A stretch of DNA of 64,000 nucleotides from Anaeramoeba ignava BMAN (taxonomy: Eukaryota; Protista; Anaeramoebae). A program made the translations under genes and the position numbers. The notes under the pieces are model-generated. The model saw only the letters and a program-made list of their open reading frames with translations, did no database searches and was not told the origin of the DNA. The DNA is taken from contig JAPDFW010000123.1 of assembly GCA_028826165.1 (NCBI GenBank), positions 62,001 through 126,000 on the forward strand. The letters are read 5' to 3'. This document shows positions 1 through 64,000 of this stretch, in pieces (the stretch's first letter is position 1; each line of letters starts with the position of its first letter).

Positions 1-677
1 TGTAAAGAAAAGAGGAAGTCATGAAGGTGAATTCAGAATTCAAAAATATGATTATATTTGTGGAGAAGAAACGATGATCACAAAACACAAAGAAAATAAC
101 TGTGTGATCAATATTGAAATTGATAAAATGTATTTTTCTTCAAAATCAGCAAGTGAAAGAAAAAGGATTTTTAGTCAGATAAAAACAAATGAAAAAGTTC
201 TCGTCATGTTTAGTGGATGTGGTCCTTTTGTTTGTACAATTGCTAAGAATTCACCTGCTCAAAAGGTGGTCGGAATTGAACTCAATCCTGATGCTCATCA
301 ATATTCATTATTGAATATAAAAGAAAATCAAATTGAAAATATTGTTGATCTTTATTTGGGTGATGTCAGACAAATTTGTCCCGAATTGAAAGAAAATGAT
401 CAATATTTCGATAGAATTGTTATGCCTCTTCCAAAAACTGCAGAAGAATTTTTACCAGATGCTTTTATTGTTGCTAAAAATTCAACTATTATTCATTTAT
501 ATGATTTTGTTGAACTGGCAAATTTTCCTCAAAATGTTATTCAAAAAATTGAATTTTTTTGTTCTAAATTTGGTTCGGAAATTTGAAATTCTTTGTTCAA
601 CTAAATGTGGTCAGTTTTCTCCAACTATGTTTAGGGTTTGTGTAGATTTTAGATTGATAAATGAAAATATAAAATGA
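1..677 (+). CDS. Trm5/Met10+-family SAM-dependent tRNA methyltransferase, 5'-truncated by the window edge, one frameshift near 553-576
   Basis: The frame is open from base 2 (VKKRGSHEGEFRIQ...HKENNC). Motifs YFS..SER.RI, VLVMFSGCGPF, GIELNPDA and FDRIVMPLPKTA, then the C-terminus KCGQFSPTMFRVCVDF continues in the 396..677 frame. Confidence 0.8.
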
Positions 678-803
678 AAAATATAATTAAAAAAAAAGTG
701 GAATAAAAATAAATAAAAAAGGAGAAAAAATAAAAGGAGAAAAAAAAGCAAAAAAAAAAGCAAAAATTTTTTTTTTTTTTCATTTTTTTTTAAATTAAAA
801 AAA

Positions 804-3800
804 ATGTCTTCAACAAAAAGAAGTCAATTTTTAATTTGGTTATTTTTGAATGAGATTGAAACAAACAAAATAGAAGAAATTAAAATTCAAATAATAACAC
901 AAAAACCAAAAAAACATTATGAACTTGCAAAATCAAAAAAACAAAAAGAAGTTTGGTTTATTGGAATTCCAAAAATAAATTGGGATAAAAAAAAATATTT
1001 TGAAACTTCTTTTCAATTTGCAATGCATGGATTATTAGAAGGTCAAACAAAAATAAATATGTCAGATCCGTTCCTAATCCAACAATACAAACCAAATCCT
1101 TTGAATATTCAATTTATAAAATTGAATTATGAATCTGATAAATTAATTCCATATAAAGTTGATGATAATTTAATTAAATTTAAAATTCTTGATGCTCTTA
1201 TTTTTCAAACTGAAGGAATTGAATTTCAAAAGCAAATCAAAATCAAATTCCAAGTAATTGATGCCTTATTATTAGGAGAAAAAGAAGAAGAATCAAAAAA
1301 AGAAGAAGAAGAAAAAAAAGAAAAAGTTATTTCATGGATAAAAGAAAATTTTGATTCAAATTTATCTCTTGATAAGAAACTTATTTTTTTCTACTTATCA
1401 TCTTTTGGTTTTCATATTATAAATATGGATCTTATTCTGTTTCCTCAACAAAATGATTCTTTGGATTTTGCTATTGATTTTACAAAATTTGTTATTGATT
1501 TTTTTACAAAAGAAATTGGAGCAAGCACCTTTAAAAAAACTCTTGGTTCAAATCTTTCTAAATTTTTTCAAAAAAATAATCAAAAACAAAATGATCAAGA
1601 AAAATCTTTTAAAATTTTCTCTTATTTCCCATTGGCTTGGTATTTGGAATCTACTAAAGAATTTGAAACTTTTATAAAAGAACTTGAAGTTAAATCTCTT
1701 GATCAAATTTTACCTCTTTTCAATATTATTCTATCTGATTCAACATTCCACAAAATTTTATCTGAAAAATTATTTCAAGAAAAATTCCTTACAGAATGCA
1801 TTCCAAAATATTGGGAAAAATTCCTTTTTGATTTTTTTTCTTCTCAGAATATTGAAAACGTTAACAAAATTTTTGATTCTCCAATTTATAAGGATATCTT
1901 TTCTACACTTTCCCAAATCAATTTAAATTTTGATAAGAAAATTCAATTTTGGATTTCTTTTTATTCTCTTTTAAAGGAGCATCCATTCCAAACAAATGAA
2001 AACACAAATGAATTGAATAGAAAAAATGATCTTGATGATATTTTTAATTTAATCAAATCTCAATTTGAATCCCTTAAAAAGGGACGTTCAGCCTTATTCA
2101 GAATCGTTGCTTTAGCAAAAGAAGAATATATGGGATTAATTCAAAATTTATTATCAGAACACCAAAATATTCTTTACTCCTTTTTCCAATCTCTTTATAA
2201 TGAAATTTCTCTAGATCACATTTTCAAATTTGAGAATATTATTCAATTTATGCCAATAAAAGAGGTTCAAATTCCAAAATGGGAAAAATTATTAACTAAA
2301 ACAAACGAAGATATTTTCAAATTAAAAGATAATAATATTCATGATTTAATTTCTGAATTTATTCAAAATTCAAACTTTCCTGATTTAGAGAATACATTTA
2401 AATGGTATACAAAAATTATTTCTTTTTTTCCTAATTATCAAACAAATGAACATGGAGTTATTGAAGTTATGCAAGATTTTCATAAAGAATTAAATGAATT
2501 TTGTCAAAAACTTGCTGAAGGATGTGAATTTGAGAATTATAACAATTTCCAAACTTTCGAAAAACAATACCAAGAGTTATCCAAAATATTATTTCCAGAT
2601 GATAAAAAATACAATGAAATTATTCAAAAAATTGATTCAAAAAAAACGCAAATATTCTATAAACATGAACTTTTGAAAACCTTATATGATGTTTATTTAC
2701 CCAAAATAATGATAACAGAATTACCTTTTGATGATAAATTAATTGAAAAGATTACAAAAGATCAAGAAGATTCTTTGAAATGGTTGAATAAACTTCAAGA
2801 TTCAAAAATTTTCCTTAATCAATGGAAAGAAATCTTCACTCCATTTTTAAAAGAAAAAATTTTAAAATCTGAATCTCAAATTCAAAATTTTATCAATAAA
2901 TACAAAAATGAATGGAATGATTTTATCCAAAACAAAATCACATTACAAAATTTAATTCAAAACAAAGATAAAGAAACAAAAGAAGAAATCAATAATTTTT
3001 TTCAAAACATTATCAATTTACAATTTATTCAAGATAATATTTTAAAATTATCAAATGAATGGGAAAAATTAAATCAATTAATTTCAGAAAAAAAACTTAC
3101 TTTCAAGGAATTGGATAACATGTTTCCATTTATAGAAAAAGAAACAAACTCGAATATCAATCAAATCAAATTTTTCAAACCTGAAAATTTCTTAAAAGAA
3201 AATCTCAATTTCAAAGATAATGAAAAGAATCTTAATGAATATTTAGAATTGAGGAAAAAAAGATATGGTTTATTAAGTTTCTTGGAATTTTGCAAAATAT
3301 TTACTTTTACAACAAAAAACGAAACATTTGAAACATTTGAAAAAGATTGGGATTCTCAATTATTAAATCAAATTGATGAAATTTCCAAAAATTTAGGTTC
3401 TATATTTTCAGGAAATGAATCATCTTTCTTACAATTCTTTTCTGAATTAATTCCCATTAAATTTACAGAAGAATCTCAAGAATATATTTTTGATACTCAT
3501 TTGCTTGATTGGTTAAAAAAACAAAATGATGATGAAATTAACAATATTCTTTCTAAAGATATTTTCCCTGAAAAACAATACAAAAATGGAATGAAACAAT
3601 TAAAAAATTTGAGAAATAGAATGAAAGGTTATCTTAATCGCGAAAGTTATTCAAGTTTTTCTGTTTTTTTGAATATAATTTTTAATGAAGAAAAGAGAGT
3701 ATCTAAAGATCCAAAAGAAATAGATTTCCCATTTATTCATAAACTTCTCCCACAAATTGAAATTATGATCCAAGAGAAAAACGAAACAGATGAAAAGAAA

Positions 3801-6800
3801 GCAAAAACAGAAATTAATAAAATGTTCAGTGATAAAGGATCCAAATTTGTTTTTAGATCATCAAAAAATCAAAAATCAGCAGTTATTTGTCATTTAGAAA
3901 ATAAAGAAATTTCATTTGATAAATTGAAAATATATTACATACTTTTCAAAAAATTTAAAGAATCAACAGAAGATACAAATCAAAATCAAGAAAATGAAAC
4001 ACAAAATATTTCCAAATTTACAGATTCTTTTGAGATTATTGAGAATTGTGCTGATTTACTTGTTAAACTTACTTTAAAATCTCATTTCGAATACAGTAAA
4101 AATTATGAAAAAGTGTTCCAAAGTATTCCATATGAAAATTTCAAAGAAGATCTTATTGAATTCAAAAACAAACTTGCTGAAGATTTGAGAAAGTGGAAAT
4201 CAACAATTAACAAAATTTTTGAAGATTATGAATCTCTTTCTTTCTTCTCAAAGGAACAAATATCAACATTATTACAAAATTTCAACAATATAAATCCAGA
4301 TTCAAAAGAAAAAATTCAACAAATTTTGAATATTTATTCTCCAGATTTATCTAATGATGAAATAGAAAAATATTTAGATAATCAATCACAACAATTATTT
4401 GAAGATTATGCAAAAGATCTTAATGAATTTTTAGAAAAGAACTTTGATAATTTAGTAAACAATTTTAAGGAAATACCCAAAAATTTTTATGAAAATATCG
4501 AAAAATATGAAAACATAAGAAATTTTATAGATAAACAATTTGATCAAAAATCTGGAAAAGTTTCAAATCCAAAAGTTTGGACATATTCACTTTCAAATGA
4601 ATTTAAAGTTTTTTTCGATGTTTGCATTTTCTATTTCATTTATTCACATAAATTCCCACATCGAGAACAAATTCTCATTTGTGATCAAGATACAACAAAA
4701 AGGGATATTTCATGCTTTTTAAAAGTTTATAAGATTTACAACGAAAAATTTTTAAATGATAAAAATAAAAATGAAAATGGTTGGATATTTTCTATTATTT
4801 ATGGAAATAGATTATCAAAAAACAAGCAAAGTTATTTAGCTTCTGAGATTCGTTCAATTAGTTATCAAACTATTTTCCCCTTGATTATTTTCCATTCAAA
4901 AGAAAAAAAAGAAACAAAAACAAAAACAAAAACAAAAGAATATCCTGATAATTTAGTTTCTTTATTTGGTTCTGAATTTGAAAAACAAGATCCAAAAACC
5001 AAAGTTAAAATTAAAATCAATAATACAGAATTCAAGAAATTTCTTCAAGAAAGTTCATTTTCTAAACAAATGAAAGTTTATACATCAGAATTCTCAGGAT
5101 TTGGTAAAACTTTCCAAATACGTAAATGGGTATATGAAGAAAATAATAAAGAAAATGAAGAACCAAATACAGAATATCAATATAATCATATAGTTATTAC
5201 ATCAGAAAAAAGATCAGAATTTATCCAAAAAATTAATGAACTTTGCCAAAATATAAAAGAAAAAGAAAAAGAAAAAGAAAAAGAAAAAGAAAAAGAAAAA
5301 GAAAAAGAAAAAGAAAAGATATACATACATATTGAGCTTCCTTATTCTTCTAAAATTGATATTTCTGATTATATTTGGGGTCTTTTGATTTGGGGTTCAA
5401 TTGAAAATAAAAGAAGTAATAGTCTTGATAATTCTACATGGAATTTACCAAAAAATGTTACATTGATTTTTGAAATACCAAGTAATCGAATCAACGAATC
5501 ATCAAATGGTTGTCAAAATTTCCCTTCACTTGAATATTTGAATCACGTTGATTGCAAAGTTTCTTATGAGCATTTCTCTTTTGATCAATATATTTTATCC
5601 AATGATGGGAAAATTTCCAAAAAAGAAGACAAAGATTTGATTTCTGTGATAAAATTTTTCCAAATTTATACTGAGAATTTTGAATCATTCAGAAACAAAA
5701 GTGATAAAGAAAGAAATGAATTATTCGTTAATCCCAAAATTGAAGAAAATACGGTTAAAAATATGTTTGAAAAAACTCAAAAAATTTTCAAAGATGTAAT
5801 TAAATGTGATAAAGTCACTTTTAGATTATTCACAAATTTTTTCAATGTTTTAAAATATCAAATTGATGCATTAAAACTTTATGAATTTCTTGATCCAGAA
5901 AAAGCAAGACAATTATTTAAAAACCCAAATTTGGAAAATTACTACAAGAAAAAATTTTGAAATTTTCTTTGGAATCAATTTTCAAAATGATTTCTCCTTC
6001 AGGTAATTGGATGAATAAACAAAATATCGCAAACTCAATTGAATTTGAAGATTTATTTCAAGGTTATAATCCAGAATTTTTATGGGAAGATCGAATAAAA
6101 TATATTTTCTTGTTCATTCTTTCAAAAGAATTTAAAAAAGTAGAAAAAGTATTTATTTTAGGAGAAACTGAAAAATTAGCTAGAAAATGTTTCAATTCTA
6201 CTTGGCACAAAAAACTTGAAGCAAATGATAAATTTACTTTCTTACAACCATTTTCAGAAGAAGCTAAAAAAGATGGATCTCAAAAGGAGTTTCTTGCTTT
6301 AAAATCCTTAATTTTTAATGATATTGATATCTCAGAATTACAACAATTTCATAAAGAAAATAAATCGAATTATGCATTGACAAAAGACAATTTTTTTAAA
6401 ATGATATTTATTCAACAAAAATTAAATGCAAAACTTCCCGTTATTTTATTTGGAGAAACTGGATGTGGAAAAACTTCTTTAATCAAGTATTTATGCGAAG
6501 ATATTATGAAACAACAATTAAGAACTCTTCAAATTCATGGTAAAACTAAGAAGAAAGATATCATTAATTTTGTAAAGGAAGCACAAGAAGACGCAGAAAA
6601 ATCACAAGAAAAAATTCCCATTTTCTTTGATGAATTCAATACAGCTCCCAAAAAATGTATTATGCTTCTTAAAAGCATTTTTTCAGATAAAAGGATAAAC
6701 GATATGAAAATTTCTGATAATATTAATATTTTTGCAGCAGGAAATCCTTATAGAGAAAGAGAAACAAAAACAGGAAATGATACTGAAGCAAGAGATGTAA

Positions 6801-9800
6801 TAATAGATTGGGGATTAAACGCTGATTTTGGTAATGGAAAAGAAGAAATAGAGAGATTAAAAAAAGCAATTTATCCAGTTCACACAATCCCTAATTCTTT
6901 TTTTGATAATATTTTTGATTATGGGAAATTATCAGAAAATTCAGAAGAATCATATATTCAAAAAATTGTGCAAAATAAAATTAAAAAAATAGAACCACTT
7001 CCTCAAGAAGTGGGAAATCTTAATAATTTATTTTCTAAACTTTTATTGGAATCTTATATTTATGTTCGCCAAAAATCAGATGATAAATTAAGTGCAGTTT
7101 CATTAAGAGATTCAACAAAAGTACTTATAATTTTCGATTGGTTTAGATCAGAAAAAATTACTGAAGACTTAATTGAAGAAAAAAGTAATTTTAAATACAT
7201 TCACCAATTTATCATTGCTTTATATCTTTCTTTTGGGTGCAGATTGACCTTGAAAGAAAGAGAGAAATATTATGAATTACTTAAAAAGAAAATTAAAGAA
7301 TTCAAATTACCAAATTTACCAAAATTGAATATACCAAAAATTATTGAAAATTCCCAAACAAAACTTATGGATATTTTGAATATTGATTTTAAAGAATGGG
7401 ATGTTGTATTGAATAACTCTTTGCAAGAAAATATCTTTTCAGTTTTTATTTCTTGTTACACACACATTCCTTTATTTTTAGTTGGTAAACCAGGCACTTC
7501 CAAAACAATTTCAATTGAAATTTTAATGCAAACATTAAGACCTCCAAAAAAAGCTAATAAATTCCTCGTAAATTATAATCTTCCAGCTTTGAAAGAATTC
7601 TTTATTCAATGTACACAACAAACAAAAGCTTCAGAAATAACAGAAGTGTTCAATCAAGCAAGAAAATATGCAAATAAATCAAGCATCACAGAAACTATTA
7701 GTGTTATTGTTCTGGATGAAGTATCTCTTGCAGAAGTAAGTCCTGATCTTCCGTTAACAGTTTTACATTTTGAACTTGAAAAAGCTGATAAAAAATTGTT
7801 GGATCAAAATAAATCATTTGAAAAAATAAAAGAAGAACTTGATGTTTCAGTTTTATTAGTTTCAAATTGGAAATTGGATCCAAGTCAAACAAATCGAGGA
7901 ATGTTTATGAAAAGACTTGATCCTCAATTAGATGAATTGAAATCTACAACAAAAAAAATTCTTCTTCATTTTAAACCAGATTTCCCTTCCAGTTTTGTCA
8001 AAAAAATAGCCAAAGTTTATCAACTTATTTTCAAACGCCAAACAAAAGAATTAAAGAAAAATTATTTTGGACTTAGGGATTTCTATTATTATCTTAAAAT
8101 GATTGGATTTAATTGTTCACAAAACGGTTTTTCTTACAATAACCCACACATGATATGGAATACAATTTATAGAAATTTTGGATCTAGACCTGACTTTCTC
8201 CAAAAAGTTATTCCAGATATTATCAAAATCCTTGGAATTAAAACACCAAAATATATACCATCATCAATCTCACTTATTAAACAAAATTTGTTATGTTCAA
8301 TTGTTGATTTGAAATTATTTCCTGAGAAAAAACTTCCTGAAAACATATTAAAACATCCACAAAATTTTTCTCGACATTTAATGATTCTTACAGAAAATTT
8401 ATCAATTTTACCATTAATACTTTCCCAAATTGAAAAAGACACAATTGTTATTTTTGGTTCTCCATTTGCAGAAAGTAGAAAAACACACAGAATAGTGGAA
8501 AATCTAAAGAAAATTGAATTTGCAGTTTCAAAAGGAAAAACAATCGTTATTTATAATAATAATTATTTGTGTGAAATTCTATATGATTTGCTTAACCAAA
8601 ATTATATACGTGAAAAAGATAAATTATTTGCTCGTATTTCATTTGGAGATGCAACAGAGAATATTTTAATTAACGAAAATTTCAGAGTGATTATGGTTAT
8701 TGATAAGAAACAAGCATACGAAAAGGAATTACCTCCCAATTTAAACAGATTTGAAAAACAATTAGTTTCGGCAAAAGATTTCATTTCTATAAATAAAATC
8801 CATAATTTTGTTAAAAAACAAATTCATAAATTGGATCTAATTGAAGAATACACAGAAGAAAATATCAAAAAAAATGATTTGATTATTAATTATAATTCAG
8901 AAAATAACGATTTATTGAATTCACTTGGAGTAAAATTACAAAACAAATATCAACAAAAAAACGAATTTGATAATGAAATTGAGGAAGAAATACTTGAAAA
9001 GGAAGGCAAAGAATTATGGATGAAACTTTGCAAAACAGAGAAAATGATTCAACTTTTCCATTTAATACAAGAAAACGAAATAGAAAAAGAAAGAAAATAT
9101 TTGAAGCAATTTTGGGATGATTTTATTAAACAATATCATTTTGATTTCAAGAGTTTGTTTCAAGAAGAGATTTCCAAAAAGAATATCAAAAAAAGTATTG
9201 TATTAACATATTCAGTATTTAAAAAACAAAACAAAAAGAATTTCCCAAGAGTTTATAAAGAAAATTCTAATGAAGAAAGTTATTATCCTGAAAATTATGA
9301 TAAACTTTCTGTTGATCTCTCAAAATATCATACAGATAATGAATTGAAAACATATTTATCGGAAAAATGGGAAAAATATATCGATCAAAAAGATTTTGTT
9401 TTAGAAATTCACCATAATATAACTGATGAATCTTCATTTAATTTATTTAATCAAGTTAAATATTTAATAGAAAACTTAATACTAGATTATTACCAGATAG
9501 ATAAAATGATTAATTTAGAAAACAGACATCAAAGTGATATTGTGTTCTTTCTCCATTTAACAAGTACTGAAGCAAGTAAATACTTCTATTATTTCTTTGA
9601 TGATAATTGGGAAATTTATTACATCGATAAATTGAAACAGAAATATGAATTTGATTTAATTAAGATTGCAAATGAAAATTTAAATCTTAAGGATATTTTC
9701 AATAATTTGAAAAATTCAAAATCAAATATTAAAGATTTGATAAATGAAATTACACCAATTGCAATATCACAATTTTTAGATCCTTACAAGTCAAATTATA

Positions 9801-12800
9801 AGGAAAAGCTTGATTCGATTTCTAATTTACTAAAAAATGATGAAATTCAAGAAATTGTTTTAGAAAATGTTGAAAATATGATTGACAAAGGACAAGAAAA
9901 AGAATTTGAAATTTATAAATGGGATTTGAAAGAAATTATTAAAAATCACAAGGGAAATACTTCTATTATTGATCATTCATTTAATACTTTCCGTGAAAAA
10001 ATTACCAGAATTTTTGCCTTAATAATTAACAAATTAAGCCAAAATGGAAATTATAATCTTTTCAAAGAAACTGGAATTATTCATTATTTATGGTCTCGAA
10101 TTATAAAAGAATATAAAATTCCGTATGATAACGTTTTTGATAAAGATCAATTTCACAATTCTGAATTTTTCTTTCCTCATCTATTCCTCTATTCAAAATA
10201 CACACTCATATTCAAAAGACTCTTTCATTTATAAACTCATAAATGTTCCATTTAGTAAAATCCAAGAATTAAATGAAAATATTTCAGAGAAACAAAATAT
10301 TCGAGATATTTCTATTAAATATTTTAATGATTTAATGAAATTTGAACTTGGAGAAAAAAAAGAACAATTATTGAAAGAAGGAATTAAATTTGATTATATT
10401 GATCTATTTGAAAAGTTTTCAAAACAAAATATTATTGATATTTCATTGAAAGATCTTCATAAAATCTTTTTACAAACAGTAAAACCTATTTTACACAAAA
10501 TATTATCAATCAAAGATTCATTCGATTTATTATCAAAGAAAGAATATTCTCAAATTGAACTTGATAAATCAAAAAATCTTTTCTCCCTCTTTTCAAATTA
10601 TTTCAATATTTTGGAAAAACTTATTAAAGAAAAAGAAAAAGAAAAAGAAAAAGATATCCAAAAAATTGCATCTACTTTTATATCACACTCAAAACAAAAT
10701 GTTCAAGATTTATTTTTAGATTTGAAATTAATTAAAATTTCAGAATCAGAAAATGATCAATTACCTAATTTAATTTCTAAATGGAATGAAATTTTACTTT
10801 TAAGAGAAATATTTGTTGAAGTTCATTTTCCATTTCAAGAAAATCAATACATTGATACTATTCTTAAAGAAATTAAACCACATTTCAATTCTGAATCTAA
10901 TTTAGATGAAATATTTAATATATTTTGGATTAAACTTCCTAAACAATTATTAATTCAACAAAAAGTTCAAGATAATAATCAAATTTTAGATCAAATTTCA
11001 CAAGATGAAGCATTTAAAAACAAGAAAGAAGTTTATAAATCAATTATATTCATTTTTTATAATTTTGGTAAAATTCTTGTTCAACACATGATAAATGATA
11101 CTTCAAAAATTAATCAAATTGAAGAAATTTACAAGAAAATAATTTCCATTTTAATTGGGGAAGATAAAGATTTACCTAAATTAGATTTTGAAACAGAAGA
11201 ATCTAAGTTTTTTAATTTCATGTTAAATTCATTAATTCGTGATTTGATTTTAAATTCTCAAAAAGATTTGAAAAACCAAAAAATTTACTTTAATATTTTA
11301 GATGAGTTTTTGAAAGAAGTTGATTTAACAGAAGAAAATATTAATAATCAAATTGGAATTTCATGTTTAAAAATTTTGTTAAATCGAAATGAAATTAATT
11401 TAAAAATTAATGATGATAATAATGATAATAATGATAATAATGATAATAATGATAATAATGATAATAACGATAATGATAACGATAATGATAATAATAATGA
11501 TAATAATGATAATAATAATAATGATAATGATAATAATGATAATGAAAGTGAATATGAATATTATAGTTCTGATTATTTAAATGAAGATAAATTACAACCT
11601 CTTCCAGAAAAATTTTCATTAAAAGAAATTAATAATTTAGCAAATTTCAGAACATATTTAATTTATAATTATAAAAAAGCTGTGAAAGATATGGAGAAAG
11701 ATTTCAAATCAGAGAAAGATGCAAGAAATTGGGTTATTTTGATACTAAAATCTATTTATCATAAATACAAACAAAACAAAGTTATTAAATTTATAGAGAA
11801 AAATAATCAACATTTACCAAGTAATTTGAATTTGATTAAGAATATTCGAAAATTAAAACCTGAGATTCCAAAATTTAGAATTAATAATGGAAAAGTATCA
11901 AATACAATATTAGATAACAACACAAACAAAATTATAAAAACAATCAAAAATGATCAAATTGTTCAAGCAATATTTGATTCAGTTGATATTGTTGAATCAA
12001 TAAACTTTCAACCGTTTAAGGATTTGATTTCTGATCCAATGTTTTTGAAAGAAAACCGAAAAACATCCAATTTGATAAATATAATTCATAAATCATATTG
12101 GCCTGGTATTCCAAATTATCCTTATTTCAATATGTTTCTCAATCAAAGTAACCAATGGTTTGGATGTGAAGCTCATAATACTTTTTGGTATTCTGACAAA
12201 AATCAAAATCAATATCAAATGGATTGTTGGTATTGTAATTTACCTTCTGATATGTCAATCATGATTCCACAACCAAAACTTATTAAAGAAATTGATCAAA
12301 AACTTCAAAATTTATCAGGTTATCATTGTTCAGTTCCAGAATTTGATACATTTAATATTCGTGAATTAGATCCAATATCTTATTTAATTTTAGTTATTCT
12401 TACAAATTGCATTGTTCTTAGTATGAGTATTTCAGTAATAAATTTCAGAGAAAATATCCTTCATTTAATGAACTCACCAAAAACAAATGAAGAAGAGTTA
12501 TATAAAATTCTGAAAAATAATATTGTTAGATCCTTTGATAATTTGAAAGAAATTTTGAATTTATCAGATCAAGAAGTTTTTGAATTTTATTACAAAATTT
12601 TAATTAAAATGAAAGAAGGAAAATATATAAAAGGAATACAATCTCAAACTATTAATCTTCAAAAGGAAGAAAAAAGAAATGAAATTGAGAAAAATTTCAA
12701 TGAAATGATTAAAAACGAAAAAGATGGAATTTTAAAAGAAATTCGTAAAAACAGAAAACGAGATGTATTTGTTGATTTAGAAGAAAGGAAACTTCCTTGG

Positions 12801-13883
12801 CCTTTTATGGAATATCAAACAAAAAATTATCAACAATTTGTTTGCCTATTCAAAAGTAATGAAGAAAATAAGAAAAAGTATCCAATAATTTCATTTGTGA
12901 ATGAAAATCAACAAGCATTATCAAGACTTAAACTCTTTCCAGGATTTCTTAAATTTGCTTCAGCTATTACAAACAGATATCATGGAGAATTTTCACAAAG
13001 AAAAACAAAAATAATTAATTTTATTGAAGAAAACAAAGAAAACAAAGAAATTGAAGAATGGTTTCAAGATTTTAAATCTTTATGGAATGATTCATTAAAT
13101 GATTTGAAGAAAATAGAAATTTACACAAACTTACCACAAGATTTCTTCACAAAAAATGTTATGAACGAACAAAAATCAATTGAAGAATGTTTGATTTATA
13201 ATAAAGAATCACCTGTTTCAATTTACAAAATTATCAAAACTTCAATTAAACATCATAATAATTTAATGAAAAAATTAATGGAAATTTTAAATTTCTCAAG
13301 TTATCAAAAATCTAATCAAGAAGAAAAAGAAAAACTTCATTTTCCTATTAATATCCAAGAATTTGAATCACCAAAAATTATCCATTTAGATTTTGATAAA
13401 ATTACTCAAATTATTAATGATTATCAAGATGATCAAAAATTATTTGCATTTTTAGAAGAATATTTAATTGAAAGCTTAAATATTGAATTTAAATCAAAAG
13501 AAATTTTACTTGAATTTGAACATTTCTTTTTCAATGATGATATTAACGAAAGAGTTAAAAGATTAAATAAAAGAGTTTGGAAATATGAAGCAATACCTGA
13601 TAAAATATGGGAAACAATTCTTGAAGAATTAAAATTAAAAAATTCAGTTGAAACTTTTTTCAATTTAATTAAAACAGTTATTTTTTCATGTTCTTTAACT
13701 GAATTTAAAGAAGTTGAATTACAAGACATTCCAAATACTCGTTTAATGGATTTTATTGATAAAAAACTTTCTTTAGAAAATGATCCAGATTTTCTTTTTT
13801 TCCAAAATTCCTCAAAATATTTTTCATTAATATTTTTAAAGAATATTTCAGATTTATATGAGAAACTTAAGAAAGAAATTTAA
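804..13883 (+). CDS. RNF213/mysterin-like giant AAA+ ATPase (~4,350 aa), intronless, broken into three ORFs by two frameshifts (~5950 and ~10170)
   Basis: RNF213-type motifs occur in order: SGFGKT, PVILFGETGCGKT + FFDEFNT, AVSLRD, PLFLVGKPGTSKT + VLDEVSLAEVSPDLPLTVLH, SNWKLDPSQTNRG, FGLRDFY, LYDLLNQNY, NRFEKQ, an RZ-like C..H..CxxC, and RELDPISYLIL. The three ORFs abut or overlap with no intergenic gap. Confidence 0.85.
11409..11545 (+). repeat. Coding GAT/AAT trinucleotide repeat (Asp/Asn tract) in the RNF213-like gene
   Basis: (aat/gat)n, translated as NDDNNDNNDNN... Confidence 0.9.
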
Positions 13884-13892
13884 TTTTCAACA

Positions 13893-14100
13893 ACAATTTC
13901 TTTTCAATTCTTTTTTCAATTCTTTTTTCAATTCTTTTTTTCAATTCTTTTTTTCAATTCTTTTTTCAATTCCTTTTTTTCAATTCTTTTTTCAATTCTT
14001 TTTTCAATTCTTTTTTCAATTCTTTTTTCAATTCTTTTTTTCAATTCTTTTTTCAATTCTTTTTTTCAATTCTTTTTCAATTCTTTTTTTTTCAATTCCA
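13893..14100. repeat. Intergenic ~13-bp tandem repeat (caattcttttttt)n
   Basis: Directly visible tandem copies with variable T-run length just after the RNF213-like stop codon. Confidence 0.9.
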
Positions 14101-14162
14101 CTTTTTTTTTCAACAACAAAAATTTAATAAAAAAAAACGAACAATTCAAAAACAAATTTTTT

Positions 14163-14212
14163 ATTTTTCATTTTTCATTTTTCATTTTTCATTTTTCATT
14201 TTTCATTTTTTT
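14163..14212 (+). promoter_or_regulatory. Tandem TCATTTT initiator-like array upstream of the FANCM ATG
   Basis: Six copies of tttttca ending about 10 nt before ATG 14222. The same motif precedes most genes in the window, on the sense strand. Confidence 0.55.
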
Positions 14213-14221
14213 AATTTTTTT

Positions 14222-17200
14222 ATGTCAAATTTTAATAATCCAAAAAATTTAGGATTTCGTGTTGCTAAAGATATTTTAGAAGAACAAAAAAATAAATCAA
14301 ATTCATTTCCAAAAAATCCAAAACCTTTAAATTTAAAAGATTTACAAAAAAAAAAACCACATCTTCAAAAAGTTTTTCGACCAAATGAATTTTTTCAAAA
14401 ACGTTCTGAAAAATCAAAATCAAAATTTTCAAAAGAATCAAAATTAAATTTAGATTCAAATACAAATACAAATTCAAATTCAAATATAAATTCAAATTTA
14501 GATTTAGATTTAGATACAAATACAAATACAAATCTAAATTCAAATTCAAATTCAATTACAAATTTAGATTTAAATACAAATACAAATACAAATCTAAATT
14601 CAATTACAAATTTAAATACAAATTTAGATTTAAAATTCAATACCTTTTCCATTTTAAATACAAATACAAATTTAGATTCAAATTCAAATTCAAATACAAA
14701 TTTAGATTTAAAATTCAATACCTTTTCCATTTTAAATTCAAATACAAATACAAATTTAAATACAAATTTAGAATTAAATACAAATTCAAATTCAAATTTA
14801 GATTTAAATTCAAATTCAAATTCAAATTCAAATTCAAATTCAAATTCAAATACAAATTCAAATACAAATTCAAATTCAAATTTAGATTTAAATTCAAATT
14901 CAAATTCAAATTCAAATTTAGAATTAAATTCAAATTTAGATTTAAATACAAATTCAAATTCAAATACAAATTCAAATTCAAATTCAAATTCAAATTCAAA
15001 TTTAGATTTAAATACAAATACAAATACAAATCTAAATTCAAATACAAATACAAATTTAGAATTAAATACAAATTCAAATACAAATTTAGATTTAAATACA
15101 AATTTATTTCTCCAAAATTTTCAATTTCCTTCAAACAATTTTTCTAATCCAAAAAACTTAGAAATTCAAAAAAAAGAAGATCATCAAATTTCAAAAAAAC
15201 CAATCAATAGTAAATTTGTAGAAATTTCCATTAATTCCTTCGCTAATCAAAACCCACAAAATCAATTTCAAAATAATCAAAATCAAACACAAAATCAATT
15301 TAAAAATCAAAATCAATTTAAAAATCAAACACAAAATCAATTTCAAAATCAAACACAAAATCAAAATCAAAATAATCAAAATCAAAATCAAAATCAAAAT
15401 CAAAATCAAAATCAATTTCAAAATCAAAATCAAAATCAAAATCAAAATCAATTTCAAACACAAAATCAAAATATTCAATTTCAAATTTATCCAAATTTGC
15501 ATTCAAATCAATTAGAAAATCAACATTTAAATCAAAATCAATTTCAAAATAATCAATTCCAAAATAATCAATTTCAAAAGGAAAAAGAAAAAGAAAAAGA
15601 AAATGATATTAACCAAAATTATCCCAATGAAAACCAAAATCAAGATGATGAAGAACCAAATTTTTTTAAGCTTTCAGAAAATAAACATTTTTTGGAAAAT
15701 AAGCCTTTTGAATCAAGTCAAATTTATTCTAATAAATCAAATCCTAAAACTGATGAAGAAATTCAAGAAGAACAAAATAATCCAAAACTTGATCAATGGT
15801 TATCAAAAAATCCCACAAATCAAAATCATTTTAAATCAAGAAAAACGGAAATGGAAATTGAAAAACAAAGTGAAAATGAAAATACACCAATAAGACAAAC
15901 TGAATCAAAATCACCCCAATCAAATAGTAGTGGGAAAAGAAGATCAAATCGAACAAGTCCAAACTCTAAAGAAGATTCACCCATATTTAAAATATTTCAA
16001 AATACAACAACCTAAAAAAATTGAAGATCCAGATTCAAATCAATTAGAAAATCAAAATCAATTAGAAAATCAAAATCAAAATCAAAATCAAAATCAAAAT
16101 CAAAATCAAAATCAAAATCAATTAGAAAATCAAAATCAAAATAATCAAAATCAAAATCAAAATCAAAATCAAAATCAAAATCAAAATCAAAATCAAAATC
16201 AAAATCAAAATCAAAATCAAAATCAAAATCAAATCCAAAATAATCAAAATCAATTTCAAAAAAATCAATTTCAAAATAATCAAAATAGAAATCCAAAAAT
16301 TTTCACAAATTTATTTGAAAATGATGTAGATGAAAATGAATTTGAAAATGAAAATCAAAACAATCATAATTATAATCATAATGAAAAAAATTATGAGAAA
16401 CAAAATATTTCAACAACTCATGAAATTTGTTTTAAAAAACTGGAAAAATGGATTTATCCGATTAATAAATCCAAGAGAATGTATCAATATAACATATCCA
16501 AAACAGCTTTATTTTACAATACATTGGTTGTTTTACCAACAGGACTTGGGAAAACATTGATTGCAGCAGTTGTTATGTATAATTATTATCGATGGTTTCC
16601 AAATGGAAAGATTATTTTTATGGCGCCAACAAAAGCGCTTGTTACACAACAAAAAAAGGCAATATATCAAACTGTAGGAATACCAATGGAAATTACTGTT
16701 GAAATGACTGGAGATACCAGTCCACAACAAAGAGAAATATTGTGGAAAACCAAAAGAGTTTTTTTTGGAACTCCACAATCTTTCCAAAATGATTTGAAGA
16801 AGGAAAATTGTCCGATCGATTCAATAGTGTGCTTGATTGTTGATGAAGCGCATCATAGTGTTGGGAAATATGCATACAATATTGTATTTAGCTTGATTCA
16901 ACAGAAGAATAAAAATTTTCGAGTTGTTGCATTATCAGCAACACCAGGTTCTAATGTTCAAAAAATTCAGACGATTATTGATAATTTAGCAATTTGCAAA
17001 ATTGAATCAAGAAGCGCGGACAATGGAGATGTTTCACCTTATGTTCATGAAAAGAAATTTATTCGAGAAATTGTTTCTCTTCAAAATCACAACGAAATTG
17101 TTATCATTTCCAAACTTTTCACACCTATTGTTGAGAATTTCTTAAACCTTTTGTTCACTTCAAATGTTCTTCCCAAAAAGCATATAAATCAATTATCAAT

Positions 17201-20200
17201 CCTTACTTTCAAAATGTTCTCCCAAAAACTCCAAATGACTAAAATGGATCTAAATCAAAAAAGAGTTCCCGATTTAAGAGTTGGACAATTGATTGCAAGA
17301 TTTGGATTCTGCATGAGTTTGCTTCATGCCTGGAAATTACTTCATTTTTATGGATTGAAGACATTCTCGCAGTTTATTCATTCCCATTTTATTGATCCTG
17401 AAAAGAAGAAAAAAACATCTAGTCTTCTTTTAAAACAAGAAAACTTCAAAAAAATACAAGAAATTATCCCAGATTTGATTCAACAAGCTAAATCTTCACA
17501 TCCAAAAATTGATTTGTTAATGAATTTAATCGCACAGCATTTTGAGGAGCAAAAGAAACAAGGAATTGATTCTTTTAATCAAACAAGAGCAATTGTTTTT
17601 TCCACTTTCCGAGATTCTGTCGAGGAAATTGCAGAAAATCTTCGTAAAATTGATCTTGTGAAAGTGGCAGTTTTTATTGGACAAAATACATCAAAAAATA
17701 AAAAGGGATACAATTCAAAACAGCAGAAAAGCACAATATCCCAATTTAGACAAGGAAATTTCAACACTCTCGTTTCAACATCTGTTCATCCTGATGAGTT
17801 TATTATTTTAATGAATCCCAAATCAGAAATTATGATCCAAAAAATTGGGCATTTCGTGGAGTTTTTCCTTCATAAACAAAAGGGATTCGCAAAGAAGAAT
17901 ATTTCCAATCAACATTGGAAATGTCTTTCTTGTGATAAATATGGTGAAAATGTAGGATTTTATCCTATCACACATGTCCATCGTCATGTAAGACAAAATC
18001 GAGTTTTGGAAGTCAGTTTAACAAATGGGTTTTCTGCTCTTGTAACTGAAGATCATAGTTTATTCACTTGTTCTCAAACCAAATCACACAAAATTAAACT
18101 TCAAAAAACTAAACCTCAAATCAATCAAATGATCAATTTCTGTTCTTCTTTTTCTATTTCTTCTTCTTCTTCTTCTTATTGTAAAATACATCGTATTGAT
18201 TTAATTGAACAATTTTTCAACAATTCTTCTCAGAATAACCTCAAAACTCCAAAATATTTCCAAAAGGCAATCCATAACTCAAAATTTATCATTGTTTATT
18301 CGAGCACAATTTGTTCACATGAATTTTCTTTTGATTTAAAATTACAATTACACATTATTCAAGCTTTGCAAAACAAAAATTTTTATGTTTTGGAGCAATA
18401 TCCTCAAGACCAAATTAATCAAATTCAACAAGGATTGAAATTATTTACAAAATCATCTTTCTTTGATAAAAATCTTTTTCATTTTGAAAAGGAAGATTTA
18501 GAAAAATATTATTTGGATTGTTACAGAAAATCTATTATTTGGATTGAAAATCATTCAATATTTAATCCTCAAACAAAACATTTTGAAAGTAACTTGGAAA
18601 ATGCAGCAACTTTTCCAGAAGAAATGATTTTCTTTTTCAAACAAAGAATATATTTAAACAACATGAAATATCAAGATTATTTACCAAGATTTATCAAATT
18701 AGATCATTTCTTTCTCAATTTACTTGCATTCTATTTATTTTCATCAACACAAAAATTACCAAATTCTACATTTAGTTATCAAAGGATAAATGATGATTTC
18801 AATTCAATTAATAGTTATTTCCAAAAAAATGAAATTATTTTATCGCATTTATTTTCAACTTTTCTTTATTGTGGAACAGTTAATTCCAAGAAAAGAATTC
18901 CCAACCTCATTTTCAATTTATGTTTTGGAGATCAACTTTATTTTTTGGAAAAATGCAAACACTTCACAAAAATTCAATATCAAACAACAAAATATGATTT
19001 TATTGTTGAAAGTAGAGAATTAATGATGGGAATCATATTTCTCAGTAAACAAATTTATAAAGAAAACATAATCAATCTTTCCAGAATTTCTGAAGAAAAA
19101 ATTTATTCTCAAAACACAAATCAAAATATTTCTTGTTCAAAATCCAGTTTTTATTGTTGTTCATTGGAAACAAAGGAATCATCCAAAAAAGAAACTTTTT
19201 TTTCAAATTTGGAAACAATTTGTGAAGTTGATTCTCAACCTGAATTTGTTTATGATATTTCTGTTCAAAAAACACAAAAATTTTTTGGGGGATTAGGATT
19301 AGTCAATCTTCACAATTCAGTTGGAGAAGAAGGACTTGATATTGGAGAAGTTGATTTAATTATTTGTTATGATTCTTCTGTAGATGTCACAAGAATGTCA
19401 CAAAGATTTGGAAGAACTGCTCGAAAAAAAGCAGGAAAAGTTGTAGTTTTCATTACAGAAAGTTTTGAAGAAGAATCTTTTGAAAAAATATTGAAGAAAG
19501 AAACTGATATTTTACAAAGATTATCACGAACAAAATTTCGACTTTCCAAAAATATTCCTGAATTATTTCCAAATCAAACTAATCCAAAATGTGTTGAAAA
19601 AAAACTAGAAATTATTCCCTATTTTGAAGGAAATGAAGAGACTGAAGTTAGGAGCAAAATACCAACAAAAGTAGAACTTGAATTATGCGAAAGATCAGTT
19701 CAATTACCAAAACAAAGATGGAACTATTCTCTTGAAAAATATATTCCAGATCAAAATTTGACATTTTCTTCTCATATTGGAAATTCAACTCAAACAAAAT
19801 TATTAGTTGATGTTTTAATTTATTTGGATCAATTTCCAAGAAAAATTCCTTTGGAAATACTTTCTAAACCTTTGTCATCTTCTCTTTCTCCTATGAAAGT
19901 TAATGAAAAAAATGAAGAAACTGATGTTTCTTTTAAGTTAGGAACTCCTAAGTCAAAGAATATGAAACAATCTCCATTAAGAAAAACAAAATCAAACTCA
20001 AAATCAAAATTAAATTCAAAATTAACATTTACACCAGTCGATTCACAAGAAAATATTCAAAAATCTAATAAAAAAATAGAAAGTAAATGGGAAGTTTCAA
20101 AAATTAATCCTATGGAAAATTCAGATACAACTTTAGATCTAAATCCAGATATAGATATCAATACAAATCTAACTACAAATCTAACTACAAATTTAGATTC

Positions 20201-21712
20201 AGATTTAAATCAAAAAAATTCTTCATATTTTGGAAAATCATTTAAAGATCATGATCTAAAACTTCAAATGTTATTGAAACAAAAAGGAATAACCACAAAT
20301 ATTAATGGTGAATATTTAATTAAATCACTTAAACTCCTTGGTGATCCAAGTACTCGAAAAGATATTGTTGATCTTTGTATTCATTTATATCCAGAGATTT
20401 GGGATTGTTACCAGAAAAGTTTTCCAAAGAAATTAAGTCGAATTAAATTTGAAAAATTAATTATTCCAGAAAATTTTTCAAAATATGGTGTTTATCAAAA
20501 TCCTCGTTCATTTGAATTTTCTCTTAAAGATTTAAATCAAGAAAATGGAAATAATTTTAATCAAGAAAATGGAAATAATTTTAATCAAGAAAATGAAAAT
20601 ATTTTAAATCAAGAAAATGGAAATATTTTAAATCAAGAAAATGAAAATATTTTTAATCAAGAAAAAGAAAATAATTTTAATCAAGAAAATGGAAATAATT
20701 TTAATCAAGAAAATGAAAATATTTTAAATCAAGAAAATGGAAATATTTTAAATCAAGAAAATGGAAATATTTTTAAATCAAGAAAATGAAAATATTTTAA
20801 ATCAAGAAAATGGAAATAATTTTAATATTAAATTGAATCTTTCAAATGTTTTATCTCAAATTACTCCAATAAAAAATAATCAAAAAATACAAATATTAGA
20901 AAATCAAGAAGAAAAAACAAATCAATCTAAAGATGATTCAAAAAATCAAGAAAAAGAAACAAATAAAACATAAAAATAAACATAAACATAAAAATAAGCA
21001 TAAACATAAACATAAACATAAACATAAACATAAACATAAACATAAACATCACAAAAAACGTAAGAAAGATTCAGATGAAATCCAAAATGATACTAAAAAA
21101 ATTAAGAAAAATAAAACTAAAAAACCATCACAAACTTCTATTTCAGAATCAAATCAAACAATCCAAATTCCTCAAGAAGGAATTTCTCATTATTTTTTAC
21201 CCAATAATAATGAATCTAAAATAACAAATCAAAAAGAATTTTTAGTTCAACTTATAAATAAAAAAGAAATTTCAATTCAATTTAAAAATCAAAATCAAAA
21301 TCAAAATCAAAATCAAAATCAAAATCAAAATCAAAATCAAAATCAAAATCAAAATCAAAATCAAAATCAAAATCAAAATCAAAATCAAAATCAAAAACAA
21401 AATCAAAATCAAAATCAAAATCAAAATCAAAATCAAAATCAAAATCAAAATCAAAATCAAAATCAAAATCAAAATCAAAATCAAAATCAAAATCAAAATC
21501 AAAATCAAAATCAAATTGATCAAAAAAAATTATTTTCATTATTACTTGATTTTAAATTCCCAAAAACTCAAGAAAAAAAACAAATTCCAAAAAAATCAAA
21601 AAAATTTGAAAAAATCAAAAAAAAATCTTTATTAATTACAGATTATTTTCCAATTAGTAAACCTCCAATTTTAGAAATTTTATCACAAAAAGAAGAACAA
21701 GATCAATTTTAA
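14222..21712 (+). CDS. FANCM: FANCM/Mph1/Hef-family DEAH DNA helicase containing an intein; low-complexity N- and C-termini; frameshifts near 16000, 20770 and 20950
   Basis: [21 protein letters not shown] (motif I), [20 protein letters not shown] (II), ALSATPG (III), [13 protein letters not shown] (IV), NTLVST|[19 protein letters not shown] (V, split by the intein) and QRFGRTAR (VI). No ERCC4 nuclease domain was recognised. Joining the 14222, 20761 and 20933 ORFs is inferred. Confidence 0.9.
17781..19316 (+). mobile_element. Intein (512 aa) with degenerate LAGLIDADG homing endonuclease, inserted in helicase motif V
   Basis: In-frame 1536-nt insert. Block [14 protein letters not shown] (Ser1), block [17 protein letters not shown] (TxxH), block [16 protein letters not shown], block G LVNLHN followed by Ser+1. 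Removing it restores [17 protein letters not shown]. Confidence 0.96.
20533..20826 (+). repeat. Coding 27-bp minisatellite ([16 protein letters not shown] units)
   Basis: About 11 tandem copies of aatcaagaaaatg(g/a)aaata(a/t)ttt(t/a). One copy has an extra T that shifts the frame. Confidence 0.9.
21288..21514 (+). repeat. Coding (AATCAA)n hexamer repeat, poly-NQ
   Basis: Near-perfect tandem aatcaa. The same repeat occurs at 15350-15450 and 16070-16235. Confidence 0.95.
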
Positions 21713-21775
21713 AAAAAAAACCAATTTTTTCATTTTTTCATTTTTTCATTTTTTCATTTTTTCATTTTTAATTTT

Positions 21776-23585
21776 ATGAATTCAAATGTTATATTTTCTT
21801 CTTCAAAATCTTGGGGAAAAATAAATAAAAAAAGAAAGAAAAGAAAAAAGAAAAATCAAAATCAAATTGAAAATCAAATTGAAAACCAAATTGAAAATCA
21901 AATTCAAATTGAAAATCAAATTCAAATTAAAAATAAAAATCAAATTGAAAATAAAAATCAAATTGAAAATCAAATTGAAAATCAAATTGAAAATCAAATT
22001 GAAAATCAAAATCAAATTCAAAATCAAAATCAAAATCAAAAATCAAAATCAAAATCAAAATCAAAATCAAAATCAATTTAAATCAAAGAGAAGAAAGAAA
22101 AGAAAAAATAAAAATAAAAATAAAAATAAAAATCAAAATGATTTAATTTTAATTACTCAAGAAAATATTTTTGAATATCCAGAAATATTTCATTTTTGGG
22201 AAAGAAGATATTCATTATATTCAAAATGGGATGAAGGAATTCAACTTGATTATGAATCATTTTATTCAGCTACACCTGAAAAAATAGCATTACATATCGC
22301 TATTAGATGTAAATGTAACATTATAGTTGATGCATTTTGTGGTTCTGGTTCAAATTCTATTCAATTTACTAAAACTTGTGGTCATGTTATTTCAATTGAT
22401 ATTGATCCAAATAAAATCAAAATTGCAGAAAATAATTCAAAAATTTATAATTCTAGATCAAAAATAGATTTTATAATAAGTGATTTTTTTGATATTTTAC
22501 CTTCTTTAAAAGTATACTATTATTTAAATATTATTTAAATATTTTTTAAATACTTTTTAAATATTTTTTATTTTAGAATGTTGATGTAGTTTTCCTTTCT
22601 CCTCCTTGGGTAAATAATTACTAAATTAAATATTTTAAATAATTATTAAATTCAATATTTTAAATAATTATTAAATTCAATATTTTAAATAATTATTAAA
22701 TTCAATATTTTAAATAAATATTAAATTAAATATTTTAAATAATTATTAAATTCAATATTTTAAATAATTATTAAATTCAATATTTTAAATAATTATTAAA
22801 TTCAATAATTTAAATAATTATTAAATTCAATATTTTAAATAATTCAATATTTTAAATAATTACTAAATTCAATATTTTAAATAAATATTAAATTCAATAT
22901 TTTTAAATAAATATTAAATTCAATAATTTAAATAAATATTAAATTCAATATTTTAAATAATTATTAAATATTTTAAATAATTATATAATTCAATATTTTA
23001 AATAAATATTAAATTAAATATTTTAAATAAATATTTAATTCAATAATTTAAATAAATATTAAATTCAATATTTTAAATAATTATTTAGTTCAATATTTTA
23101 AATAATTATTTAATTCAATATTTTAAATAATTATTAAATTCAATATTTTAAATAAATATTCAATTCAATATTTTAAATAATTATTAAATTAAATATTTTA
23201 AATAATTATTAAATTCAATATTTTAAATAATTATTAAATAATTTAGGGTGGAATTAAATACACGAAAAAGAAATTATTCAATATAAATAATATGCTTATT
23301 AATGGGTATTTAAAAAAAAAAACGGAAGAAAAAAATTTTTTTTTCTCTTATTCCACTTTTTTTTTTTTGATTAAAAAAAGAACTAAATTATTTCAAGAAG
23401 TTCAAAAATATTGTCCAAATATTGCGTTCTTTGTTCCAAAAAATACCGATATTCAACAATTAGTTTCATTAGCAGGACCTGGAAATTCATGTGAAATTGA
23501 ATATAATCATTTAAATAATAGAGTAATTTCAATAACTGCTTATTATGGTTCACTTATTAAACAAAAAAAAGAAAATCAAAAATAA
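21776..23585 (+). CDS. TGS1: Trimethylguanosine synthase (RNA cap hypermethylase), 4 exons; introns 22512-22576, 22610-23246, 23306-23380; frameshift near 22040
   Basis: RYSLYSKWDEGIQLD.ESFYSATPEKIA, IVDAFCGSGSNSIQF, IDID; splicing rebuilds VDVVFLSPPW|GG and ..NIAFFVPKN..ITAYYG. Confidence 0.92.
22610..23246 (+). repeat. Intronic AT minisatellite (~25-bp unit taaataattattaaattcaatattt)
   Basis: Tandem imperfect copies fill the GT...AG intron that splits SPPW|GG of TGS1. Confidence 0.9.
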
Positions 23586-23676
23586 AAAATATTTTTTTTT
23601 TTCATTTTTTTCTTTTCATTTTACTTCATTTTTTAAATCAAAAATTATCATTAAATAATCAACAAAAAAATAAAAT

Positions 23677-24606
23677 ATGAATCTAATTGAAAAAGATCAC
23701 GCAATTATTTTTTCAATTATTATTCTTTTAAGCTATATTTTTATTGGATTTTTATTTGGATTTTTTTTCTTTTCTTTATTTTCCAAAAATCAACAAAAAA
23801 AAAGGCCAAATGAAAAAACAACATGGGATTTATCAAAAGAAGGGATGATTTCAGCATTTTTTGCGCAATTTTCAAGTTTTATAGTCAGTTTAATTGGATT
23901 CAATATATTAATCAAAAAAATTGATATTTCTGAGAATTTTTTTGAAATGATTGGATTTTCAAAAATAAATTTGCTCATTTTTATTCCCTTTTTATTAACA
24001 GTTATTCTTTTTCTTGGCCCGATTTCTTTCAAATATTATGATTTCCGAATTTTTTGTGAAGAAAAATCAATCACTTTTTCTTTTTCCAATTTTCTTTTAT
24101 GGATTAAAGAAGATCCTTTTTGTTATCTTCCAAAAACCAAATGGAAATTAATTAAAAATTGTGTTTTTGCGCCTTTAAGTGAAGAATTTACTTTCCGTTC
24201 TTTTTTGATTGTTGTTTTTTTTCTTGCGAAATTTAATTTGAATTTTTGCATTTTTTATTCTTCTCTTATTTTTTCACTTGCCCATATTTCCTTCTTTCTC
24301 CAGAACATTTTTTTCAAAAAAGTCCCAATTATCCCAAGTATTTTCGAACTTTTCTTTCAAATGGGTTACACTTTCCTTTTTGGAATATATACATCCTATC
24401 TTTTTATTAAGACTCATTTTCTTGTTCCACTTTTTTTGATTCATTCTTTTTGTAATTTTTTAGGGTTTCCTCCACTTCATAGACTTTTCAAGCATAAAAA
24501 TCGATTTCAAATCATCATTTATGCGATATTTGGTTGCTCTTTATTTGCTTTTCTTTTACCATTGCTTACTTCTTCTAAACTTTATTCAAATAATTTTTTC
24601 GAATAA
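23677..24606 (+). CDS. RCE1: CAAX prenyl protease 2 (Rce1, CPBP family)
   Basis: Multi-TM protein with FAPLSEEFTFR, FSLAH, YTFLFG and HSFCNFLGFP motifs. Confidence 0.9.
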   Translation: MNLIEKDHAIIFSIIILLSYIFIGFLFGFFFFSLFSKNQQKKRPNEKTTWDLSKEGMISAFFAQFSSFIVSLIGFNILIKKIDISENFFEMIGFSKINLLIFIPFLLTVILFLGPISFKYYDFRIFCEEKSITFSFSNFLLWIKEDPFCYLPKTKWKLIKNCVFAPLSEEFTFRSFLIVVFFLAKFNLNFCIFYSSLIFSLAHISFFLQNIFFKKVPIIPSIFELFFQMGYTFLFGIYTSYLFIKTHFLVPLFLIHSFCNFLGFPPLHRLFKHKNRFQIIIYAIFGCSLFAFLLPLLTSSKLYSNNFFE

Positions 24607-24670
24607 TCAATTTTAAATAAAAAAATATTTTTTAATTTTCAATTTTCATTTTTTTCTTTTTTTTTTGGAA

Positions 24671-24985
24671 ATGAAAAATTCAAAAGATAAAACAACCTTT
24701 TTTCATGAATTAATGAAATCTAAAAATAATTCAGTTTTTAGAAAACTTTTATTTTTTATGATTTTATTGTTAATTATTCCAGTTTTAGTTTATTATTCAA
24801 CTAATTATTTTTTAGAAAGAAATCCAACTATAAAAATCAAACATTCTTTAGTTTCTGCAATTACTTCTTTTCTTAGTGTAATTTTAATTCTTGGAATTTA
24901 TGTTATTGTTGCATTTTCAGAAAATATTGAAGAAATAGAAGATGAAAAAATTATAAGAAAAAAACCAAAAGAAAAAATTAAATGA
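24671..24985 (+). CDS. VMA21: V-ATPase assembly factor Vma21-like
   Basis: ~100 aa with two TM helices (VFRKLLFFMILLLIIPVLVYY; SAITSFLSVILILGIYVIVAFSE) and a C-terminal lysine-rich ER-retrieval-like end. First ATG is at 24671. Confidence 0.75.
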   Translation: MKNSKDKTTFFHELMKSKNNSVFRKLLFFMILLLIIPVLVYYSTNYFLERNPTIKIKHSLVSAITSFLSVILILGIYVIVAFSENIEEIEDEKIIRKKPKEKIK

Positions 24986-25105
24986 AAAAAATTAATTTTC
25001 AATTTTGAAAGAAAGAAATAAATAAAAAAAGATTTAAAATTTAAAATTCAAAATTCAAAATTAATTTTTTAATTTTTTAAAAAAAAAAAAAGATTATTTT
25101 TAAAT

Positions 25106-27722
25106 TTAATCATCATCATAAGAAGTTGTTTCAAAACTTGTTTCATGAATACTTTGAAGATTTTCATTTAGATTTTCATTTTGATTTTCAATTAAATTTT
25201 CATTTTCATTTTCATTTTCATTTAAATTTTCAATTAAATTTTGATTTTCATTTTCAATTAAATTTTCAATTAAATTTTCATTTGCTTTTGGAAAAAATTT
25301 TTCATTCCATAAATTTAAATCTTCTTTTTCAATTTCTCCCCATAATTTCTTTTCATGTGAAAGAATTTTTGATTCCCAATTATAAGAATGTTTTAAAAAT
25401 GTTTGATTTGGAAAAAATTCTCGATCTTGATCTTTTGTAATTTCTAATTCTAAAAAAAATAAAAATAGAATTAGGGAAAATTTTGATTTTGATTTTGATT
25501 TTGATTTTGATTTTGATTTTGATTTTGATTTTGATTTTGATTTTGTTTTTGATTTTTGATTTTGATTTTGTTTTTGATTTTGTTTTTGAATAAATAAATT
25601 AATAAATCAAACCTGCTTCTTTTTCTTTGTGAAATTTCCGTATTTTGTACCAAAATAAAATCCAAATTATTATTGAAATGAAAAATAAAATGATTGAAAT
25701 TGAAAATAAACTTAATCGATTTCTTAAAATGAAATAACCAGACATTGCCAAATTAAAAAAAGTTAAAACAAAGAAAATTTGAGAAACTGTTGAATCAAGA
25801 ATGGATCCACTTGCTTTTAAACCTTTTGAATAGAATGTTAAAAAATTATACTTGTCAACTGTGTATTTGAACAAGAAATAAATAAGTCCAAAAGGGGCTA
25901 TCAAAGGTATCATAATTGAAAAAAGTAAAACAATTCCTATTATTGTTGCTTGAAGTGCGAATTGTGGACCAAAAGGGAAATTTTTTGTTTTTTCAAGTTT
26001 TGCTAGTTCAAATTTTCTTTCATTTTGAGAAAGATCTTTTTTTCTCAATTTCCAATGTTGAAAAGAGTCTGAAAACTGCAAAAGTTGCATTCCGCATCCA
26101 TAAAAAGCGAACTGAATAAGCAAGTTAATAAATGCAGCGCCATGATCAACAAGAAAAGCTTCTTTGAACATTGACCAAAAGCTGTTGGATGACAAATAGT
26201 CCTCAATAATAACATAAATATAGACAGAAGATACAAAGGGAAGAAATTCCAAGCCAAGAAAGAAAAAAGCAAAGTCTGTTTTCATGATTGTGATTTCTTC
26301 TGATGAATAAGATTTTTTCCCTAATTTGCTGATCCCCTTTTTAACAAGTGAAGGAATAAAAGAACTGAACAAATACATGGCAATTGCAGGAAGATAGGAA
26401 TAAATAAATGCTGAGAAGAAGCTTCCTGCTAGTTTTTTGAAAGCTTCTGTTTTTCGAAGTCTTTCCAATGAATTTAGAAACGCGATTGGTGAAGAATACA
26501 GAATCAATAGCAAGACTAGCAATGTGAACACAACAATCCCATTTATAATTTTCTTTTTTCGACCCAAACTAAAGCTTTTCCAATTAACATCATAATGTTC
26601 AGGCGCTTGTGTAATTTTGAAGTTTGGGAATATTTTCCTTGATTTTTGGTCGCTCAAACACAACCAAACAACAGGAGGTCTTTTAAAGACCACAAATGCA
26701 GTTGGTAATTTTTGGGGAATGGATTCATTGGAATACAAACTCTTGATTTTACTTTCCAACTTCTTGATTTTCTTTGTTGTTTCTTCAATCAAAATATTCA
26801 CATCATCTTCACTTGGAAAACATCCACAAGTCAAATCTTTTACTGCATCATTGAGTTTCTCATTTTGATAATAAGAGAGTCTGTCAAGATGCAAAAACAA
26901 CTGTTCTCGCAAATCGGATATTTGCTTTAGATCCCTTACAATATAACAAAACAAAACATCATCAGGAAATTTTTCATCAAACAAATTTTTCAATTCATTT
27001 TCTGTTATATTTGTTGGTATTTTTTCAACCAAAACTGTGAATTCATAAGGCTCAATTTTATCGGCATTTTGTTTTGAATTTAAATGTGAATGTGAGTTAA
27101 GAATTAACTTGTAAAAATGGTAAATGTATCCAAAAACTAATATTGTAAATACAATTTGGAAAATGCAATGAAAAACAAGTAAGTTTGAATTTGAAGAAAT
27201 ATTATTGACTGTTGTTGATCCAAATCCTTTTTGATCTTCTGGTAATGAATTCCCAGAAATATTTATTGGCATGATTATTCCAACTGAAATTATTGATAAA
27301 ATTGCAAACAAAATCATTGTGTATTTTTGGAATTTTAAATAAATCCATCCTGATGATCCAATTTTCTTTTTGATTTTTTCTTCCTTAATTTTCCAAGTCA
27401 TATAAATCCACCAAAATGGGTTTTTACTTTCTTTTTCTTCTGTTATTACTTGTGAGTTATCAAATATATTAACCCATTCGTTTTCTTTTTCTTCTTCTTT
27501 CTTATTTTCATTTTCTTGTAAATCATCTGTTAATTCTTTTTCTTCTTCCTTTTTTTCTGTTATTGAATTATTTTCAATTTTTTCAAGTGGTTTTTCTAAT
27601 TGATAATTTTGAAACTTTTTTAAATTTTTTGAAGGTTTTCTTTGAATTTTAGCAATTATAAAAAATGCAATTAAAAATAATGAATTCATCATTAAAACAA
27701 AAACAATTCCTCCATCATTCAT
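25106..27722 (-). CDS. OSCA/TMEM63/CSC1 mechanosensitive cation channel; intron 25450-25612
   Basis: YLKFQK, IIMPINISG, TTVNNI, FTVLVEKIP, AFVVF, APEHYDVNW, PLIAPFGLIYFLFKYTVDKYNFL. A spliced last exon reads to SYDDD-stop at 25106. Confidence 0.9.
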
Positions 27723-27836
27723 TTTAAATTAAATTAAAAAAAAAATGAAAAAAATGAAAAAAATTTTTTTTGATTTTTTAATTTTTTTAAAAAAAAAAAA
27801 GTGGATCATTTAATTTAAATGATTTTGTTTTTTCTT

Positions 27837-30636
27837 TTAAATTTCTTTATGTTTTCTTGTTTTGTATTTTGATCTTCCTTTTCTTGTATTATATTTTTTA
27901 CGTCTTCTTTTAGTATCTTTTTGTTTATCTTTTTCTTTTTCTTTTTCTTTAGATTTTTCTTTAGATTTTGATTTTTGATTTTTATTTTTATTTTTATTTT
28001 TATTTTTATTTTTTGATTTTTTTGAACGTTTTTTCTTTGATTTTTCTTTCAACTTTTTTCTTTCATTTTCTCTTTCAAATTGATTTTCATTTTCATTTTC
28101 ATTTTGATTTTCATTTTCACTTTCAAATTGATTTTCATTTTGATTTTCATTTTCATTTTGATTTTCACTTTCAATTTGATTTTCATTTTCAAATTGATTT
28201 TGATTTTGATTTTCATTTTCACTTTCAATTTGATTTTGATTTTGATTTTCATTTTCACTTTCAATTTTCATTTGAGAATTATCTGAATCGTATTCAATAC
28301 TTTCCAATTTCATCTCATTTTGATTATTTTGAACTTTTGATTTTTCTAAAATTTTTGAATTTCCAAATTGAATCAAAGGATAAAAAATGCTTCTATTATT
28401 TTCTCTTGCAGAATAAAGTTGTTTAAGAGCTTTATCAGTCATTTTAGTCATTGTATTAAAAGATTGAAGATATCTTGAAGCTGAAATACCTGGAATTTTA
28501 ACTTGATTTTTAAGTTTAATTTTAAGTGGATGAGATTCTTGAGTTGATTCAGCAATTTGGATTGCATTATAAATTTTTCTGTTCTTAATAAAATAACAAT
28601 AAATGAATGTTTGTGATTGTTTTGTGTTGATATTTTTGAAACACTTAACCAGACAAGCTTCTTCATAATTTAAAAGTGGAAGATTAAGTATTTTATCCAT
28701 AATTTTCTTTTCATAAAAATATGTAAAAAAAAGTGTCAATAATTGTTCTTGATTTTCTTTTGGAATTTCTCTTATTTTCTTAAGTGATGAAAGATGAAAT
28801 TGGAATTTTAAAAGAAGTTTGATTTTCATTTTTGATAAAGAAAGATTTTCATTTTCATTTTCATTTTCATTTTCATTTTCATTTTCATTTTGAATTTCAG
28901 TTTGAATTTGAATTTAAACTTTCAAACAAATTCATTAATTGAAGAGTTTCTTTGTATTTTTTATAAAAATAAAATGTTGTGAATATCTTTTCTTGAATAA
29001 ATTTTAAATCCATTAATCTTGAAACATAAACTGCTCGATAAATAAAGGGATCTGACAAAAGAAAATGAGCATCTTCAAAATTTTCATTATCTAAAAGCCA
29101 ACAACCTGATATAAATTTCTGAGAAAAATTATCCAAAATAAAACAATTTGCAAAACTTTCACTTAATTTTGGATTAAAAGGATTGAAAAATTGAAGTAAA
29201 TAATAAATAATCCATAATTGTGTTAAATTTCTTTTTGAATCTATTTTTTTTAAAAAAAAAAAGAATTTAAATGGAATGAATATCTTGATTTTTTTTTAAC
29301 AAAATGATAATAAATATTTTTACTTAAATTTTCAATATTTTCTTCTTTGGAAATTGTTTTGTGATATAATTCTATTAAGTTAGTAAATGATAAATTTTGT
29401 AAAAATGATTGAATATTTTCTGAAGGAAAAAGGTCAGCAAATAAAATTTCAAGGAAAAGTTGAGAATTAAAAGAGTTTGGATTGATACTTTTTGATTTTT
29501 TCAGAATTTAATAAATAATTTTATAAATAATTTTATAAATAATTTTATAATTAATTTTATAAATAATTTTATAAATAATTTTATAAATAATTTAATATTT
29601 AATTTTATAAATAATTTTATATTTAATTTTATAAATAATTAAATAAATAATTTTATAATTAATTTTATAAATAATTTTATATTTAATTTTATAAATAATT
29701 TTATATTTAATTTTATAAATAATTTTATATTTAATTTTATATTTAATTTTATAAATAATTTTATAATTAATTTAATAATTAATTTTATAAATAATTTTAT
29801 AAATAATTTAATATTTAATTTTATAAATAATTTTATATATAATTTTATAAATAATTTTATAAATAATTTTATAAATAAATTAATAAATTAATTTACTCAT
29901 CTTTAAAAATTTTCTTCTCTGAAAAATTTGACAATTTATTTCGAGTTTTTTGATAACTATGAGAAATGGTTTGCAAAAATTCTTTTTGTTCGGAAGATTC
30001 AGGAAGTAAATTATGTTCGAAAAACCAAATTATAAGTTCAAGATGTTGAGAAATTTGCAAAACATAAGTTGCTTTTTGATTGAGGAGATCAGTTCCTCTT
30101 TCAGTTGTATCATCTCTCATCATTAATGCTTTAATAATACTATGTAAACCACCAAGAGAAGAAAAATGTGAATCAAGATCTCCAAGAAATTCTAAAGAAT
30201 TCCAATCAAAATTTTGAGCATCTTTTTTGGAAATGTAATTTATTAACAAATCAATAAATTTTTTTTCTTTTTCAATTTTTAAAGAAATCCAATTCAATAA
30301 AATTTTGGGATGTTTTAGTAAAAAAAATGATGGAAGTTGAATTGATTTCATTTTTTCATCTTCTTCAAAAATATTGTGTTGTAATTTTTTCAAAACTAAA
30401 TTATTGATTTCATTAAAAAGTCCATTTTTAAATGATAAATGAATCCAAAATAATTGTTGTTGATCTATTGAAAATTCTGTTGGTTTTTGTTTTATTGGAA
30501 ATAATTGTTCTTCAAATAATTCTTCAATTTCTTTTTGTTCTTCAATAAGAAAATTAAAATTATTTTTTTCATATTTTCTAAAAAATTCTTGTATTGAATA
30601 ATTTTTTAAATCTGTAATAATTTTTGAAGATTGCAT
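27837..30636 (-). CDS. ELYS/HOS1-like nuclear pore assembly protein; introns 29488-29896 and ~29241-29323; frameshift near 28900
   Basis: ELYS-domain-like IIYYLLQ..SFANCF..FISGCWLLDNENFEDAHFLLSDP and LNLPLLNYEEACLVKCF, followed by a basic C-terminal tail. Confidence 0.65.
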
Positions 30637-31044
30637 TTTATAATTTTTGTTTTGTTGAATAAAAAATGAAAAATGAAAAAAAAATGAAAAAAAATTTTTT
30701 TAATTTTAAAAAGAAAAATTGCATTTTATAATTTTGTTTTTTTGAATAAAAATGAAAAATGAAAAATGAAAAATTTTTATTTTTTTAAAAAGAATTTTGA
30801 TTTTGATTTTGATTTTGAATTTAAAAAAAAAAGATTTTCATTTTGGTTTTAATTTTGATTTTAATTTTAATTTTAATTTTGATTTTGATTTCCAAATTGA
30901 TTTTGATTTTGAATTTGATTTAGATTTTGATTTTGAATTTGATTTAGATGTTGATTTTAATTTTGGTTTTAATTTTGATTTTGATTTTGAATTTGATTTT
31001 GATTTTGATTTTGATTTTGAAATTGATTTTGATTTTAAAAAGAT

Positions 31045-33593
31045 TCATTTAAAAAGATTCATTGTTTTTTTCCTCCTAGCATTTTTCTTTTTACTATTAT
31101 TTAAAAGTGTCATTCCAAGTTGTAAAATCTCATCTAATTTAATTTGTTTAGGATAATTTTGAAGAATATCATCTTCCATTTCATTTTTTTTAAATAAAGA
31201 ATCTCTAACAAGCCTTTAAATTTTTAATGTTAAATTTTTAAATGAAAAAAATTTTATCCGATTTTTGTTTTTAATTTCTTTTTTTTTACATTGGCATTGC
31301 TGCACAAATATAAGATATAAATCTAAATCTATCTTCATCAGCAAATAAAGAGAATCGATAAATTGATTTTATTTGGAAATAAAAATTGTTAAAATAGCAT
31401 TTAATTTTAACCAAAAAAAAGATTTTTAAATGAAAAATTTTTTTAAATTTAATTTTAAATTTAAATGCAAAATTTTAATTTTAATTTTAATTTTAATTTT
31501 AAATTTTAATTTCATCAGCAAATAAAGAATTTTAATTTTAAATTTTAATTTTAATTTTAATTTTTTGATTTTAATTTTTCTTTTTAATTTTAACCAAAAT
31601 TTTAAATTTTTGTTATTTAATCAATAATTTTAATTTTTAATTTTTTAATTTTAATTTTTTAATTTTAATTTTAATTTTAATTTTAAATTTAATTTTAAAT
31701 TTAATTTTAATTTTTAATTTTAATTTTAATTTTAATTTTAATTTTAATTTTAATTTTAAATTTAATTTTAAATTTAATTTTAAATTTAATTTTAAATTTA
31801 ATTTTAATTTTAATTTTAATTTTAATTTTAATTTTAATTTTAATTTTAATTTTAAATTTTAATTTTAATTTTAATTTTAATTTTAATTTTAATTTTAATT
31901 TTAATTTTAATTTTAATTTTGATTTTCATTTTAATTATAATTTTAAAATTTTCTCTTCTTCAAATAAATACAAAATGGCTCGCTAATTTTGGATCAAAAA
32001 ATGCAACTAATTGATCAACTCTTTGAAGTGATGCGTGAATACTTAAATCTGTTTGATCGAAATCTTGACAAAAATGATGTCCAATTTCACTCATTAAATT
32101 TGTAAAACAGAAAAAAGTATCATGATTTGAAAATTCTAAATAAATTTTTTAATTTTTTAATTTTTTAATTTTTTAATTAAAATTCAATAGAAATAGATTT
32201 ACTTCTCCATTCTTCATTTGGATCATTTTTAAAAAGACAAAAAATTGGAACTAAAATTTCACTCATTCCTATTAATTTTGATTTGAATTTTTAATTTAAA
32301 TTGAATTTTTAATTTAAATTGAATTTTTAATTTAATTTTAATTTGAATTTTACCTTGAACAAATCCAAATCCTGAATTTAATCGAGTAAATAAATAAATA
32401 ATTTCACACATTTGATATTTTAAATGAAGACCTTTTGATTTTGGATTTTCTGTTTTTTAAATTTAAGTTTTTTAATTTATTTTCTTAAATTTTAATTTTC
32501 ATTTTAAATTTGTTTTACTATTTTCAATTTTTTCTTCAATTTGATTTTCTCCATTTTTTTCATTTTCTTTATTTTTTTTATTTTTATTTTCATTTTCATT
32601 TTCATTTTCATTATTTTTTTCAGAATTTTGATTATCATTATTTGGACTAATTGCTTGATTATTTGATATTGAATTATTTGATAAAGAATCATTCTAAAAG
32701 AATTTTTTTTTTCAACATTTTTTTAAACATTTTTTTTTAAATAAAAATTTGAAAAGAAATAATTTTCTTTTTAAACAATTTACATTTTCATCTTCTCTAC
32801 AAAGATCATAATCAAGTTGAGTTCTTGATACATCTTTAATAATATTTTCAATTATTTTTAAATCTTTTTCTTTTATTTTTGTTCCCTTTTTAATTATAAT
32901 TTTAAATTTTATAAATGAATTTAAATTTTATAAATGAATTTTATTTTTATAAATGAATTTTAATTTTATAAATGAATTTTATTCGATTTACTTGAGTTTT
33001 TTGACGAATCATTGAAAGATTAAATGAATCCTAAAAAAAATAAAAAGAAATTTCAATTAAAAATTTAAATTAAAAATTACAAATTAATTTTTTATTTTGT
33101 TTGTTTTACTTTCACTAAAAATTCATAACAAATTGATTTAAATGAAGAATCAATAAATTCTTCTTGATAAATATTATAAGAGTTTCTTTTGTTTTTAAGA
33201 ACTTGTATCCATTTCTCTTTTTTTGTTGGAAGATATTTTAATAAAATCTATTTAATATAAAAAAATTTTTTATTAATTTGTAATTTTTGTTTTTTTCAAT
33301 TTGGAAAAAAAAAATTTAATCAATAAAAAAAGATAAAAGATAAAAGATAAGAATAATCAATAAAGAAATTTACTCTCCAATAAATTGGTCGATGAATATC
33401 AGGAATTCCTTTTATTTTTTTTAACAATTTAAAATTTGAAAAAAAAAAATTTAAAAAATTGATAAAAAAAATTTTTATAAAATAAAAAATTACCATTAAA
33501 TGATAAATTTGCTATTATATCAAAATCTAAATTTGGTTGTTTTAAAGTTTCTGTAAAAAGTGCAATTCTTTGTTTTGTATTAATAAGATCCAT
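31045..33593 (-). CDS. TBC-domain Rab GTPase-activating protein (TBC1D13-like), many short exons, missed by the ORF track
   Basis: Spliced translation gives GIPDIHRPIYWRILLKYLP, IIKDVSRT (R finger), FVQG|MSEILVPI (Q finger), DTFFCFTNLMSEI, SLFADEDRF and LQNYP. The region 31380-31950 looks garbled. Confidence 0.8.
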
Positions 33594-33798
33594 TTTTTAA
33601 ATAAACTAAAAAAGAAAAAAAAAATGAAAAAAAAAATGAAAAAAAAATTTTTGAAATTTAATTAAAAAAATTTGAAAGGAAAAATTTGAAATTAAATTGA
33701 AATTAAAAAAATTGAAATTAAATTGAAATTAAAATTGAAATTAAATTGAAAGGAAAAAATTGGAATTAAAAAAATTGAAAGGAAAAAATTGAAAAAAT

Positions 33799-35385
33799 TC
33801 AATTCAATTTTGGAAAGCAATAACTATAAACTAAAGGAAGTTTTTGTTTTAATTGAGCGTAAATTGGAAGTTTAACAGCAGTTTTTGGGACTTTAGAAAC
33901 GAAAGAAGAAACGATTCCTTTATGAATTTTATCAAAAGAAACTTCTTCATTTTGAGTTAAATTTTTGGAAACAAGTTCAATTGGTTTTGAGATCAACGTA
34001 GCTTCAACAGAAGAAGAGAAACCGATTAAAGCGCCAACAGCAAGTTGTCTTGGAAGAGAAGGTTGTCCTTGAAGAAAGTATTTCTTTGAAAGATATCCAT
34101 TATATTCTCGAAATCCTTGATATGTTACTAAATAGAAAATATCACTGTGTAATTTGTTAAAATATCCTTTTAACATCCCGTTAAGTCCTTTAGTTCGTAG
34201 TAAATCAACTGTACTCATTATTATACTCACTTTTTTCTCGTTGTTTTGGTTGTAATTTTTATGATATTCTTTCATGTTTTTCTTTTGATTTAAAAATTAA
34301 AAATTAAAGTTAAAATTATAATAAAAATTAAAATTAAAATTAAAATTATAATTAAAATTAAATTTAAAATTAAAATTAAAATTAAAATTATAATTAAAAT
34401 TAAAATCAAAATTAAAATTAAAATCAAAATTAAAATTAAAATTAAAATTAAAATCCAAAATTAAAATTAAAATTAAAATTAAAATTATAATTAAAATCAA
34501 AATTAAAAATTAAAATCAAAATTAAAATTATAATTAAAATTAAAATTAAAAATAAAATCAAAATTATAATTAAAATTAAAATTTAAAATTAAAATTAAAA
34601 TTAAAATTAAAATTTAAAATTAAAATTAAAATTAAAATTAAAATTAAAATTAAAATTAAAATTAAAATTAAAATTATAATTAAAAGTAAAATTATAATTA
34701 AAATTAAAATTAAAATTTAAATTAAAATTAAAATTAAAAATTAAAATCCAAAATTAAAATTAAAATTAAAATTATAATTAAAATTAAAATCAAAATTAAA
34801 ATTAAATATTAAAAATAAAATCAAAATCAAAATTCATTTATAAAATTATAATTAAAATTAAAATCAAAATTAAAATTAAAATTATAATTAAAATTAAAAT
34901 TAAAATTAAAATTAAAATTAAAATTAAAATTAAAATTCATTTATAAAATTAAAATTAAAATTAAAATCAAAATCAAAATTAAAATTTAAAATCAAAATTA
35001 AAATTAAAATCAAAATCAAAATTAAAATTACATTAACAATAGTAATAAAAGTTTTTGTAATTGAAATCAAAGCACCAGCTAAAATACCCATTTTCCAAGA
35101 TTGAGAAAGAGGTAAGTTAAGTTTTTTACGTAAATATTCTTTATAATTATCAGTAATAACTTGAGTATAAGAAGAAGTAATAAAAGTAGGTATTGTTTCA
35201 CTTAAATTAATTGATTTTCCAACAAATGGTCGTGTAATTTGATCTGAAAAACAAGATGCAAGTCCTCCTGCTACATAAATATACCCATTTTTAAATAATA
35301 TTGTTGGTTGTCTTATCTCTCCTTGTTTGTTTACTGCTTGTTTTATTGGTGGTTGTGTTGTTTGTAGTTTTTTTTTTGAAAACAT
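33799..35385 (-). CDS. Divergent mitochondrial-carrier (SLC25)-like protein, 2 exons (35385-35032, 34281-33799), ~278 aa
   Basis: Three AG-containing odd-helix-like segments (VAGGLASCFSDQITRPF; ILAGALISITKTFIT; AVGALIG..LISKPIELVSK) and KGLNGMLKGY. The phase-0 GT-AG intron joins in frame. The Px[DE]xx[KR] signature is only partly kept. Confidence 0.45.
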
Positions 35386-35691
35386 TTCTTTGCCAAAAGA
35401 ATAAATGAAAAAATGAAATTATGAAATATAAAAAATAAAAAATTTTTTTTCTTTTTTTTCAATCAACTCAATTTTATTAATATTTTATTAATATTTTATT
35501 AATAATTTATTAATATTTAATTAATTAATATTTTATTAATATTTTATTAATATTTATTAATATTTTATTAATATTTTATTAATATTTTATTAATATTTTA
35601 TTAATATTTTATTAATATTTTATTAATATTTTATTAATAATTTATTAATATTTTATTAATATTTAATTAATATTTTATTAATATTTTAAAT

Positions 35692-38600
35692 TTAATTAGT
35701 TGAAATATCTAAATCTTCTTGAAATTCATCATCAATTTGATTTTTAAGAATTTTATATCTTTGAGGAGAAAATCTTTGAACTTCTTGAATAATTTGCCAA
35801 TCTTTTGGATGAAAATTGCGCTGATAAAACAAATAGAAATAAGTTGGAAGTAAACAAGCAATAAAAATAAACAAAAAAGACAAATAAAACATAGGAGAAA
35901 CAATCGCCATATAAAAAACACCAAAAATCTCTGGGAAAGTAGTAAGCATATTTGAATAAACAGCAAGGAAAACAATCAAAAAAGCAAGAGTTCCCCACAT
36001 AGAAACATGAGTTAACCAATTCCAATATTTGTGATTAAGTGCATAATCAATATTCACAATAATAATTGAAAAAACAGCACAATATAATCCAAAATTAGTG
36101 AATCCAACAATTTTTCCACTTGAATAAAGAATATTATCATAAAATACTCCATATACAACAAAAAATATCACAAGTGATTGATAGCATGCATTTAAAATTC
36201 TCCATGAAAATATCTTGAAATTTAATTTCCTTCTTTTTTTGGGATGAATCAATAAGTTATAAAGTTGTGGAAAATCCATTAGTATTTGTTCTTTGACATC
36301 TTTCTCAGTAAATCCAAATACAAATGGTGGTAAAAATGTGAATGTGATATTGAATAATGTCATAATCCATCCATCATACAAAGAAACCCCAGAAAAACCT
36401 GTGAAGAAAGAAAACCAAAATTGACTTAGAATAAACTGAAAATTTTTGTAAAAGGAATAAAGAATTAATTCAAATAATCTAAGAAAAGAATATCTTCCAT
36501 GAACAAGTAAAAGACGTTTTAAATGACGAAATCTAGTAAGACTATAATCACTTGAACGAGCAGCTTGAGTACCTTCTTTTCCGAATATTCCAATACCGAC
36601 ATTTGCGGCTAGTCAGATTTATTTTAAATAATATTTTAAATATTTAATTTATATTTTGTATTTAAATATTTTGAATATTTTGTATATTTTGAATATTTTA
36701 AATATTTTAAATATTATTTTGTATTTAAATATTTTGAATTTAAATATTTAATTTATATTTTAAATATTTTGTATTTAAATATTTTAAATAATATTTTGAA
36801 TATTTTGAATATTTTAAATATTTTGAATATTTGTATTTAAATATTTTGAATATTTTGAATATTTTAAATATTTTAAATATTTTGTATTTAAATAATTCGT
36901 TTAACTTACCTTGAATCATACTAACATCATTTGCTCCATCTCCAATTGCAAGACATAATCTATTTGTTTTTTTTCTTACTAATTCTACTACTTTGGCTTT
37001 TTGCTTTGGAGTAACTCTACAACAAATAACTGTTTGAGATTTAACAGCAAGATTTAAAAAATGTTGTTTCAATGAAGAAAGAATTGTTCTGAGAGTTTGT
37101 CCTGTAACAACAATGGAAAATGATTGTTCATTTTTTTGTGAAAAATCAGATTGAAGATCAGGCTCTTGATTTGGTATTTCTGAAAAATTTTTATAATTTG
37201 AATTCTTTTGATTTAAATCACTTTCACTTGAATCATTTTCTTCAAAATCCTTTTCATCAATTTCATTTTCATTTTCATTTTCATCTTCTTTTTCTTTTTC
37301 ATTTTCTTCAATATCATTTGGTTTTAATTCTAATTCTTGATATTTCCATCCAAGTGTTTGATATGCATTTTTCAAAGAAGATAAAATTTCTGGTTTTTTT
37401 TGACCTTCAATATAAATAATTTTGCTTTTTTTATCAATCAAATTGCAAGAAACAGCAACACTAACAGCAGTTTCTCTTTTATCACCTGTTAACACCCAAA
37501 AGGCAATTCCCGCTTGAATCAAAGAGGCTATTGTATCAGGAACACCGTCTTGAAGACGATCCATAATTCCTGTCACACCCAAAAAAATCAAATCATTTTC
37601 AATTAAATCACAAACTTTATGGACTTTTTTCACTCTTTGATTTAAAGAAGCTTTTGCCTTTTCAAATTTATTTTTCCATGCAAGATATTGTGATTCCTCC
37701 AAATTTTTATATGCAATTACAAGTGTTCTCAACCCGTCTTTAGAGAACTGATAAATAGAATTTTTTCCTTTTTCAATATTTTCATTTCCTATTTTGGAAA
37801 GTTTGGGAATTACTGATGAATCTGCTCCTTTGCAATATAAAATATATTGTCTGGTAATTGGATTCAAAACAACAACAGACATTCTTTTTCTGTCAGAATC
37901 AAATTCAAGAACAGAATCAATTTGGAAAGTTTGGAATTGGTTTGAATTTTGATTTTCAAAATCACTTTGGATTGAAATTTCATTTTCTGATTCTAATGAT
38001 AATTCTTCTCCAATATTTTCTTTTTCCTTCAAAAAAATTTTTTTCAATGTGATTCCCTTTGTTTTCTTTCTTGAAACCATTTCAATACCAACCAATTTAG
38101 CTGCTTTAACTAAAGCAACTTCATCTTGAGATTGACCTTGAAAATCATTTTTCTTGGTGAGCTCATTGTATTCGGGAATGACAGTGTGGCAAAGAGAAAT
38201 TGCATGAAAAAACTGAGACACCAACAAATTTTGCTCTTCGTTTTTCATCAATTCTCTGAGTTGATTGATGTCATCTTTGTTAGTGAAATGATAAACTTTT
38301 TCACCAATTGAGCATTTGTAAATTTCCATTTCATTTTCTGTTAAAGTTCCTGTTTTATCCGACAAAATAATCTCAATTTGGCCCAATTCTTCGTTAAGAT
38401 CGCTATTTTTAACAACCATTCTTCCTCCGTTTTCTTCATTATACATTTCTAAATCCCATTGCATAAACCAACTTTGAACAATTCTCACACATTCAACTGT
38501 TACATAAAGTGAAATTGGAATCATATATGAATAAATAATAAAATAGGCTCCAAACGAATCAAGAAATATTGTCTTCCATAGCATTACTCGCGTTGTTTCT

Positions 38601-41382
38601 TGATCCAAATAAGTCATTTTTCTTCCTTTTTTATCCTGCCAAACAACAGCTAAAAATGCACTTAAAATCACAATTGAGAGTTGAATAAAAAATATTTTTA
38701 ATACTAATGAATTTAATATTGTTTCAAATTTGGAGAATTTATGTGATGCTGATCTCAAATTGTTTGAGATTTTAGTCCATATTCCTGCATAAATAACAAC
38801 TCCATAAACCCATTTTGTATTTTGAAGGGATGATCCCTTTTGTTTTTGAAAAAAATTAAATTTGAATTCAATTAAATCAAATTAAATATAAATTTTTACT
38901 CGAAGTAACACTTGATTTTGATCTAATGCTATTGGATTTTCCCAACTATCTAATTGAATAGATCCTTCAAATAAATAAATATGTTCATTTGGTTCTTCAC
39001 ATTTAATTTTTCCTGATAAATTTTGAAAAGATTCTAATGAAGTAAAATCGGAAGTTTCTTGGATAGCATATCTTTCTTTATAATTTGATTCTCTTTATAA
39101 ATAATTTAATAAATAATTTTATAAATAATTTAATTAATAATTTAATAAATAATTTTATATTTAATTTAATAAATAATTTAATAAATAATTTTATAAATAA
39201 TTTAATAAATAATTTTATAATTAATTTAATAAATAATTTAATAAATAATTTTATATTTAATTTTATAAATAATTTTATATTTAATTTTATAATTAATTTT
39301 ATATTTAATTTTATATTTAATTTTATAATTAATTTTATAAATAATTTTATAATTAATTTAATAAATAATTTAATAAATAATTTAATAAATAATTTTATAA
39401 ATAATTTTATAAATAATTTTAATTTAATTTTATAAATAATTTTATAAATAATTTTATAAATAAACTTGTAAATAATTTTATATTTAATTTTATAAATAAT
39501 TTTATAAATAAATTTATAATTAAAAATTACCCATCTAAATTTGAAGTTTCTATATAACAAAGATTATCATCTTCACTAGTAGATATAACAATAACATCAG
39601 CTGGAATTTCTTGTTTTTTTTCAAGAAAAATTAAATCACCCATCTTTTAAAATATTAAATATTAATATAAAATATAAAATATTAAATATTAAATATAAAT
39701 AATAAATATAAAATATTAATATAAATATTAAATATAAATATTAAATATAAAATATAAATATTAAATATTAAATATAAAATATAAATATAAAATATAAATA
39801 TTAAATATTAAATATAAAATATAAAATATAAAATATTAAATATAAATATTAAATATTAAATTTTAAATATTAAATATTAAATATTAAATATTATATATAT
39901 AAAATAAATATTAAATATTAAATTTTAAAACATTAAATATAAAATATAAAATATAAATATTAAATATTAAATATAAAATAAATATTAAATATAAAATATA
40001 AATATATAAATATAAAATATAAAATATAAAAATAATATTAAATATAAAAATATTAAAATATTAAATATTATATATAAATATTAAAATATAAAAATATAAA
40101 AATATAAAATATAAAAAAAAAACATATAAAATATAAATATAAATATAAATATAAAATATTAAATAATAAACATAAATATTAAAAATAAAATTAAAATATT
40201 AAATATAAAATATTAAATATTAAATATATTAAATATTAAATATTAAATATAAATATTAAATATTAAACATAAATATTAAATATTAAAATAATAAAATATA
40301 AAACATAAAAATATAAAATATAAATATTAAATATAAAATTTAAAAAATATAAATATAAAATATTAAACATAAAATATTAAATATAAAATTAAATATTAAA
40401 TATTAAATATAAAATATAAAAATATAAAAATATTAAAATATAAATATTAAATATTAAATTTTTAAAACATTAAATATAAAATTTATATATAAATATTAAA
40501 TATAAATATAAAATATTAAATATTAAATTTAAAAATATAAATATTAAATATTAAATATTAAATATTAAAATATTAAATATTAAATATTTAATATTAAATA
40601 TAAAATATTAAATATTTAATATAAATATTAAATATTAAATATTAAATATTAAATATTAAATATAAATATTAAATATTAAATATTAAATATAATATATAAA
40701 ATATTAAATATAAAATATTAAATATTAAATATAAAATTTAAATATTGAATATTAAATATAAAATTTTACTTGAATTTGATCACTTCGAATTTTTTTGAAT
40801 TGTTTTAATTCAGGATGGTAAATCGAATAAAGTGCAGAATTTGCCTTTTTATCTGCTTTTCTTCTTTGATAATCCTCAACTCCAGCTTTTATTGCAGAAA
40901 CAGCTGATCAAAAATCAATTTATTAAAGAAAAATTTCCATTTCCAAAAAAATAAATCAATTAAAATGTAAAAATGTAAAAAATTTTATTTTAGAAAGAAA
41001 ATTACCCAATACAAAAACTAATGGTGAAACTGAAGTAAAAGGAGTTAGAGGAGAAATTGGAAGAAAACTAAGTATAGCAGCTAATAAGAAATAAAAGTTT
41101 GCAAATCGACGAAACTTGATAATGAAAAATTGTATTTTTTTTTTTTTGAATTGAAAAATTAATTCAAAAAAATTATTTATTTTTTTTTACTTGTTCAAAA
41201 AGATTTTTTGGAATAAAATTTAGCCAATTATATCTTGTTGTTGAAATATAATTATGTGGATATTTTAATAATTTACTAAAATTTCGATCACAAATTTGAA
41301 TTGTAATTGATTTTTCAATTTCTTCGTTTAAATTTTCTTCAACTTTATCTTTTTGAATTAAATTTTTATTTAAATCAGACAT
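35692..41382 (-). CDS. P4-type ATPase phospholipid flippase (Drs2/ATP8/ALA family), multi-exon
   Basis: NYISTTRYN..FIPKNLFEQ, TSNLDG|ESN, IPISLYVT, SDKTGTLTEN (phosphorylation site), FDSDRKRMS, KGADS, LTGDK, CCRVTPKQKA, AIGDGANDVSMIQ and GKEGTQAARSSDY. Confidence 0.95.
39644..40769 (-). repeat. 1.1-kb P4-ATPase intron made almost wholly of A/T simple repeats (aaatatt / aaatata on +)
   Basis: GT at 40769 and AG at 39645-39644 on the minus strand; nearly no G/C in between. Confidence 0.85.
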
Positions 41383-41479
41383 TTAAAAAACAAACAAAAA
41401 ATGAAATGAAACTAAAAAAATGGGAAAAATGAAAAAATTTAAATTGAAAAATTTATTTATTTTTTTGATTATAATTTTT

Positions 41480-42649
41480 TTAATTGTTTTTTTTGTTTTT
41501 TTTCTTTTGAAAAAGTTTATGAAAAAGTTTTCGACTTGTTTCTGGATTATCTGCAGCTTGAAACCCAGAAAAATGCTTATTAGAATTTCTATGAATATTG
41601 TTTTGAACCGTTTTATTTGATTTTTTGTTTAATATTTTTCTTTTTTTTTTGGAATTATTTTTGGAATTATTTTTTTTTGGTGAATTTTTAGGTTTTTCTA
41701 AATTTGAGTTAAAAACTTGATTTTGATTTGATTTCTCGCTTTGATTTGGAATTGCTAAATTTTGAGCACCAACTTTTTGTTGGCGAATTTTCTCTCTTTC
41801 TTTTGGAAAAGGTTTTCTTTCCTTGAAATTTTTTCTCTTTTTTTGATTTTTTTGATTTTTTTGATTTTGATTAACTTTTTGTTCGGAATCTTGAGAATAA
41901 TTTACTTTTGAGACTCTAATAGGTCTTTCTTTAAGAATCTCACCATTCAATTGCAAAGCAAAGGGGACTGATTTTCTATGTTTAAAATTGACATAAGCAA
42001 ATCCTTTTCCACGACGAGTAAATTTATCTCTAACAATATGAACATAATTAATCTCTCCGCATTCTTTAAAGAAGTCTTGAATCTCCAATTCTGTTACATT
42101 ATAATTCAAGTTGCCAACAAATACACAAAGTTTTTCATTATAATCCTTTTTATTTTCCTCCAAACAAACATGTATTTTATAGCCTTCAATTTCAATCCCA
42201 TTCATTTTAACTGCTTTTTTTGCTGATTCTTTATTTTCATATAATAAATAGCAATTTTGAGTCGGCGAAACTTCTTTATCAATTTCTTTTTTAATTGCTG
42301 ATACTTTTTTGGGCTTGATTTTTTTATCTGGTAAAATTTCAAATGCCGTTGATCTAAATCTTATTGATTCTATTTTCCCAAATTCTTTGAATATTTTTTC
42401 CAGTTTTTTCTTTTTTATTTCAACTGGTAAATTTCCTATGAAAATTGTTCTTTGATTTATTTCTTCTTTTTCTTTTTTTGTTGGTTTTGTTCTTGTTTTT
42501 TCTTTTTTTCTGTTTTTTAATTTTTCTTCAAGATTTTTTTGATTTATTATTTTTTGTTCATTTGTTTGTTTTTCTGAAATTGTTGTTGGTTTTGAAGAGA
42601 GAATATCAAGTAATCTATTTTTTTGGTTTGAGTTTGATTCCTGATTCAT
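41480..42649 (-). CDS. NOP12: Nucleolar two-RRM protein Nop12/RBM34
   Basis: RTIFIGNLP, FGKIESIRFRS, CVFVGNLNY, HIVRDKFTRRGKGFAYVNF and C-terminal FSGFQA. Confidence 0.85.
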   Translation of the reverse strand: MNQESNSNQKNRLLDILSSKPTTISEKQTNEQKIINQKNLEEKLKNRKKEKTRTKPTKKEKEEINQRTIFIGNLPVEIKKKKLEKIFKEFGKIESIRFRSTAFEILPDKKIKPKKVSAIKKEIDKEVSPTQNCYLLYENKESAKKAVKMNGIEIEGYKIHVCLEENKKDYNEKLCVFVGNLNYNVTELEIQDFFKECGEINYVHIVRDKFTRRGKGFAYVNFKHRKSVPFALQLNGEILKERPIRVSKVNYSQDSEQKVNQNQKNQKNQKKRKNFKERKPFPKEREKIRQQKVGAQNLAIPNQSEKSNQNQVFNSNLEKPKNSPKKNNSKNNSKKKRKILNKKSNKTVQNNIHRNSNKHFSGFQAADNPETSRKLFHKLFQKKKNKKNN

Positions 42650-42659
42650 TTTAGAAAAA

Positions 42660-42756
42660 AATGAAAAAATGAAAAAATGAAAAATGAAAAAATGAAAAAA
42701 ATGAAAAAATGAAAAAAATGAAAAAATGAAAAAATGAAAAAATGAAAAATGAAAAA
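42660..42756 (-). promoter_or_regulatory. Long tandem TCATTTT initiator-like array upstream of NOP12
   Basis: About 12 copies of atgaaaaa on + (tttttcat on the sense strand) ending about 10 nt before ATG 42649. Confidence 0.55.
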
Positions 42757-42945
42757 ATTTTTTATTGAATTTTAATTTTAATTTTAATTTTAATTTTGAT
42801 TGAATTTTAATTTTAATTTTAATTTTGAAATGAATTTTAATTTGAATTTTAATTTTAATTTTGGAATGAATTTTGAATTTTAATTTGAAATTTGAATTTT
42901 AATTTTAAATTTAATTTTTAAAATCCAATAAAAAATAGAATTTAT

Positions 42946-45900
42946 TTAACCAAGTCGATTTAAAACAGGATAAATCATTTCAGAAGTAACACCACAATCA
43001 CCATTACGAGAAAGTCTGATAAAACCATTTTCACCCCAATCTTCTCCCCATGAAAATTTAATTAACCAATAATATGGATTGGAATTAATATCAGAATAAT
43101 ATCCAGCAAGAAGAGCTGCATAATTAACAACATTTTCTTGACAATAACTTGTATCAAAAATTCCTGATTGATAAAACATTATTTCTTGTGAACTTGCATC
43201 TAACATTACTTTTAATTTTAATTTTAATTTTGAAATTGATTTTAATTATGATTTTGATTTTGATTTTAATTTTGATTTTAAATTTTGATTTTAATTTTGG
43301 ATTTTAATTTTGATTTTAATTTAGATTTTAATTTTGATTTTGAATTTAATTTTGATTTTAATTTTATTTTGATTTTTAATTTTTTTTTTTGATTTTAATT
43401 TTTGATTTTAATTTTAATTTTAATTTTAATTTTAATTTTAATTTTAATTTTTTAATTTTAATTTTGATTTTAATTTTAATTTTAATTTTAATTTTAATTT
43501 TAATTTTAATTTTAATTTTAATTTTGATTTTAATTTTGATTTTAATTTTGATTTTAATTTTAAATTTTAATTTTAATTTTGATTTTAATTTTGATTTTAA
43601 TTTTAATTTTAATTTTAATTTTAATTTTAGTTTTTTTTAATTTTGATTTTTAATTTTAAATTTTTTTGAATTTTGATTTTAATTTTGATTTTAATTTTGA
43701 TTTTAATTTTAATTTTGATTTTAATTTAAATTTTAATTTTTGATTTTGATTTTAATTTTAATTTTAATTTTAATTTTAATTTTGATTTTAATTTTGATTT
43801 TAATTTTGATTTTTATACTGGACAAAGGTCCAAAAAACCATAAAGCATATTCTGCTTGAGAAGGATCAATTTGAGTTGAATAATTAATAGAAGCTTGCAT
43901 TATATCATCAGTATAAGCACAATAGCTTTATTAATAAATGAATAAATTAATGAATAAATGAATAAATAAATAAATGAATAAATTTTCAGTTTTTTGAATA
44001 AACTACGCTGAAAATCCAAGAAAAGGATAAATTGAATCAAGAGCAATTCCACCAGCACTTATCATATCCTTAAAAGCTTGTGAAGTTGAACCACCATGAC
44101 ATCCACTATTATTTTCTGAACAATCAATAATATCTTGAACACTAAAATTAGCCAATTCTCCTGTTGAAAAAAAATATTGTCCTTCAATAGCTCCTGCAAC
44201 TGAAAATGCCCATGAAGCTCCACAGAATTCTTGATCTTTAACTGCAGAAATTGCTCCAAGTTCAACCCATGATAAATTACTTGGTAATGTGTAATCTTTT
44301 ATTGGTTTTTCAATCATTTTTGTTGATTGGAATTCTTTTTTTGGAATATATTCTGAATTTATTAACAAATTATTTCTGAATTCTTCATGTGTAAGATCTG
44401 CGAATTTGTTAATACCGACTTAAAGAATTGAATAATCATTTTAATTTTAATTTTAATTTTAATTTTGATTTTAATTATAATATTAATTTTAATTTTAATT
44501 ATAATATTGATTTTAATTATAATATTGATTTTAATTTTTATTATTAAATCTATACGTTTCATAGTTTCATGATTTTTGTTAAAATTTTCGATAAATTCTG
44601 AATTTGAATTAAAAATTGTTTCTCTTTGTTTTAATTCAGTGATATTTTCATATTTTTTGGAATATTTTTGAAGATAACCATGAAATTTATGGTTGAACCT
44701 TTGTTTATTTTCACTAGGAAATAAACTTCTCAAAAAATTTGAATTTATACCAAAAGTATATTCAGCTAAATTAATTAATAAATAAATAAATAAATAAAGA
44801 ATATTATAAATATAAATATTATAAATATAAATATTATAAATATAAATATTATAAATATAAATATTATAAATATAAATATTATAAATATAAATATTTTAAA
44901 TATAAATATTATAAATATAAATATTATGAATATAAATATTTTGAATATAAATATTATAAATATAAATATTTTAAATATAAATATTTTAAATATAAATATT
45001 TTAAATATAAATATTTTAAATATAAATATTATAAATATAAATATTATAAATATAAATATTATAAATATAAATATTATAAATATAAATATTATAAATATAA
45101 ATATTTTAAATATAAATATTATAAATATAAAATTATAAATATAAATATTTTTGAATATAAATATTATAAATATAAATATTATAAATATAAAATATTATAA
45201 AATATAAATATTATAAATATAAATAAATAAATATAAATATTTTTAAATATAAATATTTTAAATATAAATATTTGAAATATAAATATTTTGAATATAAATA
45301 TAAATATGAATATTAAAATATAAATATTTTAAATATAAATAATATAAAATATAAAAATAAATATTTTGAATATAAATTTTATTATAAAAAATATTATAAA
45401 TATAAATATTTTGAATATAAATATTATAAAATATAAAATATTTTTAAATATAAATATTTTAAATATAAATATTTTAATATAAAATTATAAATATAAATAT
45501 TATAAATATAAATATTATAAATATAAATATTTTGAATTAAATAAATATAAATATTATAAAAATATTATAAATATAAATATTTTAAATATAAATATTATAA
45601 ATATAAATATTATAAATATAAATATTTTAAATATAAATATTATAAATATAAATATTTTAAATATAAATAAATAAATAATATTTTAAATATAAATATTTTA
45701 AATATAAATATTTTATAAAAGGAAATGAATAAATCAAAGATCACAATTTTGAGTTTGAGAAAAATTCGTTGAACAAGTTGGTGGAACTACAAAAAGAGAA
45801 CTATTTACATCTGTAACATAAGAAAAGTAATCAAGACTTTTTGAAAAAAATAAAAATTTAGATTAAAATGATATTTTCAAATCAAATCAAATCAAAAATA

Positions 45901-47439
45901 TTTTAAAAATACGTCCAATCTCCATAATGAGAATTATTAAAAATATTAATTGAAGAATATTGAAAACGAATTGGTTGTTGTTTATCAATATCATAGAAGA
46001 AATAATATTCTTCTTTAATATTCTCTACAGTTTCTGAGTAATAATAAATATCAGCACGTAATCCACGAACAACACTTTTTCCAGTTTTTTGAAACTTTTC
46101 CAGATTAGGTAAAACATCAACTATTTTAAGTGGAGTGTCACTTGAATAATTTGTACAAACTGGATTGCTGTCTTTTAAATAAACATCATAAACTACTGTA
46201 TTCAAAAAAACTTCAGTTTCAAGTCCTGTATAAAAATTAATTTTTTGTAAATTTGCTGTTATATTGGTATCAATTGTTATTGGAATATGAGTTGCAATAG
46301 TTGGAGCATGAAGAACAATATCTGTATGATACTATTTTAATATTAATATTAATATTAATATTAATTATATTTTTAATTTTAATTTTAATTTTGATTTTAA
46401 TTTTAATTTTAATTTTAATTTTTATTTTAATTTTAATTTTAATTTTAATTATATTTTTAATATTAATTTTAATTTTAATTTTAATTATATTTTTAATTTT
46501 AGTTATAATTTTAATTTTAATTTTAATTTTAATTTTAATTTTAATTTTAATTTTAATTTTAATTTTAATTTTAATTTTGATTTTAATTTTAATTTTAATT
46601 TTTAATTTTAATTTATTAATTTTAATTTTAATTTTGAATTTAAATTTAATTTTAATTTTGATTTTAATTTTAATTATATTTTTAATTTTAATTTTAATAA
46701 TTATGATTATAATATTGATTTTAATTTTAATTTTAATTTTAATTTTAATTTAAATTTAAATTTTAATTTTAAATTTTTAATTTAATATTAATTTTAATTT
46801 TAATTTTAAATTTTAATTTTTAATTTTAATTTTAATTTTTAATTTTTATAAATGAATTTTGATTTTAATATTAATTTTAATTTTAATTTTAATTTTAATT
46901 TTAATTTTAATTTTAATTTTAATTTTAATTTTTTGATTTTTAATAATTTAATTATAATTTTAATTTTAATTTTAATTTTAATTTTAATTTCAATTTTAAT
47001 TTTGAATTTTTTTTTTTAAATTTAAATTTTTTTTAATTTTAATATTAATTTTAATATTAATTTATTTTAATTTTAATTTTAATTTTAATTTAAATTTTAA
47101 ATTTTAATTTTAATTATATTTTTAATATTAATTTTAATATTAATTTTAATTTTAATTTTAATTTTAATTTTAATATTAATTTTAATTATTAATTTTAATT
47201 TTAATTTTAATATTAATTTTAATTTTAATTTTAATTTTAATTTTGATTTTAATTTAAATTTTAATTATGAATTTTAATTTTAATTTTAATTTTAATTTAA
47301 ATTTTAATTGTTGTAATTCAATTTTTACAACTTCACTCCATTGAAAAGAATTTAAAATAAAAAAGAAAAAACAAATTAAAGAAAGAAAAAGAAAAATGAA
47401 AAAAAAATTTTGCTTTTTTTTTATTATAAATTTTTTCAT
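42946..47439 (-). CDS. Papain-family (C1A) 26/29-kDa-protease/CfaD-type homologue, catalytically inactive, multi-exon
   Basis: Hydrophobic N-terminus, 26-kDa-like domain (PIRFQYSSINIFNNSHYGDW.LDY), perfect ERFNIN and GINKFADL prodomain motifs, and mature domain LPSNLSW..VKDQEFCGASWAFS, IDCS..GCHGG, YWLIKFSWGEDWGENGFI. The start codon and exon 1 boundary are uncertain. Confidence 0.85.
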
Positions 47440-47494
47440 TTTTTTTTTTTCAAATTTCTCTTTTTCATTTTTTGAATAAATAAATAACATAAAA

Positions 47495-47788
47495 ATGAGT
47501 GAAGCTTTACCAGATCATGATTTTTCAGAACTTTTAGAAAGAGTTAAATGGCATACAAGTGATAAAGATAGAATCCGACTTATTAAAGCAACAACAAATG
47601 AATCTAAATTCACTTCAAAACAAGTTTTACAACTTTTACAATCTCTTTCTTTTGAAACTGCAAAAATTGAAGCAGGTGTTCTTCTTTATAATCATGTTGT
47701 TGATCCAGAAAATTATGCAAAAGAAGCAATTGATCCTTTACGTTATAAAGATGAAAAAGAAAAAATTAAGAAAGCATTGAATCTTTAA
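47495..47788 (+). CDS. Stand-alone DUF4476-like small protein (97 aa)
   Basis: FTSKQVLQLLQSLSFETAKIEAGVLLYNHVVDPENY matches the remembered DUF4476 pattern (FT..QV..LL..FSF...K......Y..VVDPENY). Confidence 0.65.
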   Translation: MSEALPDHDFSELLERVKWHTSDKDRIRLIKATTNESKFTSKQVLQLLQSLSFETAKIEAGVLLYNHVVDPENYAKEAIDPLRYKDEKEKIKKALNL

Positions 47789-48044
47789 ATTAAAATTCAT
47801 TTCGAAATTAAAATTAATAATTAAATTAAAATTCATTTCGAAATTAAAATCAAAATTTAAATCAAAATCAAAATTAAAATCAAAATTAAAATCAAAATTA
47901 AAATTCATTTTGAAACCAAAATTAAAATTGGTTTTTGAAATTAAAATTAAAATTAAAATTAAATTTTCATTTTCATTTTAATTTTTGTTTTGTTTTGTTT
48001 TCTTAATAAATATTATTGTTTTTTTTTTTGTAAATTCATTCCAA

Positions 48045-51000
48045 TCAAAAATCAGAAGAAAAAGGAAGTAATAATTCAGACATTTCATGATTTTCCAAAT
48101 CCAAAGAAATATCCAAAGGAGACTTATTATAAATATTTGTTTTGTTAACAATATTCAACAAATGAGGAAAATCAAGTAAAAATTGCAAAAGTTTTGGAGA
48201 ATCACTTTGAACGACAAAATGAAAAATATTATTTTTTTCATTATCCAAACAAAGCAAGTCTGCACCAGCCTGAATCAAGAACATAACGGCATCAATTGCA
48301 CCACTCATAGCAGCAGCAAGGATAGGGGTCACACCAGCAGAATCTGAAATATTGATGTTGGCATTAAAATCAAGAAACAAAGCGATTGAACGAACATCGT
48401 TGTTGCACGCAGCGTCATGGAGAGGAGTAGAAAGGAGCTTGTCGCGGCAATTAACATCGGCATTATTATGAAGGAGAATTTGGGCCGACTCAAAAGACCG
48501 AGTGGCGGAACAACAATGGAGAGGAAAGTGACCCAAGTTGTCAGGAAGTTGGAGACATTGGGAATTTTTAAAAAGAAGTTCAATGCACTTGGCCTCGTTA
48601 TTAAGCGCGGCCAGATGCAGCGGTGTTTGCTCGCTAATGTCCTTGAGCGAGGGTTCCGCTCCTGATTTAAGTAGTTTTGTGAGGAATAAATCGTTCCCCT
48701 TTTCGCAGCAATGCATGATTGCCGTTTTTTTCTCGTAGTCGCGCATATTGAGCATCGATTTAAATGTTGATTGTGTGTGGTCGTCAAGCTCAAGAAAAGT
48801 GCTCAACTTGGTTTTCGTGCTCTCGCTTAGACTGTTTGTTGGGGTCGGCGAGAAATTGTTGAGATCCAAAACTTCGACTTTCAGTTGCGAAATTTCCGCA
48901 CATCGAGTTCGAAGGGAATTTAGGATGAAATCAATAACATCGCTTGATTTTGTGTTTGCCATTGTGTGCAGAATGGAGCATCCCGTATAATTGCATTGAA
49001 GTATATTAGCTCCATTTTCCACAAGTGTTTGAATTGCGCCCATCATCTCTGCTTCCACAGCAACAAACAGCGGCGTTCTTCCTGTGAAATCGAACGCATC
49101 AATCTCAGCGCCAAAGGAAAGAACCTTCTCAACTGACTTCACACACCCTCCATGTCCAGCCCAATGAAGAGCCGTCCATCCTTCTGATGATCTTGCCTGG
49201 AAATTTGCTCCATATTGCACAAGTAGTTCGATTACCTCAAGGTTCCCAATATATGCTGCCTCGTGAACTGCAGTAACTCCATCTTGATCTGTTATGTCCA
49301 TGTTGTATTTCGACCGATTCTTGTGAATAATCTCCATGATTTTCGTTGCAATTTCAATTTTGTATTCTGAAACTGCCCAATGTAAAGATGTTGCTTTCTC
49401 ATTATCCGAGTTGAGCAGCTGTGCTCCATGTCGCAGGAGCAATAGAAACGCTTCCATCTGGTTGTATATTGTGCAGATTATCAACGCAGTTTTCCCGCGG
49501 ATGTCTTTTGCTTCGATGTTTGCTCCCGCTTCAAGAAGTAAATCAATGATTTCTAAATTTCCGTTAGAACATGCATCATGAAGTGGTGTGAATCCTACTT
49601 GATCGCTTGTATTAACTAATATGTTTTTTTGTTCTAGAAGCAGTTTTACACACTCTATTTTGCCGTTGTATGATGCATCGTTGAGAGGTGTTGATAAAGA
49701 GAAATCAACTGAGTTTGGGTTTGCTCCATTTTTGAGAAGAACATTCATACATTCGACACTTTTATAAATAATTAATTTATAAATATTTAATTTATAAATA
49801 TTTGATTTGATTTATAAATAATTAAATTTATAAATATTTGATTTAATTTAATTTAATTTAATTTATAAATATTTTGATTTGATTTAATTTATAAATATTT
49901 GAATTGATTTAATTTATAAATAATTGATTTGATTTAATTTATAAATAATTAATTTAATTTAATTTATAAATAATTGATTTAATTTAATTTATAAATAATT
50001 GATTTAATTTAATTTATAAATAAATAATTGATTTAATTTAATTTAATTTAATTTATAAATAAATAATTGATTTAATTTAATTTATAAATAATTAATTTAA
50101 TTTATAAATATTTAATTTAATTTATAAATAATTGATTTAATTTTTAATTTAATTTAATTTATAAATATTTAATTTAATTTAATTTATAAATAACTGATTT
50201 ATAAATATTTAATTTGATTTAATTTATAAATATTTAATTTGATTTAATTTGATTTATAAATATTTAATTTAATTTATAAATAATTGATTTAATTTATAAA
50301 TATTTGAATTGATTTAATTTATAAATAATTAATTTAATTTATAAGTATTTGATTTAATTTAATTTAATTTAATTTGATTTATAAATAATTGATTTAATTT
50401 ATAAATATTTGATTTAATTTATAAATAATTGATTTAATTTAATTTATAAATAATTGATTTAATTTAATTTATATAAATATTTAATTTAATTTGATTTGAT
50501 TTATAAATATTTGATTTAATTTAATTTATAAATAATTGATTTAATTTAATTTAATTTGATTTATAAATAATTGATTTAATTTAATTTATAAATAATTGAT
50601 TTAATTTAATTTAATTTATAAATATTTGATTTGATTTATAAATAATTAATTTGATTTAATTTAATTTAATTTATAAATAATTGATTTAATTTATAAATAT
50701 TTGATTTGATTTAATTTATAAATATTTAATTTATAGATATTTAATTTAATTTGATTTATAAATAATTTAATTTATAAATATTTAATTTATAAATATTTGA
50801 ATTGATTTAATTTATAAATAATTGATTTATAAATATTTAATTTAATTTGATTTATAAATATTTAATTTAATTTAATTTAATTTATAAATAATTGATTTGA
50901 TTTATAAATATTTAATTTGATTTATAAATAATTAATTTAATTTATAAATAATTGATTTAATTTAATTTATAAATAATTGATTTAATTTAATTTATATTTA

Positions 51001-53325
51001 ATTTATAAATATTTAATTTAATTTAATTTAATTTAATTTATAAATATTTGATTTGATTTAATTTATAAATATTTAATTTGATTTAATTTATAAATAATTG
51101 ATTTGATTTAATTTATAAATATTTGATTTGATTTAATTTATAAATATTTGATTTGATTTAATTTATAAATAATTAATTTATAAATAATTAATTTATAAAT
51201 ATTTAATTTATAAATATTTGATTTAATTTAATTTAATTTAATTTAATTTAATTTAATTTATAAGTATTTGATTTAATTTAATTTAATTTATAAATATTTG
51301 ATTTGATTTATAAATAATTAATTTGATTTAATTTATAAATAATTGATTTGATTTACTGCCCTTCAGTTGCACAAAAATGTATTGGTGTAGCTTGAAATAT
51401 ATTGTTAAAATTTATATTCGCTTTTGATGAAACTAAAATTTCTACACTTTTTAAATTCCCTATTTGTGAAGCCTTATGTAATGGCGTTTCAAAAAAATTA
51501 TCTATTAAATTAACATCAGCTCCATTATCAAGAAGTAATTTTAAACATTCGGGAAAATCTACAGCAAGATGAAGTGCTGCAAATCCTTCATTTGAACTAC
51601 GACTATTGATTTCAATCTCTTTTTTTGATAAAATTTCTTCCACTTTTGAAATATCATTTTCAAGAACTGCAATATGAAGTTCATTCCATCCTCCAATAGA
51701 ATCATCTTCTTCAATACTATCATCAAAATCATCACTTTTTTTCTTGAATGTAATGGTTTTTATTAATGTTTTCATACACATTTTTATCATAATTAAAACA
51801 CATTTTTTTTGATTGCGATTAAATGATGAATAAATAGGTGTTTTTCCTGATCTACTTTGATGAGAAGGTGAAGCTCCCTTTTGTTTTTTTTTTGTTGATT
51901 CAGGTAAATATAAAATATAAATATATTTGTTTCATCGTTTAATTTACTTTTTGAATAAGAAAATCAACAATTTCTGCATTTCCATTATATCCTGCCCAAT
52001 GTAACGCAGTATAACCTTCTTGATCTTCTTCATCAACTGAAACACCTAATTCTATTAATTCCCGACATCCTTCTAAATATTCATATTGAGTACACAGTAT
52101 TAATGGTGTTATTCCACTATTTATTTAAAATATTTTAAATATTTTTGAATATTTTAAATATTTTTGAATATTTTTAAATATTTATTTTTGAATATTTACT
52201 CATTCTCTTTTGTAAAAAGATCAAATGAAAGGTTTTCACTTGCTAAAACCTCTTTTAATAAAGATGTATTTTTTTGTTTAATTGCTTTTGCTAATTTCTG
52301 AAATGATTTGAGAATTTTAATAAAATAATAAGTTAAATATTTCCATTTTAAAATTTTGGAAAAAAAAATAAAATAAAATAAATGAAATAGAAAGTACTTT
52401 AATTGGTGATTGAGGTTCATTAGACATTGAAAATTGATTCTTAAATAATTCAAAATCAAATAATGCTTCATCAACTAATTTTTAATTTTTAATTTTTAAT
52501 TTTTATTTTTTATTTTTAATTTTTAATTTTTAATTTTTAATTTCTAATTTCTAATTTTTACAACTTCTAAAAGAGCTTCTAGATGATCTTCGATATGATA
52601 TTGGAGTTTGTGGATCATCTTGAGAAGATCTCTCACTATTTTCTGAATCTGTAAATACTGAACCTTTTCAAATATTTATTTTTATTTTTATTTTTATTTT
52701 TATTATTTTTTTATTTTTTTAAATAATATTTTTTGATTTAAATTTTACTTTCAGAATAATTTTTTGAAGAAGTTGAACGTTTTCTTCTTTTTGTTTTAAT
52801 TTCCTGAATATCTAAAGATGGAGCAACAGGTTTTTTTCCTTTAAAATAAAAATAATATTTTGTCATTTAAAATTTGATTAAGAAATTTTATTTCAAAAAT
52901 TATATTTACTTTGATCAACTTTTTCTCTTTCAGAAACAATAACAGTTTTACAATTCGAATCAATTCGAACTTTTTCTGTTGGTAAATATTTTTTTCCACA
53001 AATTTGAAGATATTCAATCTTTTATAATTTTTATTTTTATTATTTTTATTTTTATTATTTTTATTTTTAAAGAATAAATATATAAATAAAAATAAACTTA
53101 CATTTAATGGTTTATCATTTGGAAAATTTTCTTTAAATGCATCTAATATAATATTTAATAATGATTTTGTATTTTTTCTTGATTTTGTTGAAAGTTCAAA
53201 AACACATTCTCTTGAAGGAATTAGAATCTATAAAATAAAATTTAAAAAAGAATTTTTCGTAAATTTCAATTATTGAATTTAAAAAGAAATTTTTGAAATG
53301 TTTTTCAAACTTTAATAATATTCAT
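48045..53325 (-). CDS. Multi-exon ankyrin-repeat protein with a small N-terminal (possibly ubiquitin-like) domain
   Basis: Many G.TPLH.A repeats in exons 52118-51948, 51877-51357 and 49758-48045. Short upstream exons from ATG 53325 splice in frame via GT-AG introns. Confidence 0.85.
49759..51356 (-). repeat. 1.6-kb ankyrin-gene intron built of AT minisatellite (ttataaataattgatttaatt-type units)
   Basis: GT at 51356 and AG at 49760-49759; splicing restores GH|VECMNVLL. Confidence 0.9.
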
Positions 53326-53793
53326 TTTTATTATTTCAAAAAAGAAAAATGAAAAATGAAAAATGAAAAATGAACAAATTTTAATTTTTATTCCAAAAAA
53401 ATTTAAAAAATTGAAATTGAAATTGAAATTGAAATTAATTTTGAAATTGATTTTGAAATTGATTTAGATTTTGAATTTGATTTTGAAATTGAAATTGATT
53501 TTAAAATGGAAATTGAATTTGATTTTGATTTTGATTTAGATTTTGATTTTGAAATTGAAATTGAAATTGAAATTGAAATTGAAATTGAATTTGAATTTGA
53601 TTTTGATTTTGAAATTGAAATTGAAATTGAAATTGAAATTGAAATTGAAATTGAAATTGAAATTGAAATTGAAATTGAAATTGAAATTGATTTTGAATTT
53701 GATTTTGAATTGATTTTGATTTTGAATTGATTTTGATTTTGAAATTGATTTAGATTTTGAATTTGATTTAGATTTTGATTTTGATTTTGAAAT

Positions 53794-56700
53794 TTAATTA
53801 AATTCAAAAGAATTAAAAAATAATTTCCCATCTACAGTTCCAACAATAATAAACCGCTCAGATTCAGAAATCTCTAAAGAAAAAATAGGAGAACCAATAT
53901 TGATCTGATGAACCAAAAGAAGATCATACAAAGAACGAATCTCAACAAAACCTTTATTGCCTCCAAGAATAATAAAATTGTTATCTTTTGAAATTTGAAG
54001 AGAAGAAATTTGTTGATAACAAGGAATTTCCTTCAGAAACTTCCCATTAATAGAAAACAATCTAATCATCATATCCTGTTCAGAATAAACAACAACATAT
54101 CCTCTAGAGGAGATCTTGAGAGCAGAAACAGGATTTTGTGTACTAGAAGAGAATGTACGGACATATTCGCCTTCCTTGAGAGTGGAAATAATGCAAGTTC
54201 CATCCTTAGAGCCACTGATAACAATATTTAGCTCAATGCTGATATCAACGCAAGACACTTCATCGTCGTGTCCAACTAAAATGTGAACAGGATTGCGTTT
54301 CACTTTGCCTTTTTTGGGATCGAAGCGCCAGACAATAACTGTTGTGTCTTTGGATCCTGTGACAAGAACACTTTTTTGGATCGCTAAACAAGTTACAATA
54401 TTCTGATGTTTTTTAACGTTCTGAATGATTCGGAGATTCTCAATGTTTATTGATTTGAACGAACAATCCCAGAACCCGCAGCACATAAGACAGTGGTTTG
54501 TTGTGGAAAGAGCCATGCAGTTCGAAAAGTTCTTCATGTCTCGACTAAAAGAAATCGCAAACGACTTTCCTGTGCCAGCACTGCGCTCTTGATCAAAAAG
54601 AAACGGGAACGATGTCTTTGATTCAGAGAGCGGGATCCACTCTCCGTTATGGATAACCCGATTTTTGTCGACAAGCACAACTCTTCCAAAAGATCCAAGA
54701 AAAGATAGGTTCTGATGTGACCCAATCAACTTGACAAAGACAATCGGGTTCTCGGAAATCTGGAGAGAAAACATGTGCGTAGGACTTGATATATTTGTGA
54801 AGTTCCAGAGTGTCTGTCGGACATCAAAATCCACAATTGAAATTCTTTTGGGATGTTTTTTATAAAAAAGTTGAGTTGGTGTTTGTCCGTAGTTCTCGAT
54901 TTGCGACTGCACTGAAAGCAGATCGCGCGGATCAATCTTGTCAAAATTCACAAGGTTCGGATACGTCAGATAATGAAACACATTGTTTGCCTTTTCGGCC
55001 TCTTTTCCTTGTTGTTGATAGCCGAATATCAAATCAATCCATTGATTCAAATTTTCGGAAACATATTCACTTTCAAGTGCATCTCGGTTCATCCGAATGA
55101 ACTCCTCAGGTGAAGAAGCCCAACGAGGAAGCTCGACATCATCGAGAACCCGATTCGAACTCTGCAAAGCGCCGAGATCCAGACTGTTCGAGTTCTCCAG
55201 GAAATCAGGCAAATAGAAAAATTCGGGAATCAATTCTTTAAGATCAGTTGGATTTCTTAAACAATTTTGCCATGCCAATTCTAGTGAGTGAAAAATCCGA
55301 TCAGGCCTGTCGAATTTCCCTCCTTGATATTGCACCGCAAAGCTTGTGAAGGGTTCCATCCGAATAAGATACCACAAAACAACGCCAGGACTTGAATAGT
55401 GAGTTCCATAAAGAAAAGGCATCATGTCATCATTGAATGAATTGTATCTTTCTTTAAAGGATTTCAGTCTCTCCTCATTAAGTGCCCCAATAGGCTTGGA
55501 AAGATCGCGGAAATTTTCTGTATTTTTCAGATCAATTACTGATGAAGTATAATTCGAAAGAACCCACGGAAATACTGGATACTGTCCAAAATCATTGTAA
55601 CTTCTGCCGGAAATTGTGTTCAAATGCATCAAATATTCGAAATTCGAAATTTCTCTTTTTCGCCACTTCTTTTTCAATCCTAATTTTCGCAAGTAACTGC
55701 GTGGATGGCCCGTGAAATACTGCACATTTCCGCGACTGCGAACGTGTTTGTGCGAGATGATTTTTCGGAAAACTTCTTCCGATTTGGTCTTATTTTCTAA
55801 ATTTATCAGGAGACTTCGTCCATTTTGAAAAAAGATTTCAATCGCAGTTTCCTTGTGGATATATCGTCTGAAAAACACTGCAATAATCCATGCCATCTGC
55901 CAATAGTACTCCTTTCCGCCGCCTGTGTTTGTATAGACTTGCTGATCAACCTCCTCTTTTTTGGACACAACCAAAGAAAGAAGACTTGTCGAAATTTCCA
56001 GCATACTTTCTTGTTTGTTCAATCCATATATCCGCCAGCAATTGCAGCGGTACAGCGTCTCCTGGACTTGCTCTCCTTCCTTCATAGACAGCGCCTGTAT
56101 CTTATTGCGTTCAGTCTCGATATCTTGCTCAAATTCAACTGACCGATCACTATCATTTGTATCCGATTTTGGACCTGCCCATTCCGTTGTGCTTTGGCGA
56201 GTCTCCTTCTTCTCTGCTTCGTTCGATCTTTCCAATATCCTTTGAAGTGTAGTCATTGATTCTTTGGCCTGTCGAGACAATTCACGTTCTGTTTCAAGCA
56301 CAATAGGTGACTCCACTGACTCCATGTTTCTGCCTCGACTGATTCCCGCTTTTTTGTGATCTTTGTATTTATGATTTGGTTTGAGCTTGATCCGTCTTCG
56401 CAAATGATCCTCGCTGAAATCTAACTTCCAGTGCAGTTTCTGTTTGCTGAGCTCATCGCTCCATGGTCCTCTTCCGTATATAATTCCTCTCAAAATCCGG
56501 TTGCATTTTTTCTCCACAAACCGATATTTTGCTGATCTTTGTATATTTTGCTTGTCAATCCGATTCCGTTCTTTCTTGACTAATTTTTGGATCTTCTTCT
56601 TGATTTCAGCTCTTTTTGTCTTCGCAAACAATCTGTTGATTTTGTACTCGTTCTCGAGAATATGCTTCACATTTTCAACAACAATCGCTTGTCTGTCGTT

Positions 56701-59700
56701 GTATTCCTTGTTGCGTTTCATGATTTCTTCATAGATTTTTTTCCTCTCCTCAAGGAAATTGTGAGACAATAAAGCTTTCCAATCTCTTCCCATAAATATT
56801 TGCATGAGATACGCTTCGTTTGAAGAATCCAATTTTGTTGTTGTTGTTGTTGTTTCTTTTTCAAAAATATTTTTTCCCTTTTGTTTTTCCAAATGAGAAA
56901 AAATGTAATTCCGTGATTTTTGTGGTAATAAATTAAACATGAAAGCAACATAAATTAAACACAGTTGCTTGTTTCGATCTTTTTCCTCAAGCTTTTCTTC
57001 TTCATTGATTCCTTCTTTTTTGTTTTTCATCAACTTATTCAATTCCACTTTGATTTTCTGGATATTTTCGTTTTCTTCTTCAATTTTCAATTCATCAACG
57101 TTTTTCAGCTCAACAAAGAAAAACTTCATCAAATGTGAAAAAACAACAAGAATTATCCGTCGTGTTCTCTCGTTGAGTTTATGGATCTTGATTTTTTGCT
57201 CAAGAAACTGTTCCAGAATTCCAAGATACTTAATTTTTTTCTTGGCTTTCTCTTCAACAAACACAATATTCAGCAAAAACTCCAAAACAATATCATTTAC
57301 AAGATGTGCTTTTGCTTGATCACCAAATGGAATTGCCTTTTTCTCAAAAAAATGCATTTGATCCAGAACTTTAACCAATATCTTTGTCAAATTGTCGTAT
57401 TTATTTCTTTGGCTCGTTCTTTTTTTCTTCATCCAATTCCGTTGGAAAATTTTTGCCAAATTTTTCTCATCCATTCTCTGTTTATTGAATTGGATTGCAT
57501 TTAATGATGTTGCTCTATTCAATGGGCTCATCAGTGATTGCGTGGGTTTGGGCTGACTTTCATTCCACGATTTGTTGTGGAAAACATCCAAAAATACTAT
57601 TAATTTATACATATTTTCAATAAATATCTTGTTGATTTGCAAATATTTTTTTTCATCTGCTTCTAATTTTTCCAGGATTCCTTCGAATATATCCTCAAGA
57701 AATTTGAATATTAGTGATTCGTGATCCATGTTTCTTTTGGAAATGAAAAACAAATTTATCAATGATATTGTTGTTTCAAGATGTTTCCATCCATCCTTGA
57801 TAAAAAAAATTGAATGCAAGTGCAAATCTTTAAATAGACTTAAAACTTCCTGACTCAACTCCAATATTGATTGCTGTGAATCCGTATTTATGTTGCTAAT
57901 CTCATCAATATTTTGATTTATATTTTTTGTTTTTGATTTGATAAAGAAGCTTTGTGATTTCCACAAACGTATTTTATGAACTCTTTCTTTTTCATCACTT
58001 TCTGTTGTTGTTGTTGTTTGATCATCAGAAATAACACTTATATCCAAATCACTCAAACGAACCTCCTTTTCTTCTTCCAAATCTCCCAAATTTTCACTTT
58101 GATTTCCATTAGATCTTGCATCCTTGATATGCTTCCCTTGTTGATTTGGAACAATCCCAATTAACTCAATCATCCATTTTTGCCATCCAAATTGAGAAAC
58201 AAAAATATTTTTGTTTTGTTGATTCCACAAAATAATGTTTTTTGCTGCTTTTAAAACATCGATTCCCAAATGGTTTTGGCTTGAGCCAATAAGTTGGAAA
58301 ATTGTTTTGAAAATGAATGTGTTTTGGATATCCCATTTATGGATTGTGATATTCCCATTATTTTTGGTTTTGCTCTTGTTTATATTCTTCGTTTTAGATG
58401 CTTTCTTGTTCACAATCAAAGAAAAAAGTGTATTTGCAATTGGTGTTGTTAAAGGATACTTGACCAAAATATCATGAATAAGATTAAATCCCGAATGTTC
58501 AGATACTCGTGATTCGAGTTTCATCTTTTTTTTCAAGATTTGGTCATCGTTAAAAACAACAAAATATTCTTCCAATTTGTTGATAATTTGAAGGCAATTT
58601 TCTCGAATTGAATCATCTTGAGTATCCATTAGAAAAATAAACAAATCCATAAATCCAATACTTGGGAGAACTTCTCCAAACAGTTGTAAATCCTTTGTGA
58701 ATATTCTCTGAATAAGTTGAATAATTTCATGAATAAATTCCGTTTCTTGCGAGACAAAACAACTCACAAGAAGAAACTCCAAATTTACACTTGAATTGTT
58801 TAATTCTGAAATAGAATTCATCATCAATTCAATTATATGAAGAAACTTTGTTCTCATTTCGCGTATATCTTGTGTATTTGGTCTTTTCTCAAAAAATTCA
58901 CCTGCCATTTTCCCTATTTTATCCTCTTGACATCTTGAGTATTTATCTGGTTTCAACCAATAATAAACTCTCATAATGTCAACCAAATCATGTACTTTTA
59001 TCACAACATCCTCTTTCTTCTGAGAACAACTTATCAACATTGAAAATACTGATAGAACTGCTTTTTGTATCTTTGGTCGGCAATAAATCCAAATATCAAA
59101 ATCCATCAAAAAATTTTCAACTAAATCTCTTCTGAATTTTTTGTCTTGTGTTTCAATTAGTAGTTTTTGGATTGAATCAAATATTTTGCTTGAAAGATTT
59201 TCGGAGTTTATTTGTTTAAGGAAATAGGAAATCATTGAGAATCCTGATGATGTTATCATGTCTTCTTGGTTTTGTTTGTTTCTTATCATCATTTCTGTCA
59301 AAGTGATAAAAACAAGTGAGCAAAACATTCTGTTTTTTTTTCCATTATTTTGATTTATATTTTCATTTATATTTTCATTTGTATTTTGATTTATATTTTC
59401 ATTTGTATTTTCATTTATATTTTCATTTATATTTTCATTTGTATTTTCATTTATATTTTGATTTGTATTTTCATTTATATTTTGATTTATATTTTGATTT
59501 ATATTTTGGTTTATATTTTGATTTATATTTTGATTTATATTTTGATTTATATTTTGATTTATATTTTGATTTATATTTTGATTTATATTTTGATTTATAT
59601 TTTGATTTATATTTTGATTTATATTTTCATTTATATTTTGATTTATATTTTGATTTATATTTTGATTTATATTTTCATTTATATTTTCATTTTACGTATT

Positions 59701-62700
59701 TTCATTTATATTTTCATTTATATTTTGATTTATATTTTGATTTATATTTTGATTTATATTTTCATTTATATTTTCATTTATATTTTCATTTATATTTTGA
59801 TTTATATTTTCATTTATATTTTCATTTATATTTTCATTTATATTTTGATTTATATTTTCATTTATATTTTCATTTGTATTTTGATTTATATTTTGATTTA
59901 TATTTTGATTTATATTTTGATTTGTATTTTCATTTATATTTTCATTTATATTTTGATTTATATTTTGATTTATATTTTTGGTTTATATTTTCATTTATAT
60001 TTTGATTTATATTTTGATTTATATTTTGATTTATATTTTGATTTATATTTTGATTTGTATTTTGATTTGTATTTTGATTTATATTTTGATTTATATTTTG
60101 ATTTATATTTTGATTTATATTTTGATTTATATTTTGATTTATATTTTGATTTATATTTTGATTTATATTTTGATTTATATTTTGATTTATATTTTGATTT
60201 ATATTTTGATTTATATTTTGATTTGTATTTTGATTTATATTTTCATTTATATTTTCATTTATATTTTGATTTGTATTTTGATTTATATTTTGATTTATAT
60301 TTTCATTTATATTTTGATTTATATTTTGATTTATATTTTCATTTATATTTTGGTTTGTATTTTGATTTATATTTTGATTTATATTTTGATTTGTATTTTG
60401 ATTTATATTTTGATTTATATTTTGATTTATATTTTGAAATTCAGCTTCAGGTTGTTCTATTTGTACTAATAATGGAATAAAAATTTGAACACCTCCAATA
60501 CAATAAATTATATCTTCAATTCTTGTTGATATACACTTAAACAAGCCTTGTAATTTTGCTTGTTTTTCTAAAACACTATTTGGAGAATCATCAAAACATT
60601 CAGATTGCTCAGAAGATTTGCTATTTAAATATATAAATATCTTCTGTGTTTGATAATCAGAAAGAACTAAAGAGCTGAGTGTTTCACTCTGAAAATCTGC
60701 ATTTTCACATTCATGAAAAAGGGAATCATAAGTAGGTCCAAGTTTATAAATACCATTAATTTCATTTACAGTTAAAAAATCATCAAAAAAATACATGGTT
60801 CCAATTTGGCCATAAAAAGGATTTTCTCCAACTTCATCTTGTTGAAAAAAAAGATCAAAATTTGATCCAATTCTGTTTTTGTTCAAAACTTGGCCAGTTG
60901 GGGGATATTTTATAAATTTAGAAGAAACTAATTTCCCATCTAAATATAAAATAGCTTCTGCTGATGATGACCAGCGATTCTTTTGGTGAGTAAGAGCAAT
61001 AAAAACCCATTTTTGAAGTTGTATTTTGGTTGGGAATTTTGCTGATAGAATTTGTTCTGGATTGTGAATTTTAAGCTCGAAATATAAATTCTGCAAATTT
61101 GAATCGTGAATCATTTCAAATTGACTTGAAGGAACCAAGAACAATTCAACTCCGTATTTATCTTTGTTCAAAAAACTAAATATTCGAGGTTTGTAGCTTG
61201 GCTTTATCAAAGGAGATTCAAGACTTTCAATTCGAATCCAAGTGCAAAACGAATATCCTTTTTTATTTGGCCATGTTTGTATTTCGGGAAGATCAATAAC
61301 TGCATTTCTTCCATTAAAATCAAAGAAGGATTTGGGACCTTCTTCTTCTTTATTTCTAGATGTCATATTGTTGATTTCGCTGAGAATCAATCTGGAATAA
61401 GCAGGTCGTATTTCTCCCTCTGAACTTTTCAACAGATGGAACATGTATTTCAATTCCTTCACTGATATTCGATGAGATCCAAGAATCCCAACAAGATTGA
61501 GTATTTTCTCCGTTAGATTTTCTGTTTGCACTTGCGGAATTAATTGGAGAAGAAAATAAGAAAGTTCTGCTTCACAACAAACTGAACGATTGTGGATTGA
61601 TTTTTCGCAAATTGTCTTGAATATTTGCAAAAGTTTCAGAAAATAATATTGAAGTGAATTGTTTGAATTTTCGTTTTCAAGTTCATCTAGAATATCCTCT
61701 AGTTTCTGTTCCTCAAAAGATTCTTCAATTCCCATTTCTTGGTATGCTTCCTTTTCAGATTCTTCTTGCTGCACATTTTTTGGGAAAGGAGTGAATATTC
61801 GAAAAAGTAGAAGAACAATGTAGGGATTTTCAATAATAAAGTTATCTTCACGATCAAAAGTGATCGTTTCAGTTTTGGCAAAAAGCATACTTAGCAAACT
61901 ACGAAATATCAAATTTCTTGAATTTGTGCATTTGGCCATAATTTTGCCAAATTCAATCCATCCAACTTCCTTTTCAAATGATTTGATATTTTCCGTGTTG
62001 TGATGGAAAAGAATTCTCAGCATTCTCAAGGATTCCTTGGAGAAGAAGTTCGCGGAATTCATCCGAAACCAAAAAGACTCCAATTGTTGAGAAAATTTTT
62101 GCTAAAATGAATTGCTTTTGAACCTCCAAAGAGACTTCAGCTATGCAATTACTCATTGATTTCAGCATATCATTCATCAAATCAGATAAATATAAATATT
62201 CCTTGCTTGTTTTCTCAAGTTTTGATGCTGTTTGCTTGATGTCATTCATTTTCTCCATATATAAATACAAAAACTTCTGTAAGTGTTGAATTGCTCTTTT
62301 TCTGGTTGGTTCCGCATAATTGCTCCAAGATGAAACAATGAAAAATTGCGAATTTGCGGATCAAATAAAAAATCAAATAGCAAGTCAATATATTCTTTTT
62401 GCTGAATTATTATGTTTAAAATACTAGTTGAACAAAGTAAAAAATCAACAACTTCAAATCCAATGATCCGAATCTTGAGAAATTGGTTCTTGGAATATCC
62501 AAATGTTGGCTTCTCGTATTTATCGTCTCCCTGTTGTTTGAGATATCTTGAAAGCTTGAAATTGTAATTTCTTTGTTCTATATGGAATTTCTCAATTACC
62601 CCCAAAATAATTGGTAATGCTTTTGATTTTGCGAACAATTCCTGTATTTTGTTGTTTTTTGTCTTCAAAATATTGATTAAGATTAAAAAAATATCCTCAA

Positions 62701-64000
62701 CAATTTCCAAGTTAATTTTGTTCTGCTCCAAAAATTCAAGAAGAAAATCAAGATCTGCGATATCTCGAAACTTCAGGATGGCATAGCATATAAAAGTCAT
62801 TAAATTCTGGTTTACATGGGAAAACATCATTTGCGAGGTTGTTGATCCAATAAATTCCTTGTTTAATCTTTGATAAAAATACTGTGAAAACAACACCTGC
62901 CAAAAATGTTGATTCCTTAATGTTTTATAATTCGAGTTTTCCATTTCACTAATAAAAAATGAAAGAACATATGATTGCAGTTCTGGATCAATCAACCGAA
63001 TAAAATTTCTTGCAAATGTATTTGGAATGGATTTGTGGAATTTGTTTCTGAAAAGATCAAGAAAAATACAAAGTAATCTATCCTTCAGTGTTGAAACTGG
63101 AGAATCTGATGACCATTCATTTGATGTTAAAAGCGTGTTTTCTGTGTTCGATTTCTGAACATTTTCATTTGCAATTTCGATTTTGTTCTCTTTTTGTCTC
63201 TTTTTTTTCTTTTTCTTTTCTTTCTCTAATTCTGATCTCCAATGGTATAATGATTTCAACACAAGAAACAAATGATTGAAATGCGAATTTTTCGCTAAAT
63301 CTGGGATAAACGAATTTTCCATCAATTCCTCAGTTGGTGTATAAAAAATGGCTTTTGCCAGGATTTTTTGTGGGAGAAATAACCCTGAACCAATAAATGT
63401 AAATCAAGATGATAATAATAATATAAATATAAATATAAATATAAATATAAATATAAAAATTAAAATTCCAATCCTTTTCCTTTAAAATTAATGATAATTT
63501 TATACCTCCTTCCAAATTCAATTCAAAATATTTTTCTGATATATTTATAAGCTTTTCTTGTTTAAACTCTGGGAAAACTGCGTTTATATCAATTTTCAAA
63601 AGCACCCGGATATTTTCTTGAAGATCCTTTTCAAAAAAAATGTTTGCTTTGCTTGAAATACCAGTTTTCTTTTTGCTTTCAACCTTCAAATTTGATGAAC
63701 TTAAAACTTTTTTTAATTGTTGTTCTTTATCGCTTTGTGCAATCATTTGGCAAGACGAAACAAACGAATTGTAATTAATTTTCAAATACTCCAAATTTAT
63801 TTTATTTGCAAATCTCACACTAATCCATAAAATTAAGTCGCAAATTTTGGATATTATCACATTTTGGATAATTTTCGTTTCCATTTTTGGGAATTTCATA
63901 ATCATTTTTTGCAAAACTTGAATCAATCTCATTTTCGTTTGAAATTCAAGCATAACTGCATTTTTATGTTTGATTTTGAATTTGAAATTCTTTTCTTTTT
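53794..64000 (-). CDS. BEACH-domain protein (neurobeachin/Lvs type: ConA-like, DUF4704, PH, BEACH, WD40), 5'-truncated; intron ~63385-63504; frameshifts near 62260 and 62040 and inside the repeat
   Basis: GYSFCTWIRIE, RRYIHKETAIEIF, WRKREISNFEYLMHLNTISGRSYNDFGQYPVFPWV, FRDLSKPIGA, YGTHYS, KELIPEFFY, WIDLIFGY, YGQTPTQLF and WD40 repeats (LVTGSKDTTVIVW, GHDDEV). Confidence 0.95.
59348..60438 (-). repeat. 12-bp tandem repeat (~90 copies) encoding N-Q/E-N-I/T inside the BEACH gene
   Basis: (aat caa aat ata)n on the minus strand, in frame with the coding sequence on both flanks; no GT donor at its start. Confidence 0.9.

Follow-up and report, generated by a model that had tools for sequence, protein, structure and literature searches.

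The FANCM-type helicase gene analysed here, from Anaeramoeba ignava BMAN, raises the question of what the long stretch interrupting one of its helicase motifs is, how it might have arrived there and which of its activities may persist. The gene lies in a window of 64,000 nucleotides (contig JAPDFW010000123.1, positions 62,001 to 126,000), whose G+C content is 21.7%; coordinates below are those of this window unless another sequence is named. An unbroken open frame of 1619 codons runs from 15930 to 20789, and its residues 618-1129 (17781-19316, forward strand) constitute a 512-codon in-frame insert placed between the Thr and the Ser of helicase motif V. The insert opens with a Ser1 codon, TCT (17781-17783), and closes with a terminal Asn codon, AAT, which ends at 19316, and so the protein reads ...NTLVST / SVHPDE...LHN / and then continues with the 13 residues that resume motif V. 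These are exactly the coordinates and junctions of the initial annotation, which had proposed that an intein splits motif V at this point. The A+T content of the insert is 74%, and in DNA of such composition an open frame of 512 codons would arise by chance with a probability of ~1e-19; the remaining five frames of the insert contain 22-44 stops. The parts of the gene and of the insert are listed in Table 1.

Table 1. Features of the intein-bearing FANCM gene, in window coordinates.
Feature	Coordinates	Strand	Description
Upstream open frame	14222..16015	+	597 codons, N/S/T/Q-rich low complexity; frame differs from the helicase frame
N-extein	15930..17780	+	Low-complexity linker, lobe 1, helical insert, lobe 2 up to the motif V Thr
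Intein N-terminal splicing (Hint) part	17781..18116	+	Residues 1-112; block A (Ser1, SVHPDE), block B (VTEDHS)
Block B T89, H92	18045-18056	+	
Intein middle	18117..19190	+	Residues 113-470; decayed winged-helix DNA-recognition and LAGLIDADG endonuclease region
LAGLIDADG motif remnants	18714-18758, 18939-18989	+	
Intein C-terminal splicing part	19191..19316	+	Residues 471-512; block F, block G
C-extein	19317..20789	+	Ser+1, remaining motif V (13 residues), motif VI QRFGRTAR

The two ends of the insert carry the hallmarks of protein splicing. In an alignment with 11 homologous inteins, Ser1, T89 and H92 (VTEDHS), D492 of block F (FVYDISV), and H511 and N512, with which block G ends, were all invariant, and Ser+1, the nucleophile that follows ...LHN at the insertion site, was likewise conserved; altogether, 39 columns were invariant across the 12 inteins. 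The residues previously listed as diagnostic of class-1 splicing (Ser1, TEDH, block F, His-Asn and Ser+1) are thus all present. The Pfam profile Intein_splicing (PF14890), the kind of intein profile check that had been called for, matched the window copy over its cut-off (39.9 versus 35.8 bits) and scored 44.4 bits on the intein of a second FANCM gene described below. Residues 1-112 were 62% identical to the paralog intein and 44% to archaeal Hef inteins, and residues 471-512 were 62% identical to the paralog and 51% to the archaeal homologs, the latter segment also aligning with the C-termini of the mini-inteins 5o9i and 2cw7. An AF2 model of the intein had a mean pLDDT of 61 over its whole length and ~85-90 over residues 1-90, in the N-terminal Hint part, and the best Foldseek matches of this model were all inteins, with 2cw7 first (1.2e-16). 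On these sequence grounds, the insert is confirmed as a class-1 intein of a nuclear FANCM/Mph1-type helicase.

The protein that hosts it is a eukaryotic FANCM. Lobe 1 of the N-extein contains motifs I (PTGLGKT), II (DEAH) and III (SATP), and the N-extein matched the Pfam domains DEAD (3.4e-25) and ResIII (3.4e-23) and was ~40% identical to the FANCM proteins of animals, fungi, plants and A. flamelloides. The best database matches of the host were eukaryotic FANCMs, and among PDB entries the N-extein matched FANCM (9el5, E 5.5e-101) far better than Pyrococcus Hef (1.6e-54) or RIG-I (~1e-12). The Helicase_C match is broken into two stretches that flank the insert, with profile positions 74-109 restarting at residue 2 of the C-extein; motifs I, II, III, V and VI are intact, and the C-extein tail is poorly conserved, with low-complexity repeats at its end. 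A Pfam scan of the host protein detected neither ERCC4 nor HhH domains, and this module is also absent from A. flamelloides and several fungal matches, and so the host is of the short, Mph1/Fml1-like type. In a tree of the exteins (N- and C-exteins were analysed separately, not as a spliced model; SH-aLRT supports from a quick tree search), the window gene and its paralog grouped together at 98, were sister to two A. flamelloides FANCMs at 96 and stood apart from archaeal Hef at 100. The tree and the PDB matches thus bear out the eukaryotic FANCM/Mph1 host of the initial annotation, and on this sequence evidence we take the host to be a vertically inherited FANCM and not an archaeal Hef. Since the insert splits motif V, it is reasonable to suppose that the helicase would need splicing in order to function.

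The closest relatives of the intein reside in archaea. The Hef-type helicases P0001-P0003, P0005-P0010 and P0012 carry allelic inteins; such inteins come from bins assigned to Woesearchaeota, Micrarchaeota, Diapherotrites, Pacearchaeota, Nanoarchaeia and Methanosarcinales, that is, mainly in DPANN metagenome bins and in other uncultured archaea. The best archaeal members matched the window intein at E 4e-27 to 1e-19. Across all motif V inteins of Hef and FANCM the junctions follow the pattern [TS]/S…HN/S[VI][GA]EEG, and the archaeal inteins (e.g. P0001, P0005, P0007, P0008 and P0010) share with the window intein the insertion point, Ser1, Ser+1, blocks A, B, F and G, and homology along the whole sequence (25-29% identity in total, 44-51% within the Hint parts). 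They differ in keeping a MarR-like winged helix and a LAGLIDADG_3 domain with both acids, all of which the protist copies have lost, and their hosts carry an ERCC4 nuclease and HhH tail that the protist FANCMs lack; in whole-protein Pfam scans, which covered all of the set except P0006 and P0009, ERCC4 was found in six, as was HhH where the sequence was complete. Our literature search found no paper describing this archaeal Hef motif V intein family. A profile of the family aligned over its full length with PI-PkoII, intein 2 of the Thermococcus kodakarensis DNA polymerase (2cw7; 1-530 against 1-537, E 7e-57), which is also the best structural match of the AF2 model but occupies another host and site, a family B DNA polymerase, and has an active endonuclease; the window intein on its own matched PI-PkoII weakly (E 0.019, over the C-terminal 34 residues). 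The Pyrococcus horikoshii RadA intein is likewise class-1, lies in a recombination protein and has a Hint fold that was among the structural matches (4e2t), yet it is a mini-intein that interrupts another protein at another site, and the earlier suggestion that the FANCM intein could act as a conditional switch is an analogy with this RadA intein only.

Between the two splicing parts, the intein has decayed. The middle, which contains a Ser run and a private insertion, was only ~20% identical between the window copy and its paralog, and as little between the window copy and the archaeal homologs, as opposed to 44% between archaeal pairs, and the Hint parts, ~62% identical between the paralogs, were about three times better conserved than this region. 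Both LAGLIDADG catalytic acids are kept in all ten archaeal homologs, whereas the VSEG Glu is replaced by Ser in the window copy and by Tyr in the paralog, and the GDG Asp is missing from both. Neither Anaeramoeba intein matched the LAGLIDADG_3, Hom_end or MarR profiles at E<=1, while the archaeal P0001 intein matched LAGLIDADG_3 at 5.5e-10 and MarR at 3e-9. The loss of both acids and the missing LAGLIDADG_3 and MarR matches lead us to reject an active homing endonuclease, and because of the acid loss and the lack of a Pfam endonuclease match the intein is most likely immobile today. Inteins generally sit in replication and repair hosts, as a published survey states (PMC10710043); the stronger claim made previously for this locus, that the element sits inside its own mobility machinery, finds no support in an intein whose endonuclease lacks both acids and has no Pfam match. 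The contrast between conserved Hint parts and a decayed middle is the mark that selection for splicing would leave.

The second FANCM gene (contig C73 of G000, around 326000-328000) carries this intein at the identical site, where it spans positions 4414-5934 of L037. A single genome search returned only two strong FANCM matches and no third, intein-free FANCM. The window and paralog inteins were sisters in the intein tree at 99, with the window intein on a long branch, and share a deletion of ~50 columns. In both FANCMs of A. flamelloides motif V is uninterrupted, and neither carries the intein.

These observations suggest the following history, which taken as a whole (a class-1 intein of an archaeal-type family, entry by homing, duplication together with its host, decay, and retention of self-excision only) we hold to be very probable. 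An intein of the large-intein family near PI-PkoII, whose members combine a LAGLIDADG endonuclease with a winged helix and reside at motif V of Hef, would have homed into the conserved coding sequence of motif V in the lineage of A. ignava, either directly or via a virus. Judged by distribution only, the transfer would have run from archaea to the protist, as many archaeal lineages carry the intein with an intact endonuclease and one eukaryotic species carries it with a decayed one. Entry would postdate the divergence from A. flamelloides and predate a FANCM duplication specific to this lineage, and both paralogs would therefore carry the intein. Since then, decay would have affected the endonuclease and DNA-recognition parts of both copies, selection would have maintained the splicing parts, and the intein would now be a fixed, immobile passenger with self-excision as its sole maintained activity. 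The insert would be kept in the mRNA and translated within FANCM, and would then excise itself: Ser1 would undergo an N-O acyl shift, transesterification to Ser+1 would follow, Asn512 would cyclise with the aid of His511, and a final O-N shift would complete the process, rejoining motif V as …LVST + SVGEEGLD….

The two FANCMs might alternatively have obtained their inteins without co-duplication, the intein having homed from one paralog into the other while its endonuclease was active, or having been acquired twice. Transfer of inteins between paralogs has been reported for the Anaeramoeba MCM, DNA polymerase and Msh genes in the same survey (PMC10710043), and the protein sequences of both FANCMs are interrupted at exactly the same point. 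The inteins, however, are more diverged than the exteins (32% versus 46% identity; 3.2 versus 1.3 substitutions per site along the path between the window copy and its paralog), and so any transfer between the paralogs was not recent relative to the duplication, and the shared ~50-column deletion and acid loss agree with one ancestral intein in which decay had already begun. We consider this alternative unlikely.

Less probable still, and in our view improbable, is that the intein is a dead remnant that no longer splices, so that the window gene, and perhaps its paralog, would encode a helicase that has lost its function or taken on a new one, its motif V being permanently interrupted by 512 residues. 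The decayed, partly low-complexity middle would agree with this, as would the 5' end of the window gene, which looks frame-shifted. The upstream open frame probably encodes the N-terminus of this FANCM: in the helicase frame no ATG precedes the conserved core, which starts with WIYP...R.YQ, both frames are open over 15894-16015, and a one-base indel within this overlap would give ~2190 codons, the paralog having 2199 amino acids. Among 38 GT..AG candidates that would restore the frame, none was convincing as an AT-rich GT-AG intron typical of A. ignava. A frameshift at 15894-16015 is possible, and the window copy could be impaired. Against a dead intein, both copies have kept all of the catalytic splicing residues and the 39 family-invariant columns despite an overall identity of ~32%, and have Hint parts three times better conserved than the middle, the helicase motifs are intact in an unbroken frame of 1619 codons, and the genome offers only two strong FANCM matches; a splicing-competent intein therefore remains our preferred reading.

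Two further explanations can be set aside as scarcely credible. The insert might be a spliceosomal intron removed from the transcript, and A. ignava does have more than 30,000 introns (10.64898/2026.04.11.717937), but we reject this reading, as a 512-codon open frame would arise by chance with a probability of 1e-19, a search within 45 nt of the junctions found no GT..AG pair that is in frame, the A+T content of 74% compares with ~92% for A. ignava introns (PMC11550330), and the insert is homologous to inteins over its full length. Equally remote is the notion that the whole gene is a laterally acquired archaeal Hef, or that the contig is a contaminant: the close relatives of the intein do all reside in archaeal Hef, but the extein tree, which places the exteins with A. 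flamelloides and eukaryotic FANCMs and apart from Hef at 100, rejects whole-gene transfer, and the best PDB match is FANCM and not Hef, ERCC4 and HhH are absent, and the window combines a G+C of 21.7% with host-type N/Q-rich low complexity in the same frame.

How much of this is new depends on the published record. A catalogue of 103 inteins from A. ignava BMAN appeared in 2023 (Gallot-Lavallee et al., PNAS), and according to it the organism is the most intein-rich eukaryote known, its inteins mostly reside in replication, recombination and repair proteins, many are allelic to prokaryotic inteins, and endonuclease loss is noted for old acquisitions (PMC10710043). Our six-frame search of the genome with PF14890 returned 38 matches, a lower bound on its inteins because the window's own intein is not among them, and the genome also carries the Prp8-f AKWK/TAEE intein, reported in the survey for A. 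ignava BMAN only (PMC10710043). The FANCM intein resembles these published Anaeramoeba inteins in residing in a nuclear category L gene, at a conserved catalytic motif with an archaeal intein at the homologous site, and in having lost its endonuclease, as the old acquisitions have; it is an ordinary member of the described A. ignava set. The terms FANCM, Mph1, Hef, Fanconi, DEAD and KOG0354 are absent from the main text of PMC10710043, and a literature search on inteins in FANCM or Hef helicases found nothing relevant. The FANCM intein is nonetheless probably already in the 2023 catalogue, and it seems doubtful that this allele, its paralog and its kinship with archaeal Hef inteins and a viral SF2 helicase intein are all missing from it. 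The paralog with the same intein, the intein-free FANCMs of A. flamelloides, and the decayed middle set against conserved splicing parts are new here.

If the allele, its paralog and this kinship were absent from the catalogue, no intein would have been documented before in a eukaryotic FANCM. The element would then also be a clean case of cross-domain homing into an orthologous Hef/FANCM site, after which it became fixed, was duplicated and saw its endonuclease decay; as no intein-free copy was found in this organism, its FANCM would need splicing in order to work. As it stands, the FANCM intein mainly extends a published phenomenon and opens no new class of biology. Its value is that of a case history in which the donor-type family is identified (DPANN-type Hef inteins), the orthologous host is vertically inherited and the sites in the sister species are empty, to which are added a duplication that carried the intein along and the contrast between kept splicing parts and a decayed endonuclease. 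The two FANCM genes detected in A. ignava would each depend on protein splicing, and they may offer a convenient natural substrate for tests of Ser1/Ser+1 splicing in a eukaryotic repair helicase.

Translation of the window, which is strongly A+T-rich (G+C 21.7%; A+T given for A. ignava BMAN, 80.65%, PMC11550330), revealed a long helicase frame whose SF2 motif V is split by an insert: …NTLVST / SVHPDE…NLHN / [13 protein letters not shown], with slashes marking the junctions. The initial annotation had described an in-frame interruption of this motif, and the translation bore it out exactly, junctions and 512-codon frame alike. A stop-free run of this length has a chance probability of ~1e-19 at the insert's own base composition, the remaining five frames hold 22-44 stops, and no frame-keeping GT..AG pair lies within 45 nt of both insert junctions. 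A Pfam scan of the host frame matched DEAD, ResIII and Helicase_C in two separate stretches; with the insert alone, Intein_splicing (PF14890) scored 39.9 bits against a cut-off of 35.8, the kind of Hint-profile match by which the annotation had proposed to check the element.

Coordinates of the FANCM inteins, their hosts and other features discussed
Feature	Location	Positions	Strand	Length	Basis
Three consecutive very long open frames, upstream of window FANCM	window	804-13883	+	1718, 1425 and 1252 codons	
Low-complexity ORF, different frame from helicase	window	14222-16015		597 codons	
Helicase open frame	window	15930-20789	+	1619 codons	open-frame scan of window
Window intein	window	17781 (Ser1 codon start) to 19316 (Asn512 codon end)	+	512 codons	translation
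FANCM paralog	L037 (stretch of contig C73, same genome)	1294-7893		2199 codons	N-extein search of genome
Paralog intein	L037	4414-5934		507 residues	N-extein search of genome
SF2 helicase with more distant intein	L059 (viral contig, IMG/VR, 126 kb)	1765-4737			
Prp8	C98	C98:203036-204775 (L056 1501-3246)			
Intein_splicing match	C71	176938-177976			six-frame
Intein_splicing match	C106	80258-82434			six-frame

A whole-library search with the insert as query returned ~10 relatives at E<1e-10, and a word-index search recovered P0001-P0003. These proteins have the helicase architecture of Hef (DEAD, helical bundle, Helicase_C); most also give Pfam matches to an ERCC4 nuclease and HhH tail, to Intein_splicing and to LAGLIDADG_3, and in every one the insertion site is identical, [TS]/S…HN/S[VI][GA]EEG. 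An alignment of 12 inteins showed end-to-end homology with 39 invariant columns, S1, T89, H92, D492, H511 and N512 among them, and its profile aligned over the full length with PI-PkoII (intein 2 of the Thermococcus kodakarensis DNA polymerase; E 7e-57). The AF2 model of the insert, mediocre overall (pLDDT 61) and good in its N-terminal Hint part, found 2cw7 (PI-PkoII), PI-PfuI and a series of mini-inteins as its top structural matches. Judged by its sequence, then, the window insert is a real class-1 intein of the archaeal Hef type. Genome bins bearing the family belong to Woesearchaeota, Micrarchaeota, Diapherotrites, Pacearchaeota, Nanoarchaeia and Methanosarcinales. The viral SF2 helicase (ResIII/DEAD/Helicase_C) carries a more distantly related intein, with LAGLIDADG_3, at this motif V position as well (…LVGT / SLDHNE…CHN / SLADEG…), and viruses may be a vector for the family. 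Among the database proteins, the archaeal Hef-like P0012 harbors two inteins, in the DEAD domain and at motif V; P0004, a PF00437-type ATPase of 2008 aa, harbors several, with C-terminal blocks similar to those of the motif V family.

The host was examined using the N- and C-exteins as separate queries, each by reference. The solved structure closest to the N-extein was FANCM (9el5, 5.5e-101) rather than Pyrococcus Hef (1.6e-54), and the top database matches, at ~40% identity, bear the name FANCM and come from A. flamelloides, fungi, animals, plants and amoebae. In a tree of helicase lobe 1 and the helical insert, built from a quick search, the window protein paired with its paralog in this genome (98), and the pair then joined both A. 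flamelloides FANCMs (96), all inside eukaryotic FANCM; a branch with support 100 divides them from the archaeal Hefs that carry the intein. These matches and this position uphold the eukaryotic FANCM/Mph1 identity initially assigned and argue that the host is a vertically inherited eukaryotic gene, its archaeal character limited to the intein. Helicase motifs I, II (DEAH), III, V and VI are intact in the window protein; Pfam found no ERCC4 or HhH module in it, and Mph1/Fml1-type proteins likewise lack one.

The helicase frame contains no ATG ahead of its conserved core. Both it and the frame of the 597-codon ORF are open over 15894-16015 (~120 nt), where a single indel would join them into ~2190 codons, the paralog being 2199 aa long; the break may reflect an assembly indel, a real frameshift or an unusual intron.

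Conservation within the intein is uneven. In the N-terminal Hint part (residues 1-112), the window copy shares 62% identity with the paralog and 44% with archaeal inteins (archaeal pairs, 46%), and in the C-terminal part (471-512) 62% and 51% (60%), whereas in the middle (113-470) these values fall to 20% and ~19% (44%). The first LAGLIDADG motif reads VSEG in 10/10 archaeal copies; Ser replaces its catalytic Glu in the window copy, Tyr in the paralog, and the Asp of the second motif (GDG) is gone from both. Even at a threshold of E<=1, Pfam recognized no LAGLIDADG or winged-helix domain in either protist intein; it recognized both in that of archaeal P0001. Taken together, these patterns argue that selection kept splicing and gave up homing, as is expected in the end when an intein is fixed in a gene that the cell needs, and the window intein is most likely fixed and immobile. 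The earlier idea of an element using FANCM to promote its own mobility thus loses its basis, since the homing part has decayed. The data speak neither for nor against a regulatory role, which the annotation had also raised.

Searching the window's genome with the N-extein yielded one further strong match, the C73 paralog (43% identity), the remaining, weaker matches resembling low-complexity hits. Its intein (PF14890, 44.4 bits) occupies the identical site (…NTLVST / SVHPDE…NIHN / SVGEEG). Both FANCM genes that this one search recovered from A. ignava therefore contain the intein. It is missing from A. flamelloides, whose assemblies are ~six times larger (PMC11550330): motif V is continuous in each of that species' two FANCMs (P0054, P0084). 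In the intein tree the window and paralog inteins are mutual closest relatives (99); they share a deletion of ~50 columns relative to archaeal inteins, and they have diverged further (32% identity) than their exteins (46%). The simplest history would be that the A. ignava lineage acquired the intein once, or that the A. flamelloides lineage lost it, after which extein and intein would have duplicated together; possibly, old inter-paralog homing instead carried the intein between the FANCM copies.

Co-duplication, the simpler course, has precedents in this genus. For other Anaeramoeba hosts, PMC10710043 describes prokaryotic allelic counterparts, old inteins that have lost the endonuclease, co-duplication and between-species differences, and its systematic survey of the A. 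ignava proteome counts 103 inteins in 79 exteins and 49 KOGs, up to 550 aa in size. Our six-frame scan of the 42.8-Mb, 147-contig assembly, in which the window corresponds to C124:62001-126000, gave at least 38 Intein_splicing matches, sometimes several per open frame (on C71, C106, C93 and C12, for example), a lower bound because the same scan missed the window's own intein. Domain IV of Prp8 on C98 is split by a ~350-residue intein (…LAKWK / CLGK…THN / TAEE…) at the Prp8-f site (AKWK/TAEE, RNase H domain), which the survey presents as novel and reports for BMAN only (PMC10710043); these junctions served as a fingerprint and mark the assembly as A. ignava. FANCM, Mph1 and Hef are not named in the survey's main text, and both FANCM inteins are quite probably already listed in its dataset. 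The general features of the FANCM intein all match those described there for other hosts. The observation is sound, but the element is an unexceptional case within a set already published.
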